From the NCBI GenBank assembly GCA_902571005.1, contig CACGAG010000002.1, positions 4,095 to 68,094 of the forward strand: a DNA stretch of 64,000 nucleotides, read 5' to 3'. Positions 1 to 64,000 of this stretch are shown in pieces; position 1 is the stretch's first letter, and every line of letters starts with the position of its first letter. The DNA comes from an uncultured Pelagibacteraceae bacterium. Lineage in GTDB: Bacteria; Pseudomonadota; Alphaproteobacteria; Pelagibacterales; AG-422-B15. A program made the position numbers and the translations under genes. Under the pieces are notes generated by a model. It worked only from the letters and a program-made list of their open reading frames with translations, was not told where the DNA came from and ran no database searches.

Positions 1-1027
1 CATTGGGTATGTTTACTTTTAATTGTCCAATTTTTGTCCCAGCGGCAACTGGGAAACTTATTTGACTGTCCAGCTCAATACTAAAATCCAAACTCTTATT
101 TTTCGTTTTAGGGACTGTTAAAATTATATCTGACGAGGCACTAACTGATGATAAGGACTCATTTGAACCAGGAATTTTTATTTGATCAATTTCTTGAGAT
201 TTTTTAAATAGTTCAATATTTTCATATTCTCTAAATGCCCAAGTAATAAGTCTTGACGAGCCTTGGGACCTTTTTTGCTGCGAGCTAAAACCATTTGTAA
301 CTGAGATTACTCTGCGATTTCCATCAACAGCAGATGCCGCAAGTCCATATCCTGAAATTGATAGATGACCTGTTTTAAGTCCATCAACACCCATTTTTTT
401 ATATAATAATGGATTTCTATTTTTTTGTTTTATTCCAGACCATTCAAATTCAGTTTCAGCAAATAAATGATAATACTCTGGAAACTCATTGATTAAGTAT
501 TGAGATAAAATTGCAATATCATAAACAGTTGAATAATTATCATTACTATGCATACCTGTTGAGTTAGTAAAATTTGTATTTAACATACCAATTTCTTCAG
601 CTTTGGATGTCATAATAATAGCAAACGCTTCTTCGGATCCTGCAATATTTTCAGCAATAACTATGCAAGCATCATTTCCAGATTGAACAATAATTCCCCG
701 TAATAAGTCTTCAACTCTTATTTCTTTATCTACTTCGACAAACATTGACGAGCCTTCTCGTTCTCTCCAAGCTTTTTCTGAAACCAAAAATTTATCATCT
801 AAAGATAGGGTACCGTTAGATAATTTTTCAAATACTATTAATGTTGTCATGATTTTTGTCATTGAGGCGGGGTAAGTTTTCTTATTCATTTCTTTTTCAA
901 AAAGAACTTTACCTGTAGTAGCATCAATAATTACTGCTGTTTCAGCCTCAGTATCTATAAATGAAGCTTGCGCAAAAGAAATAGGAATAAATATCAGGTA
1001 CAGAATTACTAGTCTAAGTAAAAGCAT
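1..1027 (-). CDS. dacA: D-alanyl-D-alanine carboxypeptidase (PBP5/6 family), 3' end outside window
   Basis: Hand translation from ATG at 1027: MLLLRLVILY...YPASMTKIMT; SxxK, SGN and KTG motifs present; follows rlpA. Confidence 0.9.
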   Translation of the reverse strand, partial: MLLLRLVILYLIFIPISFAQASFIDTEAETAVIIDATTGKVLFEKEMNKKTYPASMTKIMTTLIVFEKLSNGTLSLDDKFLVSEKAWREREGSSMFVEVDKEIRVEDLLRGIIVQSGNDACIVIAENIAGSEEAFAIIMTSKAEEIGMLNTNFTNSTGMHSNDNYSTVYDIAILSQYLINEFPEYYHLFAETEFEWSGIKQKNRNPLLYKKMGVDGLKTGHLSISGYGLAASAVDGNRRVISVTNGFSSQQKRSQGSSRLITWAFREYENIELFKKSQEIDQIKIPGSNESLSSVSASSDIILTVPKTKNKSLDFSIELDSQISFPVAAGTKIGQLKVNIPN

Positions 1028-1036
1028 ATTATCTTT

Positions 1037-1891
1037 TTATATTAAAAATATTGATAAATCTTCATATTTTTTAAATGTGTCATCTTTGAGATCATTGATT
1101 AATTTATTTACGTCTTCATATGGCCCAATAAGTACTCTAAATATTTGAGTACCCCCATTAGTTGTCATGTTATAGACTTTGGCTTTGAAATTCGAAAACT
1201 CATCTAAAACAATTTTTGCGTTTTCAAAAAATGAAAATGTTGCAATATTTAGATATATTTCTTTATATTGTCGTTTCTCTATAGTCTGTATTTCAGATAC
1301 ATTGGTAACAATTTCTAAATTAGAAATTTCATCATCTATCACAACAACATCTGAAATGGGTGCTTCTACCACCTTCTTCTCCTCTTCAAAAGTTTGCGTT
1401 TCAGATAGAATAAAACTTTCGTTTGTATTAATTAGTTCTATCTTCACTAATCCACCTTCGCTATTCAACTTCAACTCTTTAAAAACTCCTGATGATAAAT
1501 TTATTATATGCGTAGATGAATATGCTCCTCTATTGTTAACTCTGACTTTTGTTGTTCTACCATTTTCTAAGTTTGTAACTAAAAGTATTGATGGCAATGG
1601 AAGTGATCTATGAGATCCAGAATGTACGTCATTATGAAAAAATTCCTTATTTGTTGTCAAGTCGCCATTGTTTAATTCAATCTCAATTTCTGCAATTCCT
1701 ACTTCTATAAACGATTTATAATCTCTCGGATAAAACCATTTACCATCAACTTGGTAAGGTTCTTCAATATATTTTTCTATTAAAGAGATATTTTTGTTCT
1801 TATTGTTATCTTCAATTGCTAATGGAACGATATTAACAGCAGCGCATTGTGATAATAAAAGAATTAATAATAAACAAATATATTTCATCAA
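1037..1891 (-). CDS. rlpA: RlpA-family lipoprotein (DPBB + SPOR domain)
   Basis: Signal peptide with Cys, PYQVDGKWFYP, HRSLPLPS..VTNLENGR, C-terminal FRVLIGPY. Confidence 0.85.
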   Translation of the reverse strand: MMKYICLLLILLLSQCAAVNIVPLAIEDNNKNKNISLIEKYIEEPYQVDGKWFYPRDYKSFIEVGIAEIEIELNNGDLTTNKEFFHNDVHSGSHRSLPLPSILLVTNLENGRTTKVRVNNRGAYSSTHIINLSSGVFKELKLNSEGGLVKIELINTNESFILSETQTFEEEKKVVEAPISDVVVIDDEISNLEIVTNVSEIQTIEKRQYKEIYLNIATFSFFENAKIVLDEFSNFKAKVYNMTTNGGTQIFRVLIGPYEDVNKLINDLKDDTFKKYEDLSIFLI

Positions 1892-2919
1892 TGATATTCT
1901 ATCATATCAGAAAGAGTACCAACTGATATTCCAAAAAACAGTGATCTATTCCACTTCATGATCACTTTGAAATTTTCATATACTAAGAATTTTTTTCCGT
2001 CTTCACCTTCAGGAAATACTAAATATGCATCTAAGTTTTTATTTGGAAGTTTATCTCCATTTGCTTTTAAAACTCCTAATTCTGACCATTCAGATAATTT
2101 TCTTGAAATTTCTATTTTTTTTGCAGAAGTAGTAATAAGATCTTTGTTTACAGGCTTGGTAGTAATGACTTCCCTACCCCACGTAAGATTATTATCCCAT
2201 CCTGACCTGCTTAAATAATTAGCGGAAGATGCAAATACATCATCTAACGTGGTCCATATATCTTTTCTTTCATCATTATTGTAATCAATTGCATAACTTA
2301 AAAAACTTGAAGGCATAAATTGGTTTTGACCCATTGCACCTGCCCAAGAACCCATCATGCTCTCTGCATCAATGTGTCCTTCATTAATAATTTTAAGTGC
2401 ATTAATAAGCTCCTCAGTAAAAAAATCTCTTCTACGAAGATCGTGTGATAATGTTGAAAGTGAACGTATTACATTAAACGATCCTGTAAATTTACCAAAA
2501 CTTGTTTCTATGCCCCATAGAGCTAAAAGAAAGCGTGGTTGAACACCAAATTCATTTGAAACTTTTTCTAGAATATTTTTATTTTCTTTATAGAGCTTTT
2601 TTCCCTTTTTAACTCTACTTGCAGGAGTGGTATTAGATAAATATTTCTCAAGTGTAAGAGTAAATTCAGGTTGAGATCTATCGAGTTCTAATACTCTTTC
2701 ATTCTGTGTAATATTCTTAATGCTATTATTTATTGTTTCTTTTGAGATCCCCTCTTTGAGTGCAAGATTTTCAATATAAATAAGCCAATCTTCAAAAGAT
2801 CCTTGTTCATCTGCTTGCAATGAGGATAAATTAATTATAGTAAATACTGTTATTACAGTGAATAAACTAACTAATTTAGAAATATAAATAATTAAATTTG
2901 ATGAAGAAAGTAAAGTCAT
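1888..2919 (-). CDS. mltB: Lytic murein transglycosylase (MltB/SLT_2 family)
   Basis: LALWGIETSFG, GSWAGAMGQNQFMPS, SSANYL motifs. Confidence 0.9.
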   Translation of the reverse strand: MTLLSSSNLIIYISKLVSLFTVITVFTIINLSSLQADEQGSFEDWLIYIENLALKEGISKETINNSIKNITQNERVLELDRSQPEFTLTLEKYLSNTTPASRVKKGKKLYKENKNILEKVSNEFGVQPRFLLALWGIETSFGKFTGSFNVIRSLSTLSHDLRRRDFFTEELINALKIINEGHIDAESMMGSWAGAMGQNQFMPSSFLSYAIDYNNDERKDIWTTLDDVFASSANYLSRSGWDNNLTWGREVITTKPVNKDLITTSAKKIEISRKLSEWSELGVLKANGDKLPNKNLDAYLVFPEGEDGKKFLVYENFKVIMKWNRSLFFGISVGTLSDMIEYH

Positions 2920-3872
2920 TGGTTGATTTAATTGGTAATACTCCGATTGTTCAAGCTAAAAATTTAGACACCGGAAAATGTAATCTTTTTCTTAAAATGG
3001 AAAGCCTTAATCCAGGCTCATCCATAAAGGATAGAGTGGCTCTGAGAATCATTGAGGATGCTGAAGCTCAAGGAAAGTTAAAGAAGGGTTCGACAGTTGT
3101 GGAGGCAACAGCGGGTAATACTGGACTTGGCCTAGCTTTGATAGCTCTCTTAAAGGGATATAAGTCAAAAGTTGTAATTCTTGATAAGATGAACCATAAC
3201 AAAATACTTCATCTTAAATCTCTCGGCGCAGAAGTTATTTTGGCAAGAAGTGATGTGGGACCTGATAGTCCTGAGCATTATGTAAATGTGGCTAAAGAAG
3301 TTGCAAATAATACTCCTGATTCATTTATGGCCAACCAGTTTACAAATATGTCAAATCCCCAGGCTCATGAATATTCAACTGGTCCAGAAATTCTTGATCA
3401 AATGAGTAATGATGTTGATGCTGTTGTTTGTGGGGTTGGTACAGGAGGGACAATTTCAGGCTTAGGTAAATTTTTTTCAGAGCATAGTCCAAAAACCGAA
3501 ATGGTTCTTGCTGATCCAAAGGGTTCAATAGTTAAAGATGCTGTTGAAAATAAACCATTAAAAAAAGCTGACTACTCATGGCTTGTTGAGGGTATAGGTG
3601 AAGATTTCATCCCTGAGACTTTAGAATTAAAGTATATAAAAAAAGCTTATGAAGTTACGAACGAAGAAGCATTTAGCATGATTAGAGAATTGGCTTTGAA
3701 GGAGGGAATTTTGGGAGGCTCATCAAGTGGAACCCTTATTTCAGCGGCAATTAAATATTGCAAGGACCAAGATAAAGAAAAAAATGTAGTTACATTTGTT
3801 TGTGATAATGGTGAAAAATATTTAAATACAGCATATAATGAAGAATGGTTAAAAGAAAAAAATCTTATATAA
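2901..3872 (+). CDS. Cystathionine beta-synthase / cysteine synthase family PLP enzyme
   Basis: IGNTP, NPGSSIKDR (PLP Lys), ATAGNTG, GVGTGGT, VEGIGED. Confidence 0.9.
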   Translation: MKKVKSLVDLIGNTPIVQAKNLDTGKCNLFLKMESLNPGSSIKDRVALRIIEDAEAQGKLKKGSTVVEATAGNTGLGLALIALLKGYKSKVVILDKMNHNKILHLKSLGAEVILARSDVGPDSPEHYVNVAKEVANNTPDSFMANQFTNMSNPQAHEYSTGPEILDQMSNDVDAVVCGVGTGGTISGLGKFFSEHSPKTEMVLADPKGSIVKDAVENKPLKKADYSWLVEGIGEDFIPETLELKYIKKAYEVTNEEAFSMIRELALKEGILGGSSSGTLISAAIKYCKDQDKEKNVVTFVCDNGEKYLNTAYNEEWLKEKNLI

Positions 3873-5011
3873 AGAAAATAAATCAGCTTGATACTTTATC
3901 AGTGCATGCTGGGGTCAAAACAGATCCATTAACCGGAGCCGTAATGACTCCTATTTATGCAACATCCACTTATGCTCACGATAGACCTGGAGAGCATAAA
4001 GGATATGAATATTCAAGAAGCCAAAATCCTACAAGAGAAGTTTTAGAAAATTCAATTGCTGAATTAGAAAGCGGACATAAAGCATTTGCATTTGCTTCAG
4101 GGGTTGCTGCTCAAACAGCGGTTTTAGATCTTTTAAAGCCTGGAGATCATGTAATTGCTTTTGATGACCTATATGGTGGTACTTTTAGGTTGTTTAATGA
4201 AATTAAGAGCAAGTCATCAAATATTGAATTCACATTCGTTGATTTAAATACAAATTTTTCAAAAGAAATTAAAAAGAATACAAAAATGATTTGGATTGAA
4301 ACTCCAACAAATCCACTGCTTAAAATTACGGACTTAAAAAGAATATCCCGTATTGCAAGAAAAAATAAGCTTATAACTGTATGTGATAATACATTTGCCA
4401 CACCTTACAATCAAAGACCGCTAGAGCATGGAATTGACATTGTTAATCACTCGACAACAAAATATATCAATGGCCACTCTGATGTTATTGGTGGAGCCTT
4501 GGTAATTGGAAAGAATAAAAAACTTGAGAAAAAATTAGCCCTAATACAAAATTCTACGGGCGCCGTTCCAAGTCCTTTTGATTGTTTTCTTACTTTGAGA
4601 GGAATTAAAACACTAGCTATTAGAATGAAAAAACATAATGAAAATGGAATTAAAGTAGCTCGCTTTTTAAGATCACATAAAAAAGCGTTAAACGTAACGT
4701 ATCCTGGGTTACCAAATCATAAACAGAAAGATATTGCGCTTAAACAAATGAACGGGTTTGGTGGAATGATCACTTTTATCTATGATGGAAATATGTCAGA
4801 AATATCCAAGTTTATGCGTAAATTAAGAATTTTTACTATAGCTGAGAGTTTGGGGGGAGTTGAGTCTTTAATTGAGTCCCCTGCTTTAATGACACATGCA
4901 TATTTAGACGATAAATCCTTTAATCAAGTGCCCAAAAAGCTAGTCAGATTATCTGTCGGCATAGAAGACAGTGATGATCTTATAGAGGACTTAAATCAAG
5001 CTTTTAAATAA
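3845..5011 (+). CDS. Cystathionine gamma-lyase/gamma-synthase
   Basis: YEYSRSQNPTR, DNTFATP, HSTTKYINGHSD, AESLGGVESL, RLSVGIED. Confidence 0.9.
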   Translation: MVKRKKSYIKKINQLDTLSVHAGVKTDPLTGAVMTPIYATSTYAHDRPGEHKGYEYSRSQNPTREVLENSIAELESGHKAFAFASGVAAQTAVLDLLKPGDHVIAFDDLYGGTFRLFNEIKSKSSNIEFTFVDLNTNFSKEIKKNTKMIWIETPTNPLLKITDLKRISRIARKNKLITVCDNTFATPYNQRPLEHGIDIVNHSTTKYINGHSDVIGGALVIGKNKKLEKKLALIQNSTGAVPSPFDCFLTLRGIKTLAIRMKKHNENGIKVARFLRSHKKALNVTYPGLPNHKQKDIALKQMNGFGGMITFIYDGNMSEISKFMRKLRIFTIAESLGGVESLIESPALMTHAYLDDKSFNQVPKKLVRLSVGIEDSDDLIEDLNQAFK

Positions 5012-5911
5012 TTAATAGGTGCAAATTACAGCATTTATTATAGATGCCATTCTAGATTTTTCATCATCTGATCTACTTGTTATAACAACAGGACTTTTAC
5101 CGCCAATTACAAATCCTCCAGCAGTAGCGTTCGCAAAATGTACAAGGGATTTAACGAGTGCATTTCCTGTTTCTATATTTGGAACAATAATAACATTGGC
5201 ATTTCCTGGAACTATCCCTAGTGTTCCTTTTATTTTTGCTGACTCTTGTGAAATAGCATTATCTAAAGCAAAAGGTCCTTCAACAGGAGTATCTGAATAA
5301 TTAATTTTTGCCCATTCAACGAGATCATGTGCTTCAATAGAGCTTGGCATTTGCTTTAGTTGCTCTTCAGTTGCTGATAAAACGGCAACATATGGATTGA
5401 AAGATGGAATTTTTTTTGTGTACTCGAGAACATTCGATAAAATATATTTTTTAGTTTCTAAGCTTGGTGATATGTTCAAAGCACCATCAGTAATGATAAT
5501 TGGCTGACGCGTGTCATTTGGAAAAGTCATAAACCAAATGTGGCTTAAGCGCTTTCCCCTTATTCTTAAATTATATTCTTTTTTTATATACTCACCCATC
5601 AAAACATCTGTATGAAGATGACCTTTTATGATTATATTGTTTTCTAAACTGGTGTCCCTACTCGCTACTTCACAGGCAATTTTTGATGACTCTTCTTCTG
5701 AATAACTCTCAATTAATTTATCTTTTGATAATGACCATTTATGCTTATCAATAAAGGTAGTCATAAAATCAATATTTCCTATGAGTACTGGATTTATTAA
5801 TTTTTGACTTTCTGCATCCATAATTGTCTTCAGAATTAAATCATTATTGGCATTTGCAACAATACCTAAAGTAATTCTGTTTGTGTCAATATAATCAATG
5901 TTTTGTATCAT
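5012..5911 (-). CDS. Phosphate acetyl/butyryltransferase (PTA/PTB family)
   Basis: IIKGHLHT, RLSHI, ITDGALNISP, EGPFALDNAIS, VVITSRSD. Confidence 0.85.
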   Translation of the reverse strand: MIQNIDYIDTNRITLGIVANANNDLILKTIMDAESQKLINPVLIGNIDFMTTFIDKHKWSLSKDKLIESYSEEESSKIACEVASRDTSLENNIIIKGHLHTDVLMGEYIKKEYNLRIRGKRLSHIWFMTFPNDTRQPIIITDGALNISPSLETKKYILSNVLEYTKKIPSFNPYVAVLSATEEQLKQMPSSIEAHDLVEWAKINYSDTPVEGPFALDNAISQESAKIKGTLGIVPGNANVIIVPNIETGNALVKSLVHFANATAGGFVIGGKSPVVITSRSDDEKSRMASIINAVICTY

Positions 5912-5984
5912 TTTAATAATGTAAATTTTTAATAAAAGTAATCATTAAAGTATTTTTTTAATATAGTATTATAATATACTGATT

Positions 5985-6107
5985 TTACTTAATATTTTTA
6001 AATAAATTAAATAAATACGCTCCCACTATCAAAATCAAAATAATGAATGAAAATGAATAAAATATAAGTGACAGGTCTTGAAATAATGAAATTAAAAATT
6101 CAATCAC
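5985..6107 (-). CDS. Putative 40-aa single-TM microprotein (MIEFLISLFQDLSLIFYSFSFIILILIVGAYLFNLFKNIK)
   Basis: Hand-translated, GTG start; hydrophobic core with basic C-terminus; begins 1 nt after the stop of the upstream sORF. Confidence 0.4.
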   Translation of the reverse strand: MIEFLISLFQDLSLIFYSFSFIILILIVGAYLFNLFKNIK

Positions 6108-6108
6108 T

Positions 6109-6192
6109 TTATGCAAAAATCAGTGTCAATGCCCAATAAAGTAGATATAAGAATGAGATCGTTACTAGGCCACCTATTATCCAGTCTAACAT
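6109..6192 (-). CDS. Putative 27-aa single-TM microprotein (MLDWIIGGLVTISFLYLLYWALTLIFA)
   Basis: Hand-translated; one hydrophobic helix; fills an otherwise atypically long intergenic gap. Confidence 0.5.
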   Translation of the reverse strand: MLDWIIGGLVTISFLYLLYWALTLIFA

Positions 6193-6231
6193 ACGATAAT
6201 TTTAACATAATTTTGCAAATATTACATAAAT

Positions 6232-7422
6232 ATGAATAGAGAATACGATTTAATAATCTATGGGGCATCTGGTTTTACCGGAAGATTAGCTGTTGAGTAC
6301 TTAGATGAAAACTATAGGGACCTAAATTGGGCTATAGCGGGACGTAATGAGGATAAATTAGTCAACATATCCAATAATAGTAAATGTAAACCTGATTATT
6401 TTATTGCAGACAGTGGAGATAGTGAAAATTTACTAAAAATTGCTTCCAAAACGCGTGTTATTGCATCGTTAGCTGGCCCATTTAACAGTTATAGCGATAA
6501 TTTAGTTACACAATGTGTTGAAGCTGGAACTCATTATTTAGACATTACTGGGGAAAATATTTGGGTGCGTGACCTTATTGATAAACATCATGAAGCAGCA
6601 GAAAAAAAGCAAATAAAAATCATTCCATCATGTGGTTACGATTCTATTCCATCAGATATGGGGTGCTTTTACTTGCAAAGAAGTCTCAATCAAGAGCTAC
6701 AGAGAATTGATGGTTATCATCGAGGTAATGGAGGTGTAAGTGGAGGCACAATTGAAAGTGCGTTTTCCATGCGTAACTACAAAAGCAAATATTCAATGGG
6801 GCACCCATTTTTACTCAATTCAAAGGAATATATAAAAACTCAAAATATTTCTGAAAATAAGGATAATTTCAAAATAAAATACATCGATGATATTGAATCA
6901 TGGTCTGCACCCTTTGTTATGGCAATTGCAAACACTAGGGTTGTCAGAAGAAGCTCTGAAATTCACGACAAAAATCAGGCAAGCTATGGAAGTGAATTTA
7001 AATATCAAGAATATATGATGTTAAAAAAATATAGCTCAGCATTTCTTGTAACAGCTGGACTTGCTGTTTTTGGGCTGATGTTAATAAGCCCAATAAGTGG
7101 CCTCTTTAGAAAATTATTTACTAAAGCTGGTAATGGACCTGATAAAAAAACAAGAGAAAATGGTTGGTTTGAGAGTATTTTTATCGGAAAAAATAAAAAT
7201 AACGAAAAATATAAATTGAGGATGTTTTGCAAAGGTGATCCTGGTTATAAATCTACAGCTAAATTAATATGCGAGTCCGCTCTATGTCTTGCATTAAATA
7301 CTGAAAATCTTCCAAATACCAATGCTGGAGGCGTCTTAACCACTTCAACTGGCCTAGGTTTAACATTAATTGATAGATTAAAAAATGCTGACGTTTTATT
7401 TGATGGTCCGAGTAAAATTTAG
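6232..7422 (+). CDS. Saccharopine dehydrogenase-like NAD(P) oxidoreductase
   Basis: IIYGASGFTG, AIAGRN, YLDITGE, CGYDSIPSD, GDPGY..TA. Confidence 0.85.
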   Translation: MNREYDLIIYGASGFTGRLAVEYLDENYRDLNWAIAGRNEDKLVNISNNSKCKPDYFIADSGDSENLLKIASKTRVIASLAGPFNSYSDNLVTQCVEAGTHYLDITGENIWVRDLIDKHHEAAEKKQIKIIPSCGYDSIPSDMGCFYLQRSLNQELQRIDGYHRGNGGVSGGTIESAFSMRNYKSKYSMGHPFLLNSKEYIKTQNISENKDNFKIKYIDDIESWSAPFVMAIANTRVVRRSSEIHDKNQASYGSEFKYQEYMMLKKYSSAFLVTAGLAVFGLMLISPISGLFRKLFTKAGNGPDKKTRENGWFESIFIGKNKNNEKYKLRMFCKGDPGYKSTAKLICESALCLALNTENLPNTNAGGVLTTSTGLGLTLIDRLKNADVLFDGPSKI

Positions 7423-7501
7423 ATTATTAATATAACCCAAAATGGGTATTTATAAACTTTAATTTTAAACCATATTATTAGATAATTAATATAAAGCCCA
7501 A

Positions 7502-7528
7502 TGTAGGTGCGGTTTTTCTGCACCTACA
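7502..7528 (+). other. Stem-loop upstream of the HTH gene
   Basis: TGTAGGTGCGG-TTTTT-CTGCACCTACA inverted repeat. Confidence 0.5.
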
Positions 7529-7555
7529 AATTAAACACTTGGAGAAATCACTAAT

Positions 7556-7840
7556 ATGGTACAGAATGAAACTGGAATGTTTGTCATGCCATATAAAAAA
7601 CTTGATAACAGCAAAACCGATATGGATGAAGAGTTAGTAAATAAAATCAAGGAAATTTCAAAACTTCGAAAATCTATCTCAATAGATTTAAAAACCATCG
7701 CTTCAAAAACAAAAATCTCTACAAATCAACTAAAGAACATTGAATCTTTTAAATTCGATCGCTTGCCTCCAAACCCAATGAGAACAGCTTTTATTGATCA
7801 GTATTGCTCTGAAGTAGAAAAGCTTAATAAAATTTCTTAA
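7556..7840 (+). CDS. Small XRE/RodZ-like helix-turn-helix protein
   Basis: LRKSISIDLKTIASKTKISTNQLKNIE..F..LP....AFI.QY pattern; GGAG RBS. Confidence 0.7.
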   Translation: MVQNETGMFVMPYKKLDNSKTDMDEELVNKIKEISKLRKSISIDLKTIASKTKISTNQLKNIESFKFDRLPPNPMRTAFIDQYCSEVEKLNKIS

Positions 7841-8292
7841 ATATAATTTCTTTTGAGAAGCTTGTTATACAAGTAAGCAAAAGCCACAATTATAAAAGCC
7901 CCAACTGCAACAGGTAAGAAAACAAAGCTTAAAGTCTGACCAGTTAATATAACAATTATTGGATTTGCTCCAGCAGGCGGATGCACGGTATTAGTGATCA
8001 TCATCACAAAAACAGCTAAAGCGACTCCAAAGCCTAATGAGATAAACGTATTACCGAGAAGATGAAAAATAATTACCCCAGATAGTGCTGATAGTATATG
8101 GCCAAGTATTAAATTTTTAGGTTTCGCTAGAGGACTGTCATAAACAGCCATGACTAAAACCATTGATGCGCCAAAGGGCGGTATAAGCCATATCGCACCT
8201 TCAATTGAAGAATTTAAATAGGCTAGGAATCCAATGCATACAAAAGCTCCTAAAGAACTAAATAATGCATTGATCAAAGCTTGTTTATTCAT
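7837..8292 (-). CDS. HPP family membrane protein
   Basis: PFGAS, SPLAKPKN..GH, VHPPAGA. Confidence 0.9.
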   Translation of the reverse strand: MNKQALINALFSSLGAFVCIGFLAYLNSSIEGAIWLIPPFGASMVLVMAVYDSPLAKPKNLILGHILSALSGVIIFHLLGNTFISLGFGVALAVFVMMITNTVHPPAGANPIIVILTGQTLSFVFLPVAVGAFIIVAFAYLYNKLLKRNYI

Positions 8293-8306
8293 TAATTTAA
8301 TTGTCT

Positions 8307-8705
8307 ATGATAAAACTCTATTTGACTACCCTATTTTACTTTTTGATAATCGATACAATCGGTATTCAAACATTTGTTGTACGTATTTATAATAAAAATC
8401 TACCAGATAATTTAAAAATTAATCTCGATATAACCTCTGCTGTAATTTTTTATCTAATATTTGTACTCGGACTTGTTTATTTTGTAGTGGCTCCATTTAA
8501 GAATGCTTCATTAACAAGTGTAATAGTGCCAGCTGCTATGTATGGTCTTGCTACTTATGCAACATACGCACTAACTGTTAAAGCGGTGTTTAATGTATTT
8601 AACTGGACTATTGTTATTTCAGATATCGCATGGGGTATGGCACTCTGCACTGCAATTTCACTACTGACTGTATATACAATCAGCAAGGTTGGATTTCTAA
8701 ATTAA
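8307..8705 (+). CDS. DUF2177-like membrane protein
   Basis: 4 TM; YATYALT, ISDIAWG. Confidence 0.7.
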   Translation: MIKLYLTTLFYFLIIDTIGIQTFVVRIYNKNLPDNLKINLDITSAVIFYLIFVLGLVYFVVAPFKNASLTSVIVPAAMYGLATYATYALTVKAVFNVFNWTIVISDIAWGMALCTAISLLTVYTISKVGFLN

Positions 8706-8748
8706 TTATTGTTTTAAATAATAAATTCAATAAATTGATCTCTTCAAG

Positions 8749-8841
<93 letters not shown>

Positions 8842-8850
8842 GAATTTTTA

Positions 8851-9159
8851 TTAACCTGCTCTATCAGACCTTTTTTGACCAAGACTAGCATCAACCCATG
8901 TTTCATCCATCACGCAAGATGCGGCATCACCTAAATCAAAAAATGCCTTCATTGCCTCTCCCGTAGGCTCAGCTCCAATTCCCCAAGAACCTGTTTCAGC
9001 TTCTACTACAAATGCAACCATATTTGGATTTGGCCAATAGAATTTTGCTGAATGAACTCCATCAGTACTTTTTGCAACCTTACACAAATTCAATGCAGCT
9101 GTTCCCAGTTTATCTCTGCTTGCATTTTCTTGTCTTTCCCATTTGCTTATGTGTAACAT
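8851..9159 (-). CDS. Hypothetical 102-aa soluble protein
   Basis: Strong AAAGGAG RBS; protein-like composition. Confidence 0.75.
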   Translation of the reverse strand: MLHISKWERQENASRDKLGTAALNLCKVAKSTDGVHSAKFYWPNPNMVAFVVEAETGSWGIGAEPTGEAMKAFFDLGDAASCVMDETWVDASLGQKRSDRAG

Positions 9160-9276
9160 GATGTCTCCTTTGTAAAAAAATTATTGATTGAATTTATGTT
9201 AAGTATGAAATTTGAGTTAGTAATTAGTATATTTTAATACTAATACTTATGTATTAATATTTTACGATCTAAATAC

Positions 9277-10947
9277 TTACCTTTGATAGATCTGATAGTT
9301 AGGACTTTGCCAGGTTTTTAATTCAATTCGAGGCAGAGGGTTATCACCCAATATGTTGTCACTTATTTTTTCAGCAATCATAATTGTTGGTGCATTTGTA
9401 TTTCCATTTGTAGCAAAAGGCATAATCGAAGCATCAACGACTCGCAAATTATTGAAGCCATGAACTCTGCCTTGATTATCAACAACTGCATGTTTATCTG
9501 TTTTTAGCCCCATGCGAGCCGTACAGCACAAGTGCCATTGACTCGTAATGTTGGAATTTAATTTTGCATCAAGTTCGTCATCTGATTTGTAGTTTTCACC
9601 AGGAAAGATTTCATCACCCTTTATGTTTGAAAAAGCAGGTTGATTAAGTAGTTCGCGCGCCAAATGAATGCCCTTACGTAACAATTCTCTATCACGTTTG
9701 TCTTTGAGATAATTAACAAGAATGCGAGGCGGATCAGCAGGATTTTTTGATCGTAATTCGATCTTACCACGACTGTGAGTTCGCATCAAACCGACGTGAA
9801 CTTGAAATGCATGTTCTTGAAGCAGTTCCCAACTATTGTCTTTCATGGCAATTGGTGAAATACATAATTGTAAGTCAGGGTACTCAACACCAGGTGCTGA
9901 TCTTACACATGCAACAGTATCAAAATGATTGGATGCACACATACCCTCTTTAGTTAATAGCCATTGGATGCCAGATCCTATACTACTAAATCTCTTTGTT
10001 TTTGGCCAAAGTGAAACAGGTTTTAAGCATTTATATTTCATAATAAAATCAGGATGATCTTGAAGATTTTGTCCAACACCTTGTAAATCAGCTAATGTAT
10101 TAACTCCTATTGAGTCTAAATGCTCTTTTGGCCCAATTCCTGAGAGCATAAGTATGTGTGGTGATCCAACTGCACCAGCACTCAGAATTACTTCTTTTTT
10201 AGCCTTTACATTTACTATTTCATTATTTTTATTTTTAAAACATATGCCTTCTGCTGTGTTATCTTCAAAATTTAAATTGCAAACAAGCGCATTTGTTAAA
10301 ATTGTTAAATTTTTTCTATTACGTATCGGATCAAGGTAACCCTTTGATGCACTCCATCGTTCACCGTTGAATACTGTCCGATCAAATATACCAAAACCTT
10401 CTTGGCAAAATCCGCTTATATCATCAGTTTCTTTATATCCTGCTTCTTTTCCTGCATTAATAAAAGCCAGTGAAAGTGGGTCTTTGGGAATGCTTCTATG
10501 TACCTTTAATGGACCTGACTCACCTCGAAAATCATCCCCTCCTCCACTATAACATTCCATTTTCTTAAAATATGGCAAGACATCTGCGTATCCCCATCCA
10601 TCGCATCCCATTTGTCTCCAACCCTCATAATCAAGTGTGTTTCCTCTTATATAGACCATTCCATTTATTGATGATGAGCCACCAAGGGTTTTACCGCGGT
10701 CATGTTGAAGTTGACGACCATTTAGTTCGGGTTCTGGCTCACCTTTAAATGCCCAATTGTGTTTAGTACTTTTAAGATTCGATAAAACAGCAGCAGGCAT
10801 CTTTAATGTTAAGGATTTGTCTTCCCCACCCGCTTCAAGAAGAAGGACAGTATTCTTTGAATTTGAGGTCAATCTATTCGCTAATACACATCCAGCAGAC
10901 CCAGCGCCAACAATTATATAGTCGTATTCAGTATCAATTTTTACCAT
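9277..10947 (-). CDS. betA: Choline dehydrogenase / GMC oxidoreductase
   Basis: GAGSAGC, GKTLGGSSSINGM, VVDASIMP, NTNAPTIMIAEK. Confidence 0.8.
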   Translation of the reverse strand: MVKIDTEYDYIIVGAGSAGCVLANRLTSNSKNTVLLLEAGGEDKSLTLKMPAAVLSNLKSTKHNWAFKGEPEPELNGRQLQHDRGKTLGGSSSINGMVYIRGNTLDYEGWRQMGCDGWGYADVLPYFKKMECYSGGGDDFRGESGPLKVHRSIPKDPLSLAFINAGKEAGYKETDDISGFCQEGFGIFDRTVFNGERWSASKGYLDPIRNRKNLTILTNALVCNLNFEDNTAEGICFKNKNNEIVNVKAKKEVILSAGAVGSPHILMLSGIGPKEHLDSIGVNTLADLQGVGQNLQDHPDFIMKYKCLKPVSLWPKTKRFSSIGSGIQWLLTKEGMCASNHFDTVACVRSAPGVEYPDLQLCISPIAMKDNSWELLQEHAFQVHVGLMRTHSRGKIELRSKNPADPPRILVNYLKDKRDRELLRKGIHLARELLNQPAFSNIKGDEIFPGENYKSDDELDAKLNSNITSQWHLCCTARMGLKTDKHAVVDNQGRVHGFNNLRVVDASIMPFATNGNTNAPTIMIAEKISDNILGDNPLPRIELKTWQSPNYQIYQR

Positions 10948-11065
10948 AATAAATTACTTTTTTTATACTGCTCAATATTTTTTGACTAGCAGATTATTTA
11001 ATATCAAATCTTATAGAACAATTAATATATTTTATTACTAAAACTTATGTATTAATATTTTATTA

Positions 11066-12013
11066 ATGGCAAAAGAGAATAATTTTCTAGCAATAGCATA
11101 TATTTTAATGGGCATGACTGCTTTTGCATTTCAAGATACTGCAGTAAGGTTATTAGCCGTTGACATATCAATACTTCAGGTCATGTTTGCAAGAAGCGTA
11201 ATTGCTATTGTTCTTCTTGTACTATTTTTTTATTTTACAGGCCAAAAACTAATTTGGACAACTCATTATCCAAAATTAACAATCTTTAGAACAATAATGT
11301 TTATATTTGCGTTCGTATTTTATTATATTGGTCTTGCTTACTTGTCTTTTGCAGTTACAACCGCTCTTTTTTTTACAGCACCATTTTTTATAACTATATT
11401 TTCATCTATTTTTCTGAAAGAAAAAGTTGGTATCATTAGATGGCTAACAATTGTTTATGGTTTTGCAGGTGTAATGCTCATTGTTTCACCAGATTTCGAG
11501 ACCATTAATATATTTATGATATTTCCAATACTATGTGCTGCAGGATATTCAGGAAGTATGATTATAATAAAATATACCTCAAATGAGGATAATGTTTACA
11601 CTCAAACACTTCATGTTTACATCGCTACTATAATTTTATGTCCCATAATTACCTATTCTGGTTTCTATTTAGATCTGGATAATTCTGGAAATGAAATTTT
11701 AGAATTTTTATTTAGATACTGGTCATTCAATGACACAACAACTCTCTTGATGTTATTTTTAGTTGGTGTTTGTGTAATTTTTGGTTTTGTATTTATTTTC
11801 AACGCATATCGATACGGTAAACCTTATATTGTTGCACCGTTTGAGTATGTATTTTTAATTTGGGCCGTACTATTGGGATGGTTTATTTGGAGTGAAACTG
11901 TTTCATTGAGAACAATAATAGGAATATTAATTATTGTTTCAGCAGGAATTTTTATTCTGTACAGAGAGAAAATTAAAGAACAAGAAATAACAACAGACCA
12001 ACCGTTAAGATAA
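11066..12013 (+). CDS. DMT/EamA family transporter
   Basis: ~10 TM; FLKEKVG, VAPFEY. Confidence 0.85.
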   Translation: MAKENNFLAIAYILMGMTAFAFQDTAVRLLAVDISILQVMFARSVIAIVLLVLFFYFTGQKLIWTTHYPKLTIFRTIMFIFAFVFYYIGLAYLSFAVTTALFFTAPFFITIFSSIFLKEKVGIIRWLTIVYGFAGVMLIVSPDFETINIFMIFPILCAAGYSGSMIIIKYTSNEDNVYTQTLHVYIATIILCPIITYSGFYLDLDNSGNEILEFLFRYWSFNDTTTLLMLFLVGVCVIFGFVFIFNAYRYGKPYIVAPFEYVFLIWAVLLGWFIWSETVSLRTIIGILIIVSAGIFILYREKIKEQEITTDQPLR

Positions 12014-12014
12014 C

Positions 12015-12500
12015 TCAGTCTCTAAAATTAATATATTGAAGAGGTAATTCTAATTTTAGCTCTTTAATTTTCGATATGGCTTCTTGTAAATTGTCTTTTT
12101 TTGCGCCACTTATTCTCAGCTCATTTCCTTGAATTTTTGCTTGCACTTTCAATTTTGACTCTTTGATTAATTTTGTAATTTTTTTACCTACCTCTTGATC
12201 AATACCCTCTAATAAATCGTAATTTTGTCTGATTGTATTGCCAGATGCACTTTCAGATGATTTTAGTTTTATTACCTTTGGGTCAACGTTACGTTTTATT
12301 AAATTTGAAATTAGAATATCTAATACCTGTTTAGCCTTCATTTCATCTTCAGATAATAAAATAATCCCTCCCTCAGTTCTCTCTAGCTTTGAAGCAGAAC
12401 CTTTAAAGTCATATCTCTGTCCAATTTCCTTCATTGAATTAGATATAGCATTATCAACCTCCTGCATTTCAACTCTACTAACAACATCGAAACTAGGCAC
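12015..12500 (-). CDS. yajQ: YajQ family nucleotide-binding protein
   Basis: PSFDVVS, RYDFKGS, QYINFRD. Confidence 0.95.
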   Translation of the reverse strand: MPSFDVVSRVEMQEVDNAISNSMKEIGQRYDFKGSASKLERTEGGIILLSEDEMKAKQVLDILISNLIKRNVDPKVIKLKSSESASGNTIRQNYDLLEGIDQEVGKKITKLIKESKLKVQAKIQGNELRISGAKKDNLQEAISKIKELKLELPLQYINFRD

Positions 12501-13633
12501 TATAATAGAACTCCTTTATTTTCTAATTCTTTGATTTGTTCCTCAGAAAAACCAATATCAAGCATTATGCTTTTGTTATCTTGACCAACTTCAGGTGCAG
12601 GAGATGGTTTTTCGGATGGCGTAACACTAAAACGTGGTGCTGGTGATGGTTGACGTACTTCGTTAATATTTACAAAATTATCACGCGCCTTCATGTGTTT
12701 ATGATTAGCTGCCTCTTCGATAGAGAGAACTGGTGAATAACAAACATCAGACCCTTCAAAGATTTCATCCCATTCATCCCTTGTTTTGGTTTTAAATATT
12801 TCAGCTAATTTACTTTTCATATTATCCCACTGATCTAATTGCATTTGATTTTTAAATTCATCACCAAGATTTAATTTATCAATTAAGAGTTGATAAAATT
12901 GAGGCTCTAAAGAACCTATTGAGACGTGCATGTTGTCTTTTGTCTCATAGACTTGATAAAAGGGCGCGCCGCCATCAAATAAATTATTACCTCTGTTATT
13001 TACATTCCATACTCCTGACTGAGATAAACTATGAAATATTGATGTAAGAACCGAAACTCCATCAATCATAGCGGCATCAACTACTTGTCCTTTACCCGTT
13101 CTATTTGCTGACAGTAAAGCTGCGCATACACCGAATGCAAGAAACATGGTGCCTCCTCCATAATCACCAATTAAATTAAGTGGTATTGATGGTTTATTTT
13201 CACCCCAAATTGAATATAGAGCGCCTGCTAATGCGATATAATTAATATCGTGACCAGCTGCCTGTGCAAGAGGACCATTTTGACCCCAACCAGTGATTCT
13301 TCCATAAACTAACTTTTCATTTTGTTTTAAACATTCTTCAGGTCCAATCCCTAGTTTTTCAGTTACCCCTGGTCGATAACCTTCTATTAGCGCGTCTGCA
13401 TTTTTAATTAATTTAAATAAAACCTCTTTAGACTCGGGATCCTTTAAATTTAAACAAATAGATTTCTTACTTCTTCCTGTAATATCAAATTTTGGTTGTT
13501 GATTAGGCATAACGGTATTTTTTCTATCAACACGAATAACCTCAGCACCAAGATCGGCAAACAACATTCCACACAATGGCCCTGGCCCAATCCCTGATAA
13601 TTCGATTATCTTATATCCAGATAAAACACCCAT
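12500..13633 (-). CDS. CaiB/BaiF CoA-transferase (alpha-methylacyl-CoA racemase-like)
   Basis: GIGPGP, ADLGAEVI, GHDINY, GDYGGG, PAPRFS; start moved to ATG 13633. Confidence 0.9.
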   Translation of the reverse strand: MGVLSGYKIIELSGIGPGPLCGMLFADLGAEVIRVDRKNTVMPNQQPKFDITGRSKKSICLNLKDPESKEVLFKLIKNADALIEGYRPGVTEKLGIGPEECLKQNEKLVYGRITGWGQNGPLAQAAGHDINYIALAGALYSIWGENKPSIPLNLIGDYGGGTMFLAFGVCAALLSANRTGKGQVVDAAMIDGVSVLTSIFHSLSQSGVWNVNNRGNNLFDGGAPFYQVYETKDNMHVSIGSLEPQFYQLLIDKLNLGDEFKNQMQLDQWDNMKSKLAEIFKTKTRDEWDEIFEGSDVCYSPVLSIEEAANHKHMKARDNFVNINEVRQPSPAPRFSVTPSEKPSPAPEVGQDNKSIMLDIGFSEEQIKELENKGVLL

Positions 13634-13640
13634 GTTTCTA

Positions 13641-16007
13641 CTATAATGCCTGCAATTCCTTTGCAAAAGAAAAAGCTTTATATATTCGATCTTTATTTGA
13701 TGTTTTTTGGTAATTATACACCAATGTTTGGTCTGATCTTAACTTTAAGTCATACTTATATTGAGACATAAATTCAACCAGTTGGTCTGTTTTTTCGAAA
13801 TGATTATTTTTAAATTTTATAGTTAAACCTTTATTTCCAATATCAAATTTTTCTATTTTCAACTGTTTACATATAATTCTAAGCTCAGTGATGTTATACA
13901 AATGTTCAACCTCTTTTGGAGCTTCGCCAAATCGCTCACTCATTTCTTCCTTAATTTTTCTTAATTCCTCACTCGAACTTAAGTAGGCAAGTTGCCGGTA
14001 ATAAAACAGTCTAGTGTTTAAATTTGGCATATACTTTTCAGGTATTAAGACGCTTAAACCAAGATTTATTTGTGGAGACCACTCATTATCAACTGTCGAT
14101 GTATCTGATTTTAATTCCAATATCTTATCTTTTAGCAATTTATGGTAAAGTTCGAGACCAACTTCTCTAATATGCCCAGATTGAGCATCGCCTATAATGT
14201 TTCCTGATCCTCTCATATCTAAATCATGACTCGAAAGATTAAAACTTGAGCCTCTAGAATTAAATTTTTTAAGAAGCATAAGTCTTTTGTAAGCATTTTC
14301 AGTTATTCCATTGATGTCTTTAACTGTATAAAAACAAAATGCTTCAATATTAGATCTGCCAATTCGTCCTCTTAACTGATAAAGTTGAGATAATCCAAAT
14401 TTATCAGAATTATGAATAATCATTGTGTTAGTTTTCTGCAAATCCAGACCCGACTCGACAATTGTGGTGCACAGTAATAATTGAAATTCATTATTATAAA
14501 AATCAATCATCGTATTTTTAAGGTTTTTGGACGGCATTTGACCGTGGGCAATTTGATACTTTACATTTGGAAGTTTACTTTTTAAAAAATCCTCAACTTC
14601 TTTTAATTCGTTAATTCTTGGGCAGACATAATACACCTGGCCATTACGACTTAATTCATATTCAATTGCAGAGATTATTTTTTCATCATTAAAATCAATA
14701 ACTTCAGTATTTATATTTTGCCTATTTAATGGTGCTGTAGAAATAATTGACAAATCCCTGAGACCTACAAGTGACATTTGTAACGTGCGTGGTATTGGCG
14801 TAGCTGTTAAAGCAAGCACATGTACATTTGACCGCAATGACTTAATTTTTTCTTTTTGAGAAACTCCAAAGTGCTGCTCTTCATCAATAATCAGCATACC
14901 TAATTTTTTAAATTTAATTTTACTGTTAAGAAGTGCATGTGTCCCAACAACTACATCACTTTCTCCACTATTAATTCTTTCAATAATTTTATTGTTTTCA
15001 GAAGTTGAGTTTAATCTTGAGATTTGGTCTACTTTCAATGGAAAGTTTTTGAATCTTTTTGTAAAATTTTCATAGTGTTGACTGCATAGTAGTGTTGTCG
15101 GAACAATAAATGCAACTTGAGCACCGCTCATGGCTACATTGAATGCTCCTCTTAATGCAACTTCTGTCTTACCAAAGCCAACATCACCGCATATCAAACG
15201 GTCCATTGGAAGTCCACTGTTTAGATCAAACAGTAATTCTGATGTTACATTTGCTTGATCTTCGGTATCCTGAAATTCAAATTCATTTATAAAATTTGAA
15301 TAATAAGGTTCTTGAACGGTATATTTTGTCGCTTCTTTTAGAGATCTTTCTGCCGCAACTTTTATTAAATCTTCGGCAATTTCATTTATTTTATTTTTTG
15401 CGCTAGCTTTTCTAAATTGCCAATTTGAACTTCCAAGTTTATCAATTTGTGCGAATTCACTATTCCCACCGTACTTTGACAAAAGTTCAATATTCTCAAC
15501 AGGTACATAAAGTTTATCATTATTGAAATATGTTATTTCAATGCAATCATGATCGTTTTCTAGGACAGTAACATTTTTTAATCCATTAAATTTTCCTATT
15601 CCATGATCAACATGAACAATTAGATCATCTTGTTCAAAAGTACTGAGATCAGTTAAAAAAGTATCTGCTTTAATTGTTCGTTTGCTTTGATTGAAAGAGA
15701 ACTCATTAAAGGGTTTGATTATGAGTCTGAACAGACTTTGTATCGATTTTTGATTTTTAGGATTAAATTCCTCAAATTTTTCGATCTCATCACCAAATAT
15801 GTTAATACGAACTGGATTCTTGAAGTCTGTTGGAAAAATATCAATAACATCTCCTTTTACAGAGAATTCACCATTTTCACGAATTGAACTTACGCGTGCA
15901 TAACCATTGGCAGATAAATAGTTAATTGTTCTTTCATAATCAAATTTTTCATCAATGTTGATATTTAAATTCTCATTAACTTGAGTCTTTAAGCGTGGTT
16001 TCGTCAT
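13641..16007 (-). CDS. mfd: Transcription-repair coupling factor, N-terminally reduced (788 aa)
   Basis: VHVDHGIG (RID), CGDVGFGKTE, DEEQHFG, TATPIPRT, QLRGRIGR, TRCF C-terminus. Confidence 0.92.
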   Translation of the reverse strand: MTKPRLKTQVNENLNINIDEKFDYERTINYLSANGYARVSSIRENGEFSVKGDVIDIFPTDFKNPVRINIFGDEIEKFEEFNPKNQKSIQSLFRLIIKPFNEFSFNQSKRTIKADTFLTDLSTFEQDDLIVHVDHGIGKFNGLKNVTVLENDHDCIEITYFNNDKLYVPVENIELLSKYGGNSEFAQIDKLGSSNWQFRKASAKNKINEIAEDLIKVAAERSLKEATKYTVQEPYYSNFINEFEFQDTEDQANVTSELLFDLNSGLPMDRLICGDVGFGKTEVALRGAFNVAMSGAQVAFIVPTTLLCSQHYENFTKRFKNFPLKVDQISRLNSTSENNKIIERINSGESDVVVGTHALLNSKIKFKKLGMLIIDEEQHFGVSQKEKIKSLRSNVHVLALTATPIPRTLQMSLVGLRDLSIISTAPLNRQNINTEVIDFNDEKIISAIEYELSRNGQVYYVCPRINELKEVEDFLKSKLPNVKYQIAHGQMPSKNLKNTMIDFYNNEFQLLLCTTIVESGLDLQKTNTMIIHNSDKFGLSQLYQLRGRIGRSNIEAFCFYTVKDINGITENAYKRLMLLKKFNSRGSSFNLSSHDLDMRGSGNIIGDAQSGHIREVGLELYHKLLKDKILELKSDTSTVDNEWSPQINLGLSVLIPEKYMPNLNTRLFYYRQLAYLSSSEELRKIKEEMSERFGEAPKEVEHLYNITELRIICKQLKIEKFDIGNKGLTIKFKNNHFEKTDQLVEFMSQYKYDLKLRSDQTLVYNYQKTSNKDRIYKAFSFAKELQAL

Positions 16008-16267
16008 TTTTTAAGCATCGTAAAATCTTTGAGTAAATGCATGACGCGATTGTCAATTTCTTTTGGAATTGTCACCTTATCTAGCGCATATCGATATATG
16101 TCATTATCATCAAGTTCTAATATAGCCTCTAACATTTGAAGCTCACCTTCATTAAACAATTTGATGTATTTCTCAACAAAAGATCCCAAGAGAATATCCA
16201 TTTCCTTTGACCCCCGATGGGAGGATTTGAACTGAAGCTTTTTTTGAAGTGTATGTAAATCGTTCAT
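16004..16267 (-). CDS. sdhE: Succinate dehydrogenase assembly factor (SdhE/Sdh5)
   Basis: RGxKEMD motif; alphaproteobacterial recG-sdhE-mfd arrangement. Confidence 0.9.
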   Translation of the reverse strand: MNDLHTLQKKLQFKSSHRGSKEMDILLGSFVEKYIKLFNEGELQMLEAILELDDNDIYRYALDKVTIPKEIDNRVMHLLKDFTMLKK

Positions 16268-16300
16268 ATTTTTTTTATCGATCTTTGATACAATACATAT

Positions 16301-18358
16301 ATGAGGCCAAAGATCTTATACAAGCTTTTTTCAAATATAATGACGATTAAAGGGATTGGACCAAAGAACGCTAAAATAATTGAGAGATTATGCGGTAAAT
16401 ACATTGTTGATTTATTATTCCATAAACCAGCCGCATACATAGACAGAAGAAACAGTCCTAAGATTGTTGATTTGGAAGAAGGAAGTATTGCAACTGTCGT
16501 TGTTAAAATTGATAGTCACGCACCGGCTTTTAATAGAAGAATGCCATATCGAGTAAATGTCTCGGATGACAGCGGACAAATGTCGGTCGTTTATTTTAAT
16601 CTACGAGGTCCATACATAAAAAAAATCTTACCGATCGGAAGCACTAGGGTTATTAGTGGTAAAATTGAAAAATTTAACGATTTGTATCAAATTACACACC
16701 CACATCATGTAGTTGATATTAAAAACTTAGATTCTGTTAAAAAGATTGAGTGTGTTTACCCATTAACGGCAGGAATGACATCTAAAATTATCCAAAAATC
16801 AATTAATTCTGCACTAAGTATGGTTGATGAATTGCCTGAATGGATACCTGAGAAAGTTTTAGAAAGAAACAAATGGCCATCATGGAAAGACTCTATTTAT
16901 CAAATGCATAACCCAAAAGATGTGAAAGAAAATGATGATAATAAATATATAGAACGGCTTGTTTTTGATGAGTTGTTCTCTCAACAGTTAACAATTAGAT
17001 TAATTAAAAACAAAATTAGTCATAAAAATGGAATTTCACTTCCTAGAAAAAATAAATTATCAAAACAATTAAGAGATCAATTGAAATTTCAACTCACTGG
17101 TGATCAAGAAACAACTATTGAAGAAATTTCAAACGATCAAGAAGGTTCAAGTAAAATGTTAAGACTTCTACAAGGAGATGTAGGTAGCGGGAAAACCATT
17201 GTTGCATTATTTGCTATGATGCAATGCATTGAAAATAATAAAAGATCAGTTTTGATGGCACCAACAGAAATTCTTGCTGAGCAGCATTTTAATACAATCA
17301 AAGAATTTATTAGTGATTTAAACCTAACATGTTCACTAATTACATCCTCTAATAAAAATAATCATAATTTTGAAGCAGACATTATTATTGGAACACATGC
17401 ATTATTTCAGCAAAAAGTAAACTTTGAAAATATAGGCTTGGTAGTCATTGATGAACAACATAAGTTTGGAGTGCACCAAAGGATTTTATTAAATGAAAAA
17501 GCAGGAGATAGTTGTGACATCTTATTGATGACTGCTACTCCCATACCTCGAACGATGGAATTGGCAGCGTATGGAGATATGGATATATCCAAAATTTCTG
17601 AAAAACCTAAAAACAGAAAGGAAATAATTACCAAATCAATCAATATCAATAAAATTGACCAACTAAAAGAAAGCCTTACAAAAATATTAAATAAGAAACA
17701 AAAGATTTACTGGGTCTGCCCTTTAATTGATGAGTCTGAAAAGCTTCAGTTGCAATCAGTCAATTCAAGGGTCAATGACTTAAAAAAATATTACTCATCA
17801 AACATTGTTGGTTTAGTTCACGGTCAAATGTCTCAAGATGAAAAAAATGATGTCATGTCAAAGTTTAAAGATAATAAAATAGATATTTTAGTCGCAACTT
17901 CAGTAATAGAAGTAGGAATAGACGACCCTGATGCAACTGTAATGATTATTGAGAATTCTGAGAGGTATGGCCTATCACAACTTCATCAACTTCGAGGAAG
18001 AGTTGGCAGAGGAAATGCACAGTCAACATGCATATTACTTTTTGAAGGGCCACTCACCGATAATGCTAAACGAAGATTAAAAGTGATGAAGGAGACAAAC
18101 GATGGTTTCTTAATCGCCGAAGAAGACCTTGATATTCGAGGTGCTGGGGAAATATTAGGCTCAAAACAAAGTGGTATTCCAAATTTTAGATTATCAAATC
18201 TAGATAAGCATAAGCATATACTCGAGGAAGCGAGAGGTGTTGCCATGGATATCGTTAAAGAAGATCCGGATTTAAAAAAATCTGCAGGCAAAGCACAAAG
18301 GACACTTTTGCATCTATTTAGAAATCAAGTTGCAATCGATTATTTGAAAACTGGCTAA
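16301..18358 (+). CDS. recG: ATP-dependent DNA helicase RecG
   Basis: RLLQGDVGSGKT, DEQHKFG, LHQLRGRVGR, DLDIRG.GE. Confidence 0.95.
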   Translation: MRPKILYKLFSNIMTIKGIGPKNAKIIERLCGKYIVDLLFHKPAAYIDRRNSPKIVDLEEGSIATVVVKIDSHAPAFNRRMPYRVNVSDDSGQMSVVYFNLRGPYIKKILPIGSTRVISGKIEKFNDLYQITHPHHVVDIKNLDSVKKIECVYPLTAGMTSKIIQKSINSALSMVDELPEWIPEKVLERNKWPSWKDSIYQMHNPKDVKENDDNKYIERLVFDELFSQQLTIRLIKNKISHKNGISLPRKNKLSKQLRDQLKFQLTGDQETTIEEISNDQEGSSKMLRLLQGDVGSGKTIVALFAMMQCIENNKRSVLMAPTEILAEQHFNTIKEFISDLNLTCSLITSSNKNNHNFEADIIIGTHALFQQKVNFENIGLVVIDEQHKFGVHQRILLNEKAGDSCDILLMTATPIPRTMELAAYGDMDISKISEKPKNRKEIITKSININKIDQLKESLTKILNKKQKIYWVCPLIDESEKLQLQSVNSRVNDLKKYYSSNIVGLVHGQMSQDEKNDVMSKFKDNKIDILVATSVIEVGIDDPDATVMIIENSERYGLSQLHQLRGRVGRGNAQSTCILLFEGPLTDNAKRRLKVMKETNDGFLIAEEDLDIRGAGEILGSKQSGIPNFRLSNLDKHKHILEEARGVAMDIVKEDPDLKKSAGKAQRTLLHLFRNQVAIDYLKTG

Positions 18359-18997
18359 CTACTTCCTTGGTGGAACCACCATACCGGCTGATACAACTAA
18401 TTTAATCGCATCTTCAACAGACATATCGAGTTCAACGATATCATCTTTAGGTATGAAGAGTAAAAACCCTGAGGTAGGATTTGGTGTGGTTGGAACAAAT
18501 ACATTGACCATTTCTATTTTTTGTCTTTCCTTAATCTCACCTTTTGTCTCACCAGTCATAAAGCCAATTGCATATATATCTTTTCTTGGATACTCGATGA
18601 GAACAACTTTTTGATACGCTGAATCTGTATTTGAGAATGTCTCAGTGATCTGTTTGATAGCTTTATAGACATTACCAGCTAATGGAATACGTGTAATAAG
18701 ATTGTCAAAATAACCAAGAATGGCTTTTCCAAATAAGGTTGAAAATATTAGACCAATTAAGATAAAAGATAGAAATGCTATAATTAATTCTAGGCCAGGA
18801 ATTTTATAGCCAATGATCTCAGGTAGCAGCCCATTTGGGTTAAATCTGTCTGGAACCAGACCAGCAATAAATTCGACAATAAATATTGTAATGTAAATCG
18901 TCGCTCCAATTGGCGCCGATATTAAAAGACCTGTAAAAAAGTACCTTTTAATAAAATTAATGACTGGGTTTCCTTTTTTCTTATTTGCATCTGTCAT
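18359..18997 (-). CDS. DUF502 membrane protein
   Basis: VVLIEYPR, VFVPTTPNPTSG. Confidence 0.9.
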   Translation of the reverse strand: MTDANKKKGNPVINFIKRYFFTGLLISAPIGATIYITIFIVEFIAGLVPDRFNPNGLLPEIIGYKIPGLELIIAFLSFILIGLIFSTLFGKAILGYFDNLITRIPLAGNVYKAIKQITETFSNTDSAYQKVVLIEYPRKDIYAIGFMTGETKGEIKERQKIEMVNVFVPTTPNPTSGFLLFIPKDDIVELDMSVEDAIKLVVSAGMVVPPRK

Positions 18998-19071
18998 AGG
19001 TTTTAAATAGACTGAATCATTAAAAAAATTTTAAAGAGATTATCATATTTTTGGGGTTAATATAATCAATA

Positions 19072-20574
19072 ATGGCTATTTTCAAAGAATATACAAATTA
19101 TGATGGTTTGGGCATAGCCGAATTAATTAGAAATAAAGAAATATCCCCTATTGATCCTCTTGATAGTGCCATTGATCTAATTGAAAAACTGAACCCTAAA
19201 TTAAATGCAGTGCATCGTACAATGTATCACTATGCATTCGAGTCAATAAATAGAAACAAAGATTTAAATGGAACTTTTATTGGAGTTCCATTTCTTATGA
19301 AAGACATGGATAGTTCTTTAGCTAACTATCACATGATGCAAGGCAGCAAGTATTTAAAAAACACTAAAATGCCTTACGACAATCACCTCACAAGACAATT
19401 TAGAGAAACTGGTGCTGTTATATGTGGAAAATCTGCAACACCTGAATACGGTCTCATGGTTACAACTGAGCCAACTGAATTCGGCCCAACGAGAAATCCT
19501 TGGGATACCAATAGAACGACAGGTGGTTCAAGTGGTGGTGCAGCTTCAGCTGTTTCAAGTCGCATAGTTCCTATTGCACATGCAAGTGATGGTGGTGGAT
19601 CAATTCGAATTCCCGCAGCATCATGTGGTCTGGTTGGATTAAAGCCTAATAGAGCAAGAACATCATTCGCACCTTCTCACGGTGATAAATGGGGAGGCCT
19701 TACCCACTCCGGTATTGTTTCTCGAACAGTCAGAGACACAGCTTATATGTATGATTGTTTGTTCGGAAATGTTGTGGGTGATCCTTATGGCATTCCATAC
19801 AAAAAAGGTTCTCTTGTTGAAGCCTTGAGTAAAAAAAATAAACTTAAGATTGGATTTAATCTTAAAAGTCCTGTTGGAATTGAACCCTCACCTGATGCAA
19901 TTGAAGCAATTAAATTCAACGCCAAGTTATGTGAAGACTTAGGTCACGATGTTGAAGAAATGAATTTCAGTTATGACGGACTTCTTGCTGCAAGAGCATT
20001 TACAATAACTATATCCTCTCATGTAACCCAGATGTTTAATGAATTGAAAGATGTTGTTGGCAGAGGATTTAAGAAAAACGAAGTTGAAACTGCAACTAGA
20101 CTATTTAATTATTTGGGTAAAAGTTTCAGAGCGAGTGACTACACTTGGGCACGATATACTATGCAAAAGATTGCTCGATCGGTAATGGAAGAAACTGATA
20201 AGTATGATGTAGTCTTGACTCCTATCATATCTCAGAAACCTCCTTTGATTGGCGAGATTAGACCAAACAAACAAGCAAGTATTTTAAGTGAAATTATCAT
20301 GACTTTAAAATTGGGTTGGGTATTTCGTGTTCAATCAATCAGAGACTCAATTCTCAATAACTTAGCACCTGAGAGTTTATGGTACTCACCTGATGCAATG
20401 CTTCAAAACATCACCGGGCAACCTTCAATTTCATTACCAACATATTGGACTAGTGACAGTCTACCTTTAGGCGTACAATTTGCATCAAGATATGCAGATG
20501 AAGAAACATTAATCTCTCTGGCTGCACAATTAGAGGAAATATCTCCTTGGATTAACAAAACTCCAAATTTATAA
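19072..20574 (+). CDS. Amidase signature family enzyme
   Basis: GVPFLMKD, GGSSGGAA, SDGGGSIRIPA. Confidence 0.92.
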   Translation: MAIFKEYTNYDGLGIAELIRNKEISPIDPLDSAIDLIEKLNPKLNAVHRTMYHYAFESINRNKDLNGTFIGVPFLMKDMDSSLANYHMMQGSKYLKNTKMPYDNHLTRQFRETGAVICGKSATPEYGLMVTTEPTEFGPTRNPWDTNRTTGGSSGGAASAVSSRIVPIAHASDGGGSIRIPAASCGLVGLKPNRARTSFAPSHGDKWGGLTHSGIVSRTVRDTAYMYDCLFGNVVGDPYGIPYKKGSLVEALSKKNKLKIGFNLKSPVGIEPSPDAIEAIKFNAKLCEDLGHDVEEMNFSYDGLLAARAFTITISSHVTQMFNELKDVVGRGFKKNEVETATRLFNYLGKSFRASDYTWARYTMQKIARSVMEETDKYDVVLTPIISQKPPLIGEIRPNKQASILSEIIMTLKLGWVFRVQSIRDSILNNLAPESLWYSPDAMLQNITGQPSISLPTYWTSDSLPLGVQFASRYADEETLISLAAQLEEISPWINKTPNL

Positions 20575-21252
20575 ATTTTTATTCTTTATTTGGCTGTTGA
20601 AGCAGAAGGTAAGAGAAAAAATACTGATAATATGGATTATTGCTATAGATTTTTGCATTAATACATTTTGCACTAATAGTTCTTCATTCAATCTTGGATC
20701 ACCAGAGTATATTTGATAAATTACATAGATAACGGTTGATATAAGAAAAATAATATTCACAACAGTATACTTATTGTCCGCATTACTTAGAAAAAAGGCT
20801 ATTACAAAGAATAATGATGCTGGTACTAACCAACGAAATGCATTTATTGCAAAAAATACATGTGCATCTCTATATAAATCGTGCGGCGTTAGGGCTACTC
20901 CAGCAAAAAATACCATTCCAATGAAAAAAAGTACTGCTGCTATGCACGCACAAAAATACGAAACTTTATTTTCTGTAAATAATGATGGAATGAAAAAACT
21001 TGATATTCCGACCAATAAAAAACAAAAAAGTGCGGAGTTAAAAAAAAATGATGAAATACTGTTAATATCTCCCGCAAATGTAATATACCCACCCAGTTCA
21101 CTTAAAAAATTATGACTAAATGAATAACCAATTTGATCAGGATTATGTATGTTTCCTCCTGGAAAAAAATATGAAGCAATAATTACTGAGACAACAAAAA
21201 AAATTGATACAAATCGAATGATATAGACTGTCCAAAATTTAGTCATTTGCAT
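20569..21252 (-). CDS. DUF998-like membrane protein, paralog 3
   Basis: FPGG..GYSFSHNFLSELG, GVALTPHD....H, QK. Confidence 0.65.
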   Translation of the reverse strand: MQMTKFWTVYIIRFVSIFFVVSVIIASYFFPGGNIHNPDQIGYSFSHNFLSELGGYITFAGDINSISSFFFNSALFCFLLVGISSFFIPSLFTENKVSYFCACIAAVLFFIGMVFFAGVALTPHDLYRDAHVFFAINAFRWLVPASLFFVIAFFLSNADNKYTVVNIIFLISTVIYVIYQIYSGDPRLNEELLVQNVLMQKSIAIIHIISIFSLTFCFNSQIKNKNL

Positions 21253-21955
21253 TTTTTTTTCCTATTAACTTATCGAGGCCAAACGTAAACATGATAATTG
21301 TTGTAATCATTAGAATAATCATCACCTTCTGTAACACTACATTAAATATCAAGAAATCCATTGTGTACGTTTCTAAAAAACGAACACGGTCATTTATTGC
21401 ATCAATCGGTTGAAAGTCACCAAGATAATAGGCATAAACTCCTACTGCAATAAAAAGTAGCACACCTCCTGACGCATAATAGTTTGATAAAGGACTAAAT
21501 AAAAAAGCAAGAACATAAAAGAGAATTGCTACAGAGTATAAATTAAATGCCATAGTTGTAGTAAATAGATGCGCATCAAAGTAAATATCACCTGGTGTTA
21601 AGGCAACTCCTACAAAAAAAACACAAGCCGGAAACATAAATAATGTTCCTAAACAAGCAAATATAAACGAGTAACGATTTACCCTAAATAAACTCGGAAT
21701 AAACAAAAAAGCTATGCCTTGTAATAAGAGCATGTACATTGCAGTATTCCAGAAAAAAGATGAAAAAAAATTTAAATCTCCAGACATTGTTTTATGAAAA
21801 CCAAGCTCACTAAGAAAATTTTTATGAAATGAATAACCTACTTGATCTAGTTCTATATGATTACCGCCAGGGTATAGAAGCATAGCAATGATTACCGCAA
21901 AAATATAGTAAGCAGATGCAATTCTTGGGATATGTACACACCAGAATCTAGTCAT
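21239..21955 (-). CDS. DUF998-like membrane protein, paralog 2
   Basis: YPGG..GYSFHKNFLSELG, GVALTPGD....H, QK. Confidence 0.65.
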   Translation of the reverse strand: MTRFWCVHIPRIASAYYIFAVIIAMLLYPGGNHIELDQVGYSFHKNFLSELGFHKTMSGDLNFFSSFFWNTAMYMLLLQGIAFLFIPSLFRVNRYSFIFACLGTLFMFPACVFFVGVALTPGDIYFDAHLFTTTMAFNLYSVAILFYVLAFLFSPLSNYYASGGVLLFIAVGVYAYYLGDFQPIDAINDRVRFLETYTMDFLIFNVVLQKVMIILMITTIIMFTFGLDKLIGKKNAND

Positions 21956-22658
21956 TTAAAAGTTTCTTGTAACCAAATGTAAAGATCAGAATACTGATCA
22001 TAGAAATAACTGTAATTATTTTTTGCCAAACAACTGATATCGTGAATCGGTTGTAATCTATGAACTCTTCAACATTTTCCAATTCAAATGGATTGAAGTC
22101 AGGTGGAGGCTCACTTGTTTCAAAGATTGTATAAAGAGCGACATTTATAAAATAGATAAAAGCAACAATAGTATATCTATTACTTATTTTGCTCAGTAAA
22201 AATGCGATTGTCATAAAAAAAATACCAACAGTTTGAGCGTTAAAAGCTAAAATAACAAACCAAACATGCTCTTCAAAATAAATATCAGCTGGTGTTAAAC
22301 CAACGCCAATGAAAGATATTCCAGAAATAACTAATAAAATTGATGCAATGACTGAAATCACATAAGTTTTCTTATTCTCTCTAAATAAATTTGGTACAAA
22401 TACGTGAGAGACAGCGCATAGTCCCATTATCAACAAAGAGCTGTTAAATAAAAAGCTTGAGAGAAAGTTCTGAGTGCCATCACGAGTAAATGTGATTCCC
22501 AAGTCACTAAAAAAATTTCCACTAAAAGAGTAAGAATTTAAATCTGGATTAAATAAAGTTCCTCCAGGAAATAAAATCATAGCCGCGGCATTCGTTACAA
22601 TAAAATATGCAATCATGAATCTAAGCGCATATACAGGAATATAGGCAAAATTTGTCAT
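21948..22658 (-). CDS. DUF998-like membrane protein, paralog 1
   Basis: FPGG..SYSFSGNFFSDLG, GVGLTPAD....H, QK. Confidence 0.65.
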   Translation of the reverse strand: MTNFAYIPVYALRFMIAYFIVTNAAAMILFPGGTLFNPDLNSYSFSGNFFSDLGITFTRDGTQNFLSSFLFNSSLLIMGLCAVSHVFVPNLFRENKKTYVISVIASILLVISGISFIGVGLTPADIYFEEHVWFVILAFNAQTVGIFFMTIAFLLSKISNRYTIVAFIYFINVALYTIFETSEPPPDFNPFELENVEEFIDYNRFTISVVWQKIITVISMISILIFTFGYKKLLND

Positions 22659-22662
22659 GAAA

Positions 22663-22743
22663 TTATGCGCTGAAGCTGGATATCAGTATAAAGACCACAA
22701 AAGCAGCAACCATTATGTACATTATTTTGTTGTCTAGATTCAT
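22663..22743 (-). CDS. Putative 26-aa single-TM microprotein (MNLDNKIMYIMVAAFVVFILISSFSA)
   Basis: Hand-translated; stop lies 4 nt before the ATG of paralog 1. Confidence 0.55.
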   Translation of the reverse strand: MNLDNKIMYIMVAAFVVFILISSFSA

Positions 22744-22766
22744 GATCGAAATATAATGTTTATTAT

Positions 22767-23108
22767 ATGGAAAATCCAGCTAGATATACAAATTACAAAG
22801 ATTTTTTTCCTTTCTATTTAAGGGAACACAGCAAAAAAAGCACAAGGATGCTGCATTATTTTGGAACGATTGGTTACCAAGTACTATTCTGGTCCCTGCT
22901 GCTAACTCAAAATTACTTATTCCTGCCTTTAATCTTACTTGCAGGTTATGGTCCTGCATGGATTGGACATTTCTTTATAGAAAAAAATAAACCCGCTACA
23001 TTTAAATATCCTTTATGGTCTCTCATTGGTGATCATCATATGGCTTATTTAATGCTCACAGGCAAACTTAAGAAAAGATTATCTGATGCCGGGGTATCAG
23101 CTACTTAA
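22767..23108 (+). CDS. DUF962 / Mpo1-like protein
   Basis: YLREH..RMLH..G, AWIGHFFIEKNKPATF.YP. Confidence 0.9.
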   Translation: MENPARYTNYKDFFPFYLREHSKKSTRMLHYFGTIGYQVLFWSLLLTQNYLFLPLILLAGYGPAWIGHFFIEKNKPATFKYPLWSLIGDHHMAYLMLTGKLKKRLSDAGVSAT

Positions 23109-23519
23109 AACATAATACGCAGTTCCAAGAAACAATAACAACAAAGCAGTTTGAGAAAAAATCCAGATGGCACCTCTTGCTGAAGTATTATTGAAACAGA
23201 TATGTACAATGGAATGGATCACTCTAAATAATAAATATAACCATGCGCAAATTAGCAAAAAATTACTTTCAATTTCAATAAAAACGATGATCCCTATTAG
23301 AAAATAAAAAATAACTGAAAACTCAAATATATTTGAAATATTATTTTTTATAATTTTCAAATGTAGAGGAGCATCTTTATAAGGCTCAACAGGAATTCCA
23401 CTTTCCTCCCAGTCCTTGCCTTTACCCATTAAATTAACTGATGCGATTGTATGAATTAATCCAATAACAAAAGTTAATAAAATAAGCCCAAGCGCTGGAA
23501 CTAAAATATTAGTTAACAT
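23097..23519 (-). CDS. MAPEG family membrane protein
   Basis: NISNIFEF, RVIHSIVHI; start moved to ATG 23519 (TGATG overlap). Confidence 0.8.
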   Translation of the reverse strand: MLTNILVPALGLILLTFVIGLIHTIASVNLMGKGKDWEESGIPVEPYKDAPLHLKIIKNNISNIFEFSVIFYFLIGIIVFIEIESNFLLICAWLYLLFRVIHSIVHICFNNTSARGAIWIFSQTALLLLFLGTAYYVLSS

Positions 23520-23956
23520 CAGATCATTAAAGAGCAGGCTCGATAAGCCATCCACGCCAGGATAATCGTAGACGGTAACCAAAATAACGTTCTAACTGGC
23601 AAGGCAACACCAGGTATGATTTTATTGTAAAATATGTGAACGATTGAGTGTAAAACTCTTAACCAAAAGAACCATGTTGCCAATAACATAAAATACTCAT
23701 CGACTGTTCCCGTTACATAAATCATAATGCAAACCGCGTAAAAGAAGATTGGAAATTCGAATAAATTTGTCAAATTTCGCTGACTATTTTGAATTAATTC
23801 ACTGCCGTTTTCAAATGTGGGTATTTTAAAATCATCTTCTGTATTCTTCTTATCGATGACAATAGCCTTAAGTCTGAGGACTGTCCCAAAGGCAAAAACA
23901 GCCAAAGAAAGCCATAGCATATTGATGACTGGCTCAAAAATTAATTCGGGTTGCAT
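23519..23956 (-). CDS. MAPEG family membrane protein
   Basis: NLTNLFEFP, RVLHSIVHI; AAGGAG RBS before ATG 23956. Confidence 0.85.
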   Translation of the reverse strand: MQPELIFEPVINMLWLSLAVFAFGTVLRLKAIVIDKKNTEDDFKIPTFENGSELIQNSQRNLTNLFEFPIFFYAVCIMIYVTGTVDEYFMLLATWFFWLRVLHSIVHIFYNKIIPGVALPVRTLFWLPSTIILAWMAYRACSLMI

Positions 23957-24041
23957 AATAAACTCCTTGATTGAAATAAGAATCCAGTAAATTATATATA
24001 CTAATACAGTTTTAACCATATTTAATGAAAGGAGGTGGTCT

Positions 24042-24140
24042 ATGTCTATAGGTAGTATAGAGGAGCTTTGCTCGAGTAGTGAAATTCCATGTGATTGTAG
24101 ATGTGGAAACCTCCACTTTTTGAGTGGAGCTCCGTTTTAA
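24042..24140 (+). CDS. Putative 32-aa Cys-rich microprotein (MSIGSIEELCSSSEIPCDCRCGNLHFLSGAPF), or a structured RNA
   Basis: GAAAGGAGGTG RBS just before ATG; own terminator directly downstream. Confidence 0.55.
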   Translation: MSIGSIEELCSSSEIPCDCRCGNLHFLSGAPF

Positions 24141-24147
24141 CTACATT

Positions 24148-24175
24148 AAGCCCCCATTAATTTGGGGGCTTTTTT
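24148..24175 (+). terminator. Rho-independent terminator
   Basis: AAGCCCCCA-TTAATT-TGGGGGCTT followed by a T run. Confidence 0.85.
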
Positions 24176-24542
24176 AGATCTTTAAATTTGGTTTAAATTT
24201 TCTTGTTTTATTTTTGTCATTGATAGCAACGTAGGAAAACTCCCCAACCGCCACTTCAACTTCCTTTTGGTTCATTTCAGAACGCATCGCAGTAATTTTG
24301 AATATCATTTTGGACTGCTTTACAGATACAATCGATCCGTAAACATTGATGAATTTACCAACATGCATCGGATTTTTATATTTAACTTTAGACTCAACTA
24401 ATACGGCATTTCCTTTTGAAACAAGCTGAGTCATATAAATGCCTCCATGGGCCATTTGCTTTACAATCCAAGCTCCGTGAGCGGTGCCGTAAGGATTGCT
24501 ATCCGGTGGTTGACATATATTTCTGATTAAAAGTTTACTCAT
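24174..24542 (-). CDS. Hotdog-fold acyl-CoA thioesterase (YciA-like)
   Basis: PPDSNPYGTAHGAWI..QM, FSYVAIN; the usual catalytic Asp appears replaced. Confidence 0.75.
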   Translation of the reverse strand: MSKLLIRNICQPPDSNPYGTAHGAWIVKQMAHGGIYMTQLVSKGNAVLVESKVKYKNPMHVGKFINVYGSIVSVKQSKMIFKITAMRSEMNQKEVEVAVGEFSYVAINDKNKTRKFKPNLKI

Positions 24543-24897
24543 TTTTCTTTCTTAAATAACTTATTAGATAAATAGCTGATACACAACCAACTATATTTGC
24601 AAAACCTTCTATTATATCAAAAATACGAAATGGTATAAAAAAATGTATAAACTCAATGAAAACACTTGTGATCAGGGCTAAGCTGATACCAAATACAAAA
24701 TCATTATTTTTATTATTAGCCAATTGTGCCAAGGCGCCAAGTATGAAAAATGAAATAAAGTGTATTCCATAATCAGTAATAAAATTTGCTACTTCTCTTA
24801 CTGTAGAGTCAGCGGGCACAGGTCGCACATATGAGTAATAAAGATAAAATAAATAAAAAAAGAAGATTAGTCGAAGAGGATTTGCTAAAATGCTCAT
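24535..24897 (-). CDS. VanZ-like membrane protein
   Basis: HFISFFILG, EFIHFFIPFR, ANIVG. Confidence 0.7.
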   Translation of the reverse strand: MSILANPLRLIFFFYLFYLYYSYVRPVPADSTVREVANFITDYGIHFISFFILGALAQLANNKNNDFVFGISLALITSVFIEFIHFFIPFRIFDIIEGFANIVGCVSAIYLISYLRKKNE

Positions 24898-24923
24898 GAA
24901 CGTACTATAAGTTTATATGTAAA

Positions 24924-25601
24924 ATGAGCAATATATTAATCATAGGAGCCAATCGAGGTCTTGGGCTTGAGTTTGTAAAGCAATACAGCAATACAAACCA
25001 TAACATCATTGCAACCACTCGAAATAAAGATAGCTCAAAAGAGTTGAATGAAATTAACAATATCGACATCGCTGAACTTGACTTAACTTCTGATGCAAGC
25101 GTCAATAATTTTGTAACAAGTATAGGGTCTCAAAAAATTGATATACTCATTCACAACGCAGGTATTTTTAGTGATGAACAATTAAAAGAAGATCTTGATA
25201 TAGATGCCTGGATGAATGAAATGAGAATTAACGCTGTGATACCCATAATTCTCGCACGAAAATTAAAGAACAACTTAAAAATGGGATCTGATAAGAAAGT
25301 CGTTTTTATATCCAGTCAAATGGGAAGCATTGACGACAATTACTCTGGTAGATTTTATTTTTATCGCTCATCAAAATCAGCTCTTAATTCTGCAGCAAGA
25401 AGCTTATCAATAGATTGGAAAGAAGATGGGATATCTGTCCTTATTTTGCACCCAGGATGGGTAAAAACCGATATGGGTGGCACAAGTGCGAAATTAGAGA
25501 TACCTGAGAGCATTACCCGAATGATCAATGTTATAAATGAACTAAATCTTGATAACTCTGGCTCATTTTTAAATTATGAAGGAAAAAAACTCGAATGGTA
25601 A
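24924..25601 (+). CDS. Short-chain dehydrogenase (CsgA-like)
   Basis: GANRGLG, NAG, YRSSK, HPGWVKTDMG. Confidence 0.92.
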   Translation: MSNILIIGANRGLGLEFVKQYSNTNHNIIATTRNKDSSKELNEINNIDIAELDLTSDASVNNFVTSIGSQKIDILIHNAGIFSDEQLKEDLDIDAWMNEMRINAVIPIILARKLKNNLKMGSDKKVVFISSQMGSIDDNYSGRFYFYRSSKSALNSAARSLSIDWKEDGISVLILHPGWVKTDMGGTSAKLEIPESITRMINVINELNLDNSGSFLNYEGKKLEW

Positions 25602-26221
25602 AAGATCATACACACGATAAACCTGATTTCTATAATGATCTTGATAAGACTTATGAAAATATTTGGGATCAACTCATAATTGGTAAATCAAAATCAAAAT
25701 CTGAATTACATCAAGGGTATATTTCAACATTCAATGATACATTTCCATCTGTTAGAACAGTAGTCCTCAGGCATGTTGATAAGAAAAATAATACCATAAG
25801 TTTTCATACGGATATCCGATCCAGTAAAATTGATGAAATAAAAAAAAATAATGCAGTAACCATGCTGTTTTACGATCATGGCAAAAAGATACAAATTAAA
25901 GTTTCAGGAAAAGCTGAAATCAATCATCAAAACAATAAAGCAAAATCAGCCTGGGATAACTCAAGGTCATTTAGCAAGAAATGTTATGTTGTTGAAAAGG
26001 CACCTGGAACCCCCTCAGATGAACCAACTTCAGGGTACTTACCAGAGCATGAAAACGAACTGCCGGACGATGATCTTTTACAAAACGGTTACAACAACTT
26101 TACTTTAGTGGAAATTCAAATTCACTCGATTGAGTGGCTTTATTTGCATCGTCAAGGTCATCGCCGAGCATTGTTTACATCCACAAATGGCAGTTTAAAC
26201 AAAGAATGGCTAACGCCATAA
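25595..26221 (+). CDS. Pyridoxamine 5'-phosphate oxidase-like FMN-binding protein
   Basis: PSVRTVVLR, FHTDIRSSK, EWLYL...GH.R, W.TP end. Confidence 0.85.
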   Translation: MVKDHTHDKPDFYNDLDKTYENIWDQLIIGKSKSKSELHQGYISTFNDTFPSVRTVVLRHVDKKNNTISFHTDIRSSKIDEIKKNNAVTMLFYDHGKKIQIKVSGKAEINHQNNKAKSAWDNSRSFSKKCYVVEKAPGTPSDEPTSGYLPEHENELPDDDLLQNGYNNFTLVEIQIHSIEWLYLHRQGHRRALFTSTNGSLNKEWLTP

Positions 26222-26257
26222 TAGTGTCTAAATAAAGCAAGAAAAGGTTAAATAGTT

Positions 26258-27094
26258 TTGAAATATTTGTCAGAAAATAGATATAAAGGAGAGATAAAAG
26301 GTTTGGTATTAGACTGGAGTGGAACTACTGCTGACGCATACGTGATTGCTCCAACTATAGTGTTTGTTGAGGTTTTTAAGAAACAAAAGGTTGTAATCTC
26401 CATGGAAGAGGCAAGAGAACCCATGGGTTTACGAAAAGATTTACATATAAAAGCACTCACAGAGAACGCTGAAATAAGAAAGCGCTGGAACATAGTACAT
26501 GGTAAAGACCCACAAATGTCTGATGTTGAAAATATGTACGCAGATTTTGTTCCACTGCAGCTTAAATGCTTAAAACAATACTCAAAATTATTACCCGGAA
26601 CAGCAGAAGTAATTAAACGGGTTCAAAATAGCGGTATAAAAGTTGGTTGCACAACTGGTTTTGTGCGGTCAATGGTTAATATTTTAGAGGAAGAATCAGC
26701 AAAACAGGGATATGTCCCCGATGCGTCAGTTGCAGGTGATGATGTTAAAAATGGCGTTCGGCCCCTTCCCCACATGTTATATAAAAATTTAGATATAATG
26801 AATATAGAATCCATTCAATCAGTTATAAAAGTTGATGATACTGTTTCAGGAATTGGAGAAGCAATTAATGCTGGTTGTTGGGGTGTTGGTGTAACGCGAT
26901 ATTCGAATTATATGAATATAAATTCCTTAGAAGAAGCTGATGAACTGAGTAAAGAAGAAATTGATATGAAACAAGGATTTGCAAAAGATCTGCTTTATAA
27001 AGCAGGTGCGCATTACGTAATAGAAACTATTGCAGATATCGAGACCGTTATTGATGATATTAACAAAAGGCTTTCACGTGGTGAAGGGCCTTAA
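26258..27094 (+). CDS. phnX: Phosphonoacetaldehyde hydrolase
   Basis: HAD motif LDWSGT, EAREPMGLRKDLH (Schiff-base Lys/His), KVDDTVSGI.E, AGAHYVI. Confidence 0.88.
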   Translation: MKYLSENRYKGEIKGLVLDWSGTTADAYVIAPTIVFVEVFKKQKVVISMEEAREPMGLRKDLHIKALTENAEIRKRWNIVHGKDPQMSDVENMYADFVPLQLKCLKQYSKLLPGTAEVIKRVQNSGIKVGCTTGFVRSMVNILEEESAKQGYVPDASVAGDDVKNGVRPLPHMLYKNLDIMNIESIQSVIKVDDTVSGIGEAINAGCWGVGVTRYSNYMNINSLEEADELSKEEIDMKQGFAKDLLYKAGAHYVIETIADIETVIDDINKRLSRGEGP

Positions 27095-27606
27095 AAGTTG
27101 ATTACAAATTTTTCTTGTTCCTCTGTTTCAATTGTACCTGGCCGGCAATTCCTTACATGATTTATGCATTGCTTTGAATCTAGTCCTAGTGCCTTTAAAA
27201 TAAGTGAAGCAAACATTCCAGATCTACCTAATCCAGCATAACAATGCAGGTAAACATTTTTATTGAGTTCTAACTGAGTAACACAATCTCTGATAATTTG
27301 ACTATATTCATTTTTTTTAATCTGAGCTGGAATACCATAGTTTTTTATGGGCATGCTGTAGGCCCTAACATTCTTCTCCTCTAGATCTTTATGGAACTGA
27401 TTAATTTCAAAATTTCTAATTTCATTAAGTTCTATCAATGAAACAACGAGTGATATATTTAAGTCGATGATAATGGTTAAATCTTTTTTATAAGTAAATT
27501 TATCAAATCTAGAATTACTGATACCTGGACAACTGGATATAACCAAATTACCAAGATTTTTTTTTGCTTTAACAATTTTCGAAAGCTTTATTTTAGTAAA
27601 GTTCAA
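27091..27606 (-). CDS. Dual-specificity / CDKN3-like cysteine phosphatase
   Basis: HCYAGLGRSG (CX5R), CPG, RPGTIETEEQ. Confidence 0.85.
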   Translation of the reverse strand: MNFTKIKLSKIVKAKKNLGNLVISSCPGISNSRFDKFTYKKDLTIIIDLNISLVVSLIELNEIRNFEINQFHKDLEEKNVRAYSMPIKNYGIPAQIKKNEYSQIIRDCVTQLELNKNVYLHCYAGLGRSGMFASLILKALGLDSKQCINHVRNCRPGTIETEEQEKFVINF

Positions 27607-28202
27607 ATATAGGACTTTTGAATAAAAGGATGAAAGAATGAAATAGTTTCAGTTTTCTTTCCCCTAATTTTTGCATTGTCATCATACTTTCGAAGTCTTA
27701 CTGCATCTTCAAAATATTTATGACTTTCCAGTTTTCGAATAGCATCTTTGTTTAAATATCCGCCTTGAAGTTTAAAACTTCTTTTGGAGCCATCTGAAAG
27801 ACCGTCATAATAATCTGATTGAACGGAACATAGATATCTCTTTGCAATAACGTGCATTTTAATTGGGTAAGTAACTTCTTCAGGGAAATACTTGGATAAA
27901 AAAGATGCAGCAACGTTTTCATGATACTTGTCATTGTTTAAAAAATCATGGCTATTTACATCTTCGCCAGTCAACATATGCCCTAAATCGTGAAATAATG
28001 AAGCAGTAATAAATTTATCACTTTCATTATTTTCTTTAGCTAAGGTTGCGCACTGAAGAGCATGTTGTAATTGAGTAATCTCTTCGTCATAAAAACTGCA
28101 TGAACCTCTTTGATCAATAATTTCACATAAAACATTGGTACGCTCAATAATTGAAGCTGAATTTAATTTATTTTCTAGAGATTGGATTTTATCTAATTGC
28201 AT
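27603..28202 (-). CDS. phnZ: PhnZ-type HD-domain phosphonate dioxygenase
   Basis: ITQLQHALQCA, LFHDLGH, HE, HVIAKRYLC, S..LQGG, LR.YDD.AK. Confidence 0.82.
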   Translation of the reverse strand: MQLDKIQSLENKLNSASIIERTNVLCEIIDQRGSCSFYDEEITQLQHALQCATLAKENNESDKFITASLFHDLGHMLTGEDVNSHDFLNNDKYHENVAASFLSKYFPEEVTYPIKMHVIAKRYLCSVQSDYYDGLSDGSKRSFKLQGGYLNKDAIRKLESHKYFEDAVRLRKYDDNAKIRGKKTETISFFHPFIQKSYI

Positions 28203-28247
28203 GATTTAAATGATTAATTATATTTTTTTTAATGTCAATAATTTGAG

Positions 28248-28297
28248 CTGTAACATTAGTGTAATAAATTGCAAAATATCTGTCATAAAAATGCAAC
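28248..28297 (+). promoter_or_regulatory. Pho-box array upstream of phnC
   Basis: CTGTAAC/GTGTAAT/TTGCAAA/CTGTCAT/ATGCAAC at 10-11 bp spacing. Confidence 0.75.
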
Positions 28298-28336
28298 TTT
28301 GATTTAATTTTTTTGTATTACTTTTCATTCATACTA

Positions 28337-29140
28337 ATGATCAAAGTAGAGAAATTAAATAAGTATTTTGGTGACAACCGTGCAGTAAACGATGTCACAT
28401 TTGAAATTAATAAACCTGAAATGATTGGTATCATTGGCAGATCTGGTGCTGGAAAGTCAACATTACTGAGAATAATGAATCGTCTAACCGACGCAACTAG
28501 TGGATCTATTTTTATTGAAGGCAGAAATATACTTTCATTAACAAAGAAAGACAAACGAGCATGGCAAAAAGATTGTGCCATGATATTTCAGCAATTCAAT
28601 CTTGTGCCCCGTTTAGATGTTTTAACAAATGTAATTCTTGGAAGATCAAATATTCAAGGTACTTTACGATCAAGCTTAAAACTTTTCACTAAAGATGAAC
28701 GCGTTGATGCATTGATGGCTCTGGATAAATTGGGAATGGCTGAAACCGCGCTGCAAAGAGCAGAGACTTTATCTGGTGGACAGCAACAAAGGGTTGCAAT
28801 TTGTAGAGCTATGATGCAGCAACCAAAAATGATTTTAGCCGACGAGCCTATTGCATCGCTAGACCCTCTTAATGCCCGACTTGTAATGGAATCACTTAGA
28901 AATATTCATAGAGAAAAGCAGATTACTGTTCTTGCAAATCTTCATACTCTTGATACCGCTAAAAATTATTGTGACAGAGTCATTGGCATGAGACTTGGGG
29001 AAATTGTTTTTGATGATGTACCTTCAAGTTTAAAAGATGATGTTGCTAGAGAAATTTATGGCGCTGAAGCTGAAGAAGCATTTGAACCAACAGTTACTTC
29101 AACTTCACTTGGTGACGAACAGTTTGCAGAGGCAGGATAA
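28337..29140 (+). CDS. phnC: Phosphonate ABC transporter ATPase
   Basis: [40 protein letters not shown]. Confidence 0.95.
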
Positions 29141-29192
29141 TGTTAGCCTTTTCAAAAAAAAACTTAACAACTAACAAGGAGATATACTAAAA

Positions 29193-30152
29193 ATGATTAA
29201 AAATTTAGTAAGGTCTATTATTGCTTGTTCATTCCTTTTTGTGTCTGCAAATGCATACGCATGGGATGTATCTGGCTATAAAGGGCCAACAATGGACTTG
29301 AGTAAATATCAACCTGAAATGAGACTTGGATTTTTAGGCGATGAATCAGCTCAAGACATTATTAAGAATAATGCATGTCTAAAGGAATATGCGGAAGTTG
29401 CATATGGAGTACCAGCTAAAATTTATACTTTTAAAGATTATGCAGGAACAATGGAGTCAATGCTTGGTGGCAGCTTAGACTATGCTTGGTTTGGCTCATC
29501 AGGATATGCGGGTATATATCTAGAAGATCCTACCGCTACTGTACCAATTTTAACCAGAATGCAGCCAACAGGAGATATGGGCTATTATTCAGTCATGGTT
29601 ACAAGATCAGACTCGGGTATCAATTCACTTGATGATTTAAAAGGTAAATCTTTTGGATGGGCTGATCCTAATTCAACATCTGGTTATCTAATACCATCAA
29701 TCGAATTAAAAGCTGCAGGAATGGATCCAGACTCATACTTTGGCTCTACACAATTTTCAGGTGGTCATGAAAATAACGTTTTGGCAGTTCTTAATGGTGA
29801 TATCGATGCAGGTGTGACATGGGTATCTGGAGTTGGTGAATGGAGCGAAGGTTACTCTTCTGGAAATCTGAGAAAAATGGTTGATAAAGGACTATTAAAT
29901 ATGGATGACATCAAACAGATTTGGTCATCTGCTTTGATACCAAATGGACCGATTGTAATGCCAACTAATATGCCTGTGAGAGCGCATCAGGTCATGGTAG
30001 GCATGAAGCAGTGGATCCATGAAAATGACCCACAATGCAGCGAGAATGTTGCAAATGGAGTTGTTAAAGCTTGGGTGCCAGTCGACCATAGTTTCTATGA
30101 AACTATTGTAGCTGCTCGTAAAGCTAAAATTGAAGCTAAAAAAGCCGAATAA
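29193..30152 (+). CDS. phnD: Phosphonate ABC substrate-binding protein
   Basis: Signal peptide, GYYSV, ADPNSTSGYLIP, FSGGHE. Confidence 0.93.
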   Translation: MIKNLVRSIIACSFLFVSANAYAWDVSGYKGPTMDLSKYQPEMRLGFLGDESAQDIIKNNACLKEYAEVAYGVPAKIYTFKDYAGTMESMLGGSLDYAWFGSSGYAGIYLEDPTATVPILTRMQPTGDMGYYSVMVTRSDSGINSLDDLKGKSFGWADPNSTSGYLIPSIELKAAGMDPDSYFGSTQFSGGHENNVLAVLNGDIDAGVTWVSGVGEWSEGYSSGNLRKMVDKGLLNMDDIKQIWSSALIPNGPIVMPTNMPVRAHQVMVGMKQWIHENDPQCSENVANGVVKAWVPVDHSFYETIVAARKAKIEAKKAE

Positions 30153-30167
30153 ATTTCGGTAGTTGCT

Positions 30168-30210
30168 TGCTAACTTAAGAGGATGGCATGCCCCATCCTC
30201 TTAATTAGCA
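30168..30210 (+). other. Intercistronic stem-loop after phnD (mRNA stabiliser or attenuator)
   Basis: TTAAGAGGATGG...CCATCCTCTTAA inverted repeat, no T tract. Confidence 0.7.
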
Positions 30211-30216
30211 GTTTAT

Positions 30217-31083
30217 TTGGAGGAAACAGTGCAATCATCATTGCCAGAAAATTTAATTAAAATTGAAAATAATTTAAAATCTCTTACAAGAACAAGATCA
30301 ATTTATTCTTTTCTCTCAATTGCGGCATTGATAGCAGTTATTTATTCGGGTTTAATTGTAGCAGAAACAGGAAATGCGACTAGCATCTGGGTTGGATTAC
30401 CTAAATTTTTCGATTACCCAGTTGATCTATTTGTTGGGTCATGGGAATACGGCTATAGATGGAATTTATTGTTACTTGAATACCTTCCAGATTTAATAAG
30501 CACTATTAATATGGCTCTATTTTCAACAGCAATGGGTACGTTGCTAGCCTTTTTTTTAAGTATTTTTTCAAGTCGTAATCTAATCAAAAGTAAAACTACT
30601 GTATTAATATTTCGACGCATCATGGATATATGCAGATCGTTTCCAGAATTAGTTATTGCGCTTGTTTTGTTGTATCTACTGGGAAAGTCAGCACTGCCTG
30701 CTGTAATTGCCATCATAATTCATACCGCAGGAGCTCTTGGCAAATTGTTTTCAGAAGCTATTGAGAATGTCGACAAAAATCCAATTGAAGGTCTTGAGTC
30801 CTGTGGAGCTTCATGGTTTACCAGAATAAGATTTGGTGTGGTAACTCAGGCACTCCCTCTATTTCTAACTTACACAATTTTAAGATTTGAAATTAATATA
30901 AGGGCTTCAACTATTTTGGGATTTGTTGGCGCTGGAGGTATCGGTGAGCAACTTTACACTAATATACAGTGGAAATATGAAGCTGACACTATTGCAATAA
31001 TGTTTTTACTTGTGTCTACGATCATTGCATTGGATTACTTATCAAGTTATTGGCGAAAATCATTAATAGGATTGAAATCATGA
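30217..31083 (+). CDS. phnE: Phosphonate ABC permease (start may be GTG 30229)
   Basis: RSFPELV, GKLFSEAIE, FEINIRASTILG.VGAGGIG. Confidence 0.93.
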   Translation: MEETVQSSLPENLIKIENNLKSLTRTRSIYSFLSIAALIAVIYSGLIVAETGNATSIWVGLPKFFDYPVDLFVGSWEYGYRWNLLLLEYLPDLISTINMALFSTAMGTLLAFFLSIFSSRNLIKSKTTVLIFRRIMDICRSFPELVIALVLLYLLGKSALPAVIAIIIHTAGALGKLFSEAIENVDKNPIEGLESCGASWFTRIRFGVVTQALPLFLTYTILRFEINIRASTILGFVGAGGIGEQLYTNIQWKYEADTIAIMFLLVSTIIALDYLSSYWRKSLIGLKS

Positions 31084-32489
31084 ACAGGTCTGAAATTATT
31101 AAAAATTATTCAGATATAGTAGTTACTAAATTTTCATCTAAAATGTGGTCAACTTTTTTAGTGCTCGGGATTATAGTGTATTTAATCATAGCAATTTTAA
31201 GCCTCGACATATTTCAGATTCATAAAAAATGGAGTCCTGAAAGAGCTTCATTGTTTGCCCTCGACACATATGCACATAAAGACCATGTCACAATGAAATG
31301 GAGTGAACCAGATGATATAATTATATCCTTTGAAGGAAGCAGATGGTCTCAGTATGTTGGCCCCTATCAAAAAAGTGACGGTCTTCCAGAAAGGTATCCT
31401 GAATGGACTTCCATAGGTCCAGAGGGTGAAACAAAAATAAGTTTTAAAAATGGAGGGTTTGCAAATCTATACGATGATAAAGTTACAATAGAAAACTGGC
31501 CAGACACCAAAGAAACACTTGTTTTTCGTCTTGATGCACAAGGTAAGCCTTACGTTGAAAATGTAGATAATCTCCCAAAATGGATAAGGGTAACGGAAAA
31601 TAAAATAGAGGTTAGACCATCTCTTTACGAAAGAGTTCAAGTTTATTCAAAAAAAGTTGAAGTACATAGGTACAATCTTGGTTGGAACTATTTCTGGTTT
31701 GACTTTGACAGTCCTTTAGAACCATATGGAATTTGGAATGCTATTTCACTTTCATTCTCAGGCGATAGAGTTGACCCCAATATTTCAAATTTTTCGCTTC
31801 TAATTCAAGAATTTCTAAATAATGATATGTGGCATCATGGACAAATATTGTGGGCTTTATTAGAGACAATTTTTATGGCTCTATTGGGCACCCTACTAGC
31901 AGCTCTTCTGGGTTTTCCTCTGGCATTTTTTGCAGCTTACAATGTAACGCCTTTTAAATTTGTTCGAACGATATTAAGACGGTTATTTGATACATTAAGA
32001 GGCATCGATTTTTTGATTTGGAGCTTAATTTTTTTAAGAGCCTTCGGACCAGGACCATTTACTGGAATATTTGCTATTGCAATTACAGATACAGGAACTC
32101 TTGGAAAATTAATGTCTGAAGCAATAGAAAACACTGAAGAAAAGCAACAAGAAGGTGTAGAGTCTACGGGAGCGAATAAAACTCTTCAACACAGATTTGG
32201 AATTATACCTCAAATACTTCCTATTTTTATTTCCCAAACTCTTTACTACTTAGAATCAAACACGAGAGGAGCTGTTATTATAGGTGCCATGGGCGCAGGC
32301 GGCATAGGTTTACAATTACTTGGAGCAATAAATACGGGTACCAGTTGGGAAAATGTTATGTATATGTCATTATTGATTTTAGGAGTTGTTATTTTCATGG
32401 ATACAATGTCCGCAAAAGTAAGAAGAGCTTTGATTGGTGATGAAACGCTAGGAGCAGAATTACAATTGGCAAAAATGGCAAAAAAATAA
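31080..32489 (+). CDS. phnE: Phosphonate ABC permease with a large soluble insertion
   Basis: GKLMSEAIE, LESNTR.A.IIG..GAGGIG; ATGA overlap with the first phnE. Confidence 0.9.
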   Translation: MNRSEIIKNYSDIVVTKFSSKMWSTFLVLGIIVYLIIAILSLDIFQIHKKWSPERASLFALDTYAHKDHVTMKWSEPDDIIISFEGSRWSQYVGPYQKSDGLPERYPEWTSIGPEGETKISFKNGGFANLYDDKVTIENWPDTKETLVFRLDAQGKPYVENVDNLPKWIRVTENKIEVRPSLYERVQVYSKKVEVHRYNLGWNYFWFDFDSPLEPYGIWNAISLSFSGDRVDPNISNFSLLIQEFLNNDMWHHGQILWALLETIFMALLGTLLAALLGFPLAFFAAYNVTPFKFVRTILRRLFDTLRGIDFLIWSLIFLRAFGPGPFTGIFAIAITDTGTLGKLMSEAIENTEEKQQEGVESTGANKTLQHRFGIIPQILPIFISQTLYYLESNTRGAVIIGAMGAGGIGLQLLGAINTGTSWENVMYMSLLILGVVIFMDTMSAKVRRALIGDETLGAELQLAKMAKK

Positions 32490-32542
32490 TTTTTTTTTTG
32501 AGATCTTAATATTTTTTTAACAATCTATTTGTATCATTAATT

Positions 32543-32980
32543 ATGATCAAATTTATTCAATTCTTTTTAATAACGTCGTACATGTTATCATTTCTTGCTC
32601 TTGCAGACAGTCATGAAGACAATACAATTGGGCAAGCTGGAAATGACTATTCTACCAATACTGAAAGTACATACGAGAGCAATATAGGAAACTGTGAAGA
32701 TTTAAGTGTATTAACGCTCCGTGGATCAGTTAAAAACGATATACAGCGAGCTGACCCAGATTCAGCAACGAAAGCACATAATTTAATGCTTGAAGGAATG
32801 GAATTGTGTAATAAAAATCAAAACGTCCTTGCAAAAATGAAATTGAAAGAGGCTCAAACTATAGCGAGAGAAGGCAATGTTGCCGGACAAGATATGAGAA
32901 TTGGAATTGTTAATGAGTTAGACGAACTGCAAGAAGAGACAGAAAATGAAAAAGAAAAGTCATGGTGGCAGATTTTTTAA
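32543..32980 (+). CDS. Hypothetical exported acidic protein
   Basis: Signal peptide ending ALA, two Cys, C-terminal KSWWQIF. Confidence 0.7.
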   Translation: MIKFIQFFLITSYMLSFLALADSHEDNTIGQAGNDYSTNTESTYESNIGNCEDLSVLTLRGSVKNDIQRADPDSATKAHNLMLEGMELCNKNQNVLAKMKLKEAQTIAREGNVAGQDMRIGIVNELDELQEETENEKEKSWWQIF

Positions 32981-33325
32981 CTACACCTCTTCTAATAACG
33001 TACAAAAGCCAGGATCACTACCATTAAAAAAAGTTTCTAAATTAGAAGAACAGTGATTAATCACACATTGGTCTGACTCATAAAAATAATCATCAATATT
33101 TTTAGCTGATTTAATATTCTGCAACATACAAAGACTATACTCATTGAAGTTACTGCTAGGATGAGTATTAAAATATATTTCACAATTAATTATTGTCTCA
33201 TCGTACCCTATTTCTAGAGATGAAGTGTTTTGAAAGTAAGCTATACAACTCTTAAAGTCGTCAGCATAGATGTTTGTGCTCAGCAGAATTTTAAAAATGA
33301 ACATTAAAAGCACGAATCGTTTCAT
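32981..33325 (-). CDS. Hypothetical exported protein with six Cys
   Basis: Signal peptide ending IYA; 6 Cys in 114 aa. Confidence 0.65.
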   Translation of the reverse strand: MKRFVLLMFIFKILLSTNIYADDFKSCIAYFQNTSSLEIGYDETIINCEIYFNTHPSSNFNEYSLCMLQNIKSAKNIDDYFYESDQCVINHCSSNLETFFNGSDPGFCTLLEEV

Positions 33326-33362
33326 GTAATATTATTGTAATATTTCTTAACATTTTTGTAAT
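33324..33362 (+). promoter_or_regulatory. Pho-box-like array upstream of the MFS gene
   Basis: ATGTAAT/TTGTAAT/TCTTAAC/TTGTAAT at 10-11 bp spacing. Confidence 0.5.
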
Positions 33363-33457
33363 ATTTAAAAATTGGTAAACAATCTATTTTTTAACTATTG
33401 TAAAAATAACAAATTTATTCAATGACTTATAAAAATAAATACTAAACAGGCATCAAG

Positions 33458-34672
33458 TTGAAAGAAAATAATAGTTTATTTCCTGTTCATACTATTGGAA
33501 TTGTAACAATCATTGGTTACGGATTTTTATTCTATACTATTGCCCCATTAAAAGAGTATATCTCACTGCACACCAATTTAAGTGAGGAATTAATTCTCAC
33601 AATGTTTAGTTTAGCACTGTTATTTCAAGCCCTATTAGCGCCTCGGATTGGAAAATGGTCAGACCATCATGGAAGCCTAATCGTAATTAAATATGGCCTG
33701 TTATTAGGTATGATAGGCTCAATTTTTATTGGAATAACAGAGGTTGATTTATTTATTTTCAAAAATGTATTGTGGGTGTTTATTTCTATGTTTCTAATTA
33801 CCTTGGGGCTTGGTATGTCAACCTATGAAGTAGCGTTTAATGCAGCAGTCCAAATGGATGAAATCAATTCTAGAAAAAATATTTCAATAATTACTTTTTA
33901 TGGAGCGGTAGCAAGCACTATTACCTGGCTTTCAATTTATCCACTTATTTACAATGTAGGCTTATTCTATACGTGTTTATTTATTTCAATTATTTTATTA
34001 ATTGGCTATGTACTTGTGTCCTCAAAGGAAATGAAATACAAATCAAATATAGAATACTTAAATGAAAGTAAGTTATTATTTAATTGGAATGAGCTAAATA
34101 AGACTCAAAAAAAATCATTTTTTTACATTACAATATCCTCTTCTTTACAAAATTTTTTTTTTGTAGCATTCACCCTAGCATTGGTAAATTTTTTTACAGA
34201 AACATTTAATGACATTAGTATCGCGGTTTTACTTGCGAGTATATATGGCCCGTTTCAACTTGTAGGAAGATACTTGGAGATGAAAATTGGAAAGCATTAC
34301 GACGCAAGATATACAGGCTTAATAGCCTTTTTGTTTGTAATTTTTTCAATTTTTACAGCTCAATTTACAAATAATATTTCTGTTGCCGCAATTAGTATGG
34401 CTTTTTTCGGGATGGGTCACGGTGTTTTAACAATAACATATGGTTATGTCACCAATATGTATTTTGAGTCACAAATTTATGGCCAAGCTAAAGGGTGGAT
34501 GGCCCTTTCAAGGAGCATTAGCTTTGCCGTAGGTCCAGCAGTAGGTGCATTTCTTTTTGCGTATAATTTAAACTTATTTACGATTACGATTGTAATAACT
34601 GCAATCTTATCAGCGTTTTCTTTCTTACTAATAATTTTCGAGAAACCTACAAATCAAATGCACGAATTATAA
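33458..34672 (+). CDS. MFS transporter, ArsK/YbfB-like subfamily
   Basis: ~12 TM; IIGYG..FY, APRIGKWSD, YEVAF, ASTI.W, GPFQLVGR. Confidence 0.75.
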   Translation: MKENNSLFPVHTIGIVTIIGYGFLFYTIAPLKEYISLHTNLSEELILTMFSLALLFQALLAPRIGKWSDHHGSLIVIKYGLLLGMIGSIFIGITEVDLFIFKNVLWVFISMFLITLGLGMSTYEVAFNAAVQMDEINSRKNISIITFYGAVASTITWLSIYPLIYNVGLFYTCLFISIILLIGYVLVSSKEMKYKSNIEYLNESKLLFNWNELNKTQKKSFFYITISSSLQNFFFVAFTLALVNFFTETFNDISIAVLLASIYGPFQLVGRYLEMKIGKHYDARYTGLIAFLFVIFSIFTAQFTNNISVAAISMAFFGMGHGVLTITYGYVTNMYFESQIYGQAKGWMALSRSISFAVGPAVGAFLFAYNLNLFTITIVITAILSAFSFLLIIFEKPTNQMHEL

Positions 34673-35368
34673 TTTGCTTATTTCTAACTGAATTTTACTT
34701 CCAACAAAATAACTATCACTTATCTCAATTGGTTTGTTATTAATATCTGTATTTATTGCTTTTGTATGTATTAATGGGTCTCCGACATTAATTTTTAAAT
34801 ATTTGGATTGTACATTATTCGCGCTCTCTGCTGATACTGTTGTTTTTTTTCTATATATTTTTTTTAATCCATATTTATTAAAGGACAATGTCATAGAGCC
34901 AGTTTTACGAAAAAATAAATCAAAATTTTTAAATCTTTTTTCTGGGACTAATCTTTCTGTTAAAATAAGTGGAATACCATTAGCTTTAGAGATTGTATAA
35001 ATATAGAAAACTGAATCATTTTTTTTTAAATTAAATTCTCTTATTTCATTGCTGTACCCTTTTCTCTTATCTATAGAAATAATATCTACAGCAATATCAG
35101 TAGTCTCTTGATTTAAATTCTGTGATGCCCTTACTGTTTTTCCGATTTTATAATTTATTTTCTTAGAGTTAAGAAAATATCCTAAACCTCTTCTCGAATA
35201 AATGATATTTTCTTTTTTAAGGGCCTCGATTCCACGTCTAACTGTATGCCTATTCACCTTAAAAAGCTTAGCATAATAGTTTTCAGAATAGATTTTTTCC
35301 CCTAATCGAAGCTTACGATTAATAATATCTTTTTTTATTGAGTCCCTTATTTCTTCCCAGGCAAACAT
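34667..35368 (-). CDS. phnF: GntR/HutC-family regulator PhnF
   Basis: F.VNRHTVRR HTH, UTRA domain; divergent from phnG. Confidence 0.85.
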   Translation of the reverse strand: MFAWEEIRDSIKKDIINRKLRLGEKIYSENYYAKLFKVNRHTVRRGIEALKKENIIYSRRGLGYFLNSKKINYKIGKTVRASQNLNQETTDIAVDIISIDKRKGYSNEIREFNLKKNDSVFYIYTISKANGIPLILTERLVPEKRFKNFDLFFRKTGSMTLSFNKYGLKKIYRKKTTVSAESANNVQSKYLKINVGDPLIHTKAINTDINNKPIEISDSYFVGSKIQLEISKL

Positions 35369-35433
35369 TTAGTTATTGTAACATAATTTTAATAAATAAA
35401 TTGAAACGAATCGTCATAATTATTATAGTATAC

Positions 35434-35450
35434 TTGTATAGTTGTATAGA
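35434..35450. promoter_or_regulatory. Probable PhnF operator
   Basis: TTGTATAG-TTGTATAG-A direct repeat just upstream of phnG; resembles HutC-subfamily GT.TA sites. Confidence 0.6.
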
Positions 35451-35455
35451 TTAAT

Positions 35456-35887
35456 ATGGAAAGAAAATTTTGGCTTAGTACATTGGCTACATGCAATGAT
35501 GCCCACCTAACTTCTCTTTGGGAAAAATTTGGTATTGAGGTAAATTTCACATGGCTTAGAAAACCGGAAATAGGCAGTATAATGTGTCAAGGAAAAATTG
35601 GAGTAACAGGAAATAATTTCAATTTTGGTGAAGTTACTATTACCCGTTGTCAATTGAAAACCTCACAAGGAAAAATTGGTCACGGATACGTGCAAGGAAG
35701 AAATAAATATAAGGCTGAAATTGTTGCTATATGCGATGCTTTACTGCAAACAAATAAAAGAGATTTTTTAATCAAAAATATAATACGCCCTCTAGTTGTA
35801 AGCGATAAAAATTTAAAAAAAGATGTAATGTCAAAATCAGAGTCAACAGCTGTCGATTTCTTTACATTGGTGCGAGGTGAAACTTGA
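35456..35887 (+). CDS. phnG: C-P lyase subunit
   Basis: LRKPEIG, FNFGEVTITRC, AICDALLQ, VDFFTLVRGE. Confidence 0.93.
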   Translation: MERKFWLSTLATCNDAHLTSLWEKFGIEVNFTWLRKPEIGSIMCQGKIGVTGNNFNFGEVTITRCQLKTSQGKIGHGYVQGRNKYKAEIVAICDALLQTNKRDFLIKNIIRPLVVSDKNLKKDVMSKSESTAVDFFTLVRGET

Positions 35888-36443
35888 AATGATTAATACA
35901 AATGAAAACGAGTCTATTATAAAAGCCGATGCATTCAGAGCTATATTGTTTGCAACTTCTTATCCTGGATCAATTGAAAAGTTTTTAGAGATAAATAAAC
36001 CTAAACAAATTTCTACATCTTCAGCTACTATTTTGTCCACTATGTGCGATCACACCAGCGCCATTTATATTGGAAAATCATTAGACACTAAATCCTTAAG
36101 AGATTGGGTAGCCTTTCATACAAACTCTAAAATAGTAGATAAAAAATTTGCAAATTTTGCAATTGGTACTTTCAATGACATGTTGCCCCTTACAGAATTC
36201 TCTAGAGGATCAGACGAGTTTCCGGATAGATCATGTACATTAATAATTGAGACACCATTTAAATCAGACAATGTAAGTATTTCGGGGCCCGGTATCAAAG
36301 GTAGCAAAGATATCTACTTACCTCATGCGAATAAAATAAGTGATGTAAATAACTACTTCCCCCTTGGTATAGATTTCTATTTTACCAATAAAAGCAATTT
36401 TTTTTGCATTCCAAGATCAATAAAAATTAAAAAGAAAGGATAG
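35877..36443 (+). CDS. phnH: C-P lyase subunit
   Basis: GSDEFPDRSCTLII, SGPGIKG, FPLGID, IPRS. Confidence 0.9.
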   Translation: MKLEMINTNENESIIKADAFRAILFATSYPGSIEKFLEINKPKQISTSSATILSTMCDHTSAIYIGKSLDTKSLRDWVAFHTNSKIVDKKFANFAIGTFNDMLPLTEFSRGSDEFPDRSCTLIIETPFKSDNVSISGPGIKGSKDIYLPHANKISDVNNYFPLGIDFYFTNKSNFFCIPRSIKIKKKG

Positions 36444-36448
36444 TTTCT

Positions 36449-37519
36449 ATGTATGTAGCTGTTAAAGGTGGTGAAAAAGCAATTGAAAATGCTCATAATT
36501 GGCTTTCAGAAATAAGGAGGGGTGATGTTAATGTTCCCAACCTCGAAATTGATCAAATTAAAGAACAGTTGACATTGTCTGTTGAAAGGGTCATGTCAGA
36601 AGGATCATTATATGATACTGATCTAGCAGCTCTCGCCATAAAACAATCAAGAGGTGACCTTATTGAAGCCATCTTCTTAATCAGGGCCTATCGTACAACT
36701 CTACCAAGATTTGGAACATCCCCCCCTATTAAAACAGAAGATATGGTATGCATGAGAAGAATCTCAGCAACTTATAAAGATATTCCCGGAAAACAAAAAT
36801 TGGGGCCTACATTTGATTATACACACAGACTTTTAGACTTTAGTTTACTGGCTGAAGGCAATATACCTAAGGCAGAAAAACGAAAAGTATTAAAGGAAAA
36901 AATACCTCACGTACTGAGATTTTTAAATAAAGAAGGCCTTATTCAAAAAGAAAAAAATAATAATTATCAGCCAAAAGACATCACAAGAAATCCACTTGAG
37001 TTTCCAGCTAATAGAAGTGAGAGGTTACAATCACTTTCTAGAGCCGATGAAGGATTTCTTCTTGCTTTAGCTTATTCAACTCAAAGAGGCTACGCTAGAA
37101 ATCATGCTTTTGTAGGTGAATTAAGAATTGGTTATGTAAAAGTTAAGTACAACATTCCAGAATTAGACATTGAGATCGATATTGCAGAAATAATTGTTAC
37201 TGAGTGCGAGAGTGTAAATCAATTTCAAGGAAGCAAAAAAACACCCGCACAATTTACACGAGGATATGGATTGACATTTGGTCAATTAGAAAGAAAGGCA
37301 GTATCAATGGCCCTAGTCGATAGGGCATTAAGGTGGAAAGAAATTGGTGAAGAGTTTGTCGGAGCTCCTGCTCAGGATGAAGAGTTTGTATTGTCACATT
37401 GTGATAATATACAGGCAACTGGGTTTTTGGAACATTTAAAGTTACCCCATTATGTTGATTTTCAATCAGAGCTGGAATTGGTTAGAAGAATTCGTAAAGA
37501 GTATGAGAAAAACAAATAA
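36449..37519 (+). CDS. phnI: C-P lyase subunit
   Basis: MYVAVKGGE.AI, RAYRTTLPR, HLKLPHYVDFQSEL. Confidence 0.97.
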   Translation: MYVAVKGGEKAIENAHNWLSEIRRGDVNVPNLEIDQIKEQLTLSVERVMSEGSLYDTDLAALAIKQSRGDLIEAIFLIRAYRTTLPRFGTSPPIKTEDMVCMRRISATYKDIPGKQKLGPTFDYTHRLLDFSLLAEGNIPKAEKRKVLKEKIPHVLRFLNKEGLIQKEKNNNYQPKDITRNPLEFPANRSERLQSLSRADEGFLLALAYSTQRGYARNHAFVGELRIGYVKVKYNIPELDIEIDIAEIIVTECESVNQFQGSKKTPAQFTRGYGLTFGQLERKAVSMALVDRALRWKEIGEEFVGAPAQDEEFVLSHCDNIQATGFLEHLKLPHYVDFQSELELVRRIRKEYEKNK

Positions 37520-38393
37520 CGTAATTAAGATTAAAGATTTCAAAGTAGACAAAGGTCTACCTTTTGATCAAGAATATAATTTTGCGTATTTAGATGAGAA
37601 TACAAAAAAAATGATAAGACGTGCAATAATAAAAGCTTTATGTATTCCAGGTTATCAGGTTCCTTTTGCCTCTAGAGAAATGCCTATGCCATATGGATGG
37701 GGAACAGGTGGAGTCCAAGTTACTGCGAGCTGCTTAACAAAAAGAGACACTTTAAAAATAATAGATCAGGGAGCTGACGATACTACCAACGCTGTATCAA
37801 TAAGAAATTTTTTCAAAAAAACTTCAAATATTAAAACTACTGAAATTACTGAAAAAGCAACACTGATACAAACTAGACATAGAATTCCTGAAACACCATT
37901 AAAAAAGAAACAAATATTTGTTTATCAGGTACCCATCCCTGAACCCTTGGCCTTTCTAGAACCTAAAGTATCTGAAACAATAAAAATGCACTCTCTTTCC
38001 GAATATGGCGCAATGCACGTAAAGCTCTATGAAGATATATCAAAAAATGGGCATATAGAAACCGCTTACGCTTATCCAGTAAAAACTAATGATCGTTATA
38101 TAATGGATCCATCCCCAATACCAAAATTTGATAATCCTAAAATGAATAACTCACCAGCGATACAGCTATTTGGTGCTGGAAGAGAACAAAGAATTTATGC
38201 TATTCCACCATATACAAAAGTTAAAAGTCTCGATTTTGAAGACTACCCATTTGACCCATTTAAAGCTGAACACGCGTGTGATATTTGTGGATCAAAGAAT
38301 ACATATTTAGATGAGATTATTGTTGATGATGCGGGAAATAAATCTTTTATTTGCTCAGATACAGATTTTTGTAATAAAAGAAAAAATAAATGA
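37503..38393 (+). CDS. phnJ: Radical-SAM C-P lyase
   Basis: YNFAYLDE, PYGWGTGG, CxxC...CSDTDFC; start probably ATG 37503. Confidence 0.97.
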   Translation: MRKTNNVIKIKDFKVDKGLPFDQEYNFAYLDENTKKMIRRAIIKALCIPGYQVPFASREMPMPYGWGTGGVQVTASCLTKRDTLKIIDQGADDTTNAVSIRNFFKKTSNIKTTEITEKATLIQTRHRIPETPLKKKQIFVYQVPIPEPLAFLEPKVSETIKMHSLSEYGAMHVKLYEDISKNGHIETAYAYPVKTNDRYIMDPSPIPKFDNPKMNNSPAIQLFGAGREQRIYAIPPYTKVKSLDFEDYPFDPFKAEHACDICGSKNTYLDEIIVDDAGNKSFICSDTDFCNKRKNK

Positions 38394-39160
38394 TAATCCC
38401 TCTTTTAAAAGTTACAAATTTAAGCAAATCTTATGATAATATTGTTGGATGTAAAAATATTTCAATGTCACTATATCCAGGTGAAGTATTGGGCATTGTC
38501 GGTGAGTCTGGTTCCGGTAAAACAACCTTAATTAACTGCTTATCCGGCAATCTTGAGCCTGATAGAGGAAAAATAATTTTCAGTATTAACAACAAAGAAA
38601 CCGACTTTTTAAATATATCAGAGTCAGAGAAAAGAAAATTTATTAGAACAGATTTAGCTTTTGTTCATCAAAACCCACGTGACGGATTAAGATTAAATGT
38701 ATCAGCAGGTGGTAATATAGGCGAAAAATTAATGTCTGTTGGCTATAGACATTATGGAAATATAAGAAGCTTAGCAACAAAATGGATGAATAAAGTTGAA
38801 ATAGACAAAAGTAGAATTGATGATCTACCCATTACTTTCTCAGGTGGAATGCTTCAAAGACTTCAAATAGCAAAAAATCTAATAACAAGCCCAAATGTTA
38901 TTTTTATGGATGAACCAACTGGTGGGCTAGATGTTTCAGTTCAAGCTCGTGTTCTTGATTTGATAAGATCACTTGTTAATGAGTTGAACCTTACAGTAAT
39001 TATTGTATCACATGATTTAGCCGTTATCAGATTACTTGCAGATAAAATGATTGTCATGAAAAACGGTACTGTAATCGAGTCTGGTTTAAGCGATCAGGTA
39101 CTTGAAGATCCTCAGCAAGAATATACACAGCTATTAGTAAGTTCGGTGTTACACGTTTAG
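38390..39160 (+). CDS. phnK: C-P lyase ATPase
   Basis: GESGSGKTT, HQNPRDGL, DEPTGGLDVSVQAR. Confidence 0.95.
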   Translation: MIIPLLKVTNLSKSYDNIVGCKNISMSLYPGEVLGIVGESGSGKTTLINCLSGNLEPDRGKIIFSINNKETDFLNISESEKRKFIRTDLAFVHQNPRDGLRLNVSAGGNIGEKLMSVGYRHYGNIRSLATKWMNKVEIDKSRIDDLPITFSGGMLQRLQIAKNLITSPNVIFMDEPTGGLDVSVQARVLDLIRSLVNELNLTVIIVSHDLAVIRLLADKMIVMKNGTVIESGLSDQVLEDPQQEYTQLLVSSVLHV

Positions 39161-39161
39161 T

Positions 39162-39836
39162 ATGATTGAGGTAAAAAAAGTTAATAAATCGTTTACTTTA
39201 TTTAACCAAAATAACGCGAAGATAACAGTTTTTAAAAATTTAAATTTTGAGGTTAATCCAGGTGAAATTGTAGCCCTTAAAGGACCATCAGGCATAGGTA
39301 AATCAAGTATTTTAAAGATGATTTATGGAAGTTATATAATTGATAAGGGTGCTATAATTATAAATAATAAAAATATTGCCACTCTATCGGCTCAGGAAAT
39401 ACTTAAACTTAGAAAAACTTCAATTGGGTATGTGAGCCAATTTTTAAAAGTGATACCCCGTATTTCTGCTTTAGATGTAATAATGGAACCATTATTAAAT
39501 TCAGGTGATAATAAAAATAATGCTTATAAAAAATCGATAAAACTTTTAAAGGACTTAAATATTGAGAAGAATTTGTGGCACTTATCTCCGCTAACTTTTT
39601 CTGGGGGCGAGCAACAGAGAATTAATATCGCACGAGGTTTTATAAAAGACCTTCCTTACTTGTTACTCGATGAGCCAACTGCAAGTCTTGACAGTAGAAA
39701 TCGTGATATAATTATCAATTTAATTAAAGCGAAATCTAATAGAGGCGTATCAATTATTGGAATCTTTCATGACGAATATTCTCGAAAAAAGTTGAATGTA
39801 AGAGAGATTGATCTAAACATTGAAACAAAGCATTAA
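39162..39836 (+). CDS. phnL: C-P lyase ATPase
   Basis: IGYVSQFL.VIPR, TFSGGEQQRINIARG, GIFHD. Confidence 0.95.
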   Translation: MIEVKKVNKSFTLFNQNNAKITVFKNLNFEVNPGEIVALKGPSGIGKSSILKMIYGSYIIDKGAIIINNKNIATLSAQEILKLRKTSIGYVSQFLKVIPRISALDVIMEPLLNSGDNKNNAYKKSIKLLKDLNIEKNLWHLSPLTFSGGEQQRINIARGFIKDLPYLLLDEPTASLDSRNRDIIINLIKAKSNRGVSIIGIFHDEYSRKKLNVREIDLNIETKH

Positions 39837-40371
39837 AAGAAACGGCAAGGCTTTTATCGTCTTAGGTCCATCAGGATCTGGTAAAAATACCCTTATAAAT
39901 GGAGCCTGTAAAAATATCGATAATCTAAAGGCGATCAAAAGATACATTACAAGAACTAAAATAGATATTAATGAAGACTATAACCCTATTGATGAAAAAA
40001 TATTTACGCAAATGAAGAGTGAAAATTTATTTTGTACAACATGGAATGCAAATAATTGCAATTATGGTATTCACAAAGATGCAATTGATGATCTTAAAGA
40101 TGGAAAAAACATAATATTTGCTGGATCTAGAGAATATATAAATAATATATTATATGATATATCCTCTTCTATCGTTATACACATAAATGCTACTAGCAAT
40201 TTATTGAGTCAACGAATTTTTGATAGAAAAAGAGAGAACGAATTCGAAATCAACTCTCGAATAAAAAGAGAAAATTATAATTTACCAACAAGTACAAAAT
40301 TTGTAGAAAATAATAGCAGTATTGATCAAGGTATTATGAATTTAACTGCATTAATTAAAAGTTTAATTTAA
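39820..40371 (+). CDS. phnN: Ribose 1,5-bisphosphate phosphokinase
   Basis: GPSGSGK, RYITR, W.AN...YGI, GSR. Confidence 0.85.
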   Translation: MKQSIKRNGKAFIVLGPSGSGKNTLINGACKNIDNLKAIKRYITRTKIDINEDYNPIDEKIFTQMKSENLFCTTWNANNCNYGIHKDAIDDLKDGKNIIFAGSREYINNILYDISSSIVIHINATSNLLSQRIFDRKRENEFEINSRIKRENYNLPTSTKFVENNSSIDQGIMNLTALIKSLI

Positions 40372-41071
40372 ACCTTTTTATTTCCTCAAAATGGCCATTT
40401 TTATTTTCACCAAGTAAACTAATTTCATTAAATTCAATTACATTATTTGATATTTTGTAAATTAATTTTTCTAGTTCTAATTTTTGTTTGTTAGATAATT
40501 TATTGTTATTTTGGTTCATTAGCGTCATATGAAATTTAAACTGATCAAAGACGAATGGATATCCCCACTCTTTTAAATATTTGTTTTGCTTAATAGTTAA
40601 AGAATCAGGGATCCTTTTTTTTATTTCTGTTTTATTTAGCTCTGCCCTAAAAGTATCTAGATGTTTAACAAGATCATTCTCAAGGTTTATTAATAATTTG
40701 TTTGGTTTTCTGCTAGTTATGAAAGTAAATTTTTTACTATAAACTATTTTTAAACCTTGTATCTTAAATCTACTATGTTGTGCTGCTATATGGCTAATAA
40801 CATCATAAAAATTTTTTGTTTTAACATTTCTTTTAAGTCTAAATGGTGCCTTTAATGTTGCGTGAAACCCATACTTTGCAGGCTGTTCACAATAGTCTTT
40901 AAGTTCATCAAAGAATGTAAAACCTCTATTAATAAAATATTTTTGACGTCTTGTTAGTGATATTTTTTTCTTTTTATTGATATCTCTACCTAAAAGGTTT
41001 TTTCCGAAGTTTTCTAAACTCGAGTTTTTTTTAGGCAAAAAGTAAATTGCCACTCTTTTGTAATTAGTCAT
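40355..41071 (-). CDS. DUF1045 phosphonate-associated 2H phosphoesterase-like protein
   Basis: R.AIYF.P, PAKYGFHATLKAPFRL, WGYPFVFDQFKFHMTL. Confidence 0.88.
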   Translation of the reverse strand: MTNYKRVAIYFLPKKNSSLENFGKNLLGRDINKKKKISLTRRQKYFINRGFTFFDELKDYCEQPAKYGFHATLKAPFRLKRNVKTKNFYDVISHIAAQHSRFKIQGLKIVYSKKFTFITSRKPNKLLINLENDLVKHLDTFRAELNKTEIKKRIPDSLTIKQNKYLKEWGYPFVFDQFKFHMTLMNQNNNKLSNKQKLELEKLIYKISNNVIEFNEISLLGENKNGHFEEIKRFKLNF

Positions 41072-41120
41072 AATACTTTAACAATAATCTAATAAATTAG
41101 TAATATCTTGTTAAATAAAT

Positions 41121-42263
41121 ATGAATGAATTTGTAATAAAAAATGCCCATATTGTTTGTCCGGACGAATCTTTTATGGGCCATGTTTACATTGCAAACGG
41201 TATAATAAAGGATTTAAGTAAAGGAAATTATACAGGAAATTCTGCTTTCGATTTAAACAAGGATTTCTTAATTCCTGGTTTAATCGAACTTCATACAGAT
41301 AATATCGAAAGACATTTAACACCCAGGCCAAAAGTAGAATGGCCAATTATAAACGCATTGCTAGCTCATGATAGAGAATTGTCTTCCGTCGGTATAACCA
41401 CGGTATTTGATGCACTTAGAGTTGGATCGATACCAAAAGGGAACCTTCAAGGTGAATATAAAAAATATGCTAAAGCAACAGCTGACCAAATTTCAACTTT
41501 AAAAAAAAATAAACTTTTTAAAATTGACCATTATATTCACTTGCGTGCAGAAACCGCATCTGAAACGTTAGCAAATGAACTTGATGAGTTTGATGAATCA
41601 AGCAACGTTAAAATGATAAGCATTATGGACCATACACCGGGACAAAGACAATTTAGAAATACAGATAAATATAAGGAATACTTAGCGGGTAAATATCAAC
41701 TATCCGATGAAGAAATGGAAAATCACTTCTCTAAATTAAAAGCACTGCAGTCAAAAAATAGTGAAATACATATAAAGAAAATATCTGAAGCACAAATGAG
41801 ATTTCAATGTGTTCTTGCGAGTCATGATGACACTACTATAGAAGATGTATTAAGTTCAAAAAATCTAGGAGTTTCAATAGCAGAATTTCCAACCACAATC
41901 GAAGCAGCAAAAGAGTCGCAAAAAGAAGACATGAAAATTATCATGGGTTCGCCAAATTTAATGAGAGGTGGGTCACATTCTGGAAATATTTCAGCTCAAG
42001 AACTCATAGACGAAAATTGCCTTGATATTTTTAGCTCTGACTATATCCCGTCATCCCTACTTTCTTCAGCTGTCAAATGGGGTTTAGAGTCCGGTAATAT
42101 GCCAAAAGCAATTGCCTCTATTTCAAGAAACCCAGCAATAGCTACACAGCTTCTAGACCGAGGTAGTATACAGTGCGGCATGAAGGCGGACCTAGTTAGT
42201 TTCAGTATTTATAACAATTTACCAATAGTAAAAAAAGTATGGGTATCTGGACAAGCGATATAA
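41121..42263 (+). CDS. phnM: Ribose 1-methylphosphonate 5-triphosphate diphosphatase
   Basis: PGLIELHTDN, MDHTPGQRQF, ASHDD, AEFPTT, SSDYIP. Confidence 0.96.
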   Translation: MNEFVIKNAHIVCPDESFMGHVYIANGIIKDLSKGNYTGNSAFDLNKDFLIPGLIELHTDNIERHLTPRPKVEWPIINALLAHDRELSSVGITTVFDALRVGSIPKGNLQGEYKKYAKATADQISTLKKNKLFKIDHYIHLRAETASETLANELDEFDESSNVKMISIMDHTPGQRQFRNTDKYKEYLAGKYQLSDEEMENHFSKLKALQSKNSEIHIKKISEAQMRFQCVLASHDDTTIEDVLSSKNLGVSIAEFPTTIEAAKESQKEDMKIIMGSPNLMRGGSHSGNISAQELIDENCLDIFSSDYIPSSLLSSAVKWGLESGNMPKAIASISRNPAIATQLLDRGSIQCGMKADLVSFSIYNNLPIVKKVWVSGQAI

Positions 42264-42902
42264 TTAATCGTAAAATCGAAGAATAAAATATGCAATTAAG
42301 AGTCCAATTAATTGCATAAAAATAAACATCAACACGTGCTGTGGATCTATACCGGTAAATGTGTTGGTGAATGATCTACTGATCGTGACAGCTGGATTGG
42401 CAAATGACGTTGAAGATGTGAACCAATAAGCCCCAGTTATATATAAAGCCACCGCTATTGCTGGATCTCTTTTTGCCTTTAGTGTGAGCACAATTGTAAT
42501 TAATAAGCCTATTGTTGCAACCACTTCAGAGACATGAATATTAATTCCTGTTCTTTCTTTAGTTGAAAATTCAATAAATAAATCATCAAAAATATAATTT
42601 GCTAAAATGACGCCAGAAGTGCCACCCACTAGTTGAAAAATGATAAATAATATCATCGTTACGTTATTAATATCTGATTTAAATCTAAAATAAAGTGTAA
42701 CAACTGGATTAAAATGAGCTCCAGATATAGGACCAAATATTGATATTATCACGTAAAGCATTGCTCCTGTTGCTATTGCATTAGCAAGCAATACAACACC
42801 TTCATTTGTAGGAGATAGATTTTCGGCCATTATCCCTGATCCTACTACCGAGAAAACAAGTAAGAGTGTACCCAGATATTCAGAAAGTATTTTTTTAGGC
42901 AT
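42264..42902 (-). CDS. MIP/aquaporin family channel (AqpS-like, arsenic-associated)
   Basis: VGSGIMA, SGAHFNPVVT, YWFTSSTSFANPAVT. Confidence 0.88.
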   Translation of the reverse strand: MPKKILSEYLGTLLLVFSVVGSGIMAENLSPTNEGVVLLANAIATGAMLYVIISIFGPISGAHFNPVVTLYFRFKSDINNVTMILFIIFQLVGGTSGVILANYIFDDLFIEFSTKERTGINIHVSEVVATIGLLITIVLTLKAKRDPAIAVALYITGAYWFTSSTSFANPAVTISRSFTNTFTGIDPQHVLMFIFMQLIGLLIAYFILRFYD

Positions 42903-43331
42903 TTATTTAAGCAAATTTTCTTTTATTAATTGATCAATATAATCAAATGTAGATCTAAAAAACTTTTTGTGATCGACTTCGTTTAAGTTCTGTTTAACGG
43001 GGTCTTCAATATTGAAATGAAATGTTTTTGGAGCACCCGGCCAGATCGGACATGTTTCTTTAGCGGCATTTCCACACACAGTAACGACATAATCCATAGA
43101 GGGAGAGTTGGGCTCACCAAATACGTCCCAACTTTTACTATAGAGTTTCTCAGTCGGTATTTTCATATCATCTAATAAATCGAGTGTTTTAGGATTTATT
43201 ATTCCTGAAGGTGTGCTACCAGCGCTATAGCCTTTCAGACTTTCACTATATTTATAATTGGTAATTGCCTCAGCTATAATGCTTCTGGCTGAATTTTGCG
43301 TACATAAATATAAAACATTTTTAATGCTCAT
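42903..43331 (-). CDS. arsC: Arsenate reductase, LMW-PTP type
   Basis: LCTQNSARS, SAGS.P, SKSW, VTVC.NAA.ETCP.WPG, EDP. Confidence 0.9.
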   Translation of the reverse strand: MSIKNVLYLCTQNSARSIIAEAITNYKYSESLKGYSAGSTPSGIINPKTLDLLDDMKIPTEKLYSKSWDVFGEPNSPSMDYVVTVCGNAAKETCPIWPGAPKTFHFNIEDPVKQNLNEVDHKKFFRSTFDYIDQLIKENLLK

Positions 43332-44014
43332 ATACCAAGAGAATATCCAGCAGATCTAATTGTTCTAATTGGGTCGTATTCAAATCCTTCGTTTAATGCT
43401 TTTCTTAATCTTCTGATATGAACATCAACTGTTCTAGGCTCGACATATGGACTTGTAGTCCATACATAATCTAATAATTGTTGTCTTGAAAATACTTTAC
43501 CTTGATTTTCCATTAAAAAACGCAATAAATTAAATTCCGTAGGTCCAAGACTTATTTCTGTTTTATCCCTGGTGACACGATGCGTTGAAACATCTAATTG
43601 AATTCCCTTATAAGTAAGAACTTCATTATAAAAAATAGGTCTTAAGCGTTTGAGTACTGCTTTAATTCTTGCTACTAACTCATTGACTGAAAATGGTTTT
43701 GTTATGTAGTCATCAATTTCAGTTTCAAATGCTCTTAATTTATCTTCTTCTTCTCCTTTAGCTGTGAGCATAATTAAAGGAATGTTCTTTGTAGTTTTAT
43801 CTTTACGTACTCGTCTACACAATTCTAACCCAGAAATATTTGGGAGCATCCAGTCAACGATTATGAGATCGTATTTAATATCACCAAATATACTATCCAA
43901 TGCGCTATCGCCATCAAAGCATACGTCTACATCAAATCCACTAGCTGTGAGATTGTATTTTAATAATTCAACTATTGAGACTTCATCCTCAATTACTAGG
44001 ATTTTAGGTTTCAT
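43328..44014 (-). CDS. phoB: Phosphate regulon response regulator
   Basis: DWMLP, KPFS, LGPTEF.LL, RTVDVHIRRLRK; TAATG overlap with phoU. Confidence 0.95.
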   Translation of the reverse strand: MKPKILVIEDEVSIVELLKYNLTASGFDVDVCFDGDSALDSIFGDIKYDLIIVDWMLPNISGLELCRRVRKDKTTKNIPLIMLTAKGEEEDKLRAFETEIDDYITKPFSVNELVARIKAVLKRLRPIFYNEVLTYKGIQLDVSTHRVTRDKTEISLGPTEFNLLRFLMENQGKVFSRQQLLDYVWTTSPYVEPRTVDVHIRRLRKALNEGFEYDPIRTIRSAGYSLGI

Positions 44015-44706
44015 TACACCTTTTCCCACTTAATTCTTTTTTCCGACTTACGTTCTAAGGCTTGACCAGTTGTAATGAAGTGAATGTCTTCAGCAATATT
44101 TTGAACATAATCTCCTATTCTCTCTATGTTTTTAGCAATCGACAATAAGTGTGAACAGCCTGTAATTGTATCTGGGTCTTCTGCCATCGTCTTAAGAAGA
44201 TCCCTGTAAATTGATAAATACAATTCATCAATATCGCCGTCTAAATCCCAAGCATTAATTGCTAGCGTATCTGATTTTTGAACGAAGGCATCTAAAACAT
44301 TTTTTATCATTCTTTGAACGTTCTCACCCATATTGACAATTTCTGAAACCGGCGTGTCGGGCATATTTATTTTTACATTTGCAACTCTTTTAGCAATATT
44401 GGTAGCGTGATCACCCATTCTCTCGAGATCGTTTGCAATGCTTAGTGCCGAAAGTACGGTTCTTAAATCATTAGCAAGCGGTTGCCTCATTGCAATTACT
44501 TTGTATGTTAAAGCATCAATTTCCTTTTCTAAGGCATCTATTTTATTATCATCTCTTAAAATTTCTTCTGCAAAAGCAGTATCTTTATCACCCAAAGCAA
44601 CAAGAGAATTGTGAAGCTGTGTTTCAACCAATCCTCCCATTTTAATTAATGTACTATTTATTAAATCTAATTGCTCATCATAAGATGAAACTATGTGTTC
44701 ACTCAT
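44014..44706 (-). CDS. phoU: Phosphate signalling protein
   Basis: EHIVSSYD, RQPLANDLR, LERMGDHA, ERIGD. Confidence 0.95.
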   Translation of the reverse strand: MSEHIVSSYDEQLDLINSTLIKMGGLVETQLHNSLVALGDKDTAFAEEILRDDNKIDALEKEIDALTYKVIAMRQPLANDLRTVLSALSIANDLERMGDHATNIAKRVANVKINMPDTPVSEIVNMGENVQRMIKNVLDAFVQKSDTLAINAWDLDGDIDELYLSIYRDLLKTMAEDPDTITGCSHLLSIAKNIERIGDYVQNIAEDIHFITTGQALERKSEKRIKWEKV

Positions 44707-45467
44707 TAACCAAACCTCCCTGTTATATAATCTTGCGTTCTCTGATCTGATGGATTTGAAAAGATTGTTTCAGTCTTATCAACTTCAACTAATTTACCTA
44801 AATGAAAAAAACCTGTCCTTGATGAAACTCTAGCGGCTTGTTGCATCGAGTGTGTAACAATAATTATTGTATATTCTGTTTTAAGATCTCCCATTAATTC
44901 TTCAATTCTAGCCGTAGCAATTGGGTCTAAAGCTGAACAAGGCTCATCCATTAGAATAATATCTGGATTTACGGATATAGCTCTTGCAATACACAATCTT
45001 TGTTGCTGTCCACCCGAGAGGCCTGTTCCCGCATCGTATAATCTATCTTTAACCTCATCAAAGAGAGCCGCTTTTTTTAGACTGGTAACAACAATTTCTT
45101 CTAAATCAGATTTATGTTCTGCTATTCCATGTATTCTTGGACCATAAGCTACATTTTCAAAAATAGATTTTGGAAAGGGGTTCGGCTTTTGAAAAACCAT
45201 GCCCACCCGTTCTCTTAGTTGTTCAACTTGCATGTCTGGTGCATAAATATCGTTGCCATCGATTTCTATTTTTCCTTGTACTTTGCATATATCAATAACA
45301 TCGTTCATTCTATTTAAGCATCTAATAAAGGTTGATTTACCACAACCTGATGGACCTATTAAAGCAGTGACTTGTTTTTCTTCCATGTACATGGAAACAT
45401 CGAAGAGTGCCTGTTTCTCTCCATAATAAACATTCAAGTTGTCTGCTTTTATTTTTATACTTTTCAT
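44706..45467 (-). CDS. pstB: Phosphate ABC ATPase
   Basis: [25 protein letters not shown]. Confidence 0.97.
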
Positions 45468-45475
45468 ATTCTATT

Positions 45476-46759
45476 TTACCATTTTGTTTCAAATTTTCTT
45501 CTAATTAATACTGCAGCTAAATTCATTAAAATTAAAAATCCAAGTAACATCATAATTGTAGCTGAAGTTTTTTCAACATAACCTCTTTCTGCGCTTTCTG
45601 ACCATAAATAAACCTGAACTGGCAAAGAGGCAGAAGCATCCAGCGGTGTTTGTGGAACATCTACAACAAATGCCACCATACCAATTAATAATAATGGCGC
45701 AGTTTCTCCAAGTGCTTGAGCAAGGCCTATAATTGTACCTGTTAATGCACCAGGCATTGCTACAGGAACTACATGATGCATTACTGCTTGCATTTTGGTT
45801 GCTCCGACTGCTAATGCTCCTTCTCTTATTGATGGTGGCACCGCCCTTAATGAGGCTCTAGTTGCAATAATTATTGTTGGTAGGGTCATTAAAGATAAGA
45901 CTATGCCTCCAACCAGTGGTGTTGACCTTGGCAATCCAAATGTATTTAAAATAATACCAAGCCCCAATAAGCCAAATACAATAGAAGGTACCGCTGCTAA
46001 ATTATTAATATTAATTTCAATAAAATCGGTAACTCTATTTTTTGGTGCAAATTCCTCAAGATAAATAGCTGCAAAAATTCCAATAGGAAAAGACAAAATC
46101 AAAACTACCAAAATTGTGAATAAAGAACCTACTATTGAACCTCCTACTCCTGCCAGTTCAGGTTCTCGGCTGTCACCCCTCATTAAAAATGGTAGATTGA
46201 ATTCATAGCTGACAAGTCCCCTATCTACAAGGTCATCAAAAAATAAAAGTTGAATATCTTTAATTCTTCTTTTGTCTTCATCTAAGTCCCTTGGGTAGTT
46301 TCCTTTATTAACCTGATCTACATCGTCGGAGGCAGTTAAATATATTGTTTCTGTTTCATTTATATTTGACTTATTCGATTTTAAAAATTCTCTTATTTCT
46401 TGCTCAAATTCAATACTGAATAATCGTATCAACATTTTCTTATCTTTTTTCTCTTCAATATCTGGGAAAAGTCCATAAATAGCCTTTTTGGAAAAAGAAT
46501 ACATTGACAGGTTGTTAATATCCTCTGAACTCATTTCAGAAAATTGTGTCGTGTCTTCAATAAGATTTAAAAAAGGTACATCTACCTGGATAACAGTTCT
46601 ATAAAATGCTGAATAGCCAGATGAAAATATATTTAGAAATAAAATAAGCACCCATGCAAGCGCAAAGCTCATTGCACCAATACAATAAATCCTAAATCTT
46701 TTCTCTGAATTTAGCCTTTTATTTAAACTATTTATTCTTTGTTCTATTCTATCAGTCAT
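45476..46759 (-). CDS. pstA: Phosphate ABC permease
   Basis: AIYLEEFA, NLAAVPSIVFG, GETAPL. Confidence 0.95.
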   Translation of the reverse strand: MTDRIEQRINSLNKRLNSEKRFRIYCIGAMSFALAWVLILFLNIFSSGYSAFYRTVIQVDVPFLNLIEDTTQFSEMSSEDINNLSMYSFSKKAIYGLFPDIEEKKDKKMLIRLFSIEFEQEIREFLKSNKSNINETETIYLTASDDVDQVNKGNYPRDLDEDKRRIKDIQLLFFDDLVDRGLVSYEFNLPFLMRGDSREPELAGVGGSIVGSLFTILVVLILSFPIGIFAAIYLEEFAPKNRVTDFIEININNLAAVPSIVFGLLGLGIILNTFGLPRSTPLVGGIVLSLMTLPTIIIATRASLRAVPPSIREGALAVGATKMQAVMHHVVPVAMPGALTGTIIGLAQALGETAPLLLIGMVAFVVDVPQTPLDASASLPVQVYLWSESAERGYVEKTSATIMMLLGFLILMNLAAVLIRRKFETKW

Positions 46760-48143
46760 ATCTCTCCGTATATTTTTTTACGACCTGTAAAGCTATAAAA
46801 TTTAGAGCCAATGTAACAACGAACAAGGTTAAACCCAAAGCAAAAGCTGACTGTGTTTTTGGGCTATCAAATTCTTGATCACCGATTAAAATAACAACAA
46901 TCTGAGTAGTAATTGTAGTTGCCGCATCAAGCGGATTAGCTGTTAATTTTGCATTTAATCCTGCAGCCATAACAACAATCATTGTCTCCCCAATCGCTCT
47001 TGAGACAGCTAATAAAAAAGAACCTACAATACCTGGCAACGCAGCTGGCAATAATACTTTAACAATTGTTTCCCTTTTGGTTGCTCCCATGGCATAAGAG
47101 CCTTCTCTTAAACTTTGAGGTACAGATTTTATTACATCATCAGAAAGTGATGAAATAAATGGTATTATCATTATTCCCATAACAAATCCCGCAGCTAGAG
47201 CGCTTTCAGAAGAAACAGTTAGTCCAGCACCCTGACCGATATCTCTCACTAAAGGTGCTACAGTTAACGCTGCAAAAAATCCGTATACAACCGTTGGGAT
47301 ACCAGCAAGAATTTCAATAATTGGCTTAGCCCAATCTCTGACTTTTGGAGAAGCGTATTCAGACATATAAATGGCTGTGAGTAAACCAACTGGGACTGAG
47401 ACACACATTGCAATTAATGCAATAAGAAATGTTCCAGCAAATAATGGAACAGCGCCAAATGCATTGGCCAAGTCTCTTGTATCAAGATCTCCAGCTTCTC
47501 TTACAAAAACTCTTTGAGGACTCCAATTTAATCCAAATAAAAAATCGGTTATTGGAACTTGAGAAAAAAAACGCAACGTTTCATATAATAAAGAAAAAAT
47601 TATTCCAACAGTGGTCATTATAGCGACAAGTGAGCATGTAAAATACAAGACTAGTAAAAATTTCTCGACAATCTTTCTAGAATTAAGTTTGTTATTAATA
47701 TTGAATAATGAGTAAAGAACCAGTAAACCTGACAACCCAAGAACTGTAACATAAGTTAAGTTTTCACTCGTCTTATTAATATAATTTAATTTATTTACGG
47801 CACCATTTATAAGAATAGTATTTTCATCAAAAAGTTTTATGCCCAATGCAGTGTTTTCGATTTGGGTAAATAATAAACTTAGTTCTGTTTCTGTATAACT
47901 GCCAAGTGCTATGAAATCACTTAATACATATTGCTCAATAAAAAATGATTTAAACGAAGTAATCATCAACAGTATCAATAACGCTGGCACAACAGCCCAT
48001 AGAGCTACGTAGTACCCATAATAATGACTAAGTGATTTAAGATTTTTTTGATTTGAAGTCCTAAGATTTTTTGCTCTTAAATTTCCTAGAAAATAGCTGG
48101 CGATACCAATTAGAATAATTAAAGAAATTAATATAAATCCCAT
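46752..48143 (-). CDS. pstC: Phosphate ABC permease
   Basis: LAGIPTVVYG, SRAIGETM. Confidence 0.95.
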   Translation of the reverse strand: MGFILISLIILIGIASYFLGNLRAKNLRTSNQKNLKSLSHYYGYYVALWAVVPALLILLMITSFKSFFIEQYVLSDFIALGSYTETELSLLFTQIENTALGIKLFDENTILINGAVNKLNYINKTSENLTYVTVLGLSGLLVLYSLFNINNKLNSRKIVEKFLLVLYFTCSLVAIMTTVGIIFSLLYETLRFFSQVPITDFLFGLNWSPQRVFVREAGDLDTRDLANAFGAVPLFAGTFLIALIAMCVSVPVGLLTAIYMSEYASPKVRDWAKPIIEILAGIPTVVYGFFAALTVAPLVRDIGQGAGLTVSSESALAAGFVMGIMIIPFISSLSDDVIKSVPQSLREGSYAMGATKRETIVKVLLPAALPGIVGSFLLAVSRAIGETMIVVMAAGLNAKLTANPLDAATTITTQIVVILIGDQEFDSPKTQSAFALGLTLFVVTLALNFIALQVVKKYTERYD

Positions 48144-48165
48144 GCTTCACCATAATGCTTATTTA

Positions 48166-48198
48166 ACAACTGAGACAAGCGTAACTTGCCTCAGTTGT
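48166..48198 (-). other. Intercistronic stem-loop after pstS
   Basis: ACAACTGAGGCAAG-TTACG-CTTGTCTCAGTTGT on the minus strand (one G-U pair). Confidence 0.75.
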
Positions 48199-48214
48199 GG
48201 ATTAATCAAGTATT

Positions 48215-49276
48215 TTAGTCCAGATCGAGTGTTTCTAAGTTAGCAACTCTTGATCTTATATCAGATGCATCACCATCAGATAATGCAACTAAACCGATAT
48301 CAGTTAGATATCCATCTTCACCCATTGCATCAGGACTTGTGAAAGCTGCAAGAAACTCTTCAATTCCTGGCACAACACCTACGTGAGCTTTTTTCACATA
48401 GAACTGTAATGGTCGTGCAATTGGGTAAGAATAATCCTGGATACCAGCAAGCGTTGGCTGAATTCCAGTGATCGAAGCAGATTTAATTTTATCTTCGTTA
48501 GCTAGAAGGTAGCTGTAACCAAAGTAACCAAATCTTTCTGGATCCTCTGATAATTTTTGAACTATTAAAGTGTCGTTTTCACCAGCTTCAATAACTCTTC
48601 CATCTTCTCGCACTACTGCACATTTTTTCTTTGCCTTTTCACCGGCATTTTCCCAAAGTGTGTATGCGCCTGCTGCTTTGCAACCTTTTTTCATAATAAG
48701 TGAATTCCAAGCATCTCTTGTACCAGATGTCGGCGGTGCAACTAGGATTTCAATTTTATGATCAGGTAATGAAGCATCAATGTCAGACCATTTTTCATAT
48801 GGGTTATCAATTAAATTTCCAGCAATGACATTACCCTCGCCATCTTTTGCAACATTAGCGGGTACTTTTTCTGCAATTGCTAAAAATAAATGCTCTTGCG
48901 TAAAGTCTGCATCGGCAGCATCTAAGCTATGAGCAAGCGTCAAGCCGTCATTACCAATTGTAATTTCAATTATATCAGTAACACCATTTTTAGCGCATAA
49001 TGCCTTTTCCTTACTTTTAATTTTACGAGACGCATTGGTAATATCGGGGTGATCGGTACCAACTCCAGCACAGAATAATTTCATTCCACCGCCCGTACCA
49101 GTACTCTCAATCACTGGTGTATTAAATCCAGTCTTACCAAATCTCTCAGCAACTACGGTTGCATAAGGGTATACAGTCGACGAACCAACGATTTTTATAG
49201 TATCTCTAGCTTGAGAACTGAATGTAAAAATTGATGAAGCGAAAACTGCAATAATCATTATTTTGATTAATCTCAT
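48215..49276 (-). CDS. pstS: Phosphate-binding protein
   Basis: VGSSTVYP, STGTGGG, PP.SGTRD, YPIARPL; GGAG RBS before ATG 49276. Confidence 0.95.
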   Translation of the reverse strand: MRLIKIMIIAVFASSIFTFSSQARDTIKIVGSSTVYPYATVVAERFGKTGFNTPVIESTGTGGGMKLFCAGVGTDHPDITNASRKIKSKEKALCAKNGVTDIIEITIGNDGLTLAHSLDAADADFTQEHLFLAIAEKVPANVAKDGEGNVIAGNLIDNPYEKWSDIDASLPDHKIEILVAPPTSGTRDAWNSLIMKKGCKAAGAYTLWENAGEKAKKKCAVVREDGRVIEAGENDTLIVQKLSEDPERFGYFGYSYLLANEDKIKSASITGIQPTLAGIQDYSYPIARPLQFYVKKAHVGVVPGIEEFLAAFTSPDAMGEDGYLTDIGLVALSDGDASDIRSRVANLETLDLD

Positions 49277-49324
49277 TATTTTCTCCATTAAGGTTTAGAA
49301 TCATTGCTAATTTATTTTGCCTTG

Positions 49325-49353
49325 ATTACAAAATTATAACGTTTTTGTTACAT
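49325..49353 (-). promoter_or_regulatory. Pho box upstream of pstS
   Basis: ATGTAAC/ACGTTAT/TTGTAAT at 11 bp spacing. Confidence 0.65.
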
Positions 49354-50091
49354 TTTTATGAACGTCGGTTTCTCGTTAAAATTTAAATAACTGATTTTAT
49401 TAAGATATTTAAAGGGAAGGTAAATTAGTGAGAATATAATAACTGTTAACACAGCCAAATAAGGAATATGCATTGGAGGAGATGGAAATATATCCAAAAG
49501 TGTGTTCGCGGCAGGCGTAATCATTAAATACCAATAATTTACATCTTTAAAGAATTGCGAAATATAAATATTTAATCCATAAATTATAGGTAATAAGCAA
49601 ATGGCAAACAAAAGAACTCGTAAAACTGACCACCAGGTTAATTGAACCTTCGTGCATACACAGGCATATATTACACCAAGCAGTAATAAACCATGGCCAA
49701 AATAATAAGTAATATATTCTGCATCAGGAAATGAGAAATCCAAATCTGGTGTAATGATTGCAAGGAAATTTCCACTTAATCCAAAAAAATAACCTACTTC
49801 GAAAAAGAATTTAATATTTGTAAACACATATAACCCCATTGATATTGCGGCTATATGGCAAATGTGTAATGGCAATACGTCGTAAATAGAATGATCATAA
49901 AATATCACTCGATAAAATGGTTTTATTATCTCATGAGAAATTAATATAAAACCAATTAACAAAAAAATTGATCTAGTTACATTTTTATTATTTATAAATC
50001 GAACAAAGAAAGGAAATAAAATTGAAATAGTCACAATTGTGAAAATTGTTGCCAAATGATGATAACCAAACAAAACAAATTGAGTCGCCAT
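49348..50091 (-). CDS. YwaF/TIGR02206 (TMEM164-family) membrane protein
   Basis: LPLHIC, AIITPD, YYFGH, NYWYL..P...LLD. Confidence 0.85.
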   Translation of the reverse strand: MATQFVLFGYHHLATIFTIVTISILFPFFVRFINNKNVTRSIFLLIGFILISHEIIKPFYRVIFYDHSIYDVLPLHICHIAAISMGLYVFTNIKFFFEVGYFFGLSGNFLAIITPDLDFSFPDAEYITYYFGHGLLLLGVIYACVCTKVQLTWWSVLRVLLFAICLLPIIYGLNIYISQFFKDVNYWYLMITPAANTLLDIFPSPPMHIPYLAVLTVIIFSLIYLPFKYLNKISYLNFNEKPTFIKM

Positions 50092-50131
50092 ATCTTATTT
50101 TAACCAAGATTTGTTAAACTATTATTGCACC

Positions 50132-51226
50132 TTATGAAATGGGTGCAATAGGCAATTCTACTGAAAATGTACTGCCTTGATTTATTTCACTTTTTATATC
50201 TAAATGTCCTCTGTGCTTATTTAAAATATGTTTAACTATGGTTAACCCTAAACCCGTTCCACCGATTTCTTTTGATCTTGCTGCATCTACACGGTAAAAA
50301 CGTTCAGTTAATCTTGTTAGATGTTTTGGGTGAATGCCTTCGCTTTCATCTTTAACGCTGATTTTTGATACAAGTTGTGGAAATAGCTTTTTATTATCAC
50401 TATGATCAGTTTGCTTTTTGATTTTTTCTGCCAATATGTCTATTGAGCTGTTTAGTTTTCCATATTTAATCGAATTATCTATAATATTTGTAAAGACCTG
50501 TACCAACTCATCTTCATTGCCCAATACAAATAAACCCTCACTAAGTTGATGGTTGACTCTTATTTTAATATTCTTTGTCAATGCGTATTCTTTTAGACTT
50601 TCCGCCACATTATCTATTGTTTTCAATAAATTAACTTTTTTGGTTGGATGAATATGCTCATCAGACTCTATTTTAGATACGACAATTAAATCATCTATCA
50701 GTCTTTTCATGCGAATTGTTTCTTTATCCATAATACCAAGAAACTTAGACATAGATTTTTGATCATCTTTTGCTGGACCTCTTATAGTCTCCAAAAAACC
50801 CATGATTGTAGCAAGTGGTGTTTTCAGCTCATGACTTACGTTTGCAATGAAAGAAGAGCGTACTCTTTCAATATTTTTTAAAGGAGTTATATTTTTCATG
50901 AGAATAACATAATTGTCTCTTGTGTTAGTTAATTGGAGATGATTTTTCTCATAACTAATCTCCACATTGTAAAAATTTGTTGATCTAGGTGATAAACTTC
51001 CGTACTCACTATTATATTCAATTATTTCTGTTTCTTTATTTTTATATACATTTTCTAATGCCTCTAAAACTATCGGGCTTCTAATTAAGTTTGTTATATT
51101 TTGACCAGTATAATTATTTTCAAATAAATCTATTGAATGGGAATTTTGAAAAACAATTTTTTGATCGGAATCAAGAACGATGATTGCATCTTCTAGCTTA
51201 TTAAGAATAAAACTGATATTTTCCAT
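50132..51226 (-). CDS. phoR: Sensor histidine kinase, PAS-HisKA-HATPase, no TM segment
   Basis: FIANVSHELKTPL, ERFYRVD..RS, GGTGLGL.IVKH. Confidence 0.9.
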   Translation of the reverse strand: MENISFILNKLEDAIIVLDSDQKIVFQNSHSIDLFENNYTGQNITNLIRSPIVLEALENVYKNKETEIIEYNSEYGSLSPRSTNFYNVEISYEKNHLQLTNTRDNYVILMKNITPLKNIERVRSSFIANVSHELKTPLATIMGFLETIRGPAKDDQKSMSKFLGIMDKETIRMKRLIDDLIVVSKIESDEHIHPTKKVNLLKTIDNVAESLKEYALTKNIKIRVNHQLSEGLFVLGNEDELVQVFTNIIDNSIKYGKLNSSIDILAEKIKKQTDHSDNKKLFPQLVSKISVKDESEGIHPKHLTRLTERFYRVDAARSKEIGGTGLGLTIVKHILNKHRGHLDIKSEINQGSTFSVELPIAPIS

Positions 51227-51229
51227 TGA

Positions 51230-52723
51230 TCAAACAAATATAATCTTTTGTGATAATTTTTTGTGCTTTGAAAGCATTAAAATAAATTTATTAAATCTAC
51301 TGTTTAAAAGTTCTGAATAGTTTTTTGGGATAGAAAATATCAAATTTGAATCTTTTACATAAATACTGATATTGCTGTAATTAAAATTAGATAATTTTCC
51401 AATTTCATATACAATTCTTAAGAATAATCCAAGCTCAATACTGCTTAATAATTTATTTTTATTTACAACTTTTCTATAATCTTTTATCTCATTTAGATCT
51501 ATTCCATTGTGAAAAACATAAATAACAGTAGCGAGTGTAACTCTGTCAGAATGGCTAAACTTTAATATTTCTGATTTTAATATTTGTTTAAATACAAACA
51601 ATCCCCTCTCGTCACGAGCTATACTGTCTCCCGTTGATAAATAACTTATAGAGGACACTCTTATTCTTTTATTTAAATAGGATTTTCTTTTAAAAAAATT
51701 ATTTGTGAATAATTTAATATTCTCATAATTTACGGTGCTAGGATTTAATTCGTTAGAAATTGCAGCAACTTTTAATGATTGATATTCAAGCGGATCGCTA
51801 TTTGAGCTTAAGTTTATTTTATTAGAAATGTAGCCTTCTCTGATAGCTGTGTATGAAATAACTACTTGCCTAGCAGAGGTCTTATTTATTATTTCCAACG
51901 CGACCTTGGCTGCGTATCGTATAAATGGTGTTTTATCTTTTGTAATTAATGAATATTGTAGCAAGTCCTTTTTTTTAAAATTTGAAACTTCTTCAAGCAT
52001 CGATACAAAGTTATCAAAATCAGGTTTGAAATGATGAATGACTTTGAGAGGATAGCTGTACTTATCAAAATATAATTTAACTAAAGCTCTCCACGTACCG
52101 CCCGTAAGGATTACCCTTTTAAACTTATTTTCATTAAGCCATTCAGTATTTTGTAGAGAGTTTTTGAATTTTTCTATTATTTTTCTATTTTTAGTTTTTG
52201 CTCTGTGAACACCTAGTGGCAAGGACAATGTATTCATTATTTCTTTCTTTTTAACTTCTGCGAGTTCTAAGCTGCCACCGCCGAGATCGGCAACGAGACC
52301 ACTTGATTTTTTTAGACCGACAATACATCCCATGGCAGAAAACTTTGCTTCTTCATTACCATTTAATACATGTATTTTCTTTTTAAAAATATTTTCTACA
52401 TCAGCAATAAATGCCTCTCTATTTTTAGCAACACGGACGGCTTCTGTTGCAAATATTTCATAATTTTTAATATTTGATGAGTCTATCAATTCCTTTATAT
52501 AATAGAACGCATTCATTGCTTTTTTTATGGAGTCTTTATTAAGCTTATTGTTTTTAATTAGATCTTTACCTAGCCCACATGAAATTTTTTTGTTAAAAAT
52601 AGCTATCTGATTAAACCTAAAGTTTTCAAAAATTTGAAAACGAACTGTGTCAGAGCCAATATCAATTATTGCAATGCGTTCGTCTTTAAAAAATAATTTT
52701 TTTTTGGGAATTAAATTATTCAT
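51230..52723 (-). CDS. ppx: Exopolyphosphatase Ppx/GppA
   Basis: IIDIGSDTVR, ATEAVR, DLGGGSLE, GGTWR. Confidence 0.88.
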   Translation of the reverse strand: MNNLIPKKKLFFKDERIAIIDIGSDTVRFQIFENFRFNQIAIFNKKISCGLGKDLIKNNKLNKDSIKKAMNAFYYIKELIDSSNIKNYEIFATEAVRVAKNREAFIADVENIFKKKIHVLNGNEEAKFSAMGCIVGLKKSSGLVADLGGGSLELAEVKKKEIMNTLSLPLGVHRAKTKNRKIIEKFKNSLQNTEWLNENKFKRVILTGGTWRALVKLYFDKYSYPLKVIHHFKPDFDNFVSMLEEVSNFKKKDLLQYSLITKDKTPFIRYAAKVALEIINKTSARQVVISYTAIREGYISNKINLSSNSDPLEYQSLKVAAISNELNPSTVNYENIKLFTNNFFKRKSYLNKRIRVSSISYLSTGDSIARDERGLFVFKQILKSEILKFSHSDRVTLATVIYVFHNGIDLNEIKDYRKVVNKNKLLSSIELGLFLRIVYEIGKLSNFNYSNISIYVKDSNLIFSIPKNYSELLNSRFNKFILMLSKHKKLSQKIIFV

Positions 52724-54845
52724 AATGCATCAGAGAGAGTAGTTTCTTAGGCTTTCTATTTCCTTTTAATTTTCCTCTACCTGACAAACTTGGATTTGAC
52801 ATGAAGTATTTATGTGCATTAAACGTCTTACCTTTTTGTTTAACTCTTTTGTATGTGCCATCATCGTTCATTATCCACGTTTGCTCATTATCTAGAAAAT
52901 TGGCAACCATTATTTGATTCAATATTTGCTCATGGACAGTGGAGTTCTTTATGGGGGTTAATATTTCAACTCTTCTATCCAGATTTCTAGGCATAAGATC
53001 AGCTGATCCAATTAAAACGGTGTTGTTTTTTGATGGTATATTAGATTCGTTTGCAAAACAGAAGATTCTAGCATGCTCTAAATACCGGCCAATGATACTT
53101 TTAACAACAATATTTTCAGAAAGTTTTTTAACTCCTGGTCTTAAGCAGCAAATTCCTCTAATGAACAATTCAATTTTTACTCCCGCTGCAGAAGCCTCAT
53201 AAAGCTTGGAGATCATTTGAGGGTCAACCAAAGAGTTCATTTTAAGCCAGATACCAGATGGTTTACTTTTCTTTGCATTTTTAATTTCATTATCAATCAT
53301 TGCATTAATTTGATTTCGCATTGCGGGTGGAGAGAGCACTATATCATTTAATTTCATTGGAGAAGCATACCCAGTCATGTAATTAAAGATTCTCTCAATG
53401 TCTTTGCAGATTTTTTCATCTGCCGTAAATAATGACAGGTCTTCATAAGTTTTAGCATTTTTTGGATGATAGTTTCCTGTGCCTACATGTACATAGCTTT
53501 TTAATTTGCCTGCTTCTCTTCTGATAATTAGACTTGCCTTTGCATGCGTCTTCAATTGAGCGAAACCATATACAATTTGAACTCCTGATTTCTCCATTTG
53601 ATTGGCAAGAGCTAAATTAGATTCCTCATCAAATCTTGCTTTGATTTCAACAACAGCTGTAACACTCTTGCCGTTATCTGCTGCTTTTGTAAGGGCTTTT
53701 ATAATAGGACTATCAGCAGTGGTTCTGTAAATCGTTTGTTTAATAGCTACTACTTTTGGATCTATAGCAGCCTGATTTAAATAATCAACTACAACATCAA
53801 AAGTTTCATATGGATGATGGACAACAAAATCTTTTGATCTGATGGCAGCAAAACAATTATTATCAAATTGCTTTAACCTTTCAACAGGTCTTGATATGAA
53901 TTTTTTAAATTTTAATTTTGGTCTATTTAAATTATGAATCTGCGATAAATCTTGTAAACCAACATGCTTTGATAGAGCAATGACTTGCGCATCTTTAAGA
54001 TTCAAATTTTTTTTTAAAAAGTTTTTCTTTTTAGATGATATGTTTTTTAAAACTTCTAGCCTTACTATTTCCCCTCTTTTTCTTTTTGTTAAAGCTTTTT
54101 CAAAATATTTAATAACATCTTCATCATCCTCATATTCGTAATCGATATCACTGTCTCTTATAACTCTGAATATTGCACTATCCAACAATTTAGAATTTGG
54201 GAATAGATCTTTAAAAAAATATCTAATAATATCTTCAACAAATAAATAGTATTCTTTTTTACCTTCTTGAATAAACACAAGTCTGTTTAATGCTCGCGGA
54301 ACAATGATTACCGAATTAAACGGTTTATTTGAACCTCCTGCCACTAAACTCAATGAAATACACAGTCCTTCATTTGGAATAAATGGAAATGGATGCACTG
54401 GGTCAATTGAAATTGGCGTTAATATAGGCAGTATTTCTTCATTAAAAAGTTTCTTTAGATTTTTTCTCAATCTTATATTTAATTTATTAGGCGTAATATG
54501 AATTATTTTTTCTGCATTTAATTCTCTAACAAGCTTTCTAAAAGAAACATCCTGACTCTTAAATATTTTTGCAGATGCATTTTGTGCTGCTTTTAATTGC
54601 TGATGTCCAGTCATGCCGTCATGGCTTATTTTGTTTGGATTATTTTCTATTTCATCCAAAAGACTTGGTATTCTTACCATATAAAATTCGTCCAGATTAC
54701 TTGCAGAAATTGAGAGAAAATTAACTCTTTCGATTAACGGCACTTTAGCATCATTAGCCTCATCTAAAACTCTTTGGTTAAAAAGAAGCCATGATAATTC
54801 TCTGTTTAAGAACTTATTGTCTGAATTTGTATTTTTTCTTATCAT
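52716..54845 (-). CDS. ppk1: Polyphosphate kinase 1
   Basis: NRELSWL.FN.RVL, HHPYETF, LKTHAK, GRYLEHAR, RNLDRRVE; start probably ATG 54845. Confidence 0.96.
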   Translation of the reverse strand: MIRKNTNSDNKFLNRELSWLLFNQRVLDEANDAKVPLIERVNFLSISASNLDEFYMVRIPSLLDEIENNPNKISHDGMTGHQQLKAAQNASAKIFKSQDVSFRKLVRELNAEKIIHITPNKLNIRLRKNLKKLFNEEILPILTPISIDPVHPFPFIPNEGLCISLSLVAGGSNKPFNSVIIVPRALNRLVFIQEGKKEYYLFVEDIIRYFFKDLFPNSKLLDSAIFRVIRDSDIDYEYEDDEDVIKYFEKALTKRKRGEIVRLEVLKNISSKKKNFLKKNLNLKDAQVIALSKHVGLQDLSQIHNLNRPKLKFKKFISRPVERLKQFDNNCFAAIRSKDFVVHHPYETFDVVVDYLNQAAIDPKVVAIKQTIYRTTADSPIIKALTKAADNGKSVTAVVEIKARFDEESNLALANQMEKSGVQIVYGFAQLKTHAKASLIIRREAGKLKSYVHVGTGNYHPKNAKTYEDLSLFTADEKICKDIERIFNYMTGYASPMKLNDIVLSPPAMRNQINAMIDNEIKNAKKSKPSGIWLKMNSLVDPQMISKLYEASAAGVKIELFIRGICCLRPGVKKLSENIVVKSIIGRYLEHARIFCFANESNIPSKNNTVLIGSADLMPRNLDRRVEILTPIKNSTVHEQILNQIMVANFLDNEQTWIMNDDGTYKRVKQKGKTFNAHKYFMSNPSLSGRGKLKGNRKPKKLLSLMHYE

Positions 54846-54855
54846 TATTAAAGTG

Positions 54856-55371
54856 ATGAAGCATTTATATCTATTGAGACACGCTAAATCAAGTTGGGAT
54901 GATCCTAGTTTAACTGATTTTGAGAGACCTCTTTCAAAAAGAGGAAAAAACAATTGTAATAAAATTGAAACATTTCTTTCACAAAAAAAAATAATACCTG
55001 ATATTTCCTATGTTTCATCTGCAAGAAGAACTGTCGACACATTTAATTTAGTTCTTGGAAAAACACTAAGGACAAGCTCGAAGGTTGTTTTTAGCAAGAA
55101 ATTATATTTATGTGACGAAATCTACCTTTTTGACTTAATCAAAAACACTGAAAATAATTATTCAAATCTTTTAATTGTTAATCATGAACCAACAATTCGA
55201 AATTTAACAATTGATTTAAGTGCGCCCTCTCAAGATGAGAAATATTTAAATATTAAAAATAAATTTCCTACAGGAAGTCTTGCAATACTCAAATCTGATT
55301 TAAAAGATTGGAGTGAATTAAAATATAATTCATTTAAAGTTACAGATTTTGTTCGACCTAGATTCTTATAG
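54856..55371 (+). CDS. sixA: SixA-like histidine phosphatase
   Basis: LYLLRHAKSSW, D.ERPL..RG, V.HEP, FPT. Confidence 0.88.
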   Translation: MKHLYLLRHAKSSWDDPSLTDFERPLSKRGKNNCNKIETFLSQKKIIPDISYVSSARRTVDTFNLVLGKTLRTSSKVVFSKKLYLCDEIYLFDLIKNTENNYSNLLIVNHEPTIRNLTIDLSAPSQDEKYLNIKNKFPTGSLAILKSDLKDWSELKYNSFKVTDFVRPRFL

Positions 55372-55372
55372 A

Positions 55373-55873
55373 TTATATTGATGCAGCGTAATCAATTATG
55401 CTATTTTGAATTTTTATTAATACATCGTTATCGGAGGTTGATTTTATCCAATTATTATTTTTTAATTCTTGAATGAATATTCTTATGTCTAAGGAATCTG
55501 CTGTTAAATCATCACCAACAATATAAACATCAATTTTAATGCGGCTGTTTATATCTTTTTCAATTGAAAACCAATCAGTCAATATAAAGTAGTCTTCTTT
55601 GTTGGCTTCCAACACCGGCATGAATGACAACTTTGCAAGTGAAGCCTTCCATAGCTTTTCTTTATTATTAATTAAATTGTCATTGTTGATTGAGAGTGAT
55701 TTACTTATTTCATCGTTTATCCATTTATTAAGGCTTATCCCCCTTGAGTTAGGATCTGCTGCGTCTTCTCCTCTTATATGGCCAGAGTCTGCCCTTTCTA
55801 TGCTTAATGGAAGTTGAGCGCAGTTAGTGAGAGTGACTAAAATAAAAATGAAAAAAAAATATGCTTTCATCAC
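55373..55873 (-). CDS. DUF3576-like lipoprotein
   Basis: Lipobox LTNC, LWKASL..LSFMP, ILTDW. Confidence 0.75.
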   Translation of the reverse strand: MMKAYFFFIFILVTLTNCAQLPLSIERADSGHIRGEDAADPNSRGISLNKWINDEISKSLSINNDNLINNKEKLWKASLAKLSFMPVLEANKEDYFILTDWFSIEKDINSRIKIDVYIVGDDLTADSLDIRIFIQELKNNNWIKSTSDNDVLIKIQNSIIDYAASI

Positions 55874-55881
55874 TTATTAAT

Positions 55882-55910
55882 ATTACAAGATTGTTACATA
55901 TTTATTAAAA
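55882..55910 (-). promoter_or_regulatory. Pho-box-like array upstream of the DUF3576 gene
   Basis: TTTTAAT/ATGTAAC/TTGTAAT at 11 bp spacing. Confidence 0.55.
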
Positions 55911-55941
55911 TAACCAGAGTGCATTATTTGCACTCTGGTTA
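55911..55941 (-). terminator. Hairpin after the porin gene
   Basis: Perfect 13-bp stem TAACCAGAGTGCA/TGCACTCTGGTTA followed by TTTT on the minus strand. Confidence 0.8.
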
Positions 55942-55979
55942 TCATGATCAATTAACTTGAAAGGATTAAAAAAAGTTAA

Positions 55980-56912
55980 TTAAAAGCCAATTTTGTAGCC
56001 AATGAAGAAGTTTTCAACATCCTCATTTGAACCCACAGAAGCAACATGATATTCAAGTGATGCTTTTACGCCTCCACCGAATGACTTTTGCAAGGAAGCA
56101 ATAGAGCCATCGTCATCAGCCGTTGCGCCAGGATTATCTACATCAAAATACTCGTATTGAAAAGTTGCACCCAATCCAGGAATCTTTGGCGTTTTCACAC
56201 CTACTACTGTATAGCTGTCACCGCTATCTGAATCGTATAGACCATAACCAATCGTGTAACCTGCAAGTTTAGGTGCTTTAATACCAATCATATAGTTTTC
56301 ATCCCCAGTTCTAGAGTCCGTATTGCCTTCATCGACAATGCCTCCTTTGACTGAAAAACCGGCGATCTTTCCAGATATTGAATAAGCCATTGTGTCGTCA
56401 TAACCAGCCGTTGTTCCAAATCCGATACCCGCTTTAACAGTAAATCCATTTATCTTAGGTGATGTGTAGACAATTTGGTTGCTATCATCAAAACCTGCTG
56501 CACCAGTAACGCCATCACCATCTTCATAATCAGCGCTTAGGCCTTGAGGTAATTTTCTAGAGCTTGCAAATGATGATTTTACAGGATGGCTATCCATACT
56601 ATCAACGGGGCCGCCTGAGAGACCATTACCAAAAGAAACTGTGCCCATGTCAGAAATGAATGAAATATCAAAATCACCACCTCCACCAGACTCGTAAGCC
56701 ATGACACCTTCTATACCTATACCATTGTCTAATGTATCTGTATAAGTCACGTATGCTGATTCTGTTATTGATATTCTTTCCTGAGACGCGTAAGAATCTC
56801 CAGATCCCCACAAGCCATTAAAAGTACCGCCAACAGTTACATCTGCTTGCGCACTTGAAAGAGCCATTATACTAGCAAGTGCAGTCGTCGCACTTAAGAT
56901 TTTGTTGTTCAT
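55980..56912 (-). CDS. Outer-membrane porin (alphaproteobacterial type)
   Basis: Signal peptide AQA, TLDNGI, YTSPKINGF, C-terminal IGYKIGF. Confidence 0.85.
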   Translation of the reverse strand: MNNKILSATTALASIMALSSAQADVTVGGTFNGLWGSGDSYASQERISITESAYVTYTDTLDNGIGIEGVMAYESGGGGDFDISFISDMGTVSFGNGLSGGPVDSMDSHPVKSSFASSRKLPQGLSADYEDGDGVTGAAGFDDSNQIVYTSPKINGFTVKAGIGFGTTAGYDDTMAYSISGKIAGFSVKGGIVDEGNTDSRTGDENYMIGIKAPKLAGYTIGYGLYDSDSGDSYTVVGVKTPKIPGLGATFQYEYFDVDNPGATADDDGSIASLQKSFGGGVKASLEYHVASVGSNEDVENFFIGYKIGF

Positions 56913-56982
56913 ATATCACTCCATTAATTAATTAATGAGTGAAGTCATACATGAGATTTCATAAAATTTTAGTTAAGTAAAT

Positions 56983-57020
56983 ATTAACAATTATTAAGGT
57001 CTATTAAAATTTTGTTACAG
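56983..57020 (-). promoter_or_regulatory. Pho-box-like array upstream of the porin
   Basis: CTGTAAC/TTTTAAT/CCTTAAT/TGTTAAT at 10-11 bp spacing. Confidence 0.55.
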
Positions 57021-57193
57021 CTAAATTAATATTATTTCAATTTTGTTAAGATTATATAACAGTTTATTTTTTTATATGTTTAAAAGTGTTTTTTTTATTT
57101 CAAAATTATTTAAATATAATTTCTTATTATTAATTTTTTATTTAAAATTTATTAAGATGAATACTGTATAAAAAAATTTTTCTTCAAGTGTTG

Positions 57194-58201
57194 TTATTTT
57201 GCAACGCGTGATACAGTTTGATGTGACAAAAACAGCTTAGAAACCTCCTGCCAATCAAACTTTTTACTATAATTTATACAATCTGTACGACTCACTTTTC
57301 TCGCCTTATCAATTGAATTAATTAAATTATGATCAAGACAATTATGTTTAAAATTATCAAAAACATCAATTGGACCTGGAACAGGATATGCGGCCACAGG
57401 AAGTCCACTGGCGAGAGCCTCGATCATGACCATTCCAAACGTATCTGTTTTACTTGGAAATACAAAGATATCTGAAGATGCATAGTACTGGGCCAGTTCA
57501 TTTCCTTTCTTCGCTCCTACAAAAACTGCATCAGTATATTTTTTTTCTAATTTTTTCTTAGAGGGTCCATCACCTACAAGTAGTTTTGTGCCTTTTAAAT
57601 TTAATTTAAGAAAATCTTCTAATGATTTTTCCTTAGATATTCTTCCTACATATAAATAAATTGGTTTTTCTAAATTGAGATCAATCTTGTTCTTCGGATT
57701 AAAAGCTTTTATATCAACGCCCCTGGACCATTTAACTGTCCTTTTAATTCCATGTGAATTAAGTTCATCTATAATTGAATTAGAGGATACCATTACTGCG
57801 CTAGAATTTTTGTGAAACCATTTCAAAATTTTATATGTAAAAGATACAGGTATCTTAGCCATCGTGTTTATATATTCAGGAAATTTTGTACAATACGAGG
57901 TTGTAAACGCATAATTATTCTTTGAACAATAATTCCTAACCGCTAAGCCAATAGGTCCCTCTGTAGCAACGTGTATAAAGTCAGGCTTAAACTTCTCAAT
58001 GATCACGCCAATTTTGAACCAATGATTAATCGCAAGTTTTATTTCAGGATAAATAATCAGTGGAATTGTAATAAATTTATCTGGAGTTATATACCTAACC
58101 TCATGTCCTTGACTTGTAAGTTCATCACCAAGTGTTTGATAAGTTCTAACAACACCATTTATTTGAGGGAGCCATGCGTCTGATGCGATGAGTATTTTCA
58201 A
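57194..58201 (-). CDS. agt: GT4 glycosyltransferase (Agt-type glycolipid synthase)
   Basis: SDAWLPQINGVVRT, HVATEGP.G, FPSKTDTFG.V..EALASG.PV; coupled to plcP. Confidence 0.8.
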   Translation of the reverse strand: MKILIASDAWLPQINGVVRTYQTLGDELTSQGHEVRYITPDKFITIPLIIYPEIKLAINHWFKIGVIIEKFKPDFIHVATEGPIGLAVRNYCSKNNYAFTTSYCTKFPEYINTMAKIPVSFTYKILKWFHKNSSAVMVSSNSIIDELNSHGIKRTVKWSRGVDIKAFNPKNKIDLNLEKPIYLYVGRISKEKSLEDFLKLNLKGTKLLVGDGPSKKKLEKKYTDAVFVGAKKGNELAQYYASSDIFVFPSKTDTFGMVMIEALASGLPVAAYPVPGPIDVFDNFKHNCLDHNLINSIDKARKVSRTDCINYSKKFDWQEVSKLFLSHQTVSRVAK

Positions 58202-59020
58202 TTAACTTAATACCTTTACGGAGTCCTTATGTTTGTTGATAATTTCATACTTTTCAGCGATATCTTTCCAGAAAAGAATTTCCATTGATCCATCAAAATT
58301 TTCTATCATAAAGGAGCAACTTTCTACCCAGTCCCCATCATTATAGTAATGAACTCCATTTATTATTCGATGTGAAGCATGGTGAATATGTCCGCAAATA
58401 ACTCCTTTTAGATTTTTCTTTTTTGCATAACCTGCAACTATTTCTTCGTACTTATTAATGTAAGAAACAGCATTTTTTACTTTTAATTTTAGATACTTTG
58501 AAAGCGACCAATATTTCAAACCCAATAATAATCTTAATTGATTAAATCTTCTATTTAGCCATAAAGCTAAATCGTATGCGCTAGCGCCAAGATGGGCTAA
58601 CCAGGGTGCGATATTGATAATTGAGTCAAATTTGTCTCCATGGAGTATAAGATATTCAGATCCATCTACTGTCTTATGTTTGATTTCATTAACTACTCTA
58701 ATTTCGCCTAGTGTTATTGGCACAAATTTTCTAACAAGCTCATCATGATTTCCTGATACATAAAACACTTTAGTTCCATGTCGTGCTTTTCTTAGAATTT
58801 TTTGTATTACATCACTGTGACTTTGTGGCCAGTACCATCTATTTTTAAGTCGCCACCCATCTATAATATCTCCAACTAAGTATAGGTAATCTGATCTGGT
58901 ATTTTTTAAAAAATCAAGCAACTGTTCAGCTTGACAGCCTTTTGACCCTAAATGAATATCTGAAATAAATATGGAACGATATTTTAAGAGAGGAATAACA
59001 TTATTTTTTTCGTTGACCAT
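58202..59020 (-). CDS. plcP: PlcP phospholipase C (LpxH-like metallophosphoesterase)
   Basis: ISDIHLG, VGDIIDGW, GNHD, HGD.FD, CGHIH, NDGDWVES. Confidence 0.85.
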   Translation of the reverse strand: MVNEKNNVIPLLKYRSIFISDIHLGSKGCQAEQLLDFLKNTRSDYLYLVGDIIDGWRLKNRWYWPQSHSDVIQKILRKARHGTKVFYVSGNHDELVRKFVPITLGEIRVVNEIKHKTVDGSEYLILHGDKFDSIINIAPWLAHLGASAYDLALWLNRRFNQLRLLLGLKYWSLSKYLKLKVKNAVSYINKYEEIVAGYAKKKNLKGVICGHIHHASHRIINGVHYYNDGDWVESCSFMIENFDGSMEILFWKDIAEKYEIINKHKDSVKVLS

Positions 59021-59100
59021 AAATTTGGTAAAAAAGAATCAATCTTCATTACATTACCAATAATTTATGAAAGATTTGTTAAGCTATACTTTCTAGAAAT

Positions 59101-59156
59101 CTGTCATAAAATTTTAATATTCTTGTAATTTTTATGACAAAATTAAAAATTATAAT
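59101..59156 (+). promoter_or_regulatory. PhoB-type promoter: four 11-bp-spaced half-sites, 10-bp spacer, TATAAT
   Basis: CTGTCAT 59101, TTTTAAT 59112, TTGTAAT 59123, ATGACAA 59134, TATAAT 59151. Confidence 0.7.
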
Positions 59157-59162
59157 TTAATC

Positions 59163-59247
59163 ATTGAGTAACTAGACAGAAGACTGAACTTCCTCATTTA
59201 ATCCTCCACCCTTCCAAATATAAATGGGGAAGTTCTTCTCTTATTTC
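59163..59247 (+). ncRNA. Candidate Pho-regulated sRNA with an anti-SD loop
   Basis: 15-bp stem 59186-59200/59221-59235 (one U-G pair), loop AUCCUCCACCCUUCCAAAUA; ends approximate. Confidence 0.55.
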
Positions 59248-59309
59248 AATTAGGGTAATTTGTATATTGGGATCATTATAAGAAAAAAGAGGAAAAATCA
59301 GGATTTTAT

Positions 59310-59348
59310 AAAAAAAAAGACCCGTCCAAGTATAAATTGAACAGGTCC
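59310..59348 (-). terminator. Rho-independent terminator
   Basis: GACCTGTTCAA...TTGGACGGGTC followed by T9 on the minus strand. Confidence 0.8.
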
Positions 59349-59370
59349 TTAATTTATAGATTAAGTATGT

Positions 59371-59790
59371 TTAAAATGTTCTACCAATTCTCATTCCTGC
59401 CCTGTCGTACAAGACATTCATCAGAATGAAGACAAGTATACTAGCCACCATAGGAACTGGATTAGCGCCCCCATCTTCGCCCATAAATAAAACAATTTGC
59501 CTTATAGAAGTAACAAAGGATCCAACCAACATCATTCTAAAAAACACTGTAGATTGTTCAATTGGTGCCAGTAAACATGCAGTAAAACCTACTGCAAAAA
59601 CTATATAAACCCACCCGAGATTTGCAAACAGCTGAATATGTGCTGCATCAACATCGCTCGGATTTGTTCCTATTCGCTCTGCAAAGGCTAATACCGGCTC
59701 ATTGTCTATAAACATAAAACCATAAAAGAGAAATAAAACTATTAAGAAACAAATTATTACTCTGCTTATTGTGTCTTCAACTTTAATCAT
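59371..59790 (-). CDS. Hypothetical 4-TM membrane protein
   Basis: AGGAGG RBS; hydrophobic; own terminator. Confidence 0.75.
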   Translation of the reverse strand: MIKVEDTISRVIICFLIVLFLFYGFMFIDNEPVLAFAERIGTNPSDVDAAHIQLFANLGWVYIVFAVGFTACLLAPIEQSTVFFRMMLVGSFVTSIRQIVLFMGEDGGANPVPMVASILVFILMNVLYDRAGMRIGRTF

Positions 59791-59800
59791 TTTGTTCCTC

Positions 59801-60595
59801 CTAAAAATTACTTTGGTTTCTGAAAAAGATAGTCAAAAATACAATGAAATTTAGAACTATAAAAAATGCCAATAATGGATTACCACCATCGGGAAATGTC
59901 ACACTTCCAACTAACATTGCACAAAAGAACATCGTTCCTGCCACTGCACTCATTGATACTAAAACTCCACTCAGTCCAGCTCTGAACTGATAAACAAGAG
60001 CAATCAGTATAGCTATGTTTATCATAGTTATTCCTAATACACTGTGTTCAGATTGAGGATTGCTCTCTAATAATGGAGACTGCTCAATAAAACCACCTGG
60101 ATATATGAAGTATGAAACAACATTAAACAGCACTGCGGCAATTGCAATATACCCCATGATTTGAGTTGTTTTATCAGTAACTCCAAACGGACTTCCAGCT
60201 TTCTCAATTGCAAGTGGATAACCAGCTCTAAATCTTGCTATGGCTAATAGCACAAACAAAATTATCCATGCATAAAGACCGGTATAGTTTTCTCCACCGC
60301 TTAGCTGCAATGACATCACAACCCATATTAATTGAAGTAGAACGACAGGCAGTGCATAAGCAAAAAACGCCCTCTCTAACCCTTTCAAACCCATATATAA
60401 AATGCCTACATAGGCTACAAAATTAACCGCTCCAAACCAATTTAAGAAAAATTCTGTAGTTATGTTATCTTCGAATGTTGGGTATCGATCAATCATGTAA
60501 TCATAATTGAACATCATAATGCACCCATAAACGAAGAATATTAAGCCTGAAATAAACATACAGGCTTTAATTACGTTATCGTCTGTTTTAAACAT
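59801..60595 (-). CDS. Hypothetical ~8-TM membrane protein with an internal duplication
   Basis: AGGGGG RBS; two similar halves. Confidence 0.75.
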   Translation of the reverse strand: MFKTDDNVIKACMFISGLIFFVYGCIMMFNYDYMIDRYPTFEDNITTEFFLNWFGAVNFVAYVGILYMGLKGLERAFFAYALPVVLLQLIWVVMSLQLSGGENYTGLYAWIILFVLLAIARFRAGYPLAIEKAGSPFGVTDKTTQIMGYIAIAAVLFNVVSYFIYPGGFIEQSPLLESNPQSEHSVLGITMINIAILIALVYQFRAGLSGVLVSMSAVAGTMFFCAMLVGSVTFPDGGNPLLAFFIVLNFIVFLTIFFRNQSNF

Positions 60596-60763
60596 ATAAC
60601 CCCCTATATTTGTTATATGAACGGAAGGTTAATTATTTATTTCTTTGTTAGAAAGTGAATTTTTTATATAAAGTGACTAAATTTTATAACTTGTTATTCT
60701 TGTTGATACACATTTAATATTAAAAAGGTTTTTACTTAAAGTAAAATATTAGAATTATAATTT

Positions 60764-61645
60764 ATGCAATTGATTCAACTAATAATTGATGGTGTAGCTT
60801 CAGGCTGTATATATGGACTTGTAGCATTAGGTTTTGTCTTAATCTACAAAGCGACAGAAACCATTAATTTTGCTCAAGGCGATATTCTTATGCTCGGAGC
60901 ATTCGTAGCCTATTCACTTATTGGCATTTTAGGCATGGACTACCTCACTGGATTCGCTCTTACTATTTTGATTATTGCTGTATTTGGGTTTTTCTTAGAC
61001 GCAGTTGTCGTGAGACAGATTATTGGACAGCCTGCATTTGCAACCGTAATGCTAACTATCGGTTTAGGTTTTATTTTTAGAGGATTTGCATCAATTTACT
61101 GGGGAACTGACATATTTTCATTCAGTACACCTTTCTCTGGAAAGATAACTGAGTTTAACGGTCTTATAATTTCATACGTCAACCTCTCTATCATTGTTGG
61201 AACTGCAGTTTTAATGTCTGCACTTTATTTCTTTTTTACATTTTCAAAAATTGGTGTGGCTATGAGAGCATCTTCAGAAAACCAATTAGCTGCCTATTAT
61301 ATGGGAATACCAGTTAAATTTATTTTTTCATTAATATGGTCAATATCTGCAGGTGTTGCCGCTGTTGCGGGTGTACTTCTCGCGCCAATTACTTTGGTTG
61401 ACACATCAATATCATTAATTGGTTTGAAAGCTTTTGCTGCAGCTGTTCTAGGAGGATTTGGATCAATACCTGGAGCAATTGTTGGAGGCATTATAATAGG
61501 TATTGTCGAACAATTATGTGGAACTTACGAAAATTATTTGTTTGAGGGAGTGAGAGAAATATCTGCTTACCTCGTTCTTATCTTAACATTAATTATTTAT
61601 CCAAGAGGTTTGTTCTCAGATAAAGCTGAGGTCAAAAAAGTTTAA
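60764..61645 (+). CDS. livH: Branched-chain amino acid-type ABC permease
   Basis: YGLVALG, INFAQG, GVAMRA.SEN, AAVLGGFGS. Confidence 0.88.
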   Translation: MQLIQLIIDGVASGCIYGLVALGFVLIYKATETINFAQGDILMLGAFVAYSLIGILGMDYLTGFALTILIIAVFGFFLDAVVVRQIIGQPAFATVMLTIGLGFIFRGFASIYWGTDIFSFSTPFSGKITEFNGLIISYVNLSIIVGTAVLMSALYFFFTFSKIGVAMRASSENQLAAYYMGIPVKFIFSLIWSISAGVAAVAGVLLAPITLVDTSISLIGLKAFAAAVLGGFGSIPGAIVGGIIIGIVEQLCGTYENYLFEGVREISAYLVLILTLIIYPRGLFSDKAEVKKV

Positions 61646-62718
61646 TGAGATTTATTTTTAAAACTAAATATTCGCAAGATATAAATATTGCAAAACATAA
61701 CGGTGATCGTTTTTGGTATTCACTGCTTATTTTAATCATGGCAGCGTTACCGCTTGTATTAGATGATTTTTACTTAGGTGAAATCTCGTATATTTGCATT
61801 CTATCCATTGCTGGTATTGGTTTAATGATATTATCTGGATACACAGGTCTTGCATCCTTAGGTCATGCCGCGTTCTTAGGAGTTGGCGCTTATACTCATG
61901 CCTTCTTACTAACGAATGGAATACCTTTTTATGCGTCAATTCCTATCGTAATAGTTGTTTCATTTCTAGTAGGTGCAGCAATTGGAATACCAATCCTTCG
62001 CTTAACAGGGATGTATTTAGCTATTGCAACATTAGCCTTAGGCTTTATTGCGGAACATGTTTTTATAAAATGGGAACACTTTACAGGCGGTAACAGAGGG
62101 TTGCCTGTACCTCAACCAGAATTCTTGGGTATGAGCTTCTATGACAGTGTTTTCTTTTATTATGTCTGCCTTGTCTTTCTTATTGCAGCGATGTTTGCGG
62201 CAATCAATATACTCAGATCTCCAACAGGAAGAGCGTTTGTTGCTATTCGAGACAGTGAAATTGCAGCACAAAGCTTAGGCGTTAACTTAGGTCTCTATAA
62301 AGCTTTATCATTTGCAATTTCTGGAGCCTTTACTGGCTTAGCCGGCGCATTACTTGCTCATTACATTGGATACTTAGCTCCAGATATATTTAATATCTTT
62401 TTATCTTTAACGTTACTTTTGCTTATCGTTGTTGGTGGAATGGGAAGTTTGCATGGAACAGTGTTTGGAGCAATATTCGTTGGCTTCTTACCGCAATTGA
62501 TTGCCATCTGTCGTGACTATTTACCAAGCTCTATTGGCTCACAGCCAGGTCTGGAGCCAATGTTGTTTGGAATAATACTTGTATTCTTCATTTTATATGA
62601 ACCACTTGGGATTTATGGAAGATGGATTAAAATAAAGTTATTCTTTGAACTGTTTCCTACCTACAAAAGACAAACATTTAAGAAACAAAAAGTATTTACT
62701 AAATCGGACCGCGTATAA
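61645..62718 (+). CDS. livM: Branched-chain amino acid-type ABC permease
   Basis: SLGHAAF, YLAIATL, GRAFVAIRDSE. Confidence 0.88.
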   Translation: MRFIFKTKYSQDINIAKHNGDRFWYSLLILIMAALPLVLDDFYLGEISYICILSIAGIGLMILSGYTGLASLGHAAFLGVGAYTHAFLLTNGIPFYASIPIVIVVSFLVGAAIGIPILRLTGMYLAIATLALGFIAEHVFIKWEHFTGGNRGLPVPQPEFLGMSFYDSVFFYYVCLVFLIAAMFAAINILRSPTGRAFVAIRDSEIAAQSLGVNLGLYKALSFAISGAFTGLAGALLAHYIGYLAPDIFNIFLSLTLLLLIVVGGMGSLHGTVFGAIFVGFLPQLIAICRDYLPSSIGSQPGLEPMLFGIILVFFILYEPLGIYGRWIKIKLFFELFPTYKRQTFKKQKVFTKSDRV

Positions 62719-63476
62719 TGAGTTTGTTTGAAGTAAAAAATATCACTGTAGCATTTGGAGGAGTAAAAGCCCTTAATGATGTATCGTTCGGTGTCGACAA
62801 AGGTGAAATATTTACAATAATTGGTCCTAACGGAGCAGGTAAATCAACACTCTTCAATGTAATAAGCAGAATCTATGAGCCAAGCAAAGGTGAGATATAT
62901 TTTGAAAATCAAAATATCTCAAAAACTAAGCCTCATAATATATCAAAGCTTGGAATAGCAAGAACGTTTCAAAATTTAGAATTATTTGAAAATGCAACTG
63001 TTCTGCAGAATTTACTTCTTGGACGACATATTTATAAAAAAACAAATATTTTATCTGAGGTATTTTTTACACCCAGTGCTCGTAAGCAAGAACATGAATA
63101 CAGACTTAAGGTTGAAGAGGTAATTGACTTTCTAGACCTTCAACATTACCGAGATACTCTTATAAACGGCCTTCCCTACGGTGTTCGCAAAAATGTTGAA
63201 CTTGCAAGAGCCCTTTGTACCGATCCAAAATTACTTTTATTAGATGAACCGTCATCAGGATTAACAAATGAGGAAACAATTGATCTTGGCTTTTGGATTA
63301 AAGATATTCAATCTTTATTAGGAATTACCATAATTATGATTGAGCATGACATGAGTTTTGTTAATAAAGTGTCAGATCGGATACTTGCTCTTAATTATGG
63401 AAAAATACTTGCATCTGGCCTACCTGAAGAAATCAAAAATAATGCAGATGTTAAGCAAGCCTATATGGGGGAGTAA
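62718..63476 (+). CDS. livG: Branched-chain amino acid-type ABC ATPase
   Basis: GPNGAGKST, GIARTFQN, LLLLDEP, V..AYMG. Confidence 0.9.
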   Translation: MSLFEVKNITVAFGGVKALNDVSFGVDKGEIFTIIGPNGAGKSTLFNVISRIYEPSKGEIYFENQNISKTKPHNISKLGIARTFQNLELFENATVLQNLLLGRHIYKKTNILSEVFFTPSARKQEHEYRLKVEEVIDFLDLQHYRDTLINGLPYGVRKNVELARALCTDPKLLLLDEPSSGLTNEETIDLGFWIKDIQSLLGITIIMIEHDMSFVNKVSDRILALNYGKILASGLPEEIKNNADVKQAYMGE

Positions 63477-63644
63477 ATTCCTCTAACCCATTGAATAGAC
63501 TCAACTTTTAACCCCCACTTTTTGAGTCTTTTTTGAATTCATATTAAAAAACAATAACTTATAAAATTAGTCGTTCCTAATTCGCACCTTTACGTCAAAA
63601 AAAAATAGATAAAACATAGGATTTTGAACAACCTATCACATCAA

Positions 63645-64000
63645 TCATAAACATTTACTGTCATTACCATCTGTCATTTCATCAAAATCATTATCACTTC
63701 CATCAAAACAAGAATTTACAGAGTCTAATGATTCAGCTTCAGGGTCTAGAACTAACCATTTATTAGGAATTGAATTCCACATTTCGTTAAAATGATTTGT
63801 TAAATATTTAGAATTTTGAATATCATTTTTAATAATCAAAGTATTTTCATCATTTTTAGTTACCCCTGCTTTAGTCCAATTCATCGATCCGGTTACGATA
63901 TGTTTGTTATCAATAACTGCTGTTTTCATATGCATTTTTCCACCCCAATTTTCAACTTTTACTTCAATTCCTTGATCTCTTAAGTATTGATGCTTGCTAT
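63645..64000 (-). CDS. Phospholipase D / nuclease-family (HKD) protein, 5' end outside window
   Basis: HMKTAVID...TGSMNWT...NDEN; frame stays open to the window edge. Confidence 0.8.
   Translation of the reverse strand, partial: SKHQYLRDQGIEVKVENWGGKMHMKTAVIDNKHIVTGSMNWTKAGVTKNDENTLIIKNDIQNSKYLTNHFNEMWNSIPNKWLVLDPEAESLDSVNSCFDGSDNDFDEMTDGNDSKCL

Follow-up and report, generated by a model that had tools for sequence, protein, structure and literature searches.

The window considered here, that is, the whole 64,000-nt stretch of DNA that was analysed, carries a phosphate island with phnCDEE, phnF, phnGHIJKLN, phnM, phoB, phoU, pstBACS, phoR, ppx and ppk1, at the edge of which a 350-nt spacer separates two minus-strand genes. 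To the left of this spacer lies a gene for a plcP-like metallophosphoesterase (58202..59020, minus strand), related to LpxH and scoring below the LpxH cut-offs; it is directly abutted by an agt-like GT4 glycosyltransferase gene (57194..58201, minus strand), after which comes a porin gene (55980-56912, minus strand), the spacer being located upstream of this plcP-agt-porin lipid-renovation operon. To the right, the neighbouring gene (59371-59790) is closed on the minus strand by an intrinsic terminator of 14 pairs followed by a T run (59316..59350). The presumed activator of the island is encoded by phoB (43328..44029, minus strand; TIGR02154, 301 bits, above the cut-off). The initial annotation described the motifs of this site correctly and overlooked that the adjoining minus-strand gene is plcP. 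A plcP-agt lipid-renovation operon was reportedly described in SAR11 by Carini in 2015, and plcP was found here in 138 of the 298 genomes sampled from the order. According to the available text of PMC4796936, the plcP-agt arrangement occurs in phosphate-starved SAR11 and in other marine bacteria, plcP is a member of the Pho regulon, and Pho boxes lie upstream of plcP clusters; the window has the same succession of LpxH-like phosphoesterase and GT4 glycosyltransferase with Pho boxes upstream, to which its genus, unlike the known operon, adds an opposite-facing Pho array and a predicted hairpin RNA.

The regulation of plcP can be accounted for by a proximal Pho promoter (59051..59084, minus strand), which reads GCTTAAC-AAAT-CTTTCAT (59084 to 59067), then 10 nt, then TAATGT (59056 to 59051), and whose variants among relatives (GTTTAAC, CTTTCAC, TAATAT) remain within the consensus. 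In two neighbouring genera, whose plcP is 74-75% identical, the gene is preceded by TTGTAAC-AAAT-GATTAAT, 10 nt and TAAAAT, matching the window's promoter in both geometry and position, and the GATTCTTTTTT leader that follows the promoter is common to the window and to these two genera; in more distant genera the plcP box is TTTTAAC-N4-TTGTAAC, likewise in the orientation of the gene. Since plcP thus has a promoter of its own, with a positional homologue in two neighbouring genera, the distal array described below is not needed to explain how plcP is regulated. On comparison of the genomes, the distal plus-facing array and its hairpin are genus-specific additions, standing back to back with the plcP promoter. 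A contig from RNA library X4 has one end inside plcP and the other at 59065, about 20 nt upstream of where TAATGT would place the start; plcP may therefore have a second, more distal start.

The distal array (59101..59140, plus strand) consists of four Pho-box half-sites at an exact 11-bp period, CTGTCAT (59101-59107), TTTTAAT (59112-59118), TTGTAAT (59123-59129) and ATGACAA (59134-59140), and a 10-nt spacer, AATTAAAAAT (59141-59150), separates the fourth half-site from a -10 hexamer TATAAT (59151..59156) that has no -35 match. Read directly from the sequence, every motif is where the initial annotation had placed it. The fourth half-site is poor in the plus orientation, being the reverse complement of TTGTCAT, and the two outer half-sites form an inverted repeat, TGTCATAAAA ... 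TTTTATGACA. The other phosphate promoters of the window have the common form nTGTAAY-N4-TTGTAAT or TTTTAAT: for example ATGTAAC-AAAA-ACGTTAT-AATT-TTGTAAT, 10 nt and TAAATT at pstS, CTGTAAC-AAAA-TTTTAAT at the porin gene, TTGTAAC-ATAA-TTTTAAT at phnG, ATGTAAC-AATC-TTGTAAT at the gene at 55373, ATGTAAT-ATTA-TTGTAAT at the gene at 33458, and two boxes at phnC. A matrix was built from eight 18-mers of these other boxes, picked by eye and taken in gene orientation, and scanned over the whole 1.26-Mb genome (about 2.5 million positions). The 18-mer at 59101 (plus strand) scores 18.5 bits and ranks sixth genome-wide behind five training sites, which makes it the best non-training match of the genome (the next non-training site scores 17.5 bits), and the in-phase 18-mer at 59112 (plus strand) scores 12.4 bits. 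On the minus strand, the best sites in the spacer reach 1.7 bits (59140) and, for the low-scoring proximal plcP box, -0.6 bits (59084). Other high matches outside the island (C18:1596, C6:66737) lack a downstream ORF and look random, so the matrix is only moderately specific; even with such a matrix, a top-ranking match within a 350-nt spacer of a phosphate island is unexpected by chance.

Both the period of 11 bp and the distance of 10 nt between array and -10 agree with the pstS promoter of the window itself (TTGTAAT, 10 nt, TAAATT), and they also fit the rule of E. coli, where the spacing between the pho box and the core promoter is strict and activation by PhoB depends on it (PMC10294691, as far as its available text goes). 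The array thus shares with the tandem-box promoters of the E. coli pstS type its direct 7-bp half-sites repeated every 11 bp, above the minimum of two and matching the genome's own boxes, their end about 10 bp before the -10, the missing -35, and the encoding of phoB, phoR and phoU in the same island. Unlike them, the candidate promoter points at no gene, and half-sites in its neighbourhood follow a consensus of nTGTAAY or TTTTAAT instead of CTGTCAT. A sigma-70 scan found no -35/-10 pair on the plus strand; its only site in the spacer is a minus-strand TTGTCA-18-TAAAAT (59140-59111), one against 3.4 +/- 1.7 in shuffled sequences, to which no weight was given. Matrix score, orientation, exact spacing, and the conservation of half-sites and -10 described below all back the plus-facing PhoB-type promoter that had been proposed for this site, a reading that is well supported in silico and in which PhoB would bind the array.

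Downstream of this putative promoter, a non-coding RNA of about 85-90 nt is predicted (59163..59250, plus strand), its start being placed from the -10 and its end from a hairpin and a U-rich tail. The hairpin (59186..59235, plus strand) pairs GAACTTCCTCATTTA (59186-59200) with TAAATGGGGAAGTTC (59221-59235) over 15 pairs, of which U59194-G59227 is the sole non-Watson-Crick one, and closes on a C-rich 20-nt loop, ATCCTCCACCCTTCCAAATA (59201-59220), just as had been described from the sequence. The loop core CCTCCAC (59203..59209, plus strand; CCUCCAC in the RNA) matches the 16S anti-Shine-Dalgarno sequence in sense, and the stem is followed by a T-rich tail, TTCTCTTATTTC, given as TTCTCTTATTTCAAT for 59236..59250 (plus strand). 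The plus-strand fold reaches -21.5 kcal/mol (z = -2.68, with 3 of 200 shuffles doing as well), and the minus-strand fold -19.2 kcal/mol (z = -0.36, with 64 of 200 doing as well). No plus-strand ORF of at least 30 aa starts between 59063 and 59337, and a plus-strand transcript would be non-coding in all nine genome contexts examined. An Rfam scan of 58000-60500 with E values up to 10 gave no match over the element.

Could this hairpin simply be a terminator? It resembles intrinsic, partly two-way terminators in that a stem is followed by a T-rich stretch, on the plus strand in the window and also on the minus strand in a divergent clade of relatives. In contrast with the typical terminator, which has a GC-rich stem, a loop of 3-8 nt and a T run, it has an AU-rich stem, a 20-nt loop with an invariant core and a broken T run. 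The terminator scan, which listed only 59350-59316, called it on neither strand, because of the 20-nt loop and the broken T run. A conserved structure exposing a conserved seed, as in trans-acting small RNAs, is what the hairpin offers.

Conservation was followed over 30 copies, comprising 19 genomes of the genus and 11 metagenome contigs in which the element lies beside plcP (16 metagenome loci were considered; three were too short upstream, and in two, which carry distant relatives of plcP, the element is absent). The copies are 85-100% alike, and eight of them form the divergent clade (85-89% identity), which retains the half-sites, the key positions of the -10, the stem and the loop core. 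In the array, 3 of the 28 half-site columns vary (in one, four and one sequences) and 4 of the 12 spacer columns do so; the commonest half-site change, C59105 to A, goes toward the local consensus, and the fixed differences between the main and the divergent clade (59111, 59122 and 59133) all fall in spacers, L073, otherwise of the main type, having those of the divergent clade. Within the -10, all 30 copies keep T1, A2 and T6, and positions 3, 4 and 5 are changed in one, four and three copies (8 of 30), a pattern that would be expected of a working plus-strand -10. The most variable stretch is 59157-59165, the likely start region, where seven of nine columns vary and indels occur, and conservation picks up again at GAGTAAC (59166). 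The distance from the -10 to this conserved block is 9 nt in the window and 6 nt in the divergent clade and in L025, L036 and L073, which fits a start fixed by the -10.

In the hairpin, CCTCCAC (59203-09) is invariant in 30 of 30 copies and 6 of 30 stem columns vary. The pair 59186-59235 is G-C in 22 copies, G-U in six and A-U in two; 59194-59227 is U-G in 21, C-G in eight and A-G in one; 59188-59233 is G-U in a single copy; and the loop-closing pair is lost in the eight divergent copies. Overall, 98.5% of cells are paired, and the three G-U positions (21, 6 and 1 of 30 copies) correspond to A-C mismatches on the minus strand. RNAalifold returns this hairpin alone. Covariation, which had been proposed as a check, yields one pair changed on both sides and is thin, 12 of 500 shuffles reaching the observed score.

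The same alignment bears on the alternative of a leader peptide, according to which a 15-aa sORF on the minus strand (MRKFSLLSSYSMIKL, 59150..59197), with GGAGG five nt upstream, would be translated and control plcP. GGAGG-N5-ATG is present in all 30 copies, and it is kept because it is the complement of the conserved loop and stem. The sORF encodes 17 different peptides of 7-17 aa in these copies, one-nt deletions shifting its frame and three divergent-clade copies having an early stop, so that neither frame nor length is conserved; its start codon falls within the stem, it is followed downstream by the plcP promoter elements, and upstream of it there is no conserved minus-strand promoter, because homology breaks at about 59257-59272. 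The sORF suggested by the initial annotation exists, and what the 30 copies conserve is the stem and the loop, not the minus-strand codons, so that the RNA reading is not refuted by the condition which the initial annotation had set for it; a leader peptide appears highly improbable. Minus-strand RNA was also considered as a CsrA sponge, on account of its several GGA motifs, and this was discarded in view of the absence of any CsrA family match in the 91% complete genome.

The plus-strand RNA, for its part, would be a lineage-restricted feature. A covariance model of the element, searched in 148 genomes sampled from the order, finds one copy each in 19, all of one genus (18 of 43, plus the window's own genome) and exactly those of the genus that have a full plcP, and none in two neighbouring genera (5 and 6 genomes) or in the other family (91 genomes), where weak, AT-rich DNA matches of the spacer (L018-L020) were set aside as chance matches. 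In the other genera examined, neither the distal array nor the hairpin was found beside plcP. Where plcP is missing from a genome of the genus (L015, L016, L017), homology with the window resumes at 59241, five nt after the stem, and the sequence from there onward is a backbone shared with genomes without plcP; the hairpin therefore marks the outermost limit of a cassette that some genomes have and others lack. Each of the nine contexts examined has a minus-strand gene next on the right, which belongs to a fast-evolving membrane-protein pair or, in those from the divergent clade, encodes a ZnuA-like lipoprotein.

Such a position raises the alternative of a relic with no role as an RNA, either a scar left by recombination or a DNA-level hairpin at the island edge, that would have been kept by its linkage to the plcP block. 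The element sits exactly at the 59240/59241 boundary, and, the block from plcP to the hairpin being 96-99% identical among most genomes of the genus, much of its conservation may reflect recent shared descent. Against mere linkage, the stretch 59157-59165 varies and carries indels in the very block where half-sites, key -10 positions, stem and loop core are spared, the divergent clade, at 85-89% identity, keeps all features plus the compensated pair, and the element occurs once per genome and is thus not a repeat. A relic is, for these reasons, quite improbable.

Several observations concern the surroundings of this boundary. On the right of the hairpin, the two genes for membrane proteins (59371-60595, minus strand) match no Pfam or NCBIfam family; they are homologous from genome to genome and have diverged strongly even where the plcP blocks are 95-100% identical (including L024, L029, L032 and L038), a hypervariable pair adjoining a near-clonal cassette. 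To the left of 59240/59241, the three plcP-less genomes have an acyltransferase-like gene about 70% identical to that at 49348-50091 of the window and then a phoR-like gene; the phosphate island has therefore been rearranged between strains. In L037 and L076-L080 of the divergent clade, about 47 nt separate the hairpin from the end of a minus-strand gene for a histidine-rich ZnuA-like lipoprotein, and the hairpin may serve this gene as a terminator.

RNA libraries provide a further line of evidence. Part of 58700-59330 is contained in 18 RNA runs, of which four, from four studies, were examined, all as contigs, which give neither strand nor true ends and whose depth is a poor measure; RNA libraries, moreover, can contain DNA. 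Contigs from three studies cover the hairpin. In X3, a 106-nt contig (depth 22.6) lies on 59166-59252 without differences, and its 12 further letters match the variant of five relatives, for a span of about 59159-59264, the start of which is only 3 nt after the -10. X2 covers 59181-59302 at a depth of 18-24 and includes a 979-nt contig ending at 59255, and an X1 contig over 59218-59452 joins the end of the right-hand gene to the hairpin loop. Both ends of the X3 span, about 59159 and 59264, coincide with strain-variable sites and may be assembly breaks, and the X2 and X1 contigs extend well beyond the supposed 3' end. In one X2 contig, an Illumina read-2 adapter abuts 59182, which would indicate plus-strand RNA only if the library was of the dUTP type. 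No contig of the four runs covers 59066-59158, a gap that is no evidence in either direction, as cover is patchy inside plcP too. The contig cover thus establishes presence in RNA libraries and not a defined transcript, and minus-strand read-through from the right-hand genes would explain the X1 contig and the 979-nt X2 contig no less well than a plus-strand RNA would.

Read-through is central to the main rival explanation, in which the distal array would be a set of auxiliary inverted PhoB sites boosting or tuning plcP, and the hairpin an insulating two-way terminator at the island edge, stopping minus-strand transcripts of the right-hand genes before they enter plcP, the signal in the RNA libraries being the 3' end of such read-through. 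As plcP is a published Pho-regulon gene with upstream Pho boxes (PMC4796936, in its available text), the distal boxes could therefore serve plcP. The outer half-sites of the array form an inverted repeat. An upstream inverted pho box enhances phoE in E. coli, a precedent that counts for auxiliary sites. The hairpin lies at the island boundary; the X1 contig (59218-59452) links the end of the right-hand gene to the loop and the 979-nt X2 contig stops at 59255; and in the divergent clade a perfect stem is followed on the minus strand by the T-rich TTTTCTTTTCTCT, the ZnuA-like gene ending about 47 nt away in six of eight copies with no other obvious terminator. In the window's own clade, however, a strong terminator at 59350-59316 already serves the right-hand gene, and the minus strand of the hairpin has a mid-stem A-C mismatch in 21 of 30 copies and folds no better than shuffles. 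This reading also leaves unexplained the invariant loop core and the perfect TATAAT at the canonical 10-nt distance with unchanging T1, A2 and T6, and auxiliary sites have to be reconciled with an activation by PhoB that is strictly spacing-dependent (PMC10294691, in the part available). On balance, an insulator with auxiliary sites seems somewhat unlikely. If it were nevertheless the case, a mobile phosphate island would carry its own transcriptional boundaries.

The explanation that we tentatively favour is a plus-strand, Pho-dependent small RNA, which we regard as plausible and just short of probable. The phosphate-starvation riboregulator of the initial annotation is consistent with the promoter, the non-coding nature of the transcript, the conservation of the stem-loop and the contig cover, whereas the specificity of its targets is not borne out. 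The proposed target, the phnE ribosome-binding site, does contain TGGAGGA (30218-30224), a motif that occurs 166 times in the genome, and the duplex between the loop and phnE (-12.4 kcal/mol) departs by about 1.8 sd from the average of 6739 candidate start regions (-6.1, sd 3.5). No outlier emerged at start sites from searches with 8-mer seeds against the loop, at ribosome-binding sites from loop duplex energies over these 6739 regions, among the island's own starts, or from the conserved 5' part of the RNA against 3882 regions; most of the top matches, including the best scores, lie inside coding sequence. Neither the loop nor the 5' part thus singles out specific mRNAs by seed or duplex energy, and several island genes have ribosome-binding sites of the GGAGG type. 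In the 91% complete genome no Hfq family match was found. Further points that weigh against the small RNA are a terminator scan that passes over the hairpin, the thin covariation, the poor fourth half-site, the restriction of the element to a single genus and to the island edge, and the choice by eye of the matrix's training sites.

The likeness to AbcR and cuckoo RNAs that had been put forward is loose. According to the available text of PMC4615179, a cuckoo RNA is made up of two to four neighbouring hairpins whose loops each contain CCUCCUCCC, and the window's element shares with these and other alphaproteobacterial anti-Shine-Dalgarno small RNAs a C-rich CCUCC presented by the loop of a hairpin, a feature suggestive of ribosome-binding-site occlusion. 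It differs from them in its single hairpin with CCUCCACCC in place of CCUCCUCCC, in lacking an Rfam match, in a genome without an Hfq match and in a different type of promoter; with one hairpin and no Rfam match, it belongs to neither the AbcR nor the cuckoo family, and the resemblance is one of idea. Small RNAs induced by phosphate starvation are described elsewhere, such as PhoS of Bacillus (PMC11522486) and sRNA132 of Haloferax (PMC6560208), and EsrL of E. coli is phosphate-regulated and contested (PMC10294691), as far as the available parts of these sources go. The predicted RNA would resemble them in being placed under the phosphate-starvation regulator, with no relation in sequence or structure; those RNAs are experimentally supported, while the window's candidate has the contig cover to its credit.

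How might such an RNA act? In the mechanism that we would propose, the spacer would hold a pair of PhoB-dependent promoters set back to back: the proximal promoter (59084-59051, minus strand) would drive plcP-agt(-porin), and the distal one would face the opposite way with its half-sites at 59101-59140, its 10-nt spacer and its TATAAT at 59151-59156. Phosphate limitation would then lead to a non-coding RNA of about 85-100 nt starting near 59163, made up mostly of one 15-bp hairpin with a 20-nt C-rich CCUCCAC loop and probably ended by its U-rich tail. Most likely, the loop would mimic the 16S anti-Shine-Dalgarno sequence and pair with ribosome-binding sites of the GGAGG type, damping the translation of some mRNAs during membrane remodelling without the help of Hfq. 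Taken with all its particulars, namely a genus-specific, PhoB-activated and Hfq-independent small RNA with an anti-Shine-Dalgarno-mimic CCUCCAC loop, travelling with the plcP lipid-renovation cassette, this proposal is unlikely to be right as a whole.

SAR11 cells dominate the surface ocean with very few regulators, and their genomes are thought to rely on these and on riboswitches; to our knowledge, the coordination of their response to phosphate starvation beyond PhoBR is poorly known. A literature search found no phosphate-regulated or trans-acting small RNA reported for SAR11, and none is reported in the available portions of PMC5069720 and PMC3840354. If true, the element would be the first trans-acting riboregulator tied to the SAR11 phosphate response, and would link phosphate scarcity to translational control. 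As an RNA gene it would be lineage-restricted and new; a real RNA would be a simple and testable example of control by RNA in a streamlined genome without Hfq, and its transcript would mark phosphate stress in one oceanic lineage of SAR11.

Other features of the window touch on its phosphate response. A TMEM164-related membrane acyltransferase gene (49348-50091, minus strand) is located between pstS and phoR, and TTTAACAAATCTT, upstream of it (50092-50131), has 12 nt in common with the proximal plcP box; this gene may be a further lipid-remodelling member of the Pho regulon. Dense pho-box half-sites, ATGTAAT-ATTA-TTGTAAT-ATTT-CTTAACA ... TTGTAAT, occupy 33320-33400 (plus strand) upstream of the ArsK-like MFS transporter gene at 33458. 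The listed TTG start of phnE overlaps a GGAGGA motif (30217-30231), and an in-frame GTG at 30229 may be the true start. Finally, a strong pho box (ATGTAAC-AATC-TTGTAAT, 22 bits) at 55873-55900 (minus strand) ends just 10 nt before the listed GTG start of a 166-aa ORF (55373-55873), whose true start is probably further downstream, unless its mRNA is almost leaderless.
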